Origin: Candidatus Obscuribacteraceae bacterium
GTDB taxonomy: Bacteria > Cyanobacteriota > Vampirovibrionia > Obscuribacterales > Obscuribacteraceae
NCBI GenBank assembly: GCA_044226015.1
Contig: JBGAHS010000006.1
Span: forward strand, 416,001 to 480,000
Direction: 5' to 3'
DNA: 64,000 nucleotides
Part shown: in pieces, positions 1 to 64,000 of the stretch
Position numbering within the stretch: position 1 is the first letter of the stretch
Layout: the number at the start of each line of letters is the position of its first letter
The notes under the pieces: model-generated
The model's database searches: none
Seen by the model: only the letters and a program-made list of their open reading frames with translations
Told to the model about the DNA's origin: nothing
Program-made: the position numbers and the translations under genes

Positions 1-766
1 TCAAGACGCCCAGTCTCGCATCCTGCTGAACGCGTAAAATCGCCCGCTCCAATGCAGCCTTTTCACCAGTTTCTGGACTATGGCTCATTGAGACAGCCCG
101 GATTCTGTAGTTCGCTAGAGTTTTTTTTATGTATCCTATTCTTGCCAAGCGACTGAGATTTAGATGCCCCGGATAGTCTCCCATCCGATAATCTCGCGAT
201 TTGAAAATATCAAATGTGTAACAGCGATCCCAAAGATTCTTGCGCACCATTAATGTTGCGCTACAAATGTAATTTCTGGCAATTAAGAGGTCAAAAATCC
301 ACCCTTGAGGAATTTCTATAAATCGGAAATTAGCCTGCCAAAAGTGGTCCTCTACTCTGTAAATGTTTTCGTAAACTCCAGAGAATTCGGAATGAACAGC
401 TCCAAATGAAGGGTCATTCATTAGGAAATTCACATTCTCTTCAATTTTTGCAGGAAACAAATAATCATCAGCATCCAGATATGAAGCGAATTCACCAGTC
501 ATGTGCTTGAACGCACCATTCATACTCAGGAGTGTGCCAAGATTTCGCTCATTCCTGAGCATCTTAACTTTAGGAAACCTATCCTTCAAAATCGGTTCAA
601 AGTCGCAAGCAATTTCCCAAGAATCATCAGAACTGCAGTCATCAACGAAGACTAGTTCAATATTTTCATAGGTTTGAGAAAGGAGGGAATTAAAGGCTGA
701 GTGCAGATATGGAGCTGAGTTAAAGGATGGAACGCAGACAGACACCAGAGGGGAAATTTTACTCAT
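1..766 (-). CDS. Glycosyltransferase family 2 (GT-A), partial; runs off the left edge and is absent from the ORF track
   Basis: Manual translation from ATG 766: MSKISPLVSVCVPSFNSAPYLHSAFNSLLSQTYENIELVFVDDCSSDDS...RNLG...GEFASYLDADDYL...MGDYP...IGYIKKTLANYR. Classic GT2 motifs including DxD; frame is open to position 1. Confidence 0.93.
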   Translation of the reverse strand, partial: MSKISPLVSVCVPSFNSAPYLHSAFNSLLSQTYENIELVFVDDCSSDDSWEIACDFEPILKDRFPKVKMLRNERNLGTLLSMNGAFKHMTGEFASYLDADDYLFPAKIEENVNFLMNDPSFGAVHSEFSGVYENIYRVEDHFWQANFRFIEIPQGWIFDLLIARNYICSATLMVRKNLWDRCYTFDIFKSRDYRMGDYPGHLNLSRLARIGYIKKTLANYRIRAVSMSHSPETGEKAALERAILRVQQDARLGVL

Positions 767-842
767 GACACTCAACGGCAAGAATGCTAAAACACCATAT
801 TAAGACACAATTATAAGGTAAGCAGCTCACAGAGCGAAAGAA

Positions 843-3464
843 ATGATTCTAAGCGACTCTAATTTTTCCTCTAAAACCTTCGACAAGCATCCGCCAGTAT
901 CGATCTGTATGCCCATGGTAAAGGCAGATTCACGAATCGACGAAACGATTACATCTCTTACAAATCAAACCTATAAGAACTTCGATCTAATAATCTGCGG
1001 ACGGGTCGATACGCTGAATTACGCCCAATTGAATGCGCTACGGCAGAAGTTGAAATTAACAATTGTGCCACAGGCATCAGCAAATGAAACGAGTATTCAC
1101 AACACCCTACTTTCCTTATCGTCCGGTAAGTACGTAAAGTTCATATTGCCAGAAAGCATCTTGGACGCTAATTGCATTGAAATGTACGTGCAAACTTTTG
1201 AACGATATGAAACACTAGCAATGGTGACAGCCCCAGTTCGTTGCTTGTACGATGACAGCAAGAAAACATCCAAGGTTCTTTCTCCAGAATTTATCGGCTA
1301 TCGTTCAGGCAAGTCGGTGGTAGAGAAAGCGCTTCACACGCTCGATAGCCCAGTAGGAAATCTAAGCAACGTGATGTTTCGCAAAGATTTTGCTCAAGAA
1401 GGGTTCAACGGAAAATTCGACAGCCTGGCAGATATGGAACTGTGGCTCAAAGTTCTTGCATACGGTGATTGCGTTTCCCTTTCTCGCCCGCTTCTTTATG
1501 CACCATTCTTCGAACCACTTGCCAAAAGAAATACCAGACTCGAGTCGTTACAGGAAATATATGACTGTATTCTTTTGCAGGAAGCCCAGATCAACAAACT
1601 GGTGGAGAAAGGCATAACTGGCTTTGAGGCATATAACAAAGCGTTTAACAGCGTAGAAGATCGCTTCGTCCAGATTTGCCACTCACGGGCTCTTACAAAA
1701 GAAGGTTCTGCTTATGCCGCCCGCAAGCTTGCAGAGACGCTGGATCGGGACAGTTTGATTGAACTTGTGGTCAAATTCAATGAGCTGACTTATTCGAGTA
1801 TGGAACGCATAGTTTCTTTGCGGCGGCAACATGAACCAAAAGCTCTCGACAGAACAGAAGATAGCCCAGAGAAAGATGAAGCTTTAGCACAACTTTCCCA
1901 CTACAGAGATGAACTCAGAAAAGAGTACAGAGCTCTAGGAAATTCGATTTCATGGCGAGTAACTGAACCCTTAAGACTTGCCAATTCGGCTTTAGTAAGT
2001 GCGGAGGCTTCAAGCACCAGGCGGCGAATGCTGCCACTCATAACTGAAATAGCAAAACAAACAGCAAAAAGAAGACGGACAATTTTCCGAACCGCTAGTA
2101 AAACACAAGCCCCATTGCCAGCTCTGCGCCACGAGGTCGAAGAGCTGGAGCGCGAAATCTCATCCATACGTGAATCGAGATCATGGAAGGTCAGTAAATT
2201 CCTTCGGCAACTCCGCTCGAAGCATGAGAGAAAAACTATTCGCCCAGCTTCGCTCAATTCAATTCTTGAAAGCATTGACAAACATGATATAGATGCAGAT
2301 TTGTTAGTTTTTGATGATACATTCCCAAATAAGCTATCAGCCTTTCGTTATGCCGAATACTCTGAGTATTTAAAATCAATTCCGAACTGCCACGTTATTC
2401 GCGTCGGTGAAACTCCGGTGTTCTATGGTGCAAACAAAGAATACAAAGATGTTCTTGAGGAATACTACACCCTACACCCGTCGCACTCAAAACGAATTCA
2501 CGAATTCACCAGTGCAGCGAATATAAGTGCCAAACTTGCATATTGTGTTTTCCTTTCCCTGGCACACGATTATCTGCCACATTTCGAAAACCTGAATTTG
2601 CCTTTTGTTTTCACTCTCTACCCGGGCGGTTGTTTCGAAATGAATCAACCAAATTCCGACGCGATGCTAAAACGCGTAATGTCTTCACCACTTTTCCAAA
2701 AGGTAATTGTCAGCCAGCGCATAGTGAAAAATTATCTCCTTGCAAATAAGTTCTGCAAGGAAAATCAAATTGAGGAGATCATTGGCTGCGTAACACTAGA
2801 TAATTCGGGTTTGAGTGGCTACGAGAAACAGTATTTTGGTATAGACAAGAGCACAAAAGATATCTGTTTCGTGGCGCACAAATACCATGCGCAAGGTCAC
2901 GATAAAGGATACGACGTGTTTATAGATTTAGCTAAGGAACTGTCAAAGCGCAGAGACGACGTCTACTTCCACGTCGTTGGAGGCTTCGAAGCAAAAGATA
3001 TAGACATTTGTGGAATCGAAGATCGCATTCGGTTCTATGGGGCACTTGAACACGAAGAATTGCAGTCTTTCTACTTAGCGATGGACGCCATTGTGTCTCC
3101 CAACATACATGGAAAGGTATCACCTGGTCGCTTTGACGGCTTCCCAACAGGTTGCTGCATGGAAGCAGGATTGCTTGGAGTTGTTCCGTTCTGCACAGAC
3201 TTTTTGAATCAAAATGTACTTCTGGACGAAGGAAAAGATTTCATTTCGATAGATCGAAATCCATCCTCAATAGCGAATAGCATTGAACCATTTCTCAACG
3301 ACATGGAGCGTCTTTACGACTGTTCAAAACACGTAAGACAAACATTCAGCCGCGTCTATGGTTACGATGCTCAGCTTGAGCCGAGAATCAAAGTAATAAC
3401 TGATGTATTGGACGGACAAAAGAAGGACCCAAAGCAGAACAGGCAGCCATCAAAAGTTCGATGA
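843..3464 (+). CDS. Multidomain glycosyltransferase: degenerate GT2-like N-terminus, coiled coil, C-terminal GT4-like (GT-B) domain
   Basis: N-terminal PPVSICMP...SLTNQTYKNFDLII (GT2-like); two SxSW motifs (SISWRVTEPLR, SRSWKVSKFLR); C-terminal KGYDVFI...FHVVG...DGFPTGCCMEAG (GT4-like). Confidence 0.85.
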   Translation: MILSDSNFSSKTFDKHPPVSICMPMVKADSRIDETITSLTNQTYKNFDLIICGRVDTLNYAQLNALRQKLKLTIVPQASANETSIHNTLLSLSSGKYVKFILPESILDANCIEMYVQTFERYETLAMVTAPVRCLYDDSKKTSKVLSPEFIGYRSGKSVVEKALHTLDSPVGNLSNVMFRKDFAQEGFNGKFDSLADMELWLKVLAYGDCVSLSRPLLYAPFFEPLAKRNTRLESLQEIYDCILLQEAQINKLVEKGITGFEAYNKAFNSVEDRFVQICHSRALTKEGSAYAARKLAETLDRDSLIELVVKFNELTYSSMERIVSLRRQHEPKALDRTEDSPEKDEALAQLSHYRDELRKEYRALGNSISWRVTEPLRLANSALVSAEASSTRRRMLPLITEIAKQTAKRRRTIFRTASKTQAPLPALRHEVEELEREISSIRESRSWKVSKFLRQLRSKHERKTIRPASLNSILESIDKHDIDADLLVFDDTFPNKLSAFRYAEYSEYLKSIPNCHVIRVGETPVFYGANKEYKDVLEEYYTLHPSHSKRIHEFTSAANISAKLAYCVFLSLAHDYLPHFENLNLPFVFTLYPGGCFEMNQPNSDAMLKRVMSSPLFQKVIVSQRIVKNYLLANKFCKENQIEEIIGCVTLDNSGLSGYEKQYFGIDKSTKDICFVAHKYHAQGHDKGYDVFIDLAKELSKRRDDVYFHVVGGFEAKDIDICGIEDRIRFYGALEHEELQSFYLAMDAIVSPNIHGKVSPGRFDGFPTGCCMEAGLLGVVPFCTDFLNQNVLLDEGKDFISIDRNPSSIANSIEPFLNDMERLYDCSKHVRQTFSRVYGYDAQLEPRIKVITDVLDGQKKDPKQNRQPSKVR

Positions 3465-4618
3465 ACGAATCAGAGTGTTTATCATACACAAGCGAGTCCC
3501 GCATCATGTCAAATGAAAGCAACAATTGCCATGCTCCCCTGTTTGTTGTCGGAAAGCCGTCGGTATTGAATCGTGAGCGTTTCTTAGAACGTGTTGCAGG
3601 AATACTAGATAGTGTTTGCCACACCAATGACGGACCACTTGTTCAAGAACTCGAAGCATTTGCATCACATAAATTTGAAGTTGAGCACTGCGTCGCAGTG
3701 GCAAACGCAACCTTAGGTCTTGAACTGTTAATGCAAGCTTTGGATCTGCCACCAAACAGTAAAGTTATTGTGCCGTCTTTTACGTTCGTTGCATCAGTAC
3801 ATGCTATCGTTCGTTGTAATTTGCAGCCGGTATTTTGCGACATTGATAAACGAGGTCTGATTGATTGTGATAAAGTAGAGCAATTAATTGACAGCAACAC
3901 AAGCGCCATTCTAGCTGTAAATCTCTTTGGATTTTCCTGCGACATTACTCAACTCACAGCGATTGCAGACAAGCACAAACTGAAGCTCATGTTTGACTCC
4001 GCACACGGAGTAGGAGTCAAACACAGTGGAAGTCCATTGGGTGCAAACGGCATTGCTGAGGTGTTTTCGCTTCATGCCACTAAAATAGTTTCGGGCTTTG
4101 AAGGCGGGCTAATAACAAGCATGTCAGATGAACTCGCGAAAAAGCTGAGACTAGCTCGAAATTTTGGCTTTGCTGGCTACGACAGAGTAATCAGTGTTGG
4201 TACCAATGCGAAACTCTCAGAGATTCATGCGGCAATGGCTCTAAGTAACTTTGAGCATTTGGATGATGCCATTTCGCACAATCAATCACTCTTCGCTGCA
4301 TATCAAAATAAGCTGAGAAGCGCATCGCACTTGTTGACGCCCAATGAAAATGAAAGTTCAAACTATCAGTACGTTGGACTACGATGTCCAGCCGAAACAC
4401 GAGACCGTGTTCTGTCGCATTTAATCAAGAATCGAGTGTTTGCTAGACGTTATTTCTATCCAGGCGTTCATGCGATGAAACCTTACTCCAATATCAGATA
4501 CAACTTACCAGTCACCGAGAGACTATCAGCAGAAATATTATGTCTTCCAACTGGACCTTCTGTTAAGGTAGAGGATGTTGAATTCATCTCCGACATCGTC
4601 AATTCCTGCAGCGCTTAG
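3461..4618 (+). CDS. DegT/DnrJ/EryC1/StrS family PLP-dependent sugar aminotransferase (VioA/DesI-like)
   Basis: VANATLGL, PSFTFVAS, FDSAH, FSLHATK (PLP lysine), EGG, GTNAKLSE, RRYFYP; ATGA overlap with the upstream GT. Confidence 0.93.
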   Translation: MNESECLSYTSESRIMSNESNNCHAPLFVVGKPSVLNRERFLERVAGILDSVCHTNDGPLVQELEAFASHKFEVEHCVAVANATLGLELLMQALDLPPNSKVIVPSFTFVASVHAIVRCNLQPVFCDIDKRGLIDCDKVEQLIDSNTSAILAVNLFGFSCDITQLTAIADKHKLKLMFDSAHGVGVKHSGSPLGANGIAEVFSLHATKIVSGFEGGLITSMSDELAKKLRLARNFGFAGYDRVISVGTNAKLSEIHAAMALSNFEHLDDAISHNQSLFAAYQNKLRSASHLLTPNENESSNYQYVGLRCPAETRDRVLSHLIKNRVFARRYFYPGVHAMKPYSNIRYNLPVTERLSAEILCLPTGPSVKVEDVEFISDIVNSCSA

Positions 4619-4644
4619 AAGTATCCCAGAATTCAGCCCCCTTA

Positions 4645-5736
4645 CTAGTTCGTCACAACTTTCCTTTTGGGTGTCATGGAAATTGTCTTTGTAGCAGAAG
4701 GGTTAGCTGTTGTATCGAGCGAATCAGACACGAGGGCTCGCATACCTGTATAAGTTGCTGCAGAAAGCAATGCGACAGCGGGAAGCGTAACTATCCACGC
4801 GGTCGCTATCACAGCGAGCATCTTCCCATTCAGCTTTCCCGCACCATACTTCGATATGGTTCCACCAGCAACAGCAGATGTAAGAGTGTGAGTAGTGCTT
4901 ATTGGTGCTCCGAAGAATGAGGCAAGAGAGATTATCAACGCAGTGCTGCTCTCAGCACCAAAACCATGCGAATAGCAGAGCTTCTCTTTGCTCAATTTCT
5001 CACCGACTGTTTTAATTACACGACCGCCACCGATTGTCGTGCCTATTCCCATAGCTAATGCTGCGGCAATGACGACCCATAGTGGAACCTTATTCAAGTT
5101 GTATCCCGCTGCTGGAAATGCTATGGCAAGAATTAGAGTAATTATCCCCATAGTTTTCTGTCCATCATTGCCACCATGACTGAAGCTTACGCAGGCAGAT
5201 GAGAAGATTTGCGCGCATCGCAGAAGAAGCGGATTTGTATCATCACCTTTTTCATTTGACACTCTTGAAGCTATCCAGGTGAGAAGCGCACCACCAAGAA
5301 AACCGGCTAATGGGGAAAGCAAAAGAGCTAACATAACTTTATTTAGTTCTGTCCATGCTACTCCATTCATTCCGGCAGCAGCGATACCTGCACCGAAGAG
5401 ACTGCCAATCAAACAATGCGACGAACTAACAGGCAGCCCGAAATACCAGGTGACCAGGTTCCATATAATGCCAGCAATGAGTACTGACAAAACAACCAGA
5501 AGAGACAGGCTATCTTGAGGGATTATGTGAGTGATTACCTTAGCAACCGCAGTGCCAACCAGCACAGCTCCGGCGAAATTAAACAGTCCACTCAAAATAA
5601 TTGCGACACGTGGAGGTAGGGCCTTTGAATATATGACTGTAGCGACTGCATTCGCGGTGTCATGAAATCCATTAACAAAATCAAAACCTAAAGCAAGAAC
5701 AATGCCGAATATGGCAACTATTTCTGCGACTGACAT
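4645..5736 (-). CDS. pit: Inorganic phosphate transporter, PiT (PHO4) family
   Basis: NGFHDTANAVAT, GLPVSSSH, HGGNDGQKTMG and PISTTH signature motifs; many TM helices. Confidence 0.93.
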   Translation of the reverse strand: MSVAEIVAIFGIVLALGFDFVNGFHDTANAVATVIYSKALPPRVAIILSGLFNFAGAVLVGTAVAKVITHIIPQDSLSLLVVLSVLIAGIIWNLVTWYFGLPVSSSHCLIGSLFGAGIAAAGMNGVAWTELNKVMLALLLSPLAGFLGGALLTWIASRVSNEKGDDTNPLLLRCAQIFSSACVSFSHGGNDGQKTMGIITLILAIAFPAAGYNLNKVPLWVVIAAALAMGIGTTIGGGRVIKTVGEKLSKEKLCYSHGFGAESSTALIISLASFFGAPISTTHTLTSAVAGGTISKYGAGKLNGKMLAVIATAWIVTLPAVALLSAATYTGMRALVSDSLDTTANPSATKTISMTPKRKVVTN

Positions 5737-5756
5737 AAAAATACCTTTTGCTCCTT

Positions 5757-6245
5757 TTACATTATGTGCTTATCTGGACTTGCTGCCAACTGCGGTGCAG
5801 TTGGTAATGACTGCAGTTCTTTCAACTGCTGATTTAAGATCTCCTCTTTGCTTAGACCTTTTTTGTGCAACATCTTGTATTCGTCACCGAGCCGCACACG
5901 AGCCGTTTCCAGCGCGGCGAGGGCGTTACCTGCACCATAGGCTAAAGCTGTTCCACCTTGAACTTCGAAACGATGGTAGGCATCACGCGTGTACTTGAAA
6001 GCGCCAACGGTTCCACCAATGCCATTGGCGATTTTGCTTCCGCCTGCTACTGATGAAACTGCCATGTTCTCAATGAAACGCTTTCTTGCGGCGTTTTGCT
6101 CGTCTGCAAGCATTGTGTTTCGTTTTTGTAGTATTTTTGCAGAGGCTTTCAATGCCTCTTTCCTGAGCACCACCCCATGTAGTTCGAGTGTCTCTGTTCG
6201 TGAAAGGTCTTTTGACCGGCGTTTTTGCCTTCCGAAGAGAATCAT
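5757..6245 (-). CDS. Hypothetical Gly/Ala-rich helical-hairpin protein, resembling the C-terminal part of 12562..13932
   Basis: 162-aa ORF ending 20 bp upstream of pit on the same strand; two Gly/Ala-rich hydrophobic helices. Start codon uncertain. Confidence 0.65.
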   Translation of the reverse strand: MILFGRQKRRSKDLSRTETLELHGVVLRKEALKASAKILQKRNTMLADEQNAARKRFIENMAVSSVAGGSKIANGIGGTVGAFKYTRDAYHRFEVQGGTALAYGAGNALAALETARVRLGDEYKMLHKKGLSKEEILNQQLKELQSLPTAPQLAASPDKHIM

Positions 6246-6273
6246 GTCAAAGCAGGGTTAACAAAGGGTGAAG
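6244..6273 (-). promoter_or_regulatory. Pho-box-like triple direct repeat (11-bp period)
   Basis: Minus strand reads CTTCACCC-n3-GTTAACCC-n3-TTTGACAT, resembling the cyanobacterial SphR/PhoB PyTTAAPyPy(T/A) repeats, at the head of the pit operon. Confidence 0.5.
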
Positions 6274-6477
6274 GAAAAAAGAAATCTGCATCGCTTTGGT
6301 TCTCGGAACAAATGCACGACGATCTGATAAAAATCGGAGATCCTCATCCTATAAAGGGCATAAATTGTATTGGCAAAACTACGCGATAGTGAAAACACTT
6401 GCTCCTCTCTTCTATTTTGCGTGCCAGCCAATGTTCAAGTAATTTGTCGCAGAGTTTCAACCTGAGCGAATAACCTA

Positions 6478-8601
6478 ATGAATAAAAATAGAAAGTACAA
6501 AAAGACTGAGGCTACATCATTGCTGTGCCTCCTTTTCCTATCTCATACCGTTCCAACAGGCGCAGCAGACCTCGCTGGCGCAAAACTAAAGTTGCAACAC
6601 GGAGACATGCAAGCAGTAAAGAAAATGGACAAAGAAATTGCTTCAATGAGCAAACTTGAAAAAGAAGAACTAATAAAAGAACTGACAACACTTCTGAAGT
6701 CTGCAGACTGGCAAAAGCAAGAGAAGGCAGCACACATGGCAGGTGCCCTTGGACCTGATGCGCTACCGCTTCTACCTCTGCTAATTTCAGCCATGAATTC
6801 TGGAATGGAGAACGTAGCATGGGAAGCAGCTCCAGCGATTGGAAAAATAGGAAAAGCAGCCGTACCCACGTTGGTAGCAGACCTGAAGAAAGAAGACTTA
6901 AAATCACGCCGCGCCCGACACCTGATAGCGGCAATAGGTGAATTAGGTTCCAGCGGAAGCGCCGCAGTATCAACATTAGCTCCATTCCTTGCTGACGGCG
7001 CAAATACTGGTGCTGTGGACGCACTCAAGAAAATGGGTGTTTCTTGCATTGAGCCGCTTGCAGCCTCTCTCGAAACAGCGAAAGATAGTAGGGTTTGGGT
7101 CTATTCTTGTGAGATATTCTCAACCTCTCCTGAACAATCGTCGACGGCTCTTGCCTCATTGTTGAAGAGCAAAGAAGCTGCGCGATTAGAGCCCGCAACC
7201 TATATTCTGTCAAAGATAGCATCTAGCGCTTACTCTTCTTGCATACCCGGTCTTATTACAGCAATGTTGCTGAACAAAGCAAACATTTCAGATAGAGCAC
7301 AAGAAGCACTAATAAGAATTGGACCAGCAGCCAGTACTGCTTTGCGAAAGCACGCACTAGACGATGATATTGAAGTACAAAAACGAGTTGCTTCTGTTTT
7401 GCAAACAATAGGTAAGTCCTCGAAGACAGACATTGCAGCGATGGAAAAGGGACTGAGCAATAAAAATGCTGAGTCGGCCGCACTAACGGCGAGCACCATT
7501 TTGAAAAATGATCGCAACAACAAAGCTGCTCAAGATACACTAAACAACTTGCTAAAATCCAAAGACGAGCGCACCCGCAGCATAGCGTGTCAAGCTTGTT
7601 CAAAAGTAGGTCCTAATGCTGTTGGCACAGTAACCATCCTAATTGGGCTTTTGAAGGATCCTAATCCGCAGGTACGAATGGATGCTGCCACCGCAATCGG
7701 TGCTATCGGTGCAGGGGCTGCAAGCGCAACACCAGCATTGATCATTGCCTGCACAAGTACTCACCCTGTTGTTGTACAGGGACACGAAGCAATTGGAATG
7801 GACCCAAGCATTCAGCAAGCTGCCATAACTTCTCTTGGGCAGATTGGGCCAAAGGCAGCCGCAGCTGTACCCACGCTCACAAATATGCTAGCGCAGAAAG
7901 AGAACTCGTACAGAGGCGAATACATACTTAAGTCTCTTCAAGGCATGAAAAATTCGGCTGCACCAGCGATTCCTACTCTGATGCAAGCATGGCAAAACAA
8001 TTCCTACTCCAGGTTACTTTTGCTGGATACATTCAAATCTATCGGCACTGCGTCAACAAAAGCAATTCCCCTTTTGCAAAAGTCCCTAGATTCACCAAAG
8101 GAGACTTATCGCAAGGATATCTTCGAGACCATTCTAGTCCTGGAACCAGACACCGAAAAGAAACGCAGCTTCATCAGGAAGTACATGAGTAGCACTGACT
8201 ACGAACTGAGTCACGCCGCGAGTAGCGCTTATGCAAGCTTACCTGCAAGCAAGAGCGCAGCTTCAGACTTGCCGGCGCTCTTAGCCGGGTTAAGCTCTAG
8301 CCAGTATGATGTAAAACTGAATTCCATCAAAGCGCTAGGCAAGGTGGGACCGGCCGCCCACGCAGCACTACCGAAACTTATAAAAGATAACATAGGATGT
8401 TCATTCAGCCAGAACGAAAAAACTCTTGCTTTTGAGGCAATAAAACAAATCGACCCATCAGGAGATGAAGTCGTTCCCTTGCTAACTAAAGCGTTGGAAG
8501 ATCCGTTTCAAGTAAGAGGTGCTTGTGAATTACTCGATTTCATAGGCAGTGCGAAAACGAAACCAATAGCGGCTGCAACAAAGGCTAAGTGGAAGCTTTA
8601 G
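6478..8601 (+). CDS. Exported HEAT/PBS-lyase-like repeat protein
   Basis: Signal-peptide-like N-terminus; repeated ALGxIGPxAxxAVPxLxxLL units (e.g. QVRMDAATAIGAIG). Confidence 0.85.
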   Translation: MNKNRKYKKTEATSLLCLLFLSHTVPTGAADLAGAKLKLQHGDMQAVKKMDKEIASMSKLEKEELIKELTTLLKSADWQKQEKAAHMAGALGPDALPLLPLLISAMNSGMENVAWEAAPAIGKIGKAAVPTLVADLKKEDLKSRRARHLIAAIGELGSSGSAAVSTLAPFLADGANTGAVDALKKMGVSCIEPLAASLETAKDSRVWVYSCEIFSTSPEQSSTALASLLKSKEAARLEPATYILSKIASSAYSSCIPGLITAMLLNKANISDRAQEALIRIGPAASTALRKHALDDDIEVQKRVASVLQTIGKSSKTDIAAMEKGLSNKNAESAALTASTILKNDRNNKAAQDTLNNLLKSKDERTRSIACQACSKVGPNAVGTVTILIGLLKDPNPQVRMDAATAIGAIGAGAASATPALIIACTSTHPVVVQGHEAIGMDPSIQQAAITSLGQIGPKAAAAVPTLTNMLAQKENSYRGEYILKSLQGMKNSAAPAIPTLMQAWQNNSYSRLLLLDTFKSIGTASTKAIPLLQKSLDSPKETYRKDIFETILVLEPDTEKKRSFIRKYMSSTDYELSHAASSAYASLPASKSAASDLPALLAGLSSSQYDVKLNSIKALGKVGPAAHAALPKLIKDNIGCSFSQNEKTLAFEAIKQIDPSGDEVVPLLTKALEDPFQVRGACELLDFIGSAKTKPIAAATKAKWKL

Positions 8602-8736
8602 TGCTTTAGGCGAATTGTTCGTATAATATAAAATGGTACAGACAGCAAGAATGGAACAGTCCGGTAAAGTCCGCCAAGTACTTTTTGCTCAGCTTCTAGC
8701 AGCTGCTGAATCCCGAGAACTCGCCTTTTGGTTCGT

Positions 8737-9339
8737 ATGCCGATGAGATTGATAACAAAATTCGCGTGGACTCTCATTTTGCTTCATTTGACTTGCGTTC
8801 CATCAATTGCGCAACTCAAAGAACTTCAGCCACTTCCTGATACACAAAGTGCACCAAAACCTATGACTCTTGAAGGGCGAGCAAGCCTACAAGATCCAGA
8901 CAGAGACGATAAAGCAGTTCTGGTCGAGTGGGACAAATGGCATAATCGAATTGCAAAAGCAGCCTATCAAAGATTCAACGCCTCTCTTCTTGGTGATGAC
9001 GCGATAAACTTCAGCGGAATTCCGATTAAGTTAGGCATGTCACCTATGCATCATTTTCCCGATGGCTTGAAGACTTCGACTACATGCCTCGTCACGGCAG
9101 ATCATCATATTATGAATCTTCGAGTTGTGAAAAGTTCTGGAGTGAAGGAATTCGATAATCTTGTTTTACGAGCAGTCAAAGGGCTGGATGGAAAATCTGT
9201 ATTGAAATTTCCAAAGAATTCGCAGCGCCTGGTTGTAACCGAATCAGACAATTTTTGGGTCGGAACTAATACTGGATTTCACCAGAATCAACTGGGAGAC
9301 GTTGAGAAACTTCATCCAGAAACAAACGCTTCGAATTAG
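8737..9339 (+). CDS. Exported protein with a TonB C-terminal-like domain
   Basis: Signal peptide; VTADHHIMNLRVVKSSGVKEFDNLVLRAV matches the TonB_C/TolA-type SSGxxxFDxxxxxAV pattern. ATG 8737 preferred over TTG 8728. Confidence 0.7.
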   Translation: MPMRLITKFAWTLILLHLTCVPSIAQLKELQPLPDTQSAPKPMTLEGRASLQDPDRDDKAVLVEWDKWHNRIAKAAYQRFNASLLGDDAINFSGIPIKLGMSPMHHFPDGLKTSTTCLVTADHHIMNLRVVKSSGVKEFDNLVLRAVKGLDGKSVLKFPKNSQRLVVTESDNFWVGTNTGFHQNQLGDVEKLHPETNASN

Positions 9340-10566
9340 TCACCAATCTTCTGAGCACGTAACGGACCTTTTAAGTATAGAATCACCAGATTGGACAGAT
9401 GGATTCAACCATCTTTGAAAATCTGCGAAGAGTCGTCTTCTCTCACTTTGAGAACCCGTGGTCAGCCGATACGTGTTCAAAGTCGAGCGGAAATCATCCG
9501 GATCATCATTTGTCATATCTAGAGTGAGATAAGTGGTTTGTTTAGTTACAGGGTTCATATAGTGAAAAAAATCAAACGAACAAATTCTCTCAGGATGACT
9601 AGCAGAAGCAAGCTTAACCTGTTGCCGTAGCCGATCAATATGACACGGCAATCTTCGATTGGTTTCAGTTCTTTCAAACAACTCAACAAGTGGAGAGAAC
9701 CTCACAGTTGTGGTACCGCCTTGCGTTACTCTTGAAGAAGAACAAGCGTTCTTAAATGCCGAGTACAACTGCTCTACTTCAGCACAGGTCAAACCAACTT
9801 CTCCGACTTGATCTTGAACAAATACCTCATCAACACCACTTCCATCGAGGATTCTGGTATATGTTCCAATTACGTCTGAATAGGATCGAGGCGGTGCTTC
9901 ACCACGAAAAGCCGATATCGAAAAAGGCACGTTCTTTTTTGCTTTGCAAGAAGTGCTTATCTTTAACAAGAAGTCATGCAAATACCCACTTCGAAGATCA
10001 CCACCATTAAAAGAAAAAGCATAAAATTCAAGCGGCATGTACCATCCAGCAAAACTAACATGATTACCGTATTTGGCAGCCAATCTTTCCGCAAGATCTA
10101 TTTCACTAGGAGCAACGGCATCGAGTGCCCGTTTCAACGTTTCGGGCTGGTTAAAGTTCTCTGGGCTAGCCCATGTAGGATCATTCATAAGTCCAACATG
10201 AACCTTGATATTTAGAGCATCAGCGTCAATCAGGATCTGTTCCAATACATCATATTCACCTTCAGCTGCGTGTTGGGCATCAAATGGAGCGATTCCTCCG
10301 TGGTCCTTTTCCTGAACGTGTTGAATGATTATCGAATCATATTTAAGCTCTGATGCTGCCTTTAATAGAAACTGCCATTCGTAGCTCGGTATAGCTTTTT
10401 TATGAACAGCACTGAGCTGAAAGAAAGACACAGTCGGCACCTGTGACGGAGGCGGACCATTAGCCTCTGCGCCAACATTCTCGGCGGCTGCAGCTTCCGG
10501 TCCAACAATGGAAAGGTTCAAAAGTGTTGTTATACAGAATGATGTAAGAACGCAAAATAGTCTCAT
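9340..10566 (-). CDS. DUF4434-like exported glycoside-hydrolase-type TIM-barrel protein
   Basis: Signal peptide; SFFQL, IIIQ, ILIDADALNIKVHVGL, YGNHVSFAGWYMPLE, QDQVG pattern. Confidence 0.75.
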   Translation of the reverse strand: MRLFCVLTSFCITTLLNLSIVGPEAAAAENVGAEANGPPPSQVPTVSFFQLSAVHKKAIPSYEWQFLLKAASELKYDSIIIQHVQEKDHGGIAPFDAQHAAEGEYDVLEQILIDADALNIKVHVGLMNDPTWASPENFNQPETLKRALDAVAPSEIDLAERLAAKYGNHVSFAGWYMPLEFYAFSFNGGDLRSGYLHDFLLKISTSCKAKKNVPFSISAFRGEAPPRSYSDVIGTYTRILDGSGVDEVFVQDQVGEVGLTCAEVEQLYSAFKNACSSSRVTQGGTTTVRFSPLVELFERTETNRRLPCHIDRLRQQVKLASASHPERICSFDFFHYMNPVTKQTTYLTLDMTNDDPDDFRSTLNTYRLTTGSQSERRRLFADFQRWLNPSVQSGDSILKRSVTCSEDW

Positions 10567-10831
10567 GACTTATGATGTCCCTCAATATACAGATTAGCTG
10601 CGGCATCCAAGAATTGTACTAATAAGGCAACACAATACTAACCAACAAAAATATAAGAATTTCTTGGTTGATTGCAGTTTGTCTATAAAACTGCACGAAC
10701 GTACAGGTTGATATTTACGCACTTTTCATATCACCCCCAGTAGGCTCGGTTGTATTTACGAAAGTGAGAACTTAATGAACTTTTGTCGGATTTTTATTGA
10801 AGCAACTCTAATACGATTGGGCTAAGCGTCA

Positions 10832-12010
10832 ATGAGTGAACGTGAAATAGCAAAGAATGATTCTAAAGATACGAGAGCTGCTTCAGAGAGTGCTTCTGCA
10901 TTATCTCGCGAAGCCATTTTGCCGCCACCTCGTCCCCGCCATTTGGGAACCTACAAAGTCATTCCGCCCGAGAAACAATTCGACGAGCAGCACAGAACAA
11001 TTGCATTCCTCGATGACTATACCAAAGATGGATTTGGTCCTAGCATCGGGAAAACCAGAATCTCACATGGCGAAATTAGTGCAAGCGCTGCAGAACAGAA
11101 CGGGTTTAACGTCCTGAGGCTGCAGCGAAACCATAAAGCAATTAGATATGAACTGAGTTCTGATTTTTCCTTGCCCCTAAAAGCAATTCACGAAGACATA
11201 CTAGCCGGGCGCCTGAAGATGAGAGCCGGTGACATGTTAAACATCAGTAGCGGTCAGCCGTTTATGGGAATCATGGGACAGCCGTCCTTTGCTGAATTGA
11301 ACGAGTTGCTCAATCTCTCTGGTGAGAAAGCTCTTACAGCAAGAAACATAAACAACGGACATGAGCACTCAGTCATTTTCTCAGCAATGAAAAAGAAGCT
11401 TCTGGATCCAGAGTTAGATCCGCGAGTTAAGCATCGTTTAGAAGATGCACTCAAAGCAAACGAATATGTTCGGAGGATACAAAGCCTCGGAATTCAAGTT
11501 GTGATAGCAGCCGGAAACAATGGTACTGAAAGATTTTCATTGGATTTTCTGTCAGCCAGAAGACGGCTTGCGGCAACAGACAGCGAGGGAAAATTAACAG
11601 ACTTCTCGGCTATCGGAAATGACTCAGGACAAGGCAGATATCGAGTAATGTTTAGGGGCGCCGATTTCTTAGCACCAGAATCGGTGTCATCTAACGCTGG
11701 TGATTATTGGTTAGAGGGAACAACAATTCACTATAAAGCAGACCCGATGGAAACTAGCAAACCTGTTACAGCTGAGGGATTCATTGCTTTGCCATACGAG
11801 GATAAAATGCTTAATCGCCCTATCTTACAGGCAAACAATTTCTCTAAAGGTATATTCGAGGCACCTTTTGAAACAGAACATGTAAAACCCATTGAGGTGA
11901 GTTTGACTAGAGCGCCAATAGCAACAAAATACTTTTTTCTGGAGCACCTCAACGGTACATCTTACGCAAATATTGATTGGTACAAAATGCACCTGAGTGT
12001 GAAACGGTGA
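10832..12010 (+). CDS. Divergent subtilase (peptidase S8-like)
   Basis: Motifs in S8 order: AFLDD (Asp), SHGEI (His), VIAAGNNG (oxyanion Asn), NGTSYA (Ser). No signal peptide. Confidence 0.65.
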   Translation: MSEREIAKNDSKDTRAASESASALSREAILPPPRPRHLGTYKVIPPEKQFDEQHRTIAFLDDYTKDGFGPSIGKTRISHGEISASAAEQNGFNVLRLQRNHKAIRYELSSDFSLPLKAIHEDILAGRLKMRAGDMLNISSGQPFMGIMGQPSFAELNELLNLSGEKALTARNINNGHEHSVIFSAMKKKLLDPELDPRVKHRLEDALKANEYVRRIQSLGIQVVIAAGNNGTERFSLDFLSARRRLAATDSEGKLTDFSAIGNDSGQGRYRVMFRGADFLAPESVSSNAGDYWLEGTTIHYKADPMETSKPVTAEGFIALPYEDKMLNRPILQANNFSKGIFEAPFETEHVKPIEVSLTRAPIATKYFFLEHLNGTSYANIDWYKMHLSVKR

Positions 12011-12062
12011 CTTCACCAGGAATTTTCGCTGATGATTCTTGCAGAAACGGATTAGCAAATTT

Positions 12063-12110
12063 GGCAAATTTTTGGCATTTCTCAGGCATTTCTCTGGCAT
12101 TAAAAGTGGC
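12063..12110. repeat. GGCA-core direct repeats with 11-bp period (candidate operator)
   Basis: GGCA at 12063, 12074, 12085 and 12096 (plus GGCG at 12108), separated by A/T-rich spacers. Confidence 0.55.
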
Positions 12111-12197
12111 GTGCTTGCTTGATTATGGGAATCTCACGATAGACCAGCTGGCACTCCACAAATATGATTCATGCAGGGTTAAGTGAGGGTTTGTAAA

Positions 12198-12437
12198 ATG
12201 TCACATCATCATCGCCATGAAAGTAATGTTGACCGAGACGAGAGAGCTGTTACAAAATGGCTGAATACAATGGAAGCCAGTCTAGCGGATCCTGAGCACC
12301 GTTTTTCCATGGCGAAATTCTCACCAAGGGAGATAGACGCGGTCAACTCTTACATCAAAACACATGGTGCGTATCTAGATAGATACAAAGACTTTTTGCC
12401 AGCAGTCGAGATAGTCGATCACAAGCACAAATGCTAG
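12198..12437 (+). CDS. Small hypothetical protein (~79 aa)
   Basis: ATG 12198 preceded by GAGGG; protein-like composition; terminator hairpin downstream. Confidence 0.65.
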   Translation: MSHHHRHESNVDRDERAVTKWLNTMEASLADPEHRFSMAKFSPREIDAVNSYIKTHGAYLDRYKDFLPAVEIVDHKHKC

Positions 12438-12494
12438 TTAGACGAGTCAATACAGTTGGATGATTCAAATATTCTGATGCATATCAAAAGAAAA

Positions 12495-12521
12495 AACTTG
12501 CGAGCAAATCGCAAGTTCTTT
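12495..12521. terminator. Bidirectional intrinsic terminator
   Basis: AACTTGCGA-gcaaa-TCGCAAGTT with an A-run before and a T-rich tail after, between convergent genes. Confidence 0.7.
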
Positions 12522-12561
12522 CAAAATAAAAGTGTGCCTTTTCTGGATCGTTTAAGAATAG

Positions 12562-13932
12562 TTAGAGAGCTGATATAACTTTCTCAACTTCGTCGAGATG
12601 CTCTAGTCGCGATTTGATCAATTGTTGCGGCAAGCGATTTTGCTTTCGCAGATGCTGCTCATAACTTATGCTTGCAAGAAACCAGGCTGCGTTTCCAACC
12701 ACTGCCATGCTCGTTCCCACAGTTCCACAAATAGAACCTTTGTAGTTAAGATCCATCTGTGTTCTTGGTCTGGTTGGGTAGTGGTAGTATGCCCGTGTTC
12801 CCAAAATGCCTTGGGTCATGAGCAAACTTCCAATCGCCGGACCCATCATTGAATCTTGCAAGGCGACCTTGTTCAAGCGACGCATTGTGTTCATTTCATT
12901 TTCTAATTGCTTAGAGAACAAATGATTACTATCGGAATACATCGCAAATCTCTCTGTTGCTGGAAGTGTGGGGATGAGAGTTCCTGTATCTCCAGCATTT
13001 TTCGACTGAGATTCTTTGATGAGAGCAGCCATCTCGTTGATCGAGTCTTTGCTGCCATTGAACTTCTTCATTTGAGAATTAAACATATAGCGACGCTGCA
13101 ACCAAAGTTGAGCAGAGCACAAGAGTGGAGTCGCCATCGCCATGGCACCAGTAATGGTGAATAGAATGTTCGACGTACCATTCAGTTTAGGATTGCTCAA
13201 AGAAAGCCAACCATACTCTGCGGCACAAGCACCGATTGTGTTATAGCTTGCGTTCATTAGGAAGAACAGGTTTCGCGTTATGAAATCGCTTCTAGCATTA
13301 GTGCTAAAGGTGGCGTACTCATTTACGAAGGTTCCGCGCATAGCATCGAGAATTTTGCCTTCCAACAGCGCTCTATCATGAGCTGGGTGCTGAGCGTTGG
13401 CATCGACTAGCGCCTTACGGCGCGCAATTAAATCATCAATTTCCTTGAGTTTTGCGGCTACAAACTTGTTAGCAGAGGCTGTATCTAATCCCTTATGGCG
13501 CCCTTTCGCATACTGGTAAAAATTCGCAGCAAGTTCATAACCGCTTCCAGAGGCAGCGATAATTGACCCAACCTGCGCGCTTCGCAGACCACGACCCAGG
13601 GCATCTTTGTCAACCGCTAGAAGACGTTTTCGTCCTCTACCAAACTGCTGATCGCCACACACTTCAAAAGCAAGACCCGTAGCGGCACTTGCCTCTTGCG
13701 TGCTCATGAATGCAAGTTTAGCCATAAAGGGTTTCTTGCAACTCTCAAGTCGGTAGTTCAAACTGTACCGCTCGAGCTGAACCCCGGCAAGAAGAATTTT
13801 CTTCGTGAAGCCGGTATATTGAGAGCTAAAATCCTCGTCGCTAGCCAAACATGGAGCAGCGGTTCCTAGCAGCAGTCCAATGGAATTGCTCAGAATCAGA
13901 GCAAGACGTAAACGAGTATTTGTATTTATCAC
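12562..13932 (-). CDS. Exported hypothetical protein with repeated Gly/Ala-rich helical hairpins
   Basis: 456-aa ORF with a signal peptide; its GTG start overlaps the sulfatase stop (GTGA). Confidence 0.8.
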   Translation of the reverse strand: MINTNTRLRLALILSNSIGLLLGTAAPCLASDEDFSSQYTGFTKKILLAGVQLERYSLNYRLESCKKPFMAKLAFMSTQEASAATGLAFEVCGDQQFGRGRKRLLAVDKDALGRGLRSAQVGSIIAASGSGYELAANFYQYAKGRHKGLDTASANKFVAAKLKEIDDLIARRKALVDANAQHPAHDRALLEGKILDAMRGTFVNEYATFSTNARSDFITRNLFFLMNASYNTIGACAAEYGWLSLSNPKLNGTSNILFTITGAMAMATPLLCSAQLWLQRRYMFNSQMKKFNGSKDSINEMAALIKESQSKNAGDTGTLIPTLPATERFAMYSDSNHLFSKQLENEMNTMRRLNKVALQDSMMGPAIGSLLMTQGILGTRAYYHYPTRPRTQMDLNYKGSICGTVGTSMAVVGNAAWFLASISYEQHLRKQNRLPQQLIKSRLEHLDEVEKVISAL

Positions 13933-16373
13933 TTGCTCTGTAGCTCACCGAGGTCGACTGTTACTTTATTGATTTTTCCAGTAAATGCAAAAGGCAGTTT
14001 GGACTCATAGCTTCTGCTTACCGGCAGTCCGTTGTCCTTACCGATATCGAATCCAGCGAACGATGTAGTGAGCATCGCCATTGTCTGCTCAATTCTTCCT
14101 TCAGCTACTTGCTTTCCATTGATATAGAGTCTTTGTGTTCCACCCGCACCCATAGAGCCAGGTTTATCGGAAACAAACTCATACTTCAAGTTGACTTTGC
14201 CTGATGGTAAATCTTCAGATGAAACAATAGTGTCATTCTTGATTCCCATGAAACTATAAGTGAATCGAGGCTTCTTATCTTCAACATATAGGGCATAACC
14301 ACCGAGATAATCGGCGTTAGCCATCAGAACACCATCGGCTCCTGAAGCAGGAACTTCAATATCAGCATTGACTGTGTAGGAGCGATTGAATATCTGAGGA
14401 CAAACAGTTGGAGGGATATTCTCAGTTCCTGCAAGATACTCAAAATGAGTCAGTGCAGATCTTGGCGGTATAAATTTAGGACCCATGTATGTAGACAAGC
14501 CTGCCAGCAAGGGCAAGACCTGATATTTGCGAGCTTCATCCCAGAAAAGGTTTTGAAGTTCCTTTACCTTATCTGGATATTTACCAGCAAGATTGTTTGA
14601 TTGAGAGAAGTCAGTGTTCAGGTCATACAGCTCTACAGGATCTTTATCGGGGTCCCATTGTCCCGGAGAAATCATCTTGAGGCTCTCAGGGTCAATCTTC
14701 CATGGCTTACGTTGAACGCGAGTACTCAGCCACCAACCATCTTTGTACATGGCTCTGTTTCCAAATACTTCGAAGTACTGTTGCGTATGACGCTCTTTTG
14801 CTTTAGGTTCAGCGAAAGTGTAGGCAAAACTTGTACCGTGCATAGGAATCTGCTTGACGCCATCAACCGTTTCAGGCTGGGGAATATTTGCCAGCTCGAG
14901 AATTGTGGGAGCAACGTCTATGAGGTGGGTGAATTGCGAACGGACGGAGCCCTTGTCCTGAATACCTTTTGGCCAGGAGATAACCATCGGATTTCGAGTA
15001 CCACCTAAGTGAGAAGCGACCTGTTTTCCCCACTGAAAAGGAGTGTTACCAGCCCAGGCCCAGGCGCAAGAGTAGTGCGGCTCGGTTGAGGGACCACCCC
15101 AGGCCTGCAGTCCGCCATAATTTTTGATAAGCTCCATTTGCTTATCTGGTGTTAGAGCTATTCCATTCAATGTGGTCATTTCATTGAATGAGCCGGTCTC
15201 CGTGCCTTCCATGCTGGCACCATTGTCACCCCAAATCCATAGAACAACGGTATTATCGGCAATACCAAGTTCTTTAACATGATTCAAAACTCTTCCAATT
15301 TCGAAATCAGTATTTTCCTGAAAGCCAGAATAAACTTCCATCTGCCTTGCATAGAGCTTCTTCTGCTCATCGGTTAAAGAATCCCACGCAGGAAAAGCGG
15401 GGTTACGTGGTGTCAACTTCGCATCCTGCGGAATAACACCAAGCTCTTTCTGGTGGTTGAATACCGTCTCGCGATATTTATCCCAACCCATGTCAAACTT
15501 GCCCTTGTATTTATCAGCCCACTCAGAAGCGACTTGATGAGGAGCATGACTGGCACCAGTAGCATAGTAAATAAAGAAAGGCTGCTTCGGAGCTACAGAC
15601 TGATGTAGCGAAAGCCAGTCGATAGTGCGATCGGCAAGGGCGTGGTTGAGATAGAAATTCTTTTCTTTTGGAACGCCCACAATGGTGTTATTTTCATAAA
15701 GAAGCGGTGAATACTGGTCTGTCTCGCCGCCAAGGAAGCCCCAGAAGTAGGTGAAGCCTAAGTTGTTTGGCCATAGATCAAAAGGACCAGCTGGTCCAAA
15801 AGAATCAGCAGGCGTAAGGTGCCATTTTCCGAAACATGCAGTTGCATAGCCATTCATTCTCAGTGTTTTGCCAATCGAAGATGCGCTTTTGGGCCATGTA
15901 GCGTTGTAGCCTGGCCAACCACCAGCAAACTCCGCCACTGAGCCAAATCCAATTGCATGCTGGTTTCTTCCAGAAATAAGAGCCGCTCTTGAAGGAGAAC
16001 AAAGAGCAGTGACGTGAAATCTGTTGTACTTTATGCCTTCTGAAGCAACTTTCTCAAGATTTGGCGTGTGGGTCATTCCGCCGAAAGCAGAAGGATTGCC
16101 AAAACCAGCATCGTCAACCAAAACCAGTATCACATTCGGTGCACCATCAGGAGCTTTGACCGGATGCGGCCACATCGGGTCAGAGCCTTCCAGCGTTTTA
16201 TTGACAGTGTTAGTAAAAGCTGGCTGAGTGATTGGCAAACTCTTACGATCAAGGTCATCAGCTGCAAGGGCAGCACTGAAAGAAGAACCACACATCGTTA
16301 GTAGTGCTGAAAATAAAACAGCAGACTTACGTACAAATGGCAGAGGCACCGAAGCGAAAATGATTTTTTTCAT
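13929..16373 (-). CDS. Arylsulfatase (Cys-type, formylglycine-dependent), exported
   Basis: APNVILVLVDDAGFG, CSPSRAAL (CxPxR), GKWH, HAPH, GDNG. Likely start ATG 16373 (MKKIIF) rather than 16499. Confidence 0.95.
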   Translation of the reverse strand: MKKIIFASVPLPFVRKSAVLFSALLTMCGSSFSAALAADDLDRKSLPITQPAFTNTVNKTLEGSDPMWPHPVKAPDGAPNVILVLVDDAGFGNPSAFGGMTHTPNLEKVASEGIKYNRFHVTALCSPSRAALISGRNQHAIGFGSVAEFAGGWPGYNATWPKSASSIGKTLRMNGYATACFGKWHLTPADSFGPAGPFDLWPNNLGFTYFWGFLGGETDQYSPLLYENNTIVGVPKEKNFYLNHALADRTIDWLSLHQSVAPKQPFFIYYATGASHAPHQVASEWADKYKGKFDMGWDKYRETVFNHQKELGVIPQDAKLTPRNPAFPAWDSLTDEQKKLYARQMEVYSGFQENTDFEIGRVLNHVKELGIADNTVVLWIWGDNGASMEGTETGSFNEMTTLNGIALTPDKQMELIKNYGGLQAWGGPSTEPHYSCAWAWAGNTPFQWGKQVASHLGGTRNPMVISWPKGIQDKGSVRSQFTHLIDVAPTILELANIPQPETVDGVKQIPMHGTSFAYTFAEPKAKERHTQQYFEVFGNRAMYKDGWWLSTRVQRKPWKIDPESLKMISPGQWDPDKDPVELYDLNTDFSQSNNLAGKYPDKVKELQNLFWDEARKYQVLPLLAGLSTYMGPKFIPPRSALTHFEYLAGTENIPPTVCPQIFNRSYTVNADIEVPASGADGVLMANADYLGGYALYVEDKKPRFTYSFMGIKNDTIVSSEDLPSGKVNLKYEFVSDKPGSMGAGGTQRLYINGKQVAEGRIEQTMAMLTTSFAGFDIGKDNGLPVSRSYESKLPFAFTGKINKVTVDLGELQSK

Positions 16374-16663
16374 AGCACAATTCCAAGGGCATACTTTAAT
16401 AGACGAAATCGCCGAAAGTTTACACGATTCCGTACGCGTAGAAAGACAAATTGAGTCTCTTTCAGCTCGTATAGCTTCAAGCTGAGACCACATTGACAAT
16501 TACGAGCAATGCCCTTTAGCAGAAATAGCAGTAATTCTGGGCCACAATAAAATTGAACAAATGTGGAGACCAAACCCTTGACGACTGCTAATTGTAAAGC
16601 AGAACTGTCTTGCTATTTAGTCGCTAATGTTCAGCTTGCCAACGCGCTTGATCACTTAGACAG

Positions 16664-18934
16664 CTATAAATCAAAACGTGATACCAACTTTTCGACTAAC
16701 TTGTACTCTTTCTCCGCCGCTGCTTTGTCATTTTGCAATTCAAACAGCTTAGCTTTTGCCTCATGCGCCTCCTTAAGAAAGGGATCGACTTTCAGAGCTA
16801 CTTCAATATCGGAATTAGCAGCCGGAAAGTCTCCTCGCGCAATCTTAATGGACGCTCTATTTACATAAACCGCAGCAGGAATAGCATTACCTTTGAAAGC
16901 CGCAGTAATATGCTCGTCTGCCTTGTCCTTCATACCTAACTGATTTTCAACGAGAGCTGCATATGACAGAGTCAAAATAGATCGGGAATTCAGTGCAAGT
17001 GATTTCTTCAAGTCTTCATATGCTGATCGCCATTGCCCGAGTGCTATATAACACTGAGCACGCTCACGATAACCTGGCGGATATTCTTCTAAACTTGTTG
17101 CAGAACTAAATTGTTGGATCGCATCTTCGAACCGGCCAGCTGTTCTATATACCTCACCAGCCAGACGATAAGATCGGGCTGGAAATGTTTCAACAGCTTT
17201 CGCATGTTGCACCGCCTCTTCGGCCTTTTTCAAATCTCCCTTGCAAACCCAATAATAGGCAAGCAAGCACCACTCAACACTTCGAGCATCATCCTCTGCA
17301 CTTGCCTCTTTCAAATAGTCCAAGGCCTTTGGAAAGTTCTGTCTGTCTATTTCTATCAAACCAGCTAGAGCTTCCATGAACGCAGAGCCATCCTCAGACA
17401 TTGCCTTCTCAATTTCTATCGCAGCTTCAGAAAAACGACCAACCTTCTGCAAAACACTGGCGCGCAAGTAGTGATAATATGCGTAATCATTCATCGAGAT
17501 CATCTTCGCCGAAACCTTTAGCGATTCATCGTAGATCTCACGAGCGTCAGATACCCAGCATTTTGCTTCCCAGGCTTTTAACGCTTCAGGGTCAAGTGAA
17601 ATAGCTTTGTCAGCATCTTTCTCAGCTTTATCATATTGAGCTAGTAGCGTGTATTGTATGCTCCGTTCACAATAAGCTTGCAGATAGTCTGGAGTGATTT
17701 TTATCGCCTGCGTGTAATCATCTATTGCGTTTGTTCTCTCATCTCGATCAGAGTGAAGCTGGGCTCTATTGAAATACAATTGTGCATTGTCAGGTTTCTT
17801 TTCGATCAAATCGGTCCATTGTGCTAGAGTCTTACCCTCATAAGTTTCGGGACGTGGAGGTTTTGGCACCGTCGGCGCCACCACTGCCAGCGGACCCGGC
17901 ATCACCGGTGGGTTTAAAAGAGGCGAAATGAACGACCACCCAATTGCTAATATTAGACAGGACAGAAGCGCATAAGCTAAAACACCCTCTCGTTTTTTGG
18001 CGCGATTCTTCTTTGAAATATAAGGTTGAAGCGGTTTACCATTCAGTATCCGTTCTAAATCTATCTGCAATGAAACGGCATCTGGATAACGATTTTCTGG
18101 ATCTTTCTCAAGACAGCGTGCAATTAAATCGCGCATTGTCCGCGAAATACCAAGCGACGCAGGCAGCACAGGGCGTATATCACTCTGATGCTTCAAGATT
18201 ACCAAAACCTGATTTTCAGCTTCGAAAGCTGGCTTACCCACGAGCATTTCATACATGATGCATCCAAAGGAATAGATATCCGAGCGCCCATCGAGTTCCT
18301 CTCCTCGACACTGCTCGGGACTCATGTAGAGGGGAGTTCCTAGAAGCTCTCCCGTTTGAGTCAGTTGAGTCTTATCAACGGAATGCTTGTCGTCGATTTT
18401 TGCAATGCCAAAGTCAACGATTTTAATAAGTTCAGTTCCACTCTCCGTTTTCGTCAAAAGAATGTTGCTCGGCTTCAAATCGCGGTGAAGAATACTTTTC
18501 TGTCTTGCATGAACCAGTGCCTCAGCAATTTGAATAAATAAATGAATGGCACGCTCTTGCGTAAAGTGCTGCTCTCTCTTCAATATTTGATCAAGTCCCT
18601 CACCCTCAATAAAGTCCATAACCAAATATGGTGCGCCGTGAGAGTCTTCACCCACATCGTAAACCGACACAATATTGCCATGAGCCAAAGTTCTAGCGGC
18701 CTTCGCTTCGTTCTCCAAACGTCTTGCCATTAGTTTTTGAGATGCGAGTTGTGGAGCCAATACCTTAAGCGCATAAAAGCCGGTTACCTCAGTGGATTCC
18801 ACTTTGTAAACCTCACCCATACCACCGCTTCCAATATGGTCGACAACCCTATATTTGCCGTCGATTATCGTACCCACAGGCAACACGTGCGCAGCTTTTT
18901 CGTCGTCAGAAAGCTCAGTATCATTGTCTTGCAT
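16664..18934 (-). CDS. Hanks-type Ser/Thr protein kinase with TM helix and C-terminal TPR repeats
   Basis: GSGGMGEVY, ALK, HRDLKPSN, DFG, GTPLYMSPEQ; TM segment; TPR units. Likely start ATG 18934. Confidence 0.95.
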   Translation of the reverse strand: MQDNDTELSDDEKAAHVLPVGTIIDGKYRVVDHIGSGGMGEVYKVESTEVTGFYALKVLAPQLASQKLMARRLENEAKAARTLAHGNIVSVYDVGEDSHGAPYLVMDFIEGEGLDQILKREQHFTQERAIHLFIQIAEALVHARQKSILHRDLKPSNILLTKTESGTELIKIVDFGIAKIDDKHSVDKTQLTQTGELLGTPLYMSPEQCRGEELDGRSDIYSFGCIMYEMLVGKPAFEAENQVLVILKHQSDIRPVLPASLGISRTMRDLIARCLEKDPENRYPDAVSLQIDLERILNGKPLQPYISKKNRAKKREGVLAYALLSCLILAIGWSFISPLLNPPVMPGPLAVVAPTVPKPPRPETYEGKTLAQWTDLIEKKPDNAQLYFNRAQLHSDRDERTNAIDDYTQAIKITPDYLQAYCERSIQYTLLAQYDKAEKDADKAISLDPEALKAWEAKCWVSDAREIYDESLKVSAKMISMNDYAYYHYLRASVLQKVGRFSEAAIEIEKAMSEDGSAFMEALAGLIEIDRQNFPKALDYLKEASAEDDARSVEWCLLAYYWVCKGDLKKAEEAVQHAKAVETFPARSYRLAGEVYRTAGRFEDAIQQFSSATSLEEYPPGYRERAQCYIALGQWRSAYEDLKKSLALNSRSILTLSYAALVENQLGMKDKADEHITAAFKGNAIPAAVYVNRASIKIARGDFPAANSDIEVALKVDPFLKEAHEAKAKLFELQNDKAAAEKEYKLVEKLVSRFDL

Positions 18935-19054
18935 CTCTGAATTCCCAATAAATCTAACCAGCAAGATAGTTATTCCCTCAAGAGGGGCAGAATTTGCTGT
19001 ATATTGAGGTCATATTAATTAGCGTCTTTGCCTGGAGATTAAGAGGTCCTCGAA

Positions 19055-20698
19055 ATGCAAACTCAAGAACAGTCTAAAAAGAAAAAGAAATCAATTCTGT
19101 TATTGTTTGCGTTCGGTGTATTCGCATTTGGGGTGGTTTTCATTATTGGCTCGATAATCTTTCTCGCACCAATATTGGGTCCGACTGTATTTCCAACTGA
19201 TTACATGCGCAGTATGAACAAGGGACTTCAAATGTGGTCAGACAACAGGGAAGAAGCAGAAGAGACGATTCGCGAAGCGATAGCACTTGCAAAAGAAAAG
19301 AAAGCACCTATCTCCGAACAAATGCAGATGAGGCGAGACTATGCTCGATGCCTCTATAACAGTGGAGAGGGAGAAGATGGCGACAAACAGCTTGAAGAAG
19401 CCATAGCAATCTGTCCGCAACCTCCGGCAAAAAATTCGAAGGAAGCAGACGTTCTCACCCACGCTTACCAGGACATCGGAAACGATAAATTTTATAGACA
19501 CATGGAAGATCCATCGCTGCCTATTGGTATAGAGGAGCAAGAAAAATCGTTCAATATAGCCAGAGAAGCATTTGGACCTGACCACGAGCAAACCATTTAC
19601 AAAGAAGCTCTTTTGCCGGTTATGTATATAGAGTCAGGTGATAAGGCTAAAGCTCACAAAATTATGCTGGAGTGCCAGAATGCTGTCACAAAGCCTTCAG
19701 CTAAAGAATGTACATGGTACGTGTTTGCTTATGATGCACGTTTGGCCGAAATGGAACATGATTACAAACGTGCAGTTGAATCCTTCAAACACGCTATTTC
19801 AGTTAGCTCTGGCGATGACCAAACAAACCGCATTTGGTCGGAATTAAATTTGGGTGTGTCAAAGCCAACAATAGAGGATCATGAGTTCGACACCGTGCGC
19901 GAAATGCTGCAGAAAAAGCAGTATGACAAACTGGACGATTGGTATTCTCAGCTAGAGAAAAGCCAGAAGCAACAGGCGGACGGATCGTGGAAAACAAACG
20001 CTTTTCTCACAAAGCTACTTGATGATGAAGCAATTTCTGATTCGGATTTTCAGCAACGAATTTTCGAAGCAAAGACCTGGTTAAAGACCAAACCAAAATC
20101 TGTAACTGCTCGCATTTTGCTGGCGAAACTTTATATAGATTATGGCTGGTTTGCTAGAGGACATGAATATGGAGATCAAGTAAGCAAACAAGGCTGGAGC
20201 AACTTCGATAAACGTATATCTCAGGGAAAAGAGACTTTAGATGCGGACAAGGAAATAAAAAACAACTCGGCCCGAGCGTATTCGCTTTATTCACAGATTG
20301 CTCTGGCCCAGGGCATGCCGAAAAACGAATTTTTATCATTGGTAGAAGAGTGCCATAAGAAATATCCAAAGTATTTGCCGATTGACCAATCTGCTACTAA
20401 CTTCTTGCTGGAGCGATGGTATGGAAAACGTTTGGAAACGGAAGAGTTCATAGAGAAAAGAGCCAATCAAATTGGTGGAAACGAAGGCGATAAAGCATAT
20501 GCGCAGCTGGTCTGGTCAGAACGTCCGTACCTGGAAAATCTATTTGCAGCACAATCACCTATTCAATGGAGCCGAGTAAAGAAGGGCTTCAAACAAATCT
20601 TCCGGGAGTTTCCTCAGGATCAAAACGCGAAATCAACTTACTTCTCTTTGTGTCAGCAAGCCAACGACCCAGAGGCAGTAGCCCTTGCATTCAACTAG
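19055..20698 (+). CDS. Membrane-anchored TPR plus DUF4034-like protein
   Basis: N-terminal TM; TPR-like helices; WLKTKPKS...YGWFARG and LLERWYG motifs typical of DUF4034. Confidence 0.7.
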   Translation: MQTQEQSKKKKKSILLLFAFGVFAFGVVFIIGSIIFLAPILGPTVFPTDYMRSMNKGLQMWSDNREEAEETIREAIALAKEKKAPISEQMQMRRDYARCLYNSGEGEDGDKQLEEAIAICPQPPAKNSKEADVLTHAYQDIGNDKFYRHMEDPSLPIGIEEQEKSFNIAREAFGPDHEQTIYKEALLPVMYIESGDKAKAHKIMLECQNAVTKPSAKECTWYVFAYDARLAEMEHDYKRAVESFKHAISVSSGDDQTNRIWSELNLGVSKPTIEDHEFDTVREMLQKKQYDKLDDWYSQLEKSQKQQADGSWKTNAFLTKLLDDEAISDSDFQQRIFEAKTWLKTKPKSVTARILLAKLYIDYGWFARGHEYGDQVSKQGWSNFDKRISQGKETLDADKEIKNNSARAYSLYSQIALAQGMPKNEFLSLVEECHKKYPKYLPIDQSATNFLLERWYGKRLETEEFIEKRANQIGGNEGDKAYAQLVWSERPYLENLFAAQSPIQWSRVKKGFKQIFREFPQDQNAKSTYFSLCQQANDPEAVALAFN

Positions 20699-21001
20699 AG
20701 ATATACAGAATACATCTCGGATGGTCCAGAATACTTGACCCTTTCGGTCAACTGCACTGGTGAACTGCTTAGACTACAAAATAAGAAGTTTCGAAGATTC
20801 TCCCAACTCTGGCTTGAACTTTTGCAAAATCAGCCCCAAGTCGGCGTGCTGGTGGGGATTGCAATTCTCAACCGAGCTGCATCCATTACGCCTGTCAAAT
20901 AGGTCGAAATTGCTTAAGGGACCGATATTCACACGCTTTCGTAATATACTTAATAGTGTTGGCATGGCAAGTGAGTGAACAAAGGCTGACAAGAGGACTT
21001 T

Positions 21002-21460
21002 ATGAGTTTATTCGGAGCACAAAAAGTCAAAGGCACTACGCTCGAAGAAGTTGCTGGACTCGTTCAGAATTATTTCAAAGGCAGAAACCTTGATTATCAT
21101 AAGCAAGAAATTCCAGGGTCGGAAGGATGCGGCTGGTGGCTAACCGAGGGCAGCGCGAAGGTTTATATTTTCGTGCAAGATTCTTCGACAGGTCCAGTTT
21201 TGCGCATTACAAGTCCAATTGTTTATATTCCAGCAGAACGACAAGAGCAGTTCTATCGCCGACTGCTCGACCTGAACTGCAATCTCTCTAGCTGTCAGCT
21301 CGCCACATACGAGAATTATGTCCTTGTTATTTCGCAAAGGCAGACTCTCGGAATTACTCAGGAAGAAGTTGATTCAATCGTCTGGAATGTAGCATACGTT
21401 GCGGATCTATTGGACGACAAACTAGCATCAGAATTTGGAACCCAGTTATACAAAGTATGA
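21002..21460 (+). CDS. YbjN/CesT-like (type III chaperone fold) protein
   Basis: 152 aa; GSAKVYI, LRITSPI, FYRRLLDLN, ADLLDDKLASEFG pattern; RBS GAGGA. Confidence 0.75.
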   Translation: MSLFGAQKVKGTTLEEVAGLVQNYFKGRNLDYHKQEIPGSEGCGWWLTEGSAKVYIFVQDSSTGPVLRITSPIVYIPAERQEQFYRRLLDLNCNLSSCQLATYENYVLVISQRQTLGITQEEVDSIVWNVAYVADLLDDKLASEFGTQLYKV

Positions 21461-22311
21461 AATCATCATCTAGCCCAGCAGCAGACAAGGCGCTTCTTGC
21501 AGAACAAGAAATCAAATACATATGCAATTTAGCAGAACATTGCGGTAAGCTCGCGGCAGACATGAGAGCCGGAGTCGGAGTCCGAGAAAAAACCGAGCCT
21601 CATGACCTTGTAACCGACGCTGACCTTGCAGTCTCAACCTTATTGCTGAAAGAGCTAAGCAAGAGATTTCCCAAAGACTTTTTGATTTCGGAAGAAGATG
21701 TTCCGGAAGACATAGATACACAAAATAGCCGCATCTGGTACATCGACCCAATCGACGGCACCGACAATTATGTTAATGGCGACGGACAATATGCCGTGAT
21801 GATTGGTCTCCTGCACCAGGGACAACCACACTTTGGCTGCGTCCATAGCCCTGCAAACAAAGTTACTTATTTTGGCGGACCAGCCTATGGCAGCTGGATT
21901 CGCGAACCAGGTGGAGAAGAAGAAGAATTCAAACTATCAGACTCAGGCGAAATTGAAATGCCGATTCGCTTGATGATGGGAAACAGAGACAGAAAGAATT
22001 TCCCCTGGGTAGCACAATTATCAGGAATGAAACTGGTCACCGCAGGTAGTGTCGGACTCAAAGTTGCCCGAGTAATTCGCGGTGATGCCGACCTCTTTAT
22101 TCACCTCTCTGGAAAACTAAAATACTGGGACACAGTAGGTCCGATAGCCATAGCTTTAGCTGCAGGATTAGAAGCAGGAACATTGCAAGAAGACGAAATT
22201 CCTTATCCACTAGCTGATGTTAAACATCCACAAACAATAATTATTGGACGCAGAGGCTCGCTCAAATGGGCAAGAAACACCATTGCAAATAGATTGTTCA
22301 ACGAACAATAA
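21457..22311 (+). CDS. Inositol monophosphatase / CysQ family phosphatase
   Basis: DLVTDAD, SEE, WYIDPIDGT, WD motifs. Confidence 0.9.
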   Translation: MKSSSSPAADKALLAEQEIKYICNLAEHCGKLAADMRAGVGVREKTEPHDLVTDADLAVSTLLLKELSKRFPKDFLISEEDVPEDIDTQNSRIWYIDPIDGTDNYVNGDGQYAVMIGLLHQGQPHFGCVHSPANKVTYFGGPAYGSWIREPGGEEEEFKLSDSGEIEMPIRLMMGNRDRKNFPWVAQLSGMKLVTAGSVGLKVARVIRGDADLFIHLSGKLKYWDTVGPIAIALAAGLEAGTLQEDEIPYPLADVKHPQTIIIGRRGSLKWARNTIANRLFNEQ

Positions 22312-22389
22312 GCAGTAGTTCAATACTCGCATCATTTGCGCTCGCTGACTGTGCGAACTAAAAAAGAGCATTCCCAATACGGAAATCCT

Positions 22390-23580
22390 ATGACGATAAT
22401 TGCAAACAAAAAAGACTTTGATGAGCTTTGCAAAAAAATTGACGATAACGGACGCTTTTCGATTGACCTGGAGTTTATTCCAGAACGAACTTATGAACCA
22501 GAAATTTGCCTTGTTCAAGTAGCGACAGACGAAGAGGCATACATAATTGACCCTTACGAGGTCGAAGACCTTATGCCCATCTGGGAGCGAGTCGCATCGC
22601 CTGATTTGCTAAAAGTGGTGCATGCTGGTGATCAGGATATGGACTTGATGCATCTCGGCAGCGGTCTTATTCCGTCAAATGTAATGGACACGCAGATTGC
22701 TGCAGGCTTTATTGGTTTTGGCTATCCGATAGGCTACGGCAAACTATTAAGTCAGATTCTAAATATCAATCTTTCGAAATCAGAAAGCTTTACTGACTGG
22801 ACAAACCGTCCCCTAACTCCATCACAAATCAGTTATGCACTTGATGATGTCAGACATCTACTCCGCCTGCATGACAGCCTTGTCGAAGAACTGGATTCCA
22901 GACAAAGACTCAGCTGGGTTATAGACGAGTGCAAACGCTACTGTGATATTTCCTATTATGAGCGTGATAGGGCCCGAGATTTTATGCGTGTGAAAGGAGC
23001 AAGCTCTTTGCCTCGAAAGGGTTTAGCCGTCTTGCGCGAACTCTCTACTTGGCGCCACTCGGAAGCTTCGAGGCAAAACCGCCCGCTGAAATCCATTCTG
23101 GCTGACAACGTAATATACGAGTTCGCCAGGCATCCCCCAAAGAATCAAAACGAGATTCAACGAATCAGAGGAATTCGCTCAGATCAAGTAAAGCAATACA
23201 GTGCCGGAATTCTGAAGGCTGTTGAGACGGCTTTGAAACTGCCAGAATCAGAATGGCCAGTTTGGCCGTCAAGCCGAATTCCGAGTAAGCGAGAAGTACT
23301 GATTTCAGACTTTCTTTTCACAATTCTGAAAGTTCTGACTTTCGACCTTGACGTCGCAGCAGAGCTAGTGACAACACGTTCCACGCTGGAAGCACTGGTG
23401 AGAGTTCAACTTGAAGGAAGTCTCCAGCCAGAAAAATTCCCTCTGCTTCAGGGCTGGCGGCACGAGCTTGTAGGGGCAACCATTATGGAAGTTTTGAACG
23501 GCAGCGCCTGCAAAATGCAATTAATGTCAAAGTCTCACCCTATTCGCCTCGAAGTCAACGGAAAACGAATAGAACATTAA
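22390..23580 (+). CDS. rnd: Ribonuclease D
   Basis: DLEF, CLVQVA, HAGDQD, DTQIAA, TDWTNRPL, YALDDV, HRDC domain and GWR. Likely start ATG 22390. Confidence 0.92.
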   Translation: MTIIANKKDFDELCKKIDDNGRFSIDLEFIPERTYEPEICLVQVATDEEAYIIDPYEVEDLMPIWERVASPDLLKVVHAGDQDMDLMHLGSGLIPSNVMDTQIAAGFIGFGYPIGYGKLLSQILNINLSKSESFTDWTNRPLTPSQISYALDDVRHLLRLHDSLVEELDSRQRLSWVIDECKRYCDISYYERDRARDFMRVKGASSLPRKGLAVLRELSTWRHSEASRQNRPLKSILADNVIYEFARHPPKNQNEIQRIRGIRSDQVKQYSAGILKAVETALKLPESEWPVWPSSRIPSKREVLISDFLFTILKVLTFDLDVAAELVTTRSTLEALVRVQLEGSLQPEKFPLLQGWRHELVGATIMEVLNGSACKMQLMSKSHPIRLEVNGKRIEH

Positions 23581-23643
23581 GCCGCGTACATTCAAGCTTG
23601 AACAAGGTAAAATTGCTGTTTGCTAATCATTGGAGGAAGCAGC

Positions 23644-25092
23644 ATGACCGCCACAACAGCTAAGGTCGGTTTGATTGGACTTGGTGTCATGGGAGAGAAC
23701 CTTGCCCTCAACATAGAGCGGAATGGTTTTCCGATTGCAGTTTACAATCGCAGCCACGACAAAGTCGATGCGTTTATGAACGGCAAGGCTAAAGGTAAGA
23801 ATGTAATTGGTTGCAAGGACGAAAAGTCTTTCATTGCTTGCCTGGAAAAACCACGCAAAATTATTTTGTTGGTCAAAGCTGGACAACCTGTTGATTCGAC
23901 TATCGACGGTATTCGCCCATTCCTCGAGAGAGGCGACATAATTATCGATGGAGGCAACTCCTACTACGAAGACACACGTCGCCGTGAAAAAGCGCTGGCG
24001 GCTGAAGGTCTATTCCTGATCGGCTCTGGTGTATCAGGCGGTGAAGAAGGCGCACTATGGGGTCCGTCCTTGATGCCTGGCGGCGATAAGAATGCCTACG
24101 AAGAAATTCGTCCAATCTGGGAAGCAGCGTCAGCTAAAGCAGATGGCGAGCCATGCGTCACTTATCTGGGACCAGACGGAGCAGGTCACTTCGTTAAGAT
24201 GGTACACAATGGTATCGAATATGGTGACATGCAGCTAATCGCTGAAGTTTACGATATTCTCCGCAAGGTGTTCAACATGACACCTCGAGAAATGAGTGAA
24301 GTCTTCCACAAATGGAACAAGGGCTTGCTCAACTCCTACCTGATCGAAATCACTGCCGAGATTCTTACAGTAGAAGACCCTGAAACTAAAAAGCCGTTAG
24401 TCGACCTTATTCTCGACAAAGCCGGACAGAAGGGCACAGGTAAATGGACTGCAGAATGTGCGCAAGAAATGGGAATTCCTATTCCGACAATCGATGCAGC
24501 ATTGACAGGTCGTTTGCTGTCTTCAATGAAAGAAGAGCGCGTACTGGCATCGAAACATCTGCCAGGTCCTAGTGAAAAGGTAAACGTCGACAAAGAAGCA
24601 ATGCTAGTTGCCCTTGCTGATGCTTTGTTTGCAAGCAAAATTTGCTCGTATGCTCAGGGACTGTCGCTCATTAGAGCAGCTTCAAATGAGTACAAGTGGG
24701 ACATTGACCTGGCTGAAACGGCTCGCATCTGGAAGGGTGGTTGCATCATTCGTGCAGGCATGTTGAAAGACATTTCACAAGCATTCAAAGAACAACCAGA
24801 CCTGCGCAACCTTCTTCTGTACCCAACCTTCATGCAATGGATGGAAAAGGCACAGACGAATTGGAGAAAGGTTGTTGCAACCGCTGTACAAGCCGGTGTT
24901 CCGATACCAGCTATGAGCGCGAGCCTCGCTTACTTCGATGCTTACCGCAGTGCAAACCTGCCCCAAAACCTCACGCAGGCTCAGCGTGATTACTTCGGCG
25001 CTCACACCTACGCAAGAGTGGATAAGCCAGAAGTCGGCATGGTACACACCGAGTGGAAAGAACTCATCAAAGAAACAGCTGACGCGAAATAA
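23644..25092 (+). CDS. gnd: NADP-dependent 6-phosphogluconate dehydrogenase
   Basis: GLGVMG, IDGGN, VSGGEEGA, KMVHNGIEYGDMQ, QKGTGKW, QRDYFGAHTY; RBS GGAGG before ATG 23644. Confidence 0.98.
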   Translation: MTATTAKVGLIGLGVMGENLALNIERNGFPIAVYNRSHDKVDAFMNGKAKGKNVIGCKDEKSFIACLEKPRKIILLVKAGQPVDSTIDGIRPFLERGDIIIDGGNSYYEDTRRREKALAAEGLFLIGSGVSGGEEGALWGPSLMPGGDKNAYEEIRPIWEAASAKADGEPCVTYLGPDGAGHFVKMVHNGIEYGDMQLIAEVYDILRKVFNMTPREMSEVFHKWNKGLLNSYLIEITAEILTVEDPETKKPLVDLILDKAGQKGTGKWTAECAQEMGIPIPTIDAALTGRLLSSMKEERVLASKHLPGPSEKVNVDKEAMLVALADALFASKICSYAQGLSLIRAASNEYKWDIDLAETARIWKGGCIIRAGMLKDISQAFKEQPDLRNLLLYPTFMQWMEKAQTNWRKVVATAVQAGVPIPAMSASLAYFDAYRSANLPQNLTQAQRDYFGAHTYARVDKPEVGMVHTEWKELIKETADAK

Positions 25093-25112
25093 CCGCGAAT
25101 CAGAATTAATTC

Positions 25113-25148
25113 AAGACGGGTGGTGCAATAGCATCACCCGTTTTGTTT
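25113..25148 (+). terminator. Rho-independent terminator after gnd
   Basis: ACGGGTGGTGC-aata-GCATCACCCGT followed by TTTGTTT. Confidence 0.85.
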
Positions 25149-25261
25149 ATCCAAAAGCAGCGGGCAGTCAACAGTCTGCGATGAATAGCATCTTGTGCAA
25201 GCAGTTGCATGAATACCTGTAGGATCCCGCTATTGTTATACAAAGTAAGTGTGTATCCCCA

Positions 25262-26098
25262 TTAGGATTTGCTGCTCGTTAGCTCAGCGGCATCCTTCAC
25301 CATGATGGGAACGGCGAAATCTACAAGGTCGCTTGCAGAAAACAAATAGCATGTAGCTTTCCCTACCTTGCCACTAGATATGATGCGCGACTCGGCAATA
25401 TACTTCCTGAGAATAATTGCAAAATACTCGTCTGGCCAGTCACATATTCCTGTTGAACTGTTGAATTCCTCGACCTCAACCCATTGCTTCTCGCCATCAA
25501 TCATTAATGGAACTCTTATATGCACAAGCTTCTTATTCTCGATGGGGGCAATTGCCTCGGCATAATGCAGTAAGGTAACAGCGTCAAGGTCTGAACCAAG
25601 CAAAAGCACCTTTCCCTGATGATTACACAGACGCTCTAAGGGTGAGCCTTTACCCAAACCGTAATTTAGCGAATGCTCCTTCAGCAGTTTATCCGACAAC
25701 GGACCAATGGCTCCCATTCTACAACCAGGGTTAGCAGTGACCTCGACTCCAGGGCTTGTGCGAAAGAACTCAGCCAGAGCACCAAAGTCTCGACTAGCTC
25801 TTGCAGTAGTCGGGTCAAAGGCAGGACAATTCTGAACAATAAACTCTTCTTGCTCGGAAGTAAAAATACCTCTCCCGACATCATCAAATGGCATCTGGCA
25901 GCCGAGATACATCATCATTGTTCCGCCCGGTCCGATTGATTCAAGCAGGGCAGAAATCAATTCATCAGGTCCACCCAGAACCTCGCCGACGGCACGAAGT
26001 GAAGCATGAACCATAAGAAGGTCACCAGACTTCAATCCTAAGTTTCTCAAGGCTGAAATAAGATCGCTCTTCGACAGCCATTTCTTTTCGTGATACAC
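25262..26098 (-). CDS. aac(3): Aminoglycoside 3-N-acetyltransferase family (Antibiotic_NAT)
   Basis: LMVHASLRAVG, PAFDP, FGALAE, GKGSPLERL, GKVLLLG, TLLHYAE; collinear with AAC(3)-II/III enzymes as I recall them. Confidence 0.88.
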   Translation of the reverse strand: MYHEKKWLSKSDLISALRNLGLKSGDLLMVHASLRAVGEVLGGPDELISALLESIGPGGTMMMYLGCQMPFDDVGRGIFTSEQEEFIVQNCPAFDPTTARASRDFGALAEFFRTSPGVEVTANPGCRMGAIGPLSDKLLKEHSLNYGLGKGSPLERLCNHQGKVLLLGSDLDAVTLLHYAEAIAPIENKKLVHIRVPLMIDGEKQWVEVEEFNSSTGICDWPDEYFAIILRKYIAESRIISSGKVGKATCYLFSASDLVDFAVPIMVKDAAELTSSKS

Positions 26099-26155
26099 AA
26101 GGAACTCCAGATGCGGTCATATTATCCGCAACTGACGAAGTCAAATCAAGGGAAT

Positions 26156-27406
26156 CTAACCGACACGCGAGCTGCGAGGTCTAAATCTTCTGCCCGATGA
26201 CGACACTTTGTTGAACGAAGTATTTGGCTTCTCTGGCGGAGGCGGCGTATTCGCATCTGGAACTAGCCTGTTACCAGTGAGTTTCTGAATATCTTTCAAA
26301 AGAAATTTCTGTTCTTTTGAAACAAAAGTGAATGCGACACCTTTTCGTCCAGCACGGCCAGTACGCCCAATGCGATGAACATAATCTTCCGAACAGCTAG
26401 GAAGGTCATAATTCACAACGTGACTGATAGCAGGTATATCAAGCCCACGCGCTGCCACATCGGTTGCAACCAGAACGCTGAACTTACCATCGCGGTAGCG
26501 GGCAAGCGTCTTTTCGCGTTGACTTTGGGGAATATCGCTGTGCATTTCTTCAGCCATTACATTTGCGTCTCTGAGTCTATCTTTAACCCAAGAAGCTTTT
26601 CGCCGAGTCTCAGTAAAAACAATTACGGTTTCCATGTCGCCTTGACGTAAAAGCTTTATCAGCAAATCATCTTTATCGAACTCATCAACATCGAACAATT
26701 GTTGTTCGATAGCGTCTGGCTCAACCTGGTTGCTGTTTGCACGCACGATCATAGGACTGCTCAAAAATTCTGCTGCGATAGATTCGATGCGTCCGCTAAT
26801 CGTTGCAGAGAACATGATTGTCTGACGAGACGCTTTAGGTATTTGTGAAACGATTCTGCGTACTTGTGGCATGAAACCCATGTCCATAAGCCTATCAGCC
26901 TCGTCTAAAACGAGTTTTTGAATGGAAGCAAGCGATACTGTTTTGCGCTCCATATGGTCGAGCAATCTACCAGGAGTAGCAACTATAACGTGCGCACCTT
27001 TCTTGATTTCCTTAAGTTGCTGAGCGAAATTAGAGCCACCATAGACAGTGACAACTCTTAACGGAAAGTTCTTAGAAAAGCGTTCAAATTCCTCAGCGAC
27101 TTGTAATGCAAGTTCTCTTGTGGGAACAAGCACCAGCGCTCTAGTTTTGATAGCACAAACAGCCTTTTGATTAGCGGTTTTCCTGGCTTGAGCTTCCATC
27201 GCTCTAGCTCTATCAATAAATTCAATTATCGGAAGCGCGAATGATGCAGTTTTTCCCGAACCTGTCTGAGCAGATGCCATAACATCATGTCCAGCTTTTA
27301 CAAGAGGTATTGCCTTACTCTGAATTTCCGTTGGGCTCTGGAAGCCGATTTCATCCAACACAGCACAAATATACTTGGGCAAGCCAAGTTCAGTAAAATT
27401 AGTCAA
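26156..27406 (-). CDS. DEAD-box RNA helicase (RhlE-like)
   Basis: Q motif, AQTGSGKT, PTRELA, TPGRL, DEAD, SAT, ARGLD, HRIGRTGRAG; TTG start with AGGA RBS. Confidence 0.96.
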   Translation of the reverse strand: MTNFTELGLPKYICAVLDEIGFQSPTEIQSKAIPLVKAGHDVMASAQTGSGKTASFALPIIEFIDRARAMEAQARKTANQKAVCAIKTRALVLVPTRELALQVAEEFERFSKNFPLRVVTVYGGSNFAQQLKEIKKGAHVIVATPGRLLDHMERKTVSLASIQKLVLDEADRLMDMGFMPQVRRIVSQIPKASRQTIMFSATISGRIESIAAEFLSSPMIVRANSNQVEPDAIEQQLFDVDEFDKDDLLIKLLRQGDMETVIVFTETRRKASWVKDRLRDANVMAEEMHSDIPQSQREKTLARYRDGKFSVLVATDVAARGLDIPAISHVVNYDLPSCSEDYVHRIGRTGRAGRKGVAFTFVSKEQKFLLKDIQKLTGNRLVPDANTPPPPEKPNTSFNKVSSSGRRFRPRSSRVG

Positions 27407-27589
27407 AATGTAGTCCTTGTTATAAGCAAAATAGGGTCTTTATCAGGTCCAACTGGACTTACGCGGCTTTGCTTTCGTTGTTCAGCAAAAAACTTCTTCT
27501 TTATCGAGCTCGTCGATGCCGTCGCCAGGAATCAGGCAAACAATGCCCCTCATGGATGTACTTTAGTATGTCATAGAACATCTGAGATG

Positions 27590-29575
27590 TCAAAAGAATT
27601 CTGCTTTGCCTACCCCATTAATACGCGTTTTCAGCAAAGTAAAAAGCTCAAAAACACCAGCTCCATAACCAACCATAGGTACTGCACCTGTAGGAGAACC
27701 AAGCGGACCACGAAAACGGTTGTTAAGGTGAGAAACATACATCTCCGGAACAAAGAAATGGTCCTCTGCTGCTTTCTTAGCAATGGATTGAACGATTTTC
27801 TCCGCTTTAGCTCGTTCACCTTGCTGTAACAGTATTTCAGCCACTAGAAAGTCAATGAACAGGAACTCCTGGCGTTCATACCAGTACTCGAAGACCTTGG
27901 GATCTGTTTCAATACTTGTAACCCTGCGATACCCGCCTGATGGCATTTTCAAAGTTTCCATATTCTCCATGGTTCTTTTGACAGTTTGCTCGTCCTCAAC
28001 AATTCCCAGGGTAATCGCAGTCAGCATTGCGCCATCGACTTCATTTTTGATGCCTGGCTCAAGCGCACCACGCAATGCATTGTCTTTGATGAAAGCAGCC
28101 ATGAAGCCTTTTTTCAGTAGATTGATTTTTTCAGCCAAGACATGTTGCAACTGAACATCGTTTTTCCGCTCAGCTAGCCTCTGAAAAGCCTGGAGACCTT
28201 TAATTGCCATTATCGTTGAGAACGCAAAATGCTTTTTGTTTTGCTGGCGCTCTTCCCAAATGGAAGTATCCGCTTTCACAATAAGCCCGCCTTCGTAAGG
28301 CTCTAAATTTGCCAACAATGGTTTGAGCACAAAGTTTTTGGCAGACTCGTAAATTGTGCCGCGATATGTTTTGTGTTCTAGCAGATCACTCTGAGGGTAT
28401 AGATTGAGGTGCTCACCCAACAACCAGAGTACCAGCCCCCAGTCATCCAGCTCTATATTGGTAGCACCTTCCATAGTGAAGAATGGCTCTTCTTCGCCGT
28501 TTCCAAAATACCTAACAACCGATATTTGATAAGGCAAATTACCCAATTCTTTTTGCATCTTAGAGACTGGTCGCGCGTTAAAAAGGGAATCTATTGCTCG
28601 CTCGGCTTCATCCTTGTGACCCATTCTGGAAAATGCAAGAGTTGCATAAACCATATCTCGCACCCAGGGAACAAACCAGGCACCATCAGGCAAACTAGCC
28701 AAAATTAAACCATTTCCGTATCGTCCAGAAACATTCGGTTCTCTCGATTGAGCCATTCGCAAGACAGCTTCACTCTGACGCCATAGTTTTGACTCATTTT
28801 CGGACAATTCGCCGGGCTCTTTTACACGCCACTTTTCGAAGCTGACCAGCTCTCTTCTTACAAGCTCATCGTAGTCTCGTGCAGAATCCCACTTGTCAAA
28901 TTTGGAAACAACACTTTCTACTTGCCTTTCAGAATCAACTGTTGCAATTGCCCATCCATCAAAGTTTTTTAGACGAGAAAATTTTTCGCCGTTTTGATAG
29001 TCACTGGTTCGAATATTTGGTTTGCCGCTGAGCCTAAGTGGAATGAGAAGCACCGTCTCTTTGAGCCCGGCAAACTTCATCACGATGAAAGATCTTCTAG
29101 CAAAGTTTCCTAGCTTATGTGTGATAACTTTGTGAGACCAATTTATATTTAATTGAGAACCTGCATTTGCCTGATTTTTCTTTGAGAGTATAAGTACATT
29201 GAAAGGCAAATCAAAAGGCATAAAACATGACTCTTCCTGCGTTTCAGAAGCCTTCAGCCGAATAATGTTCGATTGCTTGATATATTCGACCTCGGGCACA
29301 CCTTTGTGATACCACTCTATAGAGTTGACTAGATTTGATGTTTCAATGCCCTCAGAAAGCGGGTTTCTAATGTCCGACTTCTCGAACTTGTAGGGGTGCG
29401 TATAGAATTTTGTTAGTACACCATCTTCCGCAGAAAGCACAGCAAAACCAAACCCATTTCCTGTCACAAGTGGCGTTGGAATCATCTTCTCATCGCTATG
29501 AGCATACGATGGCGACATGATGACAGTTTGCACAAGAAGACAAAAGAGAGCAGCGAATACTTTAGATGATTTCAC
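27590..29575 (-). CDS. Exported glycoside hydrolase family 15-like (six-hairpin) protein
   Basis: Signal peptide; GLILASL...WVRD and DTSIWEE motifs of GH15. Confidence 0.75.
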   Translation of the reverse strand: MKSSKVFAALFCLLVQTVIMSPSYAHSDEKMIPTPLVTGNGFGFAVLSAEDGVLTKFYTHPYKFEKSDIRNPLSEGIETSNLVNSIEWYHKGVPEVEYIKQSNIIRLKASETQEESCFMPFDLPFNVLILSKKNQANAGSQLNINWSHKVITHKLGNFARRSFIVMKFAGLKETVLLIPLRLSGKPNIRTSDYQNGEKFSRLKNFDGWAIATVDSERQVESVVSKFDKWDSARDYDELVRRELVSFEKWRVKEPGELSENESKLWRQSEAVLRMAQSREPNVSGRYGNGLILASLPDGAWFVPWVRDMVYATLAFSRMGHKDEAERAIDSLFNARPVSKMQKELGNLPYQISVVRYFGNGEEEPFFTMEGATNIELDDWGLVLWLLGEHLNLYPQSDLLEHKTYRGTIYESAKNFVLKPLLANLEPYEGGLIVKADTSIWEERQQNKKHFAFSTIMAIKGLQAFQRLAERKNDVQLQHVLAEKINLLKKGFMAAFIKDNALRGALEPGIKNEVDGAMLTAITLGIVEDEQTVKRTMENMETLKMPSGGYRRVTSIETDPKVFEYWYERQEFLFIDFLVAEILLQQGERAKAEKIVQSIAKKAAEDHFFVPEMYVSHLNNRFRGPLGSPTGAVPMVGYGAGVFELFTLLKTRINGVGKAEFF

Positions 29576-29605
29576 TATTTACACCGTTGAAATTCGCTAA
29601 AGATA

Positions 29606-29636
29606 GCACGGGACAGACGCTGTGTCTGCCCCGTGT
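29606..29636 (-). terminator. Hairpin, probable terminator of the low-complexity gene
   Basis: GCACGGG-A-CAGACG...TGTCTG-C-CCCGTGT; weak U-tail on the minus strand. Confidence 0.5.
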
Positions 29637-29692
29637 TTCAATTTAGCGTAGGTTGGTTGGTCCTTCAAGTACCTCGGCACTACAAAGACATG

Positions 29693-30424
29693 CTAGTCAT
29701 TATTCTTCGAGCTTCTGTCTTGAGAAGAAGAAGCTGTAGCAGCCGCACCATCATTTCCACCAGAGTCTCTACCTGTTTCCTGCTGCGAAGGCTGGCTTGC
29801 AGTCTGGCTTGCAGACTGATCAGAACCTGTAGATGGAGGTGTCTTCGAGTCGCTTCCTTGATTGGTGCTCGCTCCTGCTCCACTATCACCCGAAGGAGTT
29901 GCTGGACTGGATGACTCAGATCCTGCGTTCTTAGTGTTATTAACATCTGAACCGGACTGCGAGCTCTCCTTCGCTTTGCTGTCCCCACTATTTTCGCTAT
30001 TTTGCGAAGACTTCGATGAATCAGCTTTATCATTCTGGGATTGGTTTGAGTCTTGTGTCTTACCCGACGAATCACTCTTTGCCTGATTTTCCTGCTTATC
30101 ACTACCAGGCTTCGGACTGTTATCGATAGATTCTTTCTGTTCTTTGTTTTCTGAATTCGGAGTATCCTTCTTATCATCGCTTCGTTTTTGCGCATTTGCA
30201 TCATTATTTTGCTTACTCAATGAATCCTGCAGTTGCAAATCAGGAAATCCGTGCTTTTTCATTTCAGCTTGCGAATCAGCATTCTTATCAGCATTGTTCT
30301 TACTAAATTGTTTTTCGCCACCTTTAGAATCTTGAAGAAGACGATCGTGGAGCTGTACGCCATCGGCTTTTGTGATATCTTTTTCCGCTGATTTGTTAAA
30401 GTCTTCGTGTCTAGAATTTTTCAT
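29693..30424 (-). CDS. Intrinsically disordered Ser/Gln/Asp/Lys-rich hypothetical protein
   Basis: Long low-complexity ORF; start uncertain (ATG 30424, 30442 or 30448). Confidence 0.75.
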   Translation of the reverse strand: MKNSRHEDFNKSAEKDITKADGVQLHDRLLQDSKGGEKQFSKNNADKNADSQAEMKKHGFPDLQLQDSLSKQNNDANAQKRSDDKKDTPNSENKEQKESIDNSPKPGSDKQENQAKSDSSGKTQDSNQSQNDKADSSKSSQNSENSGDSKAKESSQSGSDVNNTKNAGSESSSPATPSGDSGAGASTNQGSDSKTPPSTGSDQSASQTASQPSQQETGRDSGGNDGAAATASSSQDRSSKNND

Positions 30425-30554
30425 TTTTGAAGTCCCTTCCATTCCCATGCGAAGATAGTAATTTCCGCAGGTAAAAAAGTTGTGGAAGGTTTCCAGGCAG
30501 TTACTAGCCAAACAAAATTGCTGCTAAAAACAAAGGTACTTAATCCTTATCTGC

Positions 30555-31196
30555 CTATGGAGGAGGAGGAGGAGGAGGAGGAGCTGGAATATCCTCATCA
30601 GCACCATCAGCAGTAGCAGCATCTGCTTCTTTCTGCAGGTCATCTTCCTCTTGCTTTGCCAATGCGAGGTCTATATTGTCGTCACCTTTGTCTTCCGTGT
30701 CTGGTTCCAACAATGGGAAGGTGTAAGTCTGATTGAATACGAGGAGATCTGTGAACCCTACATTGCTCATGATGATAGGAGCAGGCAGTTTGGAGTTGAG
30801 AGTAGTTGATACTTTTACAAAAGGACCCTTATCCATCTGAGGTTTTCCATCATCGTCTGGAAATATCTCGTACTCGAATTTGTTCGAAGCCAAGTCTACT
30901 TTAGGATCACCAACAACTCCGCCAGATGCGGTAGCAAATTGTTTGCAAGCGATAATCGCAGCAGCCTTAGCGTCATCCGCATTTCCTTGCTGCGCCGCAG
31001 CACGACAGGCATCTCTACACGCGCTATCGTTGAGCCATGCGGCAAAAACGAGAACCCCAACATTAACCGAAATCAGGGCCATAGCTATTACGATGAATGA
31101 TATACCGACCAGCTCAAGTAGGGCAGTTCCACGACCCCTGTCAACTCTATTACGATGCTTTTTGCAAACCATACTTCTCTGGCTCCTAGTCTTCAT
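30555..31196 (-). CDS. TadE/TadF-like pseudopilin
   Basis: RG|TALLE prepilin cleavage motif with Glu+5, hydrophobic helix, ACRDACRAAA; acidic and poly-Pro tail. Confidence 0.8.
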   Translation of the reverse strand: MKTRSQRSMVCKKHRNRVDRGRGTALLELVGISFIVIAMALISVNVGVLVFAAWLNDSACRDACRAAAQQGNADDAKAAAIIACKQFATASGGVVGDPKVDLASNKFEYEIFPDDDGKPQMDKGPFVKVSTTLNSKLPAPIIMSNVGFTDLLVFNQTYTFPLLEPDTEDKGDDNIDLALAKQEEDDLQKEADAATADGADEDIPAPPPPPPPP

Positions 31197-32643
31197 TGAT
31201 AAGCGCAAGCGTTCCATGAGATATTTGTTTCAAAACATCTTGCAAGGTCGGCAAATCAGGCGCCAGGTACATTTTGCTTCCGTTGCCACAGGCAGCCACC
31301 ATTCCTCGCAGAGTGCCAGGTCCTGATTTCTTTGCCGCAGCAGTTTGGAAAAATCCAATAGCGAAAAGACGAATTCCCTTTTCACCAGCTTCTTTGGCTT
31401 CTGGTTTTGGACTACCCGAGGTTGGTACCCCGTCCGTCAGCAAGATGATTGTCTTTTGACACTCCGGGCGGTGTGCTGGTCCCTCTAACATGTCGATGGC
31501 GCGGCGCATTCCTTCTTTTGTGTCTGTGCCATTGAAAGTGAGGCAGGGAGCGAAAGAGTCGACCACAAGCTGTCTTTTGCTCAAACCTTTGTCCAGATTA
31601 ACATGAGGATATCTATGTCCAGAAAAAGTCGAGAAGTCATCTTTGAGGTCAGACCCGTCGGAAGCTCTGCCTCCAAAAGTGATTAGTCCTAAATGAGCTT
31701 CCTCGGCACCATTTAATTGTGCAACGAAATCTTCTAAGGCTTGCTTTTCATCAGCAAGAGGTTGAACCTCTTTCATAGCCAATTTTTGATAGGCAGCTCT
31801 GAAACCTGGTTGAGGAGTCACAACGCCATTTGCAGCACCAAGATTTGCATGGCTAGAGGTGAAGACTGCATTGCTTTCAAGATTTCCTCGTTTGGCTTCC
31901 ACAAGAGCAGCCACTTGTACATCGTATGGCTGACTTGCAATCGGAGCAAAAAGAGGAGACTGGTTCCATTGAGCCCGGTTAGGATTCGGTATAGCAGGGT
32001 CACTGCCCAAGCGTCCCAGAGTCGGACAAGCTGAGGAGTTTCGCACCACAGTGTAAGTGACCTTGTTAGCGCCAGCATCATATGAACGCTTAGCCACAAC
32101 AGATCGGGTGGTTCCTGTCATTGAGTCAGAAATGTCGACCACCATTGCGATGTCGCCCTCAAGTCCTTCATAACCTGCAAGAGAATGAGTGTGGATAGGC
32201 GCGGTACCAAGTCCAAGATATTTTCCAAAAGCAGGCTCTAAGCCGAAAGCTGCTTTTGCAGTGACTCTACCTGTGGTTTCATCAACCAGTAAGTCAAAGG
32301 TGCCTGTTCCGACATCTGGACTGTCTGTGTCAACGCTAGTTGAGTATTCAGAGTGATCAAGAAAGGTACTCATCACCATATTTTTCTTGAAAAAACTAAG
32401 CGCTATTTCTTTGGCTTTGGACATATTACTAGCTGTTGAACCAGAACTGTTTGCTAAGAAACTGGCAGCGCCTAAAGATGCTGCATCTGTTGCTGCTTTG
32501 AGCTGTTTGGTAGCCATCTGCAAGCGAGACATCTCAAAGGCAAACAAACCAAGTGGAAGCAAGATCATATTGGCGCCAATAAGCAGCACGATCATGGTGG
32601 TGCCAGCAACTCGCCGTTTATTTCGATAGAACTTTCTTAGCAT
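31186..32643 (-). CDS. TadG-like protein with C-terminal vWA domain
   Basis: N-terminal hydrophobic helix plus QLKAATDAASLGAA (TadG motif); MIDAS DISDS, GT, LLTDG. Confidence 0.85.
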   Translation of the reverse strand: MLRKFYRNKRRVAGTTMIVLLIGANMILLPLGLFAFEMSRLQMATKQLKAATDAASLGAASFLANSSGSTASNMSKAKEIALSFFKKNMVMSTFLDHSEYSTSVDTDSPDVGTGTFDLLVDETTGRVTAKAAFGLEPAFGKYLGLGTAPIHTHSLAGYEGLEGDIAMVVDISDSMTGTTRSVVAKRSYDAGANKVTYTVVRNSSACPTLGRLGSDPAIPNPNRAQWNQSPLFAPIASQPYDVQVAALVEAKRGNLESNAVFTSSHANLGAANGVVTPQPGFRAAYQKLAMKEVQPLADEKQALEDFVAQLNGAEEAHLGLITFGGRASDGSDLKDDFSTFSGHRYPHVNLDKGLSKRQLVVDSFAPCLTFNGTDTKEGMRRAIDMLEGPAHRPECQKTIILLTDGVPTSGSPKPEAKEAGEKGIRLFAIGFFQTAAAKKSGPGTLRGMVAACGNGSKMYLAPDLPTLQDVLKQISHGTLALINED

Positions 32644-32656
32644 ATTCGCCTTTGCC

Positions 32657-33208
32657 TCACTTGGCTAAACCAGCAGGATGTTCTGAGAATTGACGATAGG
32701 TTGCGGTCACAGGAAAAGGTACCGTTAGACCAGGTACGTTACCGAACAGTGTGGGAGTGAGAGTGACTAAAGGCTCAACGGTGCCTGAAACCTGGACCTC
32801 CACCTGGTAAATATAGTCTTTGGTGGATACTGCAGTCAGGGGTGAATCAGTACGCAAAGGGGGTTTTCCAACTTTGGTAGGGTTTCCGATGATGAAAACG
32901 GCGACATCATTTGCACTGAAATCAACCCCAGCCAGACCATTTTCTTTCGTTGCTACGGCATCACGTTTCGCGATGTTTATCGCCGACAACTCACCCTTAT
33001 CTCCGTTCTCCTTAAAGGTTTTAGCTCTGGCTGCACTATGAACGGCGTTGTGACAGGCTGAATGAATAAAACTGGTTCTGAAAGCAATAGTTGCAAGATC
33101 TATAAGAGGCAACAACAAAATCAAGAAGAGGATAAAAATAGCTACCGGCAACTCGGCAATGCTTGACGCTCGTGCCTTCCTACCGCGCAGCTTGTGACTT
33201 GCGTGCAT
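32657..33208 (-). CDS. TadE-like pseudopilin
   Basis: RA|SSIAELP plus hydrophobic helix and ACHNAVHSAARA; GGAG RBS before ATG 33208. Confidence 0.75.
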   Translation of the reverse strand: MHASHKLRGRKARASSIAELPVAIFILFLILLLPLIDLATIAFRTSFIHSACHNAVHSAARAKTFKENGDKGELSAINIAKRDAVATKENGLAGVDFSANDVAVFIIGNPTKVGKPPLRTDSPLTAVSTKDYIYQVEVQVSGTVEPLVTLTPTLFGNVPGLTVPFPVTATYRQFSEHPAGLAK

Positions 33209-33417
33209 CGTACTCCACCCAGAGCGCCGCATGGTCACAGCGCACATACCCACCCGTATGGAATGTACCCGATGGGCTACGTCCAGTATCGGCTCAAGCA
33301 TCAATTTAACGTTCGGAAATAGCTCGACAAGGTGTAGAGAATCGAGGACAGCCAAAGTGCTAAACTCACAGGACTAGCAAGTCTATTCGGCTAGTATCAT
33401 CGGCAATTGGTAATTTC

Positions 33418-36400
33418 ATGGCAGACATTTTATGGTCTATTAGGGCAACTGACCTGGGCGAGTTTATCAGATACAAGTCGTGCGAAAGGCGCTTTAGACT
33501 TGCTTACAACAATCGGGCGTTGGCCAGACAATTGCCTTATGCGGCAAGACTCTTTGCGGGACTCGACCCTGTTCTCCAAGCGCATGGTAAAAAACGCGAG
33601 GCTGAGTGGGAGCATTATCTGCAAAAATTGGGACTGGAGAATCTAATCCAAACCCAAAACGCAGAGACAGAAGCAGCGAAAAGCGTTCAGTGGGATGATT
33701 TTCTCGACATGCTTTCCAGGCTCGGGCGCGATAAGAATGCTTACGTAAGAGAACTTTCGGTCAAGGGCAGCTTCGGTTCTTTTCATGTCGAGGGAAGAAT
33801 TGATTTTGCAATTATCTTATGGCGCAACGGAAAGCCTAAACTGCGCCTGGTTGAATGCAAGGCAAGCAGAAGAGACCAGACTTACCATCGCGCGCAGCTC
33901 TCAATTTACAAACTCATGGTATCGCAGTTAGTAGCAAACACCGGACGTGTTCCTGTTGGTCGCTTCGATTTCGGTCAAAACGATATCGAGTGTGTCGTAG
34001 CACGAATTGACGAAGAGACAAACAAAAACCAGGCCTTTTTGGAACTTCCATCGTTCGATCTCAGCATGATGGAAGAAGACGTGTTGCTGATGCTAGCTCC
34101 GGATGGAGCACTTTCCACGATTCTTGAAAAGGAGTTGGCAGCGCTAGATTATCAATTTGAAGCAAAATGTGACGATTGTGTATTCAACATTCATTGCTTG
34201 CCTGAAAGTGCCAGAGAAAGAAAATTGCAGTTGCTTGCTTGCGACCCTGCAACTACCCGCAGTATCGAAGAAGAAGGCATTAAGACCCTGGATGAGCTTG
34301 CAAAACTCGACCTGAATAGCCAGCAAGCGGACAATATTAATAAGTCAGCCAATTTTAGCGGCAGCTTACAGTTTTTGCAGTCAAAAGCTCGCGCGAGACT
34401 AAGTAGCCTACCATCAAATACTGAAGCAGCGGAACCCGTTCATTTTTTGTCATATCGTGTTTTCAGCCAGCTGCCAGAGCACGATTGCATGGGTCAGAGC
34501 TTGATTCGCATCTATATTTGCGTTGATTATGATTACAGTGAGAATCGCATTGCTGCAATCACCGCTCATGTGACAAATAGCGGCGGATTTTTGCATACGC
34601 CCTGGAATGATGACACTCCCATTGCCGATGTAATCGAGAGAGTTGGGATTAGCACAGAAGACGAGCTAGCATCTTGCAATATCGAATGGAAAGACTCTGA
34701 ACTTAACGGCATCGATATCAGTGCTCACATTGAGAAAGAATGGACAGGAGTCTATGCCTGGGACACGGCGTCTGAGAAAGAGATGCTAGAGCAGTTTTTC
34801 CAGGGTCTCGTAGAAGCAATCGTAAAGGTGAATAAGGGCAAAGCTCATGCTCCGATACATTTCTATGTCTGGGGTAGAAACGAAATCAGTCGTCTGGTAG
34901 AAGCGTGTTCTCGGTCCAGCTCCGAATTATTAGGACACCTGCAGCAACTATTTGGTTGCAGAGAGTCGCTTGAGCAACTCATTTATTCGTGCCTGCAAGA
35001 TGAAGTAAACAATCGGTTTGGGCTAGCCTGGACTGGACGAGGACTACTGGTAGCAAGCTCTCTCGATTGGTATGGATGGAAGTTCCATTGGAAGCGCACC
35101 GTCAATGGTGAGCGAGTAGCACTTGATGAGAAATTCAGACAGGACATGTTTGACTTCACAGAAGAACTCAATTTTGCGCAAGGACAGTGGCTAAACGATG
35201 CTGATGTCGCTGCTGATAAGCACAGATTCGAATTGAGAAGCCAATTCAAAGACTCCCTTCCGATGGGCTATCTACATGCATATTGGGGTTCACTTGCAAA
35301 TCTGGAATCCAACACCAGCAAGACTGCAAGATCGGTAATCGAGAATTATCGCGGCGCTGAGTCTCCCGAATTACTTACAGAGTTTCTGATAGCGCGCGTC
35401 CACGCATTGAGGTGGATTGAGGAACGCATCGATAAAAAGAGCTCTGCATTGCAGAAGCCTCCAATGTTTCTCAAAGACTTGCCCAAATTCTCGCTAGGCA
35501 TTGACCATCCAGCGAAGGCTTCGATTGATTTTCTTCGTCTCGATTTTCACATCAAATTTACAGACTGGCTTGCAGAACACCTGCATGCACCTGTTGAAAG
35601 AGTGAGCTCTGGACGAACAATACCGGTGAGAGATGTTCGCGCGAAAAATGGTAAGTTATTTGCGAAAATTGATCTTGAAGGTTATGGAATAAGCACTGAA
35701 GACTTGTCTGCGCGCTCAAGCATTGAGACAGGTTCGTTTATCAGACTGAGCCCCTGCGAAGCTGACCCAGCCACATCTCAAAGCCTATTGCAATTCGGAC
35801 GACAGGGCGTTACAGCAATAATTGAAAGCCTCGACTGGAAAACCCAAGTTGTAGAGATGAGTCCGTTCAGCATGCAAGGCGATCGATATCGCCTTCCGAG
35901 CAGGCAAATAGATAGATATTCGGATTCCTTGATTTTCAAGTATGCAACTATCGATGAAAGTCCTTCCGACTTTGTTTCCACGCGAGTCGAACAGCGCCTG
36001 CTTTCAAAAATCGGACGACACGCTTACGATTGGTTTGATCGAACGAAGCCACAGATTCCTCATGCAGAGCAACTCACGGACATAGAACTTCAGAGTCTAA
36101 AAAAAATGGTTCGGCACTTCAAGCCGACCGGTACGAGTGAACTAGCAGTAGATCAAGCTAATGCTATTTTGATTGGCTTGAACTCAACTGTTCAACTATT
36201 GCAAGGTCCACCCGGAACAGGAAAAACCACAACAACGGCTGCTGCAATTCTAGCGAGAGTACTTGCAAAAAAACAAAAAACGACGGTGGTGGTTTCTGCA
36301 ACCACCCATACTGCAATTGACACCCTGCTTCAACGAATCGCTGATATTGAATCTCCGATGCGAACAGAGGCTGCTGAAAATGGCTTCGAACTTAAACAAC

Positions 36401-37632
36401 TAAAGATAGTTAAAGTCGGCTCAGAATCAGAAACTAATGAGCCTGGAAATGTCATCAACAGTGCAAAAGCAGATAAAAGTACCTGGCAAAAATTGTCTCT
36501 GCTGCAAAAAGACTCGATTCTAATCTTAGGGGGAACCGTCGGTTCATTGCTTAAGATGGGCTTAGACCCAGAGTTCAGGGCAGACCTGCTGATTATAGAT
36601 GAAGCAAGCATGATGGTGTTTCCACATTTTCTTTCTCTTGCCACACTTGTGCGGGCATCAGGAAAAATCATGCTCGCAGGCGACCATAGACAGTTATCTC
36701 CCATACTTGCTCATGATTGGGAACGAGAAGATCGCCCACCCTCTGTTATCTATCAGCCTTACGTGAGTGCTTACAGTGCCATCAAAGACATTGCAGAAGT
36801 AACAGACAGAGAACAAGTCACTACATCAGCATTACAAATGACATTTCGTCTGCCAGACGAGATTCGTTTGCTTATTGCCCGACTCTACAAACTTGACGAG
36901 GTCGAATTGCATGGCACTACGGGTAGTTCACTAACAAGCAAGCGTTTGTCACAAAACAAAGGGGGCGGGGCAGCTCAAGGAGTGCGGGCTGCTGAGCAAG
37001 CAACTGAGCACGCAACTGAGCAAGCAACTGCAAGAGAAACAAGAGCCACTCTCATTGGCTCGAACCTGATAGAACTCACTTCAGACCAAGAATTCTTCCA
37101 AACAGTCTGGCAGAAAGAAACTGGACTCTACTTGCTTTCTCACACAGAAAGAGAGTCAAAGCAAAGCAACGAGCTAGAAATAAAGTTGATTGAAGAGTTG
37201 TTACGCTCCGCAAATCTGCCACCGGCATCAGTGGCGATAGTGACTCCTCACAGAGCGCAAAGAGCAATGCTGCAGACTCGACTATCAAAATTTTCTAGCA
37301 CTGTAGATTTGATTGATACTGTAGAAAGATTGCAGGGTGGTGAACGACCCAACATCATTTTCTCAGCGACCGTCAGCGACCAGGCAGCAATAGCTGATAA
37401 CGTGGAGTTCATTTTGAATCTGAATCGTTCAAATGTTGCCTTCTCGCGCGCAAAACAAAGACTGATTGTTTTGTGCTCTCAAACACTGATGAATTTTGTG
37501 CCTTCCGTTCTCGAACAATACGAGGAAACCCTTCTCTGGAAATCACTCAGACAGGTATGCTCAAAACTAGTTGGCAGCACAAGAATTGCCGGACACCGGA
37601 TAGATTTATTAAAACCGCAAGACTTTTGCTAG
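33418..37632 (+). CDS. RecB/Cas4-like PD-(D/E)XK nuclease fused to a Upf1/Dna2-like SF1 helicase
   Basis: GRIDF, VECK, QLSIY; Cys set SC...CDDCVFNIHC; helicase motifs QGPPGTGKT, DEAS, GDHRQL, TPHRAQ, TVERLQGGE, NVAFSRAK. Confidence 0.9.
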   Translation: MADILWSIRATDLGEFIRYKSCERRFRLAYNNRALARQLPYAARLFAGLDPVLQAHGKKREAEWEHYLQKLGLENLIQTQNAETEAAKSVQWDDFLDMLSRLGRDKNAYVRELSVKGSFGSFHVEGRIDFAIILWRNGKPKLRLVECKASRRDQTYHRAQLSIYKLMVSQLVANTGRVPVGRFDFGQNDIECVVARIDEETNKNQAFLELPSFDLSMMEEDVLLMLAPDGALSTILEKELAALDYQFEAKCDDCVFNIHCLPESARERKLQLLACDPATTRSIEEEGIKTLDELAKLDLNSQQADNINKSANFSGSLQFLQSKARARLSSLPSNTEAAEPVHFLSYRVFSQLPEHDCMGQSLIRIYICVDYDYSENRIAAITAHVTNSGGFLHTPWNDDTPIADVIERVGISTEDELASCNIEWKDSELNGIDISAHIEKEWTGVYAWDTASEKEMLEQFFQGLVEAIVKVNKGKAHAPIHFYVWGRNEISRLVEACSRSSSELLGHLQQLFGCRESLEQLIYSCLQDEVNNRFGLAWTGRGLLVASSLDWYGWKFHWKRTVNGERVALDEKFRQDMFDFTEELNFAQGQWLNDADVAADKHRFELRSQFKDSLPMGYLHAYWGSLANLESNTSKTARSVIENYRGAESPELLTEFLIARVHALRWIEERIDKKSSALQKPPMFLKDLPKFSLGIDHPAKASIDFLRLDFHIKFTDWLAEHLHAPVERVSSGRTIPVRDVRAKNGKLFAKIDLEGYGISTEDLSARSSIETGSFIRLSPCEADPATSQSLLQFGRQGVTAIIESLDWKTQVVEMSPFSMQGDRYRLPSRQIDRYSDSLIFKYATIDESPSDFVSTRVEQRLLSKIGRHAYDWFDRTKPQIPHAEQLTDIELQSLKKMVRHFKPTGTSELAVDQANAILIGLNSTVQLLQGPPGTGKTTTTAAAILARVLAKKQKTTVVVSATTHTAIDTLLQRIADIESPMRTEAAENGFELKQLKIVKVGSESETNEPGNVINSAKADKSTWQKLSLLQKDSILILGGTVGSLLKMGLDPEFRADLLIIDEASMMVFPHFLSLATLVRASGKIMLAGDHRQLSPILAHDWEREDRPPSVIYQPYVSAYSAIKDIAEVTDREQVTTSALQMTFRLPDEIRLLIARLYKLDEVELHGTTGSSLTSKRLSQNKGGGAAQGVRAAEQATEHATEQATARETRATLIGSNLIELTSDQEFFQTVWQKETGLYLLSHTERESKQSNELEIKLIEELLRSANLPPASVAIVTPHRAQRAMLQTRLSKFSSTVDLIDTVERLQGGERPNIIFSATVSDQAAIADNVEFILNLNRSNVAFSRAKQRLIVLCSQTLMNFVPSVLEQYEETLLWKSLRQVCSKLVGSTRIAGHRIDLLKPQDFC
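36992..37030 (+). repeat. In-frame 12-bp tandem repeat (CTGAGCAMGCAA, 3.25 copies)
   Basis: CTGAGCAAGCAA CTGAGCACGCAA CTGAGCAAGCAA CTG, encoding EQATEHATEQAT. Confidence 0.85.
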
Positions 37633-37695
37633 AATTCCTCTAATTTGTAGTTGAAATAAGTAGCGATACTTCAAAGGCATCCTGGGGGGAAAAAT

Positions 37696-38694
37696 ATGAG
37701 CTTCGGTTATAAGAGATCAATTATGAGTTTACTGGCGATTGGCTTACCTTTCGCGCTGACAGCATGCTCTAACTCTGAAGACCTCCAGGTGAAGATTAGA
37801 ACGCTTGAATCGGAAAATGCAGCTCTCAAATCCGAGATTGCAATTATGAAAGAGACCTATGCCAATGCTAAGACGGCGGAACTGAAAGCTGCTTTCAAAG
37901 GTCTGGAGAATGCACCTGCCAAGTCGGCCGCAAGCGGCACAGAGCCGTCGGATTCGGCGAAAGCTACTAGCAATAGTCAAACTGACGCCCCGACACAAAA
38001 TTCGGCAAGTGGCTCGCAAGAAGCGAATTCAGGTTCAAGCGAAAGTTCGAAGTCGTTTACGGACCTTGACGATACTCCCACAAAAGACATGATTTCTGAC
38101 CTGGCAAAACTCCACGTTTTCGATCAGCTCGGTTCAAAGTTTGAACCAAATAAGCCTATCACTCGTGCGGAATATGCCGAGTGGCTGTTCAAAGCGTACA
38201 ATGCGCTTGAGCCTGAATCAAAGCAAATTCGATTTGCTCCCCAAGAGAAACAAATTTTCAAAGACACACCAGAGACAACACCGCAATACAAGTACATTCA
38301 GGCACTTGCCAATGCAGGTTTCTCAATTGGTTATGACGATGGCACCTTCCGACCAGATAAGCCAATGACCAGAGAAGAGATGCTTGGAATTAAAATAGGA
38401 ATAGACGTGGGCAAAACGCTTCCCCCCTGGCGCAGTCAGATGGAGGCTGTATGGAAATTCAGTGACGGCAAGAGCGTAGACGAACGCTTCACAGGCTATG
38501 TTCACCAAGATTTCTATGTTTCGGGCAAACATGGTTCGAACATTCAGCGAGCCTTTGGCAAGATTGGAACTTTTAAGCCAAAACAGAGCGTACTGAGATA
38601 CGAAGCTGCTGCAACTTTATGGCAGATGGGGCAGTTTGGAGAAACACAAAACACAAACGTAGCAGCTGTTTTGCAGAGCCAAAAGCACATCTAG
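37696..38694 (+). CDS. Lipoprotein with S-layer homology (SLH) domains
   Basis: Lipobox LTAC; FTDL, FEPNKPITRAE, GYDDGTFRPDKPMTREE. Confidence 0.88.
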   Translation: MSFGYKRSIMSLLAIGLPFALTACSNSEDLQVKIRTLESENAALKSEIAIMKETYANAKTAELKAAFKGLENAPAKSAASGTEPSDSAKATSNSQTDAPTQNSASGSQEANSGSSESSKSFTDLDDTPTKDMISDLAKLHVFDQLGSKFEPNKPITRAEYAEWLFKAYNALEPESKQIRFAPQEKQIFKDTPETTPQYKYIQALANAGFSIGYDDGTFRPDKPMTREEMLGIKIGIDVGKTLPPWRSQMEAVWKFSDGKSVDERFTGYVHQDFYVSGKHGSNIQRAFGKIGTFKPKQSVLRYEAAATLWQMGQFGETQNTNVAAVLQSQKHI

Positions 38695-38708
38695 TTGACG
38701 ACGCCATG

Positions 38709-38733
38709 ACGGCAGATATTATGTCTTTGCCGT
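38709..38733. terminator. Hairpin after the SLH gene
   Basis: ACGGCA-GATA-tta-TGTC-tt-TGCCGT; no clear U-tract. Confidence 0.4.
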
Positions 38734-38840
38734 GAACCTCCGCTGATTAGTGAGTTCACTATGCAAAGGCTCCTTAGCAAAATCAAGCTTGAGCAAAACT
38801 GATTTGATACCATAGTATTTTGTATCAAACAGTGAGGCTA

Positions 38841-40097
38841 ATGGTGAGAAAATTAAGCGCGGCTTGCTTCTACATGCTCACTATTTTTGCTGCGTACCAA
38901 ACGTCTGGCTTGTGTGTCAGTGGAGAACCGACGTCCAATCAAACCAAGCTAGCGCCTACAAAACCGAAAATCACAAGAGAGAACCCAGAAATTGCAGCGG
39001 AAAGCTCTGCTCCAGCCACCAGTCCTGCATCCAGTTCCGCAAGAACCACCTCCCAAACGGCTCCAACTGCAAAATCCACCTCTGCAAAAGCCTCTAACGC
39101 CAGACCAAAAGCTGCGTCCGCAAATTCAAAGGCAGCTCTTGCAAAACCAGCGTCAACAAAATCTTCGGCAGAAAAATCGAAAACAGCGAAACCTCATACA
39201 CCTGAGCCGGATGAATTTGAACTGGCAAAAATTGACCTTGTCGACACAGCAGATAGCACAGAACTTAAAAAGACTCTGGCAAGCAAAATAAGATTTTGCG
39301 ATGAATTGATTCTAGGTTCGGCTGTTGAACACATGGTGGCACCCTGGTCTCGCGAGGACAAGCGTATTGCAAGCGAAACCCTAGAAAAGGCTTGCACTCT
39401 GGCACCAGGTTTGATGAAACGTGCACTCCGGTATGGACCGATTACTGTTTATCGAGCCGGCGAATCTACGGATCGGTTTGCCCAAGCATACCCACCATAC
39501 ATAGACAGCCCAAATACAGAGTTAGTTCTAGCAAGCAAGTTTTTCGAAGAGCCTGACCCCGGCATCTATGCTTTTGCGAAAATCTATCCGCGCAGACTAT
39601 GGACCTGCATTCATGAACTCAGTCACCTTGCCGATGCAGCGCATAAAGTATCTGGATCTCCTGAGTGGCTAAAAATACTTCCGAAGTTGTTGGCAGCTCA
39701 ACGAAGAGCATACAAAATGGGCGAGATTGCCGCGTATGTCTGCTGGAGCATGGGCGTTCCAAGCAAATATACAGGCACGAATGAAAGAGAAGCCCTGGCT
39801 GAATATACAACTGCACTTGTTCTAATCAAAGGAAAAACAAACATAGATGCAGATGTAGATACATACATCAAGAAAAATATTCTTTCCTCCCCGAATGGCA
39901 CCGATGGCTCCGTACCACTGGCGTTTGATGCATACAATTTCTTTGCCAGAAAAAACGCAAGTATTGAGGACTTGCAGAAAGCAATTGATCTTTTTAGCAA
40001 AGCTCTCGCAATAGATCCTCAATATCTACACGCGCAATATGGACGGCAGCTGGCAGAAATGCGTCTTGAAGCTTTGAAGAAAAGCCAAACGAAGTAA
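38841..40097 (+). CDS. Exported HExxH zinc metallopeptidase (anthrax-LF/ATLF-like) with C-terminal TPR
   Basis: Signal-like N-terminus, Ser/Ala/Lys linker, IHELSH plus YTGTNEREALAE, TPR-like AIDLFSKALAIDP. Confidence 0.7.
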   Translation: MVRKLSAACFYMLTIFAAYQTSGLCVSGEPTSNQTKLAPTKPKITRENPEIAAESSAPATSPASSSARTTSQTAPTAKSTSAKASNARPKAASANSKAALAKPASTKSSAEKSKTAKPHTPEPDEFELAKIDLVDTADSTELKKTLASKIRFCDELILGSAVEHMVAPWSREDKRIASETLEKACTLAPGLMKRALRYGPITVYRAGESTDRFAQAYPPYIDSPNTELVLASKFFEEPDPGIYAFAKIYPRRLWTCIHELSHLADAAHKVSGSPEWLKILPKLLAAQRRAYKMGEIAAYVCWSMGVPSKYTGTNEREALAEYTTALVLIKGKTNIDADVDTYIKKNILSSPNGTDGSVPLAFDAYNFFARKNASIEDLQKAIDLFSKALAIDPQYLHAQYGRQLAEMRLEALKKSQTK

Positions 40098-40114
40098 ATA
40101 AGTCCAGAGTAAAT

Positions 40115-41311
40115 CTAATCAGTTTTCCAGCCTAACTCACGCAACGCTTCATCAAATGAGCATCGCATCTTTTGCGTGTAGGCTAAAGCTGTGAGCGCCT
40201 TCTCTTCGTCGATGTATCCTTCGCGCAGAAGGAACTGACAGCGCAAACCGTTATGAAGCGTAGTTTCCTCGATCTGTCCAGTAGCGACAAGAATTTTTCC
40301 GAGAAGCGAAGTATTCGACATCGTCAACTGCATGGCCTCTTCGATGTCACCCTGATTCAAGACTCCAGCGCGCTTAAACAACTCCCCAAGTCGCAATGTT
40401 TCAGCATGATTTGTGGTTGGGTTCAGACCGAGTTCGGAGACCGCTTGCGGAAGCTCTTTCCCATTCACTACAACCTGCTTCAATAATTCACCAGCAGCAA
40501 CGGGTGGAACGCCGCCTCTGCCAACCATTTCCTGAATCGTAAGCGCCGTCTCGATTGCTTTTTGACTCAACAATTTCTTGTCAATCAAAATTTGCCCCAT
40601 AGGCTTATCAGTTAGCAAACAAGATTCAAGGGCATTCAAAAGGTCTTGCTCATTTATCAAACCTGACATCACAAGAATGTCGCCGAGCTTGATTTTACGC
40701 GATCCTTCCTCATAGTGAATGCCTTGCTCCATCAGCGATCGTTCAATGCTTATTTGGCGCTTGTGCGCAGCGTTCAGTCCTGCAACAGCTTGTTTGCGAT
40801 CGATGCGCTTGTCACGAATCAAAACTTGAGCATTCAAAGCTGACCAGAGAATTGAATGCGTAACAAAATTATTCACTATGAGAACACGACCCAATGGCAT
40901 CTGCGTCTTCACAGCAATACTCAAGCACTCTCTCAATTGCTCCTTACTGATGACGCAAGCTTCCATAAGCAAATCGCCCAGTTTGGTGAACACCGTATCT
41001 TCTTTTGGAGTCCATCCACATTTTGCAAGAGCAGCCCCGGCACTGAGCCCCTCTGTTTTCACCAGACTGAGAGCAGCTTTGATAGTTTCTACATCGACTA
41101 ATTTATCTCTGTGTAATGATTGCATCTCCACAGCAGCTACAAGAACTGGTGTGCTGAGAGTTCCTAACATAACAAGAGCTTTTCCTAGCGGCATTGACAG
41201 CGCAGAGCCAATCTCCATAGCTTGTGCCATCTGCTCATCGGTCACCAAACCGGCAATCATCAACAAAGAGCCAAGGCGAGCACCGCTTTTTTCTTCCTCA
41301 GTCTTTCCCAT
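40115..41311 (-). CDS. Stand-alone protein of four tandem MshEN-like modules (candidate c-di-GMP receptor)
   Basis: RLGSLLMIAG, KLGDLLMEAC, KLGDILVMSG and RLGELFKRAG, each followed by a second (P/L)(L/M)GxxL half. Confidence 0.8.
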   Translation of the reverse strand: MGKTEEEKSGARLGSLLMIAGLVTDEQMAQAMEIGSALSMPLGKALVMLGTLSTPVLVAAVEMQSLHRDKLVDVETIKAALSLVKTEGLSAGAALAKCGWTPKEDTVFTKLGDLLMEACVISKEQLRECLSIAVKTQMPLGRVLIVNNFVTHSILWSALNAQVLIRDKRIDRKQAVAGLNAAHKRQISIERSLMEQGIHYEEGSRKIKLGDILVMSGLINEQDLLNALESCLLTDKPMGQILIDKKLLSQKAIETALTIQEMVGRGGVPPVAAGELLKQVVVNGKELPQAVSELGLNPTTNHAETLRLGELFKRAGVLNQGDIEEAMQLTMSNTSLLGKILVATGQIEETTLHNGLRCQFLLREGYIDEEKALTALAYTQKMRCSFDEALRELGWKTD

Positions 41312-41474
41312 CCTGCAAATCCCGGTTATCCGAAACACTCATCTGATTTTAACGCGAACGATAAGTAAAATCCTTCAAACTACGCCAACACTCTGTAAAA
41401 CAGTACTTAATATATGGTCATTGCAGTCGTCAAGCCCCTTTTCATTTAGATACTTAAGACCAGACGACGCATTT

Positions 41475-41504
41475 TTCGCAGCTAAGCGCCTTGCACCGTA
41501 TAAT
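41475..41504 (+). promoter_or_regulatory. Sigma70-type promoter of argS, probably leaderless
   Basis: Perfect TATAAT at 41499-41504, 6 nt before ATG 41511; no Shine-Dalgarno. Confidence 0.6.
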
Positions 41505-41510
41505 ACCCGC

Positions 41511-43265
41511 ATGAAAAACACTATAACCACAATTAAATCCCGGCTGAAAGAAGCTGCAGTCAAATCTTTCGGTTCTGAACTTGAAAACATCGAGCCTCAG
41601 GTCGATGCTGCAAGTAATCCGACATTCGGCGACTTCCAGAGCAACATTGCTATGGTTTTGACCAAACAATTGAAAAAACCACCAAGAGCAATCGCGGAAG
41701 CAATCGTTCAGAATCTCGAAAGCGACGGCATTTACGATACCCCATCAGTTGCGGGTGCAGGCTTCATCAATTTGAAGCTAAAAAAAGAATACCTTGAGTC
41801 ACAGCTGAACGCTATCAAAAAAGACCCCAGACTAGGCATCGCTAAAGCAGCTCCACCAAAGAATGTGGTAGTTGATATGTCCAGCCCCAACATAGCAAAA
41901 GAGATGCATGTAGGACATTTGCGCTCTACAATCATTGGTGATGCGATAGCAAGAGCATATGATTTTCTCGGTCATAACGTAATCAAAGTGAACCATGTAG
42001 GTGATTGGGGAACGCAGTTTGGAATGCTTATTGCGGAGTTGAAAGAAAAATATCCGCAAGCACTAACTCAACAAGATGCTCTCGACCTGGGCGATTTGGT
42101 CGATTTTTATAAGCAATCGAAAAAGCACTTTGACGAAGATGCCGATTTCAAGGCACGCGCGCATCAGGAAGTAGTAAGCCTTCAATCAGGAAATGCCGAT
42201 AGTATCAAGGCATGGAAACTCTTATGCAATCAGTCGAGAAAAGCATTCGAGGAAATCTACGACATACTCGACATTCGCAATTTGAACGAACGCGGCGAAT
42301 CCTTTTATAATGACATGCTTGCCGACACAGTTGAAGGACTGGTTGAGAAAGGCATTGCGGTTGAAGACCAGGGGGCTCTCTGCGTTTTCCTCGATGGCTT
42401 CACCAACGAAGAAGGTAAACCGTTCCCTCTTATCGTCAAGAAAAAAGACGGCGGCTTCAATTATGCCACCACCGATATAGCAGCAATAAGACACAGAGTT
42501 GGCCCCCCAGATAATGCTGATGAAATCATTTACGTTGTTGGTGCAGAGCAATCATTACACTTGCAGATGATTCGCCTGGCTGCAATCAAAGCCGGTTGGT
42601 TGCCTGAAAGAGTTCGCACCGAACACGTGGGCTTTGGTGCAGTTCTGGGTGAAGACGGAAAGAAACTGAAAACCAGGTCAGGTGAAACAGTTCGCTTGAA
42701 AGACTTGCTTGATGAAGCAGTGGCTCACGCACGAGAAGACATAGAATCACGGTTTCAAGACAAAGAAAGCGCTGAGTGGAAAGATTCTATAGCACAGCTG
42801 ATAGGAATAGCCGCAGTCAAATACGCAGACTTGAGCTTGAACCGAATGACCAATTACATGTTCAGCTTCAAAAAGATGCTAAGTCTTCAAGGAAATACGG
42901 CACCATATATGATGTATGCATATGTGCGCGTGCGAGGCATAGCCAGAACTGCTGGCATCAAATTTGAAGAAATCGATGACAGCGCCAAAATGAATCTAGA
43001 TAGCCCTCAAGAATTGGAATTGGCTAAACAGATTCTGAAGTTGGATGAAATTCTGGACACTGTAACTCGCGAGTTCATTCCTAACCGAATATGCGAATAT
43101 ATTTTCGAATTGAGCCAGAAATTCAACCAGTTTTATGAGAATTGCCCGGTGCTTAATGCAGAAGAACCAACGCGTACATCGCGCCTTCTACTTTGTGACA
43201 TGACCGCAAGAACCATCGAAACAGGTATGAGCCTGCTAGGAATAAATGTGCCAGATCGCATGTAG
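41511..43265 (+). CDS. argS: Arginine--tRNA ligase
   Basis: FGDFQSN, GAGFIN, SSPNIAKEMHVGHLRSTIIGD, NHVGDWGTQFGMLI, KTRSG, GNTAPY. Start is ATG 41511, not 40878. Confidence 0.98.
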   Translation: MKNTITTIKSRLKEAAVKSFGSELENIEPQVDAASNPTFGDFQSNIAMVLTKQLKKPPRAIAEAIVQNLESDGIYDTPSVAGAGFINLKLKKEYLESQLNAIKKDPRLGIAKAAPPKNVVVDMSSPNIAKEMHVGHLRSTIIGDAIARAYDFLGHNVIKVNHVGDWGTQFGMLIAELKEKYPQALTQQDALDLGDLVDFYKQSKKHFDEDADFKARAHQEVVSLQSGNADSIKAWKLLCNQSRKAFEEIYDILDIRNLNERGESFYNDMLADTVEGLVEKGIAVEDQGALCVFLDGFTNEEGKPFPLIVKKKDGGFNYATTDIAAIRHRVGPPDNADEIIYVVGAEQSLHLQMIRLAAIKAGWLPERVRTEHVGFGAVLGEDGKKLKTRSGETVRLKDLLDEAVAHAREDIESRFQDKESAEWKDSIAQLIGIAAVKYADLSLNRMTNYMFSFKKMLSLQGNTAPYMMYAYVRVRGIARTAGIKFEEIDDSAKMNLDSPQELELAKQILKLDEILDTVTREFIPNRICEYIFELSQKFNQFYENCPVLNAEEPTRTSRLLLCDMTARTIETGMSLLGINVPDRM

Positions 43266-43266
43266 C

Positions 43267-44067
43267 ATGGCAAGATCAATTTTGAAGCAAACCATAACTC
43301 TGCTCTTTTTGCTTTTGCTTACAACTTCACTGGTAGAAGCAAAAGACGGAGTCAATGCTGCCTCTAGCAATGGAGCGGAGCAAAGCCTGATACTCCAGGG
43401 TGGCTTAAAAATGAGCGAGAAGATAATGCCAGTTCCGCTCAATTTGAAAAGCGGAAGTTCGTTTTACAGCGCAATGATAAGTGACAACGAAGAAGAGGAT
43501 GAGTGGATCAAATTACCATCCTGGCGCGCTGGTATTTTCGAAAGACATACAGCATCACGCCAACGAAAAACTGATAGCAACAAATCACACGTCTTTAGGT
43601 CCAAATACGTGACACCTGAACAAGTGCTACAGAAGGATCGCAATGGTGGCATATGGCAATATTTGACGGCGCCAGAGCACCAGAGCATCGATATCGGAGC
43701 CTATGTTCAATACTCGAAGATTACGGATAACGAGATAATTGAATCATCCGAAAAAGAAGAACTAATGCGCACAAAATTCCTTTCTCTCAAGGTAGACAAA
43801 ACCAGCGGGAAAATTTTGGAAGTGTTTCAGCAAGAACAAATGGACTATTTGACACCCCTCAGAAAAGGGAAAGGATTTCACCAGGATAGCTACGTCAAAT
43901 GGTTTGATGAGACCGGACAGGCAAGCAGCAAACCAACAGATGAAATGTCTGCGGACATGATACTCGTAAAACCCTATAGCCTGAGCAACAGCTACAAAGG
44001 CAAAGATATGCGTGCAAGCTTACGACAATATCTAAAGAATCATAATCTAGAAGAATTGATACCTTAA
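43267..44067 (+). CDS. Exported hypothetical protein
   Basis: Signal peptide; ATG 1 nt after the argS stop. Confidence 0.8.
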   Translation: MARSILKQTITLLFLLLLTTSLVEAKDGVNAASSNGAEQSLILQGGLKMSEKIMPVPLNLKSGSSFYSAMISDNEEEDEWIKLPSWRAGIFERHTASRQRKTDSNKSHVFRSKYVTPEQVLQKDRNGGIWQYLTAPEHQSIDIGAYVQYSKITDNEIIESSEKEELMRTKFLSLKVDKTSGKILEVFQQEQMDYLTPLRKGKGFHQDSYVKWFDETGQASSKPTDEMSADMILVKPYSLSNSYKGKDMRASLRQYLKNHNLEELIP

Positions 44068-44094
44068 TAAAGGAAAAGAGAAGGGAATCTAAAT

Positions 44095-44881
44095 TTGGAA
44101 TTGAGTGAATCTCGTTAAGGTTCGATGGCTAAATCGCCTTCTGATATAGATCGAACTAAAAGTCGATATACATTCTGCTTTCGAACCGATTCATGCGACC
44201 GTCCATCGAGCAAACTTCAACAAGCTCAATGCTTTGCGGACTTTGCGGAATTCCGCAAGAGCTTTGCGTGAAAGCTAATTGTTCAAACTCAGTGCAAAAA
44301 GCATAATCAACTCATCCTCGAAATGAGATGAGTTCGAGCAACCCTGAAGCTTTGAACTCCTCTCGCGAGAGGACAACTAATTCGAACTGACAAACAAGTT
44401 TTTTTACCCGGTGGATCCGTGCTTTGCCGGTTGCCCCGAGACGCAACCGGCAGGGCACAGACTCTGAAAGATCAGTCGAAAAAGTTGAGTGTTGCCGAGG
44501 GCGCCGCAATCGGCACAATTGCAGCGATCTGTTGCTCTGAGAACCGCCTACCTCTGAAGGCATAAAGCGCACTGTCCTGGAGAGTTGCAATGTTTTGGCT
44601 AGACAGTTGAATGGGAGCATCTTCTGTCAAAGCCGCGGCGAGTGAATTGATACTCTTCAATTCACTTCGAAATTCGGATTACGGGGAATAATCCGAACGC
44701 AAGGCGATTGGACCGAGCTAGAGCCATTGCTCACCATCGCAGCTGTGCCTCTAGCGTAGCAGAGGGGAATCTGCTTCACTAGAGGCGCAGCAAATCAAAG
44801 AGCTATCTTTGATTGATTATAAGAAGGAAACGATCGTTTGAAGAATGAGTGCTGGGTAGCAGAGCCCAGCACTCATTCTTC
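44095..44881 (+). ncRNA. Candidate large structured non-coding RNA (array of consecutive hairpins), family unassigned
   Basis: About 15 adjacent stem-loops and no convincing ORF; G-U wobbles are consistent with the + strand. Boundaries approximate. Confidence 0.55.
44840..44881. terminator. Perfect 17-bp hairpin, probably a bidirectional 3' end
   Basis: GAAGAATGAGTGCTGGG-tagcagag-CCCAGCACTCATTCTTC, 40 bp past the stop of the convergent 1270-aa gene. Confidence 0.7.
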
Positions 44882-44921
44882 TATTACGGCTAAGCACAAT
44901 TACATGCCAGAGAATAACAGT

Positions 44922-47900
44922 TTACTGCATCCCGTTCTTTGTCTGCTTCGCTTGCCAGGCTTCGCGGAATTTCTTGACGCTACTATTGAAATCGTCAATC
45001 ACATTGGCATGAAGCGAAATTTGGAGTGGTTCCATCAACCTCTGTCCTAATGCAATTCTCATTTCAGTTCTGTTTCTAAAATCTCGCGTCAATGCTGATG
45101 AAAATTCAGGGACAGTTATGAGTTTGTTGATTCGACCGATCAATTGAATTCTGTCACTCTCTGTTCCCCACGAAGAGAAATTCTCGATATGCTGCCGAGC
45201 CTGAAGCAGATATTCTGGAGACTTGGTGCCAAGCAAAAGTCCGATTGCTTGTGTTCTTACAGGCGAGGAAGTATCAACCAAGTTACTCGCTAATTCATAA
45301 GCTCGATCAGGGTTAACTTTGAAGATTGTGTCCAATGCCTCAGTCGAGAACTTACTCCTTTCTTTGAGTCTGGCGATCATCAAATCTTCAGGCATGAGTT
45401 CACGAGCAGCGGCAATGAGTTTAGGATCGCCAGAGGCACCCAAGACGCGCAGGTTGCTGGCAGCAGCGGAAAACGTTTTGGTATCGGATATCCAGGCTCG
45501 ATAGTCAACCTTTGACTGAGCTTTAGCAGCATCGTAAGAGGCTCGCAAAGCATCATCATATAGTTCAGGTTTCTTTTCTGCAATTCGCTCGAGTAATGTT
45601 TGCATTGCCAGTTTGCTGATGTGATCTGCATTTGGATTTGCAGCCAACCGTTTTGCTTGAGCTAGTACCAGATGCTGCAGCGGAGTTGGATCCTTCATCA
45701 CCTTAAGTTGACTTACAATCTCAGGCATGCCACGGAGTAACCATGACGGCATATCTTGATTAACCAGCATGCGAAGTGCCATTATTTGCGCTGGACCATT
45801 AGACAATGCCAGACGACGACTAGCAAAATACTGTTCATTCGTTCCGTGTATTGGACTGATAAGTTCAAGGGCAGTTTTTGCACTTTCTGGAGCGCTGCCA
45901 TTCATGGCGAGTTGCTCTAAAGCAGAAATGGGAAATAATCTTGCTGCCAATTCTTTGCTGGCACCTGGCTCTGCAAGAGCTTTTGCCAGTTCGAGACTGG
46001 CCTTGTGATAAGGCATAGCTGGGTCTAGAATATTCGCTACAGAATACGTATTTAGAAGTTGAACCATCTTCTCGTAGTTTCTTGCGCGCAAGGCGAATGA
46101 TTGTGGGTCTACAGCCTTCATCAACTCAAGACTCAAGACAACCCTTGCAACTACATCGCGACTAAAATTGCCGTCAGCTGGTCTTGCATCGGCAGCAGCT
46201 TCTAGCGCTTTCTTATCGACAAGTTTTTCAGCAAAGGCTCTGCTCTCTGGAGACGAGTACAACATTCGAACTAAGGAGGTGCTTTCAAGAACATCTTGAA
46301 TTTTATGGCTTGCAAGCTTTTCATTTAGGCTCTTCACTGCCTTAGGCAGCACTTCCGTATCAATATAATCGAGCCTCCTTGTCAGCTCTTCTCGCCCCTT
46401 GCTATTCTCACTTTCGGGAGCCTTCGCCATACTTGCCCTGAGCGCACTACCTATGATGGCAGTTCTTATAGGTGCCTTCTCAGCAAGAGTTAGAAAATAC
46501 TCGGGAGAAGGATCCAAAACGGCTTCGCCGAAGCTAGTTGCCCAATTTTCGCTGCTGTTCCTTTTGCCGTAAGAGCGCAAGACAAACGGTTCGAGTTTTA
46601 TTGCTTGCGAATAGGCCGCAAAGGTATGGGGATACTCAGCTTGCATAAGATGAGTCCATTCGTGATTTAGAACCGTTGGAACTTCGTTGAATACCTGGCT
46701 GCTTTCTTTGAATAATCGAATTCGTCCGCCACCACTACTTGTCGCGTCAGCCAGGGTGTCTTTAGAGGCACTGTAAGCTAAAGAACTGTCATCAGTCAAA
46801 ACTAGTAGCTGATTGAGCCTGCGATTAGGAAGCCTGTCCAAATATTGTCCAAAGTACTCAGGCAACAAGTGGTCGCGATAAGGAGAAGTAAACAATGTTC
46901 TCCTGGCTTCATTTATTTGCTCGCGAATTTCTGGAAGCATAGATGGTGACAAGGTAGCTGTCCGGCGCAAATCGCGCAACTCATCAAGCCTGGCGGCGTG
47001 AGTCTCCTCGACAGCGATTGTCTGAGTTCGCTCACGCAGCCCAGAGAGGAACTTGTCGAAAGTGTCCTGATTGATAGTTCGCTCTTTTAACTGCTCTCTT
47101 CTATCGGCAAGCTCTACTGTCTGCTCTTGCGACATAATTCTGTAGACACGCACATTGAGATTTGATTTAACCAACGGAGGAAGGTCTTCTGGCTTCGCAT
47201 CTGCTGTAACAGCTCTGTGTTCCATCCGCAAACTCGTCCGTTCATACATCTGTCCGGAACTAGCTGGCAATATTCTCAACTCAGCCTGCCATGGCTGTTC
47301 CATTCTTTCAGCAGACATATTCAACGCGAGGTAAGTGTCGATAGATTTGGCTTTGACAATAGCAGAATCATATCCAATGCCCAAAAGCTTGTTCCATCTG
47401 TTGCCAGTGCTGTCCACAGACTTGCCATAATTTTCCTGCAAGCTCCAGACCCGAAACGGCGCAGTTTCGGCACTGCGGTGCATGAAGCCAGATGATTCAA
47501 GGCTGCCATAAGGAACCCAGATTGAATTGGCCCCTCGCTTTTCACTCACGGACTTTTCGCTAAAAATGCGACCATCTTCGAGCTGCCAGAATTTCCCTTT
47601 TTCTGTTTCGTACTGTTTTGCACCGTTAAGTGCACCTTCTTCTGGACGATTATTTTCTCCAATCTTTTTTGCCACCAGAGACTCAATGAGATTTGCTTTC
47701 ACAGGTGCATTATCATTGGCAAGATTGAACTTCATTGGTGATCTTGAAACAATTCCTATGCCATCAATCTGTTCAGTAATAGAAACTGGTTCGTTCATTG
47801 CTCTAGCGACATTCGAGTCTAGAGGCACTTCTTTGGGACTGACTGTCTCTGCTTGGGCGCTTACAATCTTTTCCGGAGATAAGCCAGCTTCATTCTGAGC

Positions 47901-48734
47901 TTGTGCCTGGCGGCTGATGTGACGGCTGGCAATTATGCCACCTGGTGCTGCGGCTAGCCCTGAACTCAGTCCTTCCAGAGTTCCTCGATAGACAATTTCG
48001 CCTAAATCATAATGTCCAGACTGATACTGCCGTTGTGCCTCTGCAGATGAACCAGAGAGAAAACCGAAACTTGCACCAGTTGAGATAGTCTGCATGACTG
48101 TACTGCGCTCAAGCAAACCTCTGGTGAGCACGTTTGCTGACTTCATTATCAGAGCTGAACCAGAAAACACAGCTATATCCGTAGCAAGCGCAGGCAAATT
48201 CACTGCACCAGAGGCGGTATTATACAAACCACGAGATAGACTGAACTCTCGATTCTCATCCAAGTAGCTCTGTCGCGTTAAACCGCCATCTATCAATCTC
48301 GAACTAATACCAAAGCTCATCGCCTTAGCGGAGATTTCTAGCGGCTTCCCACTCAAAAACTTGGGTGCTAAGCCTGCCTCGACCAGCCCATTTACCCCGC
48401 TAAAGTTCACTCTTCCGAGCAAGTCGAAACTGCCTTTGGTCAGGGCACCTTTGCCCGCCCCCAAAGCAAAATCGTTCAACTGGTCCGAGAGAGCATCTCC
48501 CTGCTTCGCTTCATCGAGCCCCGCGAGGACAGCAGCCGCACCATAACCAACGGCGGCAGCCCTTCGACTTATCGATGGCAAAAACAGCGGAACAGTTTTG
48601 GCGAATTGAGCTAAATAACCTGCCAATTCATTGCGAAAGGAAGAGCTGCTGTCGTCAGCTGGATGCGCGACGGTGTCGATGGCATTTTTGATGCCAGATT
48701 TCAGCAGAGAATCTTTTTCTCGATTCAGTTCCAT
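44922..48734 (-). CDS. Large toxin/effector-like protein: Gly/Ala-rich hydrophobic N-terminus, LF-like HExxH protease domain, helical C-terminus
   Basis: 1270 aa, no Sec signal; LNHEWTH plus SYGKRNSSENWA. Confidence 0.7.
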   Translation of the reverse strand: MELNREKDSLLKSGIKNAIDTVAHPADDSSSSFRNELAGYLAQFAKTVPLFLPSISRRAAAVGYGAAAVLAGLDEAKQGDALSDQLNDFALGAGKGALTKGSFDLLGRVNFSGVNGLVEAGLAPKFLSGKPLEISAKAMSFGISSRLIDGGLTRQSYLDENREFSLSRGLYNTASGAVNLPALATDIAVFSGSALIMKSANVLTRGLLERSTVMQTISTGASFGFLSGSSAEAQRQYQSGHYDLGEIVYRGTLEGLSSGLAAAPGGIIASRHISRQAQAQNEAGLSPEKIVSAQAETVSPKEVPLDSNVARAMNEPVSITEQIDGIGIVSRSPMKFNLANDNAPVKANLIESLVAKKIGENNRPEEGALNGAKQYETEKGKFWQLEDGRIFSEKSVSEKRGANSIWVPYGSLESSGFMHRSAETAPFRVWSLQENYGKSVDSTGNRWNKLLGIGYDSAIVKAKSIDTYLALNMSAERMEQPWQAELRILPASSGQMYERTSLRMEHRAVTADAKPEDLPPLVKSNLNVRVYRIMSQEQTVELADRREQLKERTINQDTFDKFLSGLRERTQTIAVEETHAARLDELRDLRRTATLSPSMLPEIREQINEARRTLFTSPYRDHLLPEYFGQYLDRLPNRRLNQLLVLTDDSSLAYSASKDTLADATSSGGGRIRLFKESSQVFNEVPTVLNHEWTHLMQAEYPHTFAAYSQAIKLEPFVLRSYGKRNSSENWATSFGEAVLDPSPEYFLTLAEKAPIRTAIIGSALRASMAKAPESENSKGREELTRRLDYIDTEVLPKAVKSLNEKLASHKIQDVLESTSLVRMLYSSPESRAFAEKLVDKKALEAAADARPADGNFSRDVVARVVLSLELMKAVDPQSFALRARNYEKMVQLLNTYSVANILDPAMPYHKASLELAKALAEPGASKELAARLFPISALEQLAMNGSAPESAKTALELISPIHGTNEQYFASRRLALSNGPAQIMALRMLVNQDMPSWLLRGMPEIVSQLKVMKDPTPLQHLVLAQAKRLAANPNADHISKLAMQTLLERIAEKKPELYDDALRASYDAAKAQSKVDYRAWISDTKTFSAAASNLRVLGASGDPKLIAAARELMPEDLMIARLKERSKFSTEALDTIFKVNPDRAYELASNLVDTSSPVRTQAIGLLLGTKSPEYLLQARQHIENFSSWGTESDRIQLIGRINKLITVPEFSSALTRDFRNRTEMRIALGQRLMEPLQISLHANVIDDFNSSVKKFREAWQAKQTKNGMQ

Positions 48735-49083
48735 TTTGCGCCCATTTTCCGATAGCTCAAGGATATGGAACGCAGACTGCTTGAGCTACGGGGATTGGTG
48801 TACAACTGGAGTGAGCAAACTGCGATTGTCCCCATTTACCACTGCACAATTCCACGGTCAATTTGATTACTCCAAAATCAATGTCACTAATCCACAGACT
48901 TAAGCGACTCGGGTGTTTTGGGACAAGATAAATTCTCAGGAAAAACCGAGAATTAATCTAGCTCAAAATGGGCACATTAAATCTAGGATTGACCTATTAA
49001 ACGATGTCAAGAAACATTATGGGTACGCATAGAATAAGACAGCGGCAGAATTGCTCTTGCCGAATTCATGAGCCTAATTGAAC

Positions 49084-52000
49084 ATGCCATTAGAAGAGCA
49101 AGATGACAGCATAAAGAAGCGGCACGAAGAGCCCGACAATAGCTCGTCCAGACTAAGGTCTGAGAGCGATCTTGCCTTGCGCGAAAATATGAACACTTCG
49201 CGTTCGCCGTCAGATACATCCAAAGTACCAGCCATCTCGCTAGATGAGAGCCGCACGACATCGAACAAAACTGACACACGTCAAGTTGTGACCAGAGTTT
49301 CAGATGACGATGCCTCACCGGATTCATTTTTTGCTCCGAGAAAAGACAATGGCTCAGCAAAGCCGTCTCCTCAAGCCGAGCTTCCGCCAAATTCCAAAGG
49401 AACACTCAAAGAGAATTTCAACAGCAGTCCCGATATCAATACAAAGCAAGATACTTATTCGGTGAAAAACGTAGCTGAGAAAACTCAGCAGAACTCGTCG
49501 GACAGTGGCAGCGCTTACCGCAGCGTGGCTGATACTCTCACGAGGACTGCCGCCGGTGTTGGCGCGAGCTTGGTGCACGAAATTAACAATGCAAATGCCA
49601 GAATTGCGACTGAAACGGCAATGGCGGCAAACTCTCCTGTTCAATCGTTAAAGTCAGAAATCAAAAACAATATAGAACCCTCCTTCACCAGTCCAAAGCA
49701 ACTTGAAAAACTGGAAGCCAATTCCGCGTCCATTGGAAACATGTTGAACAGTGCTTCGCGCGAGGTAGGGTCTGCCTTGGCTCAAAAGGCTTCGCTTGCA
49801 GGCTCTGTCGGTGAATTGGTGAACCGCAGCGACTCGATGAAACAAGAGATGCAGCATTATGCCCAAGCAGCTAAAGCAGTCGAGGCGCATAATCTGGAAA
49901 CTCGCGCTGACGGTCTCAAAGGTGATGGATATGCAGGCGCCAAGAGTTACGAAAACATGGTCAAGAACGACGCTTTCAATTCGTTCGCAGCGAAAGAAGC
50001 CCTGAAAATGGAAAACAGCGGCGGAGCGAAAACAGAATCTGGCTTGCTTCACGGAGCTGATAACACAAACGGCATTCTTCCAAAAATCGAAGGCGCTATC
50101 AGAAACAACGGAGAGCCCGGAGCAAAATCTCCCGAGCCAGCCGGGCGTTCACTGGAAGCAGCGATCAAAACCTCGGGCGATTCAATTCGAACGACGGAGT
50201 CTCGCCTGTCCGAACAAGGTAAGCAGCTCGGAGAGCAATTGTCCAAGTCGCCTGAGCTGGGCGCGAAAATCAACTCGCAAGATCTGCGCTCCAATGTCCC
50301 AGAAAATACATTGAAGCCCGGTGCTATAGACAATGCACGCTTGAGCCCGTCGGACTCAAGCATCAAGTCTAATGCACCGGAACAAAGCAATAAGGTAAGT
50401 CCAAGCGACAACGGCAGCAGAGTCAACAGCCCAGAAACGGTTTCCAGACCACAAACAGAGCCAGGCAACAAAGTTGGACTAGAGCCAGTGCACAAGACTA
50501 CTGCAGACAATATTGTTAGCAAGAGCACTGCTGACAATGTAGCCAAAGTTTCGGCCGATAGTTCGTTGAAGGGCTCAACTATTCCAGGTGCAAAAGTTGA
50601 ACCTGGCACTCATACTGAAGCAGCAAAGCTAGAAGCAGTTCGTGTTGGTGAACAAAAAAATCAGACCGGTGCGGTGAAAGACGCGGGCACAAATTCAACT
50701 ATAGGAAAATCAGAAACCGCAGCTAATAGCATTGCCATCAAACTTGATCCTTCAAAAGGCGAACTTTCTACAAAAGGCGACCATGCAGCAATCAAGCTCG
50801 ATGCCGGAGTTGCCGTAAAGAGCGCTATGCTAAACAGTAGTGAAATGCACTCGGCGGTGCAAAATAGCATTTCTAAACTTGATGCACGGACTCTTCCAAG
50901 CACTAATAATGATGCCGCTAAAGTTATTTTGCAAGGAAAAGTAGAAAACCAGACAAGCATTACTGGAGCCAGAGACAACGGTGCAAGGGACATACAAACG
51001 AATAAATCTGCGCAAGCAGAAGTAAGCACCACACGCAGTATCGCACAATCAAATCTTTCAGCTAAGGCAGAGGAACATATCGTCGCCGGAAAAAATCAGT
51101 CCTCGCAACTTGAGGGGAAGGTGAATACTAGCAATATCAACAATATTGCCGGCACTCGCAATGCGGAAGTTGCTGCAGCAGGCGGTCGCGCTCAAGCCAA
51201 TATCGCGCAAGGCAAAGAAATAAGCGGCGGCAACCGGGCAGACTTGAATGGACGAAGCGATGCAACAGTTGGACAGAAAGGAAGCACCATCGGTAATGCC
51301 GCAATACTTGGCGGAAAAGTTGCCGGCGATGCTGCTGTCGGAGTTAAAGGTGCTGGACGCGCCATCCGCGCTGAAGGCGGCAGGTATCTAACAGGTGTAG
51401 AAATCGGACTACTAATTGCAGCGGTGGGTATCGCCAAAGCACGTAACGATGCTCGCAACGCCAAACCAGGGGAAGGGGCAGCTAAAGAATTTAGCACTCA
51501 TAAAGGTTTCCTCACCGAAAGAGGTTCGCGTATTACCGAACTCACTGCAAATGTGCGTCGATTCCCAGGAAAAGAAATTACATTGTCCGCCATGTTGGCA
51601 ATTACCGGTGCTGCAGGCAAACAAAGCGAACAGGCTAACGGCATGGCTAACCGCAGTATGGATTTCAATATTAGAATCGAGAGAAGCATTGGTGCAACCG
51701 GTGGAAAAACGAGCAAGGAAGATCTTGTAGCAGCGGCACTGTTCCAACAAAAGGAAGCAGATCCACCTGCTGAACTTACAGATAAGAAGAAGCCAGAGGA
51801 AGAAGATAGCAAGCTCGACACGCAATTGCTTGGACTACTGCCAAGCGCAGCCTTGTTGCGTGGACGAAAGAACGAAGCAGAAGAAACTGATGAATCAGAC
51901 GATATAACTGCTGCTTCAGACTCTCTGGACCTGGGCAACACGGCATCTGCTTATCGGCGCGTCGTGAAAATAAAAGCTGAAGAAACTCTGGTGAGCATTG

Positions 52001-52275
52001 CAGAAAAGGAATTCTCCGATGCAAACATCGCGTGGCTAATAGCTGACATAAACTTCGATCAGACAACACAGCATGAAATTGACGGAAAACGAGTAGTTGA
52101 AGTTATAAAAGGGCAGGATTTGCAATTGCCTCTTGAAAGTGAAATAGCTGAGTTCTACAATCGCCGTGATGGATTTGTTGACCCCGACAATTTGGTCACC
52201 ATCATTGTTGAGAACGAAATCAACCGCGACAAACTAGACAAAGATTTGAAGGATATTCTTGGACTGGCAAGATGA
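49084..52275 (+). CDS. Giant low-complexity protein with C-terminal LysM-like domain
   Basis: ~900 aa of S/N/A/K/G-rich sequence followed by KIKAEETLVSIAEKEFSDANIAWLIADIN...GQDLQLP. Confidence 0.8.
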   Translation: MPLEEQDDSIKKRHEEPDNSSSRLRSESDLALRENMNTSRSPSDTSKVPAISLDESRTTSNKTDTRQVVTRVSDDDASPDSFFAPRKDNGSAKPSPQAELPPNSKGTLKENFNSSPDINTKQDTYSVKNVAEKTQQNSSDSGSAYRSVADTLTRTAAGVGASLVHEINNANARIATETAMAANSPVQSLKSEIKNNIEPSFTSPKQLEKLEANSASIGNMLNSASREVGSALAQKASLAGSVGELVNRSDSMKQEMQHYAQAAKAVEAHNLETRADGLKGDGYAGAKSYENMVKNDAFNSFAAKEALKMENSGGAKTESGLLHGADNTNGILPKIEGAIRNNGEPGAKSPEPAGRSLEAAIKTSGDSIRTTESRLSEQGKQLGEQLSKSPELGAKINSQDLRSNVPENTLKPGAIDNARLSPSDSSIKSNAPEQSNKVSPSDNGSRVNSPETVSRPQTEPGNKVGLEPVHKTTADNIVSKSTADNVAKVSADSSLKGSTIPGAKVEPGTHTEAAKLEAVRVGEQKNQTGAVKDAGTNSTIGKSETAANSIAIKLDPSKGELSTKGDHAAIKLDAGVAVKSAMLNSSEMHSAVQNSISKLDARTLPSTNNDAAKVILQGKVENQTSITGARDNGARDIQTNKSAQAEVSTTRSIAQSNLSAKAEEHIVAGKNQSSQLEGKVNTSNINNIAGTRNAEVAAAGGRAQANIAQGKEISGGNRADLNGRSDATVGQKGSTIGNAAILGGKVAGDAAVGVKGAGRAIRAEGGRYLTGVEIGLLIAAVGIAKARNDARNAKPGEGAAKEFSTHKGFLTERGSRITELTANVRRFPGKEITLSAMLAITGAAGKQSEQANGMANRSMDFNIRIERSIGATGGKTSKEDLVAAALFQQKEADPPAELTDKKKPEEEDSKLDTQLLGLLPSAALLRGRKNEAEETDESDDITAASDSLDLGNTASAYRRVVKIKAEETLVSIAEKEFSDANIAWLIADINFDQTTQHEIDGKRVVEVIKGQDLQLPLESEIAEFYNRRDGFVDPDNLVTIIVENEINRDKLDKDLKDILGLAR

Positions 52276-53416
52276 CAAAGCAACTCGGGCTCTCGCGGAA
52301 AAACTGCGAATGCGCCGTTTTTTGCGTAATGTACTCTGGGCAGGAGTTAATACACTCTATGTAGCTGGGCTCAGTGTATTAATCAAACCGACAGACCATG
52401 CCACTTTTGCAGAACTTGTTCACGGTTTTGATGACCTGATAACAGCACTTAGAAAAGATCTTTCCGGGGTAAGCGAACCGTGCGGCACTATATGCGGTTG
52501 CATAGGCTTTTTCCTTTTTTCCAACGCAGCAATCTGGATCAGTCAGAGATTCACTGGCGCAGTTCGCGTGGTCGTGCTGATTCAATTATCAGTTCTTAGT
52601 CTTTTATATGAACTTGTATGTTTCCAATTCTTTGGTGCCGAAGGTCGCCCACTCTCGACAGTTCTAGCTATTGTGCTGTCTCTCTGCGTAGGGATATTCT
52701 TGCGAAAACGAGATACAGAGAGACGCGAGCTTGATGCAAAACAGATTGAAATCAAATTGCGAAACGATGAACTGCAAGAGTCTCGACTGGCACTAGTGAA
52801 ACAAGACGAGAGTGAACGCCGCCTTCTAGCCGCCGATTTGCACGATCAGGTGCTGAATGATTTGCGCAGCATCCAAAAGAAATTTGAGCAGTATGTCAAA
52901 GAACCCAGCACTGACTCAAAGGATGCAATCAATTCGCTACTAAAAACAACCATGAGCGACATTCGCGAAATCATGGATGAGCTTTGCCCGGTATTACTTG
53001 AAGAATTCGGATTAGGGGCAGCTATTGAAGATCGCCTTGATAAGGCTTCGAAACAGTCCGGATTTCAGGTCAGGTATAATCAGTCTGCATCCAGCGATAC
53101 TCTTGACCGCCTCTCGGCTGTCGAAAAACAACTGTTGTATCGCCTGGTACAGGAATCTCTTAACAACGTCAGCAAGCACGCCGCTGCTACAGTTGTGAGA
53201 GTAAACATCGACGAAACCGACTCACAACTGTTTCTTCGAATAAGTGACGACGGTAAAGGCATTGACCCCAGCAAACTTTCAGAAAGTTCTAGAGGAACTT
53301 TGTATATGCGGCTTCGGGCAGCCCTGATTGGTGCTAAAGTATCATGGAAGCCGGGTCCTGATGGCAAGGGTACTACAGTGGAGATTCGAGCGAATGTACA
53401 AAATACTGGTAGTTGA
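52259..53416 (+). CDS. Membrane sensor histidine kinase (HisKA_3, NarX-like class)
   Basis: TM helices; ERRLLAADLHD, QESLNNVSKHA, DDGKG. Confidence 0.93.
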   Translation: MDWQDDKATRALAEKLRMRRFLRNVLWAGVNTLYVAGLSVLIKPTDHATFAELVHGFDDLITALRKDLSGVSEPCGTICGCIGFFLFSNAAIWISQRFTGAVRVVVLIQLSVLSLLYELVCFQFFGAEGRPLSTVLAIVLSLCVGIFLRKRDTERRELDAKQIEIKLRNDELQESRLALVKQDESERRLLAADLHDQVLNDLRSIQKKFEQYVKEPSTDSKDAINSLLKTTMSDIREIMDELCPVLLEEFGLGAAIEDRLDKASKQSGFQVRYNQSASSDTLDRLSAVEKQLLYRLVQESLNNVSKHAAATVVRVNIDETDSQLFLRISDDGKGIDPSKLSESSRGTLYMRLRAALIGAKVSWKPGPDGKGTTVEIRANVQNTGS

Positions 53417-54149
53417 AGACGTCGCAGCGTTGAGGCAGCATGTCATAAAGATTTTGAAAGAGACTGTGCCGGATATCCACATAGTCGAAGCTACCAACGG
53501 TGCCGAAGGGCTCCGCATGTATAAGGTTGAGCGTCCTGACCTAATTGTTATGGACATTTTGATGCCAGAAATGACTGGAATCAAAGCGGCTCAACAAATA
53601 TGGGCTGAGAACTCAAGGCAAAAGATTCTCTTCTGGTCGCAGTTTCACAAAGAAGCATATGTCCGAGAGTTGGGAAAAATCGTTCCAGATGAAGCCATTC
53701 ACGGATATGCACTGAAAACTGAAAGCGATGAGAAATTGGCTCACGCAATCAACACAGTACTTGTTCACGACAACTCGTATATCGACCCTATAGTGCGCGG
53801 TGTACAGCATGCAATACACGTAAGAGCTGGGCTCTTAAACGAGAGCGAAGCCGCCATTCTCGAAGATTTGATTCTCGGACTTACAGATAAAGCCATTGCT
53901 ATGCGCCAGCACATCAGCGTAAGGGGTGTGCAAAACAGAATTTCAGCGCTGTCTGACAAGCTAGTAAAAGGCTTGGACATTCATGCAAAAGAGACCGCTG
54001 GCTTGGAAGTTTTCAACACAAGAATGCGTATTATGCTCGAAGTGTTCCGTCAAGGTTTTGTTGAGCCAGAAGAAATCGATGGATTGGAGTCAGACCTGGC
54101 CGGTTGGATGGCACGACGCTTGAACTTTGAGATGCCGAGCAAGAAATAG
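53394..54149 (+). CDS. NarL/FixJ-family response regulator
   Basis: ILVVED, MDILMPEMTG, GYALK, C-terminal HTH GLTDKAIA...ISVRGVQN; start ATG 53394. Confidence 0.93.
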   Translation: MYKILVVEDVAALRQHVIKILKETVPDIHIVEATNGAEGLRMYKVERPDLIVMDILMPEMTGIKAAQQIWAENSRQKILFWSQFHKEAYVRELGKIVPDEAIHGYALKTESDEKLAHAINTVLVHDNSYIDPIVRGVQHAIHVRAGLLNESEAAILEDLILGLTDKAIAMRQHISVRGVQNRISALSDKLVKGLDIHAKETAGLEVFNTRMRIMLEVFRQGFVEPEEIDGLESDLAGWMARRLNFEMPSKK

Positions 54150-54161
54150 CTTCAAACATTC

Positions 54162-57100
54162 TCAATCATCGCCAAAATCCGACTCGCTTAGCTTCGGTAG
54201 ACGCAAACAGTACAAATTTCCTTCCTCATGAGGCTCAACGGAAACAGTGCCGCCATGCTTCTCTACAATAATGCGTGCCAGTGCCAGTGCAAGCCGCGAA
54301 CCGACGTCAGCTAGCGGCACAGTGTCTAAATTCAATTTGGAGTAATGCCAAAACAATTTCTTGCAGTCATCGATTGGTTGCGCGTCATCAAAAATTTGAA
54401 TGAGACTATTTTCTTCTTTGTTTTCGAGACGAACTCTAACCTTGCCAGACGATTCCGAAGCGAAATCAAGAATGTTTGACACAGCTTGTGCAAGGCGATC
54501 GAAATCAGCGTCAACAACAGTTTCATCCAGAGCAAGAGTATATTCAAGTTTGACCTTTTCTTTGTTTACACACGCCTCAATCGATTTCTTGAGTACATCT
54601 GCCAATTCGATCTCTTCAAGACGCATTGTCATCTTTCCAGCTTCCAACTTCTCGAGGTCCAAAAGATCACTTAGCACCTCAACAAGAGCTCGACAGTCTG
54701 CGCTTATTTGATTCAAAATCGCAAGCTCTGCGGGCTCGACCACACCGAACGAACCTGCTGCAGCTAGTTGGGTCGTACCATGAATAGCTGTAAGTGGTGA
54801 GCGCAGGTCATGACTTACCATGTTCAAAAAATCTTGCTTTAGCTGAGCGAGCTGCTTTCGCGCTGTGATATCGTAAGCAACGCAGTAAGTTTGCGAGTCA
54901 TCTGGCTTGCGTGATAAAGACCATTCCACATCGACAAGTTCAACGTTTTTTCTAAGGACCTGTCCTTCTAGCTGGTATCGGGCTTGCTCTTTTGGTTCAG
55001 ATTCAACAGCAGCTTTGATTTTCTCAACACTCTCTTTGTCGGAGACAAGGTCAAATAATCTTTTCGTCGGTACTTCTGCTCGGCTTAAAGACAGAAGTCT
55101 GCGTCCGGCAGGATTTATACTCAAGAATTGACCTTCTCTACCGAGCACACAAATAAGGTCTTGAGAGTTATCAAAAATTGCGCGCTCCTTCTTGCGAGCG
55201 TCACTGAGCGCAGCAGCAGTGCGATGAAACTCTTGATCCAAATTTGCTATTTGATCGTTTCCATCAATTGGTAGATTCAAACTCTTATCGTTAGCCAGTC
55301 GATTAGCGTTATCAGCGAGAATCATCAATCGAGAGTTGATATCTCGACTAAAGTAGAAAGCAAGCAAGACTGAGGAAAGTATGCTGCCAGCAAAACCCAT
55401 AGCGAGAACTTCCCATTGTGCCTCGCGCAGAGACTTTTGCTTTGTTGGACTCATCTGCTCTTTGCTTTCTGCCAGATTAACGATGCCCTCAAGATTTCGG
55501 TAAAGGCGAAGCAAGGTGGGAATCATCGCATGCCGAGAGGAAAATGGCAAAAATATTTCACGGTTCAACCGCACATTCTCTTTGGCTTCTGCATAGCTTT
55601 CTTCAATGTAATTGAAGCAATCTTCTGACTTCTTCAACAACTCAAGTTCAGATGGGTCTTTTGCAATCAAACGATAAAGCTTTGCTTTGGTTTGCCTGAG
55701 AACCTTCATATTGCTCTGAATCTTTTTCCAGTCATCATCGCTAAACTCATGCCCGAGGGTCGTTTGCGTATCGACACTGAGTATTGTCAGAGCACTGGCT
55801 GCATTCGAAACCAATCGCTCATGTAATTCGTGAGACCTTTCCTTATCCACTTGCATAAGAATTACGGAGAGACTGCAGACCAGCACAATTTCGCAGAACA
55901 AAGGCAGACCAACGAGAACAGCGCCCTTCAGCGGCATGCCGATATTGGATATAAACTTGAATCGATTGGCGACCACAGCAGGCAGACTTTGGGTCTCCGA
56001 AAGTTCGTGATTCCAGACCTTGCTCACTGCTGGCTCTGCAATATCTGAATGGAGCGCAGGAACCTTTTTCGGTATTGAGAACCAGAACGTACTGCCTTTA
56101 TCAGCTTCACTTTTGACACCAATACTGCCACCATGCGCTTCAACTATCTGCTTGCAGATTGGCAGCCCCAAGCCAGTTCCGGCTTGTCGTTTGCCGTCTG
56201 ACTCTTCGACTTGGGAGAACTTTTCAAATACACTAGAAATCTGATTTTCTGGAACACCTCGCCCATAATCAATCACTTCGCAAACAAAGCTGTTGTCATT
56301 TTCCTTGCTAACGATTTCAATCTTGCTTCCATCATCTGAGAATTTTATTGCATTCGTGAGTAAGTTGACGAGAACCTGAATAATTCTGTTTTTGTCAACA
56401 TTCCAGGAAGCTTCAATGCTCTCATGAATAATACGGATCTGTTTTCTTTCTGCAAGCGCCTCAACATTGTTAACCGAGCTTTCTATTAACTTCGAAACCT
56501 GACACCATTCCGTTTCAATTTTTTGCCTGCCAAAAGACTCATTATTAATCGCAAGTAGATCGTTAACCAGGCTTACCAGGCGCTTCATATTGCTTCCAGC
56601 GCCGCTCAACTTAGTTCTTGCAGTCTCGCTCAGATTGTCTTTGTGTTCTCGAATGAGTGCGTTGAACGAATTAGATATGGAATCAAGCGGCTTCTTCAAA
56701 TTGACGCTAATCATACTCAGGAAACGTGCTTTAGCCTGCTCAAGCTCCTTTTGTTCTGTAATGTCGTGAATGATGCAAAAGGCTTGTTGCACGGAACTCG
56801 ACCAATAGGCAGAACAAAGCATCACCTTTTCTTCTTGATTCTTTTTCCTTACAGCAAACTCGAAAATACGAGGTTCTCCCGTTTGCTTGGCGGCTTTCAG
56901 CTCATCCACAAAGCTTTTGGCGTCTTTTTCTGAGAGTAGCTGCGCAATTGAAAGACCAATCAACTCGTCCACATCATAGCCCCAATAGTCACGACAAACG
57001 GGGTTAATTTTTACAAAAACGAAATTCGAATTGAAGACACAAATAACATCGCTAGCATTTTCGAACAATGCCTGCTCTCTTGCAGAAGCATCACTTAGCT

Positions 57101-57863
57101 GCTTCTGCATTTCATGGAAAGCCTTATCAACTTGTGCGATTTCATCAGTTCCAGATAAAGCAGGCTGCATTTCTTTTCCCATGCGAAGAGCTTTCGCATT
57201 AGAAGTAATGGTTTGAATTCTTCCCAGGATTTCAGTTCGATAAAATAAAGCAAGCCCTGTTGCCAGTCCAACATTTGCTAGCAAACCGAATAGCAGAATA
57301 TAATTTTGTTGCTGACGAATTCTTTCTTGTCGCTGCCTGGTTAGAGCCGTGGCATCGTCACCATGCTGTACCATCTCGTGTAATCGCACAGAGGAATCTG
57401 TCGCAACCTTATTCATTTCGATAGACAACTTAAGCAACCAGTCTAAGGTTTCCTTTGCAGATTTCTTGTAGTTCCTTGCAATTTCTGCAGCGGCATCCAG
57501 GACTCTAGCTTGATTGCGCTCAAGATCATCGACAAACGTGAGGGAGATCTCTGGACACTTCTTCTTAATCTCGTCGGCTTCTACAGAGAACTTGTTTATG
57601 AGTGCAACATTTTTTTCGTAGTTCTGAAACAATTTGTCAGAGCGAAACTCCATTGCTGCAGCCAGGAGCAATGGAACTTCGACAGTCAGCGATAACAACC
57701 TGAGCTGCACCACAGCACCACGCCGATAAACAACCTCTTTGAGCTTTTCCTGTTCAGACTGATAAAGTAGGACGGTTAGGCTCGAAAGTAGGCCAAGCTC
57801 AAGCAAGAGCGGTAGCCCAACTAAAATCAGCCCCTTTTGAAAAACCTTGAGTCCGGCTGGCAT
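54162..57863 (-). CDS. Tandem-duplicated sensor histidine kinase, (TM-sensor-TM-HAMP-PAS-HisKA-HATPase) x2
   Basis: Two full modules. Module 1 has H-box SVNLKKPL and intact N/G boxes; module 2 has H-box SHDLRSPL and a degenerate ATPase. Confidence 0.93.
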   Translation of the reverse strand: MPAGLKVFQKGLILVGLPLLLELGLLSSLTVLLYQSEQEKLKEVVYRRGAVVQLRLLSLTVEVPLLLAAAMEFRSDKLFQNYEKNVALINKFSVEADEIKKKCPEISLTFVDDLERNQARVLDAAAEIARNYKKSAKETLDWLLKLSIEMNKVATDSSVRLHEMVQHGDDATALTRQRQERIRQQQNYILLFGLLANVGLATGLALFYRTEILGRIQTITSNAKALRMGKEMQPALSGTDEIAQVDKAFHEMQKQLSDASAREQALFENASDVICVFNSNFVFVKINPVCRDYWGYDVDELIGLSIAQLLSEKDAKSFVDELKAAKQTGEPRIFEFAVRKKNQEEKVMLCSAYWSSSVQQAFCIIHDITEQKELEQAKARFLSMISVNLKKPLDSISNSFNALIREHKDNLSETARTKLSGAGSNMKRLVSLVNDLLAINNESFGRQKIETEWCQVSKLIESSVNNVEALAERKQIRIIHESIEASWNVDKNRIIQVLVNLLTNAIKFSDDGSKIEIVSKENDNSFVCEVIDYGRGVPENQISSVFEKFSQVEESDGKRQAGTGLGLPICKQIVEAHGGSIGVKSEADKGSTFWFSIPKKVPALHSDIAEPAVSKVWNHELSETQSLPAVVANRFKFISNIGMPLKGAVLVGLPLFCEIVLVCSLSVILMQVDKERSHELHERLVSNAASALTILSVDTQTTLGHEFSDDDWKKIQSNMKVLRQTKAKLYRLIAKDPSELELLKKSEDCFNYIEESYAEAKENVRLNREIFLPFSSRHAMIPTLLRLYRNLEGIVNLAESKEQMSPTKQKSLREAQWEVLAMGFAGSILSSVLLAFYFSRDINSRLMILADNANRLANDKSLNLPIDGNDQIANLDQEFHRTAAALSDARKKERAIFDNSQDLICVLGREGQFLSINPAGRRLLSLSRAEVPTKRLFDLVSDKESVEKIKAAVESEPKEQARYQLEGQVLRKNVELVDVEWSLSRKPDDSQTYCVAYDITARKQLAQLKQDFLNMVSHDLRSPLTAIHGTTQLAAAGSFGVVEPAELAILNQISADCRALVEVLSDLLDLEKLEAGKMTMRLEEIELADVLKKSIEACVNKEKVKLEYTLALDETVVDADFDRLAQAVSNILDFASESSGKVRVRLENKEENSLIQIFDDAQPIDDCKKLFWHYSKLNLDTVPLADVGSRLALALARIIVEKHGGTVSVEPHEEGNLYCLRLPKLSESDFGDD

Positions 57864-58008
57864 TGCCAGTTATCCTGATGAGTAATACCAATTTATACCC
57901 AGTTTATTCCGCCAAACTCCCAGGAGACAGGCTAGACTGGACTTTTAGAATTTGTTTGGCGATATGCAAAACGAGCAGTAAAATGAATGTCCAAAAGACG
58001 AGGGCCTT

Positions 58009-58998
58009 ATGACGAGCAAATTTCCAAAGTTGGCAGGCTTGCTCTTGCTTGCAAGTGCGTTTTCAATACAATCAGCTTTTGCATGGAGCGACCTTGGCCA
58101 TATGGCAGTGGCGTACATCGCTTATCAAAAGCTCTCACCAACAGCAAAAGAGCGGGTGAATCAGCTAACAAAACTGAACCCTTTCTGCGAAGCATGGAAG
58201 GCGGAAATTCGCGAGTCTGGGGCAAAAATAGACACTGACACGGCACTTTTCATGCTGTCAGCAACCTTTCCAGATTTGATCAAGACAGACTCAAGATATG
58301 AGTCTGACGGTTCGGAAAAGGGAAACAGCCCCGACGACCCGAGGGCAGCGCAGAACATTGGATTTGCTGATCACCTCACGCATAAATACTGGCATTACTA
58401 CGACCTGCCGTTTTCACAGGATAAGGCACAGCTGTTCACTCCACCTGCGCCAAATGCGCTCACGCAGATAGCCACGATGCGCAAGACACTGGCTTCTGAT
58501 GCCAGCGATGATGTAAAGTCCTACGACCTATGCTGGTTGACACACATTGTTGGCGACGTACACCAGCCCCTTCATTGCACGACTCGAGTCAGCAAAAACT
58601 CCCTGCATGGCGACAATGGTGGCAATGACGTTTCTATCTTGTACAGCCCTTCAAAATATAAGTATCAAACCTTTTACGAAGGCATGAAACCACAAATCAG
58701 ACTGCACTGGTTTTGGGACTCTTGCCTCGGAAACACGGGGTTAAGCCACACGCTTAGAGTGGCTACGCAACTGCAGAACGCCAACGCAAAAATGGCAAAT
58801 GACTTGAATGAGAACGACTGGATCAAGGAGAGCTTTGACTTAGCAAAGAAGAAGCTCTATTCCTCCCCGATTGGTTCTGGAAATGGTCCATTTTTGATGA
58901 CTCCCAAATACGAACAGGCTGCCATAAAAATCTCGCGCGAACGTGTAGCGCTAGCCGGAGAACGGTTAGCCAAGATTCTGAACAAAGAACTCAAATAG
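58009..58998 (+). CDS. S1/P1 nuclease, exported
   Basis: Signal peptide followed by WSDLGH, FPD, WHY, HIVGDVHQPLH, GDNGGN, LHWFWD. Confidence 0.95.
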   Translation: MTSKFPKLAGLLLLASAFSIQSAFAWSDLGHMAVAYIAYQKLSPTAKERVNQLTKLNPFCEAWKAEIRESGAKIDTDTALFMLSATFPDLIKTDSRYESDGSEKGNSPDDPRAAQNIGFADHLTHKYWHYYDLPFSQDKAQLFTPPAPNALTQIATMRKTLASDASDDVKSYDLCWLTHIVGDVHQPLHCTTRVSKNSLHGDNGGNDVSILYSPSKYKYQTFYEGMKPQIRLHWFWDSCLGNTGLSHTLRVATQLQNANAKMANDLNENDWIKESFDLAKKKLYSSPIGSGNGPFLMTPKYEQAAIKISRERVALAGERLAKILNKELK

Positions 58999-59194
58999 TA
59001 AAAGACGCCGAAATAGATTCTGAGCAATGTATCTCGGCGCCTGGGGATTGGTCGGGTGAGTCAAATATAGCCCTTTCCCGTGCAAGCGCCGTGCGAAGGA
59101 TGTGGATCCGGCAGCATGAAAAGCGGTAGAACAAAAAAATAATCGATCACAAACTTTTAGAACAGGACAGTTTAATCTGCTGATAAAGCGGGGA

Positions 59195-59746
59195 ATGGAT
59201 TATAATGACCGCTCGTGCCACGGAGAAAGGCTTGAAATGACTGGAACTGCAAATTTGTCCGAAGAAAACGACCTCAACTATGCCAACTTTTTGGAACGCC
59301 TTCAGCTAGAGCTGGAGCGCTCAAAGCGTTATAACAGAAGCTTTTCGCTGTGCCTGTTCGCTCTGGGCGGCGGCGGCGTTGAATTCGCGGCAGTTGATGT
59401 CAAACCATTTGTGAAAGAACTGTCCAAACTGATATCTGAAGTAGCACGAATACCAGACATAGTTGTCAGCAGCTCGTCGGACGAGCTGGCTTTGATAATG
59501 CCTGAAACTCCACTACCAGGTGCATTCACCGCAGCTGATAGAATTCGCAAGCGCTTGATGGACCACACCTTCAAACTCAATGGCGAAGACACAAAATTGT
59601 CTGTGAGTATGGGTGTAGCTTCTTACCCTGATCATGCAAGTGATACCCAGGGACTTGCTTCCGCTGCCCATCAAGCTAGAGAACTTGCATCAAAGCGTGA
59701 GCCTAACTCCATCGCATCAGCGGCTGAAGTCAACGAAGGCGAATAG
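59195..59746 (+). CDS. Degenerate GGDEF-domain protein with intact RxxD I-site
   Basis: ELERSKRYNRSFSL, RIPD-x5-SSDEL, SVSMGVASYP. Alternative start ATG 59237. Confidence 0.85.
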   Translation: MDYNDRSCHGERLEMTGTANLSEENDLNYANFLERLQLELERSKRYNRSFSLCLFALGGGGVEFAAVDVKPFVKELSKLISEVARIPDIVVSSSSDELALIMPETPLPGAFTAADRIRKRLMDHTFKLNGEDTKLSVSMGVASYPDHASDTQGLASAAHQARELASKREPNSIASAAEVNEGE

Positions 59747-59809
59747 TCACCATATTTGGTATCAATAATTCTGCAAAGGGAAGTGGCAAACTTCCCTTTT
59801 TCTTTGAAA

Positions 59810-60532
59810 TCAGGGATGCGTCTTCCAGCGCTCAAAGTGCTTGGCCACAATATCAACAGCCTCAGCCGGAGTATTAACGCAAGTGGGAATCTCAAGATCT
59901 ACCGGATTTGCCAGAAGCATTCCTTCTTCCAGCATGTTGTCACCAGACCAATCGACAAGCTCACGCCACATTTCACCAATTAAGATAAGTGGCGTATCGT
60001 AGAGCTTGCGAACCTGAAGAAGTTGCCAAATCATCGAGAGTTCCAACAGGGTGCCTATGCCGCCGGGAAGAACTATGAATGCATCAGACGAAATGACAAA
60101 GTGGTGCAGCCTTGAGAAGAAGGTCTTATGTTGAAAGGCCCTTCCGACAAAAGGATTAGGTTCTTTTTCAAACGGTAAATCAATACGTATACCGATTGAC
60201 TTGTCCATTTTGCCACCAGATGCGATGGCAGCACCCTCGTTAGCAGCCTGCATCAAACCGGGCCCGCCACCAGTTATAATACCGCAGCCAAGAGCTGAGA
60301 GTGCCTGAGAAAGCTCGCGAGCTTGCGCATATACAGGACTGCCCGGCTGAATTCTGGCCGAACCAAACATGGTAACAAAATAGTGCTCTTTGTGAGTTCG
60401 GCGCAATCGGGTCAGCTCATTCACGACCTCCCAGAGGTTCTCGACAGCTTTTACGAGAACCTGAGACACGTTTTCCTCATCTGACAACAAAACGACGTCT
60501 GTTTGCCCTGGCCTGATAATGTCGCCGGTCAT
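59810..60532 (-). CDS. LOG family protein (nucleotide monophosphate nucleosidase/phosphoribohydrolase)
   Basis: FGSAR, TGGGPGLMQAAN, PGGIGTLLE; AGGAG RBS before ATG 60532. Confidence 0.92.
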   Translation of the reverse strand: MTGDIIRPGQTDVVLLSDEENVSQVLVKAVENLWEVVNELTRLRRTHKEHYFVTMFGSARIQPGSPVYAQARELSQALSALGCGIITGGGPGLMQAANEGAAIASGGKMDKSIGIRIDLPFEKEPNPFVGRAFQHKTFFSRLHHFVISSDAFIVLPGGIGTLLELSMIWQLLQVRKLYDTPLILIGEMWRELVDWSGDNMLEEGMLLANPVDLEIPTCVNTPAEAVDIVAKHFERWKTHP

Positions 60533-60738
60533 TTTCCTTTTCTCCTGGATACATACGAGTGAAGCAAGGAGGACCACTCGCAAATTTCAAACTGACTCTA
60601 GCCGCAGAATGCTTAAAAAGTAAAGCCAGCTTGCAAAAAACCGGCTATTACTTTAACTTAATATGAGGGGAGCAAGGTTTGATCAACCTTTAACGCAAGC
60701 CCTAGTACGATTTCAACAGTCCCTTTTGGTTCGTTTCG

Positions 60739-63700
60739 GTGGATATCCGTTTCTGTCAAGCATGTGGAATGATCTTGCGCCAGAGCAAATCTTGCAAAGG
60801 TTGCGGCGCTTTCGCCACCGAACATTCACCCACATGCCTCAACAATGAGTTCACCCCATCGAGGGCCTTAGCTGTCGCTGTCAAAGACGACCCGCTGGTC
60901 ATTGAGCGAACGGTGAACCAGCTCAGGTATGGAATTCAGCCGATTGAAGAAAACGACGACGAAAGTCCGAGTCCAGCAGAGGAAATGAGTGCGGCTGGCA
61001 CTTATTTTCCCAAAGTCGAGGGCAAAACCTGGAACCCTAAGTCAGCACCAGTTCTAGGTGCAGGCAAGTATCAGGCGTCTTCAGAATTAATGGAGACACT
61101 CAGTAGTTTTTCCGATTCAATAGACAGCTCGACTGATTCATACGAAGAAATCCAGAAAATGAGTTCAGACGACATTTCTGACAGTTCAGAATATGACAAT
61201 TATTCCAATAGCGACTCATATTCCTCGAGCTACAGCGCTTCGAATACCGAAACTTCCGATTATGACTCGATAAGAGCTGAAAACCAGGTCACGGAACAGT
61301 CAGAAAACTTTTCGCTAATCGCATCCGACCCTGACGCTGCAATGCCCTCGTTACCTGAAGAGGAACCATACTTACCAGCAGCACCTTCTGAGCACACGCC
61401 CTCTGTCATACCATCGAGCTCGATAGGCAAAATACCCGGACCCAAATTTGGGACCACATCGATGGGAGGCATTGGTGCTTCAGCGATTGGGGCGATGGCG
61501 GCAGCAGCTGGAATGAGACAGCTCACCGAAGCAGCACAAACAGTTAAAGACAATAATGAGCCTCAACCCGAAGTTGATGACATGAACCGCTATGCAGATG
61601 CATACAATCCTTCAAACTCAGCTTTCATTCCAGAACCCAGAATTGAATCTGACCTGACTGAGACGGCGCCGGAATCACCAATATACGAGCCTCCGAAGGA
61701 CGGTCCTGCGTTTCAACCAGAGGAAACAAACAAGAGTCAAACGAGCACTTCTGACAGGGAAAAGCAAACCGCACAACCCGGCTTCTTCGATCTCAGTGGA
61801 GATGTGGATAAAGAAAAGCCAAATAGCGAAGAAAAGACTACAAAGAATTCGGGCACTATCTTCGATGCAACACCGCCCGCAGAGCCAGAGCCCGCGCCTG
61901 CACTTGCGCCGCCAGCTGCACCCGTTGAAGAAGTTAAACCGGTGAAGAAACGTGCTGTGATGAATCAAAACTTCTTTAGCGCAACAATGAATGAACCCTC
62001 GGTTTCAATCAGGGAATCTCAAGACGTTGACGACAGTAACACCCGAGTAATTTCAGATGACTCCCGTATTAGCGAAGATCGCACTGTTCTAATAAAAGAA
62101 AATAGCTCGGCAAAAAAGAAAAGAAGCGAAGTTGACGATGAAGATGCCGACGAGACTAAGGCTCGTAAGAATACTGGGAAAGCAAAAAAGAAAAAGGCAA
62201 AAGACCCAGCCAAAAAATCCTCAGCGATTAAGACAAAGCGTCGCAGTTTCAGCAGCAAGAAGGAAGACGAAGAGGATCTTGAAGAAGACGAGGATGATCT
62301 TGCAAACGGAGAAACTGATGATGATGATGATGATGAGCTAGTTGAAGACGAATCGGAGAAAAACGAGAAGGTCTCTAAAAAGTCCGTGGATGATAAAAAA
62401 TCCAAAGACAAAACAGCTAAAGACGATAAGAATTCTAAGAACAAAAATGACCTTCTCTCAGACCTTGTCGACCTGACAAAAAAAGAGAAGCCAAAGTCCG
62501 GTCCGAAATACCACGACCGATTTTCCAAAAACAGTGCCAAAGAGCCGGTAAAAACAGTAACAGTACTTGGGCGAACATTTTCACAAAAATTTCTGATCAC
62601 CATCGGACTGCTGGTCATGATGGCAGGGTTCCCATCCCTCGTACTTATTTCAACCGTATACACGATATTCCACGATTTGTTTCCTGGCAAGTCTCAAGCC
62701 ACCGCCAATTCAGGTGGCACCACAGCGCAGGGTCCTAGCCCGATAAGCATCGGACAATCAGGACTCAGCGGGAAATGGGACTTAGCATTTCAAAATCAAA
62801 CCACTATAGAAAAATGCTCTATGAATCTGGAGCAAAGAGGGAACGTGATTCAGGGATTGGGTGCTGATCGAAGAGGACCCTTTCAAATTGGTGGCACCGT
62901 AAACGGTACCACAGTGAATTTCACAAAAGTCTACGTACAACAAGGTCAGGTAGTAGGCAAACCAATTCAATATCAAGGTGTACTATCCACAAGAACCATT
63001 CAGACAGGTCCCGTGCTGCAATTAGACGGGAAGTGGGAAGTAACAAAGAGACAGGGTTATAGCTGGCGAGCACAAGTAGTAACGTACAGCGGACCATTTC
63101 AGGCGAGATTGACAGCTCCTTCAGAGACTGCCTCCGCCACTGGTGCTAGTACGGGTGCCAATGGAACCAGTACACCGGGCAACACAGAACGAGATCCTAA
63201 AAAAGCTCACGGATTTTTCTTCAATGTGGCGATAGGTATTGTCGGCATCGGTGTTGCTATTGCGATGCTTTCATTAAAGTTCTTCGGACCGTCCGGTTTG
63301 CTTAATATATGGGCCAAGAAGGAATACATTCCATCGCAGTTCAAGGCACAACATTTCAAAATGGTAAAGGAAATGGGCAAACCTTTGCGCGCTGGCGACA
63401 TTCCCCTCGGAATGAGAGAAGAATGGGGACTCCACCAGTTCTGGCTTCCCCGTTCACTTTGCCTTCCTTCCGAAGTCCGAGACAAAAACCCCCACATTCT
63501 TATTGTAGGAGCCGGGGCAACGGGCAAATCAAGACTACTTGCCAGTATGGCTGCCCAAGACATAAAGAACAACGACAGAGCGGTTGTCGTCATCGATTCG
63601 GACGGTTCGCTTGCCGATCTTTTGCTGGACTGGATTGCAAGTCAACCAGATGCATCAGCCTTAGCGAAAAGAGTGTTAGTTGTAGATCCGACAAACAACA

Positions 63701-64000
63701 TCAATGAAACTACATACAATCCTCTGGAATTTCCTCCAGATGGCGACTTGCAAAATACGGCATCTGCACTGGTGTTTGGATTCAAAGCTGCGTACACCGA
63801 GCCCCCAGGCTCACAAACCCAATGGAACCAACAAACTGCAAACATCTTACGCAACTGTGCTGTTCTCTTGATGGCAAACAACAAGACTTTGACTGACTTA
63901 CCCGTTCTGCTTTCTGACAACGACTTCAGAGATGTCTTGCTCGAAAAGGTTGAAGCCGAGAAACATCAGCGCAGTGAATATATAACGCTGGTCGATGCGT
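60739..64000 (+). CDS. Giant VirD4/TraD (type IV coupling protein)/HerA-FtsK-like ATPase with N-terminal zinc ribbon, disordered region and two TM helices; partial and absent from the ORF track
   Basis: Manual translation from GTG 60739 is open to 64000: MDIRFCQACG...CKGCG; acidic/basic disordered tract; TM at ~62590-62670; beta-rich domain; TM at ~63210-63285; PHILIVGAGATGKS, VVVIDSDGSL, RVLVVDP, YNPLE, ILRN. Confidence 0.88.
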   Translation, partial: MDIRFCQACGMILRQSKSCKGCGAFATEHSPTCLNNEFTPSRALAVAVKDDPLVIERTVNQLRYGIQPIEENDDESPSPAEEMSAAGTYFPKVEGKTWNPKSAPVLGAGKYQASSELMETLSSFSDSIDSSTDSYEEIQKMSSDDISDSSEYDNYSNSDSYSSSYSASNTETSDYDSIRAENQVTEQSENFSLIASDPDAAMPSLPEEEPYLPAAPSEHTPSVIPSSSIGKIPGPKFGTTSMGGIGASAIGAMAAAAGMRQLTEAAQTVKDNNEPQPEVDDMNRYADAYNPSNSAFIPEPRIESDLTETAPESPIYEPPKDGPAFQPEETNKSQTSTSDREKQTAQPGFFDLSGDVDKEKPNSEEKTTKNSGTIFDATPPAEPEPAPALAPPAAPVEEVKPVKKRAVMNQNFFSATMNEPSVSIRESQDVDDSNTRVISDDSRISEDRTVLIKENSSAKKKRSEVDDEDADETKARKNTGKAKKKKAKDPAKKSSAIKTKRRSFSSKKEDEEDLEEDEDDLANGETDDDDDDELVEDESEKNEKVSKKSVDDKKSKDKTAKDDKNSKNKNDLLSDLVDLTKKEKPKSGPKYHDRFSKNSAKEPVKTVTVLGRTFSQKFLITIGLLVMMAGFPSLVLISTVYTIFHDLFPGKSQATANSGGTTAQGPSPISIGQSGLSGKWDLAFQNQTTIEKCSMNLEQRGNVIQGLGADRRGPFQIGGTVNGTTVNFTKVYVQQGQVVGKPIQYQGVLSTRTIQTGPVLQLDGKWEVTKRQGYSWRAQVVTYSGPFQARLTAPSETASATGASTGANGTSTPGNTERDPKKAHGFFFNVAIGIVGIGVAIAMLSLKFFGPSGLLNIWAKKEYIPSQFKAQHFKMVKEMGKPLRAGDIPLGMREEWGLHQFWLPRSLCLPSEVRDKNPHILIVGAGATGKSRLLASMAAQDIKNNDRAVVVIDSDGSLADLLLDWIASQPDASALAKRVLVVDPTNNINETTYNPLEFPPDGDLQNTASALVFGFKAAYTEPPGSQTQWNQQTANILRNCAVLLMANNKTLTDLPVLLSDNDFRDVLLEKVEAEKHQRSEYITLVDA

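Follow-up and report, generated by a model that had tools for sequence, protein, structure and literature searches.

A dense chain of hairpins behind a conserved promoter-like module: a candidate genus-restricted structured RNA

The longest gene-free gap in a 64,000-nucleotide stretch of bacterial DNA (the window) may encode a promoter-driven, multi-hairpin RNA of about 570 nt that is read from the + strand and restricted to one genus. This is the explanation we favor, and we give it slightly less than an even chance. In this explanation, a protein bound at a conserved palindrome would control a + strand promoter at 44233-44307, and an untranslated RNA of about 570 nt, from about 44314 to 44885, would be transcribed rightward. 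The RNA would fold during transcription into about ten independent stem-loops and end at a 17-bp hairpin at 44840-44881. It would act alone as a regulatory or scaffold RNA, co-controlled by the palindrome-binding protein, and not as the leader of a gene. We infer the transcription, the start, the end, and the independent action of this RNA. The locus is a candidate for a new, genus-restricted RNA family. A previous reading of the same DNA, made from the letters alone, had proposed a single RNA of 790 nt. In this study, that unit was found to be too long, because about 240 nt on its left consist of a 3' spacer and a promoter-like DNA module.

The gap spans 44068-44921 (854 nt) between the stops of two converging open reading frames (ORFs). 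It had been described as the longest gene-free gap of the window, and this was borne out by crude ORF calls, in which the next longest gap was about 551 nt. The gene argS (40878-43265) lies just upstream of the gap. The gap is bordered on the left by an ORF of 273 aa on the + strand (43246-44067) with a signal-peptide-like start, and on the right by a convergent ORF of 1270 aa on the - strand (44922-48734), taken from the ORF listing. Neither the 273-aa nor the 1270-aa protein had a Pfam match. The convergent neighbor had been called toxin-like; a HExxH-type motif was the sole feature noted in it, with zero Pfam matches. Both flanking genes are members of large paralogue families, and the region downstream of argS is variable between genomes. 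The neighborhood includes genes for a helicase-nuclease, an SLH protein, and two-component sensors, and no integrase, transposase, phage, or other mobile-element genes were found near the gap.

The source genome of the window (G000) is an 8.19-Mb assembly that is 92% complete. The nearest named relatives of its ArgRS are cyanobacterial MAGs, with 69% identity. The photosystem reaction-centre family was not found in this genome. The Rho RNA-binding domain was also not found in the 92% complete assembly, and the control search for this domain was positive in 9 of 14 named genomes. The profile of the source genome, with these ArgRS relatives and without photosystem or Rho, fits that of a non-photosynthetic relative of cyanobacteria. 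Comparisons within the genus drew on 7 other genomes, among them G002, G003, G005, G006, and G007.

The gap was described by the sequence-only reading as nearly filled with stem-loops, and our counts agree with this. An inverted-repeat search detected 13 pairs in the gap, at the places named in that reading. Among these pairs were perfect arms of 17 nt (44840-44856/44865-44881), arms of 22 nt that are 86% complementary (44742-44791), arms of 19 nt at 84% (44416-44461), and perfect arms of 10 nt (44641-44666). Perfect hairpins, defined by a stem of at least 8 and a loop of 3-12, were counted genome-wide in 800-nt windows. The gap locus ranked first among the 40,889 windows of the source genome with 6 perfect hairpins, and the best other locus had 4. 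The gap is the densest hairpin cluster of this genome.

Folding energies were compared with dinucleotide shuffles on each strand, a check that had been suggested with the original proposal. On the + strand, the whole gap had a minimum free energy (MFE) of -309.6 kcal/mol (shuffles: -245.9 +/- 7.2; z = -8.9), and on the - strand it had -314.8 (z = -10.9), with 20 shuffles per strand. The gap was far more stable than its shuffles in both cases, and folding energy favors neither strand. For 44314-44890 on the + strand, 100 shuffles gave a z of -9.26, and the centroid structure of this segment contained local hairpins only, with no multi-stem junctions. The tails of the locus, taken without the conserved hairpin 1 described below, had z-scores of -6.45 in the window, -5.28 in G007, and -3.16 in G002, and MFE values per nt of -0.399, -0.350, and -0.345, respectively. 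For comparison, the z-scores of eight coding sequences, some of them genes that follow other copies of the promoter-like module, ranged from -0.94 to +1.20. As a further control, 24 gaps were drawn at random from the 333 gaps of 450-700 nt in the source genome. Their mean z was -1.6 and their best MFE per nt was -0.329; three of the 24 had a z of -4 or lower, the most extreme being -7.4. These results show that the structure of the tails is unusual, but not unique.

No known RNA family or repeat accounted for the gap. Rfam at gathering thresholds gave no match over the whole window. The E-value mode, applied to 43900-45100, gave 14 sub-threshold matches, mostly to microRNA-precursor models; all of them fell far short of the gathering threshold of the family concerned, the best with 24.7 bits against 94. 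ARAGORN detected no tRNA or tmRNA. The stated absence of RNase P, tmRNA, SRP, T-box, and intron signatures was upheld by this Rfam check, as no Rfam family reached its gathering threshold. The 854 nt of the gap are single-copy in the source genome, the direct-repeat families within it are two-copy chance matches of 10-22 nt only, and phage and plasmid collections contained no match to it. A REP, MITE, CRISPR, or mobile element was excluded by the single copy, the lack of a direct-repeat family, and the lack of a phage or plasmid match. The earlier view that the stems are not a REP or CRISPR array was correct for the single-copy gap, which has no real direct-repeat family.

The left part of the gap is separate from the candidate RNA. 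Behind the 273-aa ORF, a non-conserved spacer on the + strand (44068-44232) contains an imperfect long hairpin at 44119-44187, found as an inverted repeat. The local fold of this hairpin was -15.7 kcal/mol on the + strand and -18.5 on the - strand, and the spacer had no match in the genomes of relatives. It is possibly the 3' end or terminator region of the 273-aa gene. The spacer is followed by a conserved module on the + strand (44233-44284), which was defined by an alignment of 10 copies and consists of an operator-like 16-bp palindrome, half-site-like repeats, and a -35-like hexamer. The perfect palindrome occupies 44243-44258 within the module and is near-invariant in the 10-copy alignment. 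The -35-like hexamer TTGTTC is at 44279-44284, and a -10-like hexamer, CATAAT, lies 17 nt past it at 44302-44307, both on the + strand.

The 10 copies of the module are distributed over 6 genomes of the same genus, and the columns of the palindrome part are near-invariant. Eight of the 10 copies have CATAAT as the -10-like hexamer, and the other two have one- or two-base variants. The 17-nt spacer between the hexamers is fixed in length in the 10 copies and its sequence is not conserved. A second apparent hairpin beside the palindrome does not retain its hairpin form in every copy. Among the genomes of the genus, the module is 88-93% identical, compared with 69-72% for argS DNA. A promoter scan called the hexamer pair sigma-70-like in G007 (9/12) and left it uncalled in the window (8/12), where the -35-like hexamer matches the consensus at only 3 of 6 positions. 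The palindrome had been read as one of the RNA hairpins; the 10 copies place it instead in a conserved promoter-like DNA module. A near-invariant palindrome combined with hexamers across an unconserved spacer is characteristic of a regulated promoter rather than of an RNA hairpin. We therefore consider that 44243-44258 is best read as part of a conserved promoter-like DNA module and not evidently as an RNA hairpin, and that the module at 44233-44307 likely fires rightward on the + strand. The predicted transcription start is at about 44313-44316 on that strand.

The genomic placement of the module bears on what it could drive. Of the 7 other genomes of the genus, 5 gave DNA matches, all limited to 44242-44467 of the window; 33 genomes of other genera, families, and orders gave no DNA match to the gap. 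The match is located 50-100 nt past the argS stop in G007, G002, and G006, and this indicates that the 273-aa gene is an insertion in the lineage of the source genome. In G005 and G003, the first 42 nt recur, with two or three copies spaced 1.2-1.4 kb apart. Each of these copies is followed by a same-strand gene for a low-complexity protein rich in Gly, Ser, Lys, and Glu. Protein genes of the kind sited behind the module elsewhere were not detected in the source genome, in a search where one query found G003 as a positive control. The source genome has a single copy of the module, with no + strand gene downstream of it. Since this single copy is intact and no + strand gene follows it, its only possible product would be an RNA or a very small peptide. 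That the module is present only once in this genome and serves no + strand gene there suggests an RNA with its own function.

The predicted RNA begins with a poorly conserved 5' part on the + strand (44309-44373), which includes an 8-bp hairpin at 44309-44334 and a 16-nt palindrome at 44358-44373. Its conserved columns in the alignment are scattered only. About 100 nt past the predicted start, a block on the + strand (44400-44461) comprises a T-run, a conserved single-stranded stretch of 12 nt, and hairpin 1. Hairpin 1 has 16 bp, lies at 44419-44458 on the + strand, and is conserved in four genomes. In the RNAalifold consensus of these four genomes, 2 of the 16 pairs have compensatory double changes. 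Two pairs switch between U-G and U-A, and on the other strand they would become C-A mismatches. As these exchanges would be mismatched on the other strand, hairpin 1 fits an RNA of the + strand. The argument from G-U wobbles for the + strand, which the sequence-only reading had applied to the long stems in general, was thus supported at 44419-44458 and failed at 44742-44791, where there is one wobble per strand. The covariation expected of homologues was likewise found in part: hairpin 1 has its two compensatory pairs, and beyond hairpin 1 the column-wise signal is weak with 3-4 homologues.

The distribution of hairpin 1 is narrow. Its covariance model matched 4 of 101 family genomes, and all four were the training sequences. 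A degenerate pattern of hairpin 1 found 63 loci in metagenomes, one of which (L157) was a weak match to the model (18.9 bits, E 0.007). The other 62 of the 63 were rejected as chance matches lacking support from the covariance model. DNA of the same strain is present in sludge, bioreactor, and river metagenomes. Metagenome run X2, from a separate study, contained a sequence identical over the whole gap, and run X6 contained a 305-nt contig with hairpin 1 and diverged flanks. The metagenomic DNA contigs of the gap, including those from X2 and X6, gave no variants usable for covariation. Among the 15 runs listed, no RNA run contained the locus.

Beyond hairpin 1, BLAST detected no similarity between the genomes. 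A MAFFT alignment of the tails from the window, G007, and G002 gave colinear motif blocks, so the hairpins expected in homologues of relatives are present in G007 and G002 in the same order. Hairpin A (44493-44515, + strand) has conserved arms and a variable loop and is colinear in the window, G007, and G002, with local folds at shuffle fractions of 0.04-0.10. Near 44550 on the + strand, the tail alignment has a short single-stranded block that is also conserved. Hairpin C (44597-44634, + strand), also colinear in the three genomes, has a two-part stem and a loop with the conserved heptamer GGGAGCA. The distance from hairpin A to hairpin C is 119, 116, and 117 nt in the three genomes. The local folds of hairpin C were significant in each of these genomes, with shuffle fractions of 0.007, 0.000, and 0.010. 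The stems of hairpin C differ among all three.

Hairpin D (44640-44667, + strand; 10 bp and a wobble) and hairpin E (44673-44697, + strand; 9 bp) are represented in the relatives by hairpins with other stems at colinear positions. Hairpin F (44742-44791, + strand), found as an inverted repeat, is a long stem of 22-nt arms with a G-rich apical loop. Its local fold was -35.5 kcal/mol (z = -7.7), and local folding at this position was significant in each of the three genomes (shuffle fractions 0.000, 0.003, and 0.000). The long hairpins at the F position of G007 and G002 bear the heptamer GGGAGCA in the loop. The three tails together contain 5 copies of the heptamer, each of them at hairpin C or hairpin F. 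A composite pattern of the hairpin A arms, a gap of 80-110 nt, and the heptamer was found once each in the source genome, G002, and G007 and in none of the other family genomes (104 in total), and no match was obtained with the reversed control. The RNAalifold consensus of the three sequences was weak, with -4.2 kcal/mol for hairpin C, -3.7 kcal/mol for hairpin F, and many broken cells, partly because MAFFT misregistered the stem arms. An unbiased count of 4-mers in the apical loops gave a top G-rich 4-mer with 3 occurrences (3.1-fold enrichment), and no dominant apical-loop motif was found by this analysis.

At the right end of the gap, a 9-bp hairpin at 44793-44814, a 12-nt palindrome within 44793-44881, and the perfect 17-bp terminal hairpin at 44840-44881 follow. 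A strong terminal hairpin is present about 574 nt past the -10 hexamer in the window, 637 nt in G007, and 580 nt in G002. The terminal hairpin of G007 was terminator-like on the RNA strand in a terminator scan and precedes the next gene, and that of G002 is a 13-bp stem. The terminal hairpin of the window begins 41 nt past the stop of the 1270-aa gene, compared with a genome-wide median of 36 nt for hairpins at the 3' side of genes. The 17-bp hairpin is probably both the predicted 3' end of the + strand RNA and the terminator of the convergent gene, serving both strands. A terminator scan of the gap called one terminator-like site (- strand, 44334-44309), against 0.9 expected. A T-tract (at least 5 T within 8 bases) follows none of the 6 perfect hairpins on either strand, compared with 29% of 853 gene-3' hairpins genome-wide. 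Intrinsic terminators were therefore rejected as the identity of these 6 hairpins, none being followed by a T-tract and the scan sites being at chance level.

The main rival is that the locus is an orphaned structured leader or a gene relic, which we regard as rather unlikely. The module and hairpin 1 would have served a protein gene that was lost or has decayed in the source genome, and the remainder would be a functionless relic or, in relatives, a cis-acting leader. This is consistent with G006, where hairpin 1 lies within a leader and a gene of 277 aa on the same strand follows about 75 nt further on. It is also consistent with G007 and G002, in which a Shine-Dalgarno-like site and an ATG soon after hairpin 1 open ORFs of 65 and 71 aa, and a same-strand gene is located downstream of the gap. 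The window has no counterpart of this start region, and a relic would be at home in the variable locus downstream of argS, between genes from large paralogue families. However, the motif blocks, their spacing, and the hairpins persist in three species. With argS DNA at only about 70% identity between these genomes, a relic would be expected to have diverged beyond alignment. The promoter module is intact in the source genome, and the stems of the window are perfect across 9-17 bp. The intact genes behind other module copies are unstructured (z of +0.5 to +1.2), unlike the tails, and in G007 the terminator-like site precedes the next gene. Small proteins encoded in the gap, for example by the + strand frame ending at 44565 or by the 102-aa - strand ORF at 44312-44620, are a very improbable explanation. 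The gap has ORFs of 20-102 aa, the one at 44312-44620 being the longest, and a peptide-like match of 9 residues around hairpin A is common to + strand frames of the window, G007, and G002. However, Pfam on four gap ORFs gave no family for three and a single SACS match for the fourth, an ORF of 62 aa, at chance level and below the cut-off (E 0.11; 12.8 bits against 32.8). In a test for decayed genes, tblastn of the genes that follow other module copies against the three gaps likewise yielded nothing beyond weak, low-complexity similarity at chance level (best E 0.007 in a very small database). The lengths, starts, and stops of the ORFs vary by genome. Relative to the ORFs, the heptamer is in frame 2 in G007 and in frame 0 in G002, the stop positions differ, and the window frame has no Shine-Dalgarno site. 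As the heptamer is in differing frames with differing stops and the window lacks a start, the constraint is not on a protein. This agrees with the original proposal, in which a conserved protein-coding frame in the region would have counted against an RNA.

A stack of terminators or insulators, in which the hairpins would singly halt or slow polymerases arriving from both sides on either strand in a genome where Rho was not found, is improbable in our judgment. The missing Rho RNA-binding domain and the equally good folding of both strands are in keeping with it. Perfect hairpins in the source genome are densest in convergent gaps (1.46 per kb), compared with 0.89 in tandem gaps, 0.44 in divergent gaps, and 0.23 in coding sequence. 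Three hairpins of 12-13 bp lie between other convergent genes (C3:336424-336911), and the last hairpin of the gap is at the position expected for the terminator of the 1270-aa gene. Against this, the 6 perfect hairpins lack T-tracts and the number of terminator-like sites is that expected by chance, as described above, and every other gap of the source genome has 4 hairpins at most. Moreover, in G007 and G002 the homologous hairpins are not flanked by convergent genes, and a conserved promoter module is left unexplained by a terminator stack. The hairpins could also be palindromes acting at the DNA level, as protein-binding or recombination sites or as products of template switching, in double-stranded or cruciform form. 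Several of the repeats are perfect and strand-symmetric, and 44243-44258 is itself best read as a DNA site. However, no two of the repeats have the same sequence and each is single-copy, the neighborhood has no gene for an integrase, transposase, or phage protein, no phage or plasmid sequence matches, and the U-G/U-A exchanges of hairpin 1 speak for RNA. We think DNA palindromes most improbable.

For the favored reading, a multi-hairpin RNA driven by its own promoter, we also propose a more specific form that is possible yet doubtful. The locus would represent a new class of hairpin-chain RNAs of about 570-640 nt with their own tightly conserved, operator-controlled promoter, in a genus of Rho-less, non-photosynthetic bacteria related to cyanobacteria and found in activated sludge. 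Such RNAs would have been born from the leader or 5' end of a protein gene and would now be independent riboregulators, whose stems evolve freely and whose order, spacing, and few loop motifs are held. A leader origin is likely for the hairpin 1 region, because hairpin 1 of G006 lies in the leader of the 277-aa gene. To our knowledge, regulatory RNA has scarcely been described in the non-photosynthetic relatives of cyanobacteria. If the reading is true, these organisms would have a large structured RNA under a regulated promoter of its own. Its hairpin architecture would be kept as its sequence turns over quickly, possibly after descent from the 5' end of a protein gene. The palindrome-plus-promoter module would be a handle for finding the regulator. 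If the locus is instead a relic, it would be an orphaned leader in a variable region and of local interest only.

The candidate RNA was compared with known systems of hairpins and structured RNAs. It resembles intrinsic or bidirectional terminators in that the 17-bp hairpin lies 41 nt past a convergent stop and that hairpins are enriched in convergent gaps; it differs from them in that its internal hairpins have no T-tracts and its 6 perfect hairpins exceed those of any other gap. OLE, GOLLD, and ROOL have a complex multi-stem junction architecture that is conserved across many species. Unlike them, the candidate is predicted to form local hairpins only, has few short conserved blocks, and occurs in 3 of 104 family genomes. 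Membership in these families was rejected by the lack of an Rfam match, the lack of multi-stem junctions, and the narrow distribution. OLE, GOLLD, and ROOL belong to the large ornate RNAs (PMC12286853). The candidate shares with such RNAs a size class of several hundred nt, a non-coding nature, and strong structure. The proposal of a new large structured RNA in this size class was supported in part, by the strong folding and the missing Rfam match, and was weakened by the purely local hairpins and the occurrence in 3-4 genomes. Long structured 5' leaders are similar to the locus in that hairpin 1 of G006 is in a gene leader and a same-strand gene follows in G007 and G002; they are dissimilar in that the next gene of the window is convergent and a terminator-like site intervenes in G007. 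A cis-regulatory leader or riboswitch was rejected for the window itself, which has no downstream same-strand gene and a convergent next gene; the arrangement of a leader is present in G006 and ambiguous in G007 and G002.

CsrB and RsmZ are non-coding RNAs that are made from a regulated promoter and consist of separate stem-loops in series, the last being a terminator hairpin, and they serve as a sponge for CsrA/RsmA. The candidate is longer than these RNAs and has no Rfam match. The CsrA family (PF02599) was not found in the 92% complete source genome, and the control search was positive in 3 named genomes. A CsrB-like sponge is not supported, as neither a CsrA nor a dominant loop motif was found. 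Like CsrB and RsmZ, the candidate is predicted to be a chain of stem-loops, and some of its apical loops are G-rich with GGA. These comparisons suggest that its working mode would be most like that of a multi-hairpin regulator of the small-RNA type or of a long structured leader.

Both genes bordering the hairpin-rich gap between the convergent ORFs are members of paralogue families that have expanded in the genus. The upstream neighbour (43246-44067) encodes a secreted-looking protein of 273 aa, and 1-15 matches to it were found per genome. The 1270-aa protein encoded on the other side (44922-48734) contains an HExxH-type motif, and its first ~290 residues were found again in many other proteins. 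A Pfam search gave no match for either the 273-aa or the 1270-aa protein.

The window was compared with a near-identical contig from X2, a metagenomic DNA run of another study. The gap sequence did not differ between the two. The sole differences, 5 substitutions and 18 deleted letters, were clustered at 43256-43312, at the junction of argS and the 273-aa ORF. At its other end, the argS ORF (40878-43265, 795 aa) aligned with its relatives only from about residue 205, and its first 460 nt were covered by a 407-aa ORF on the opposite strand (40115-41338) with a weak DUF4388 match. The true start of argS is probably well 3' of 40878.

We also examined the source genome as a whole. The density of perfect hairpins (stem of at least 8 bp, loop of 3-12 nt) in convergent gaps was 6 times that in coding DNA. 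The Rho RNA-binding domain, CsrA and the photosystem reaction-centre family were not found in this assembly, which is 92% complete. Three differing perfect hairpins of 12-13 bp, all with 6-nt loops, were observed in a convergent-gene gap of ~490 nt (C3:336424-336911). Among 24 randomly sampled gaps, the most extreme folding z-score (-7.4) was that of a 661-nt convergent gap at C6:698021-698681, which may contain a further structured element. One short palindrome with 8-10-bp arms and a 4-nt loop occurs three times, ~60-120 nt apart, in a single gap (C1:1130613-1130819), and this trio looks like repeated operator sites.

In two other genomes of the genus, G005 (locus L014, 611-1408 and 2259-2852) and G003 (locus L015), tandem genes encode low-complexity Gly/Ser/Lys/Glu-rich proteins that share an N-terminal motif. 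A separate copy of the conserved module, which combines the palindrome with promoter-like hexamers, was located upstream of each of these genes. This module-headed set was detected in no genomes other than G005 and G003 and resembles a small regulon.
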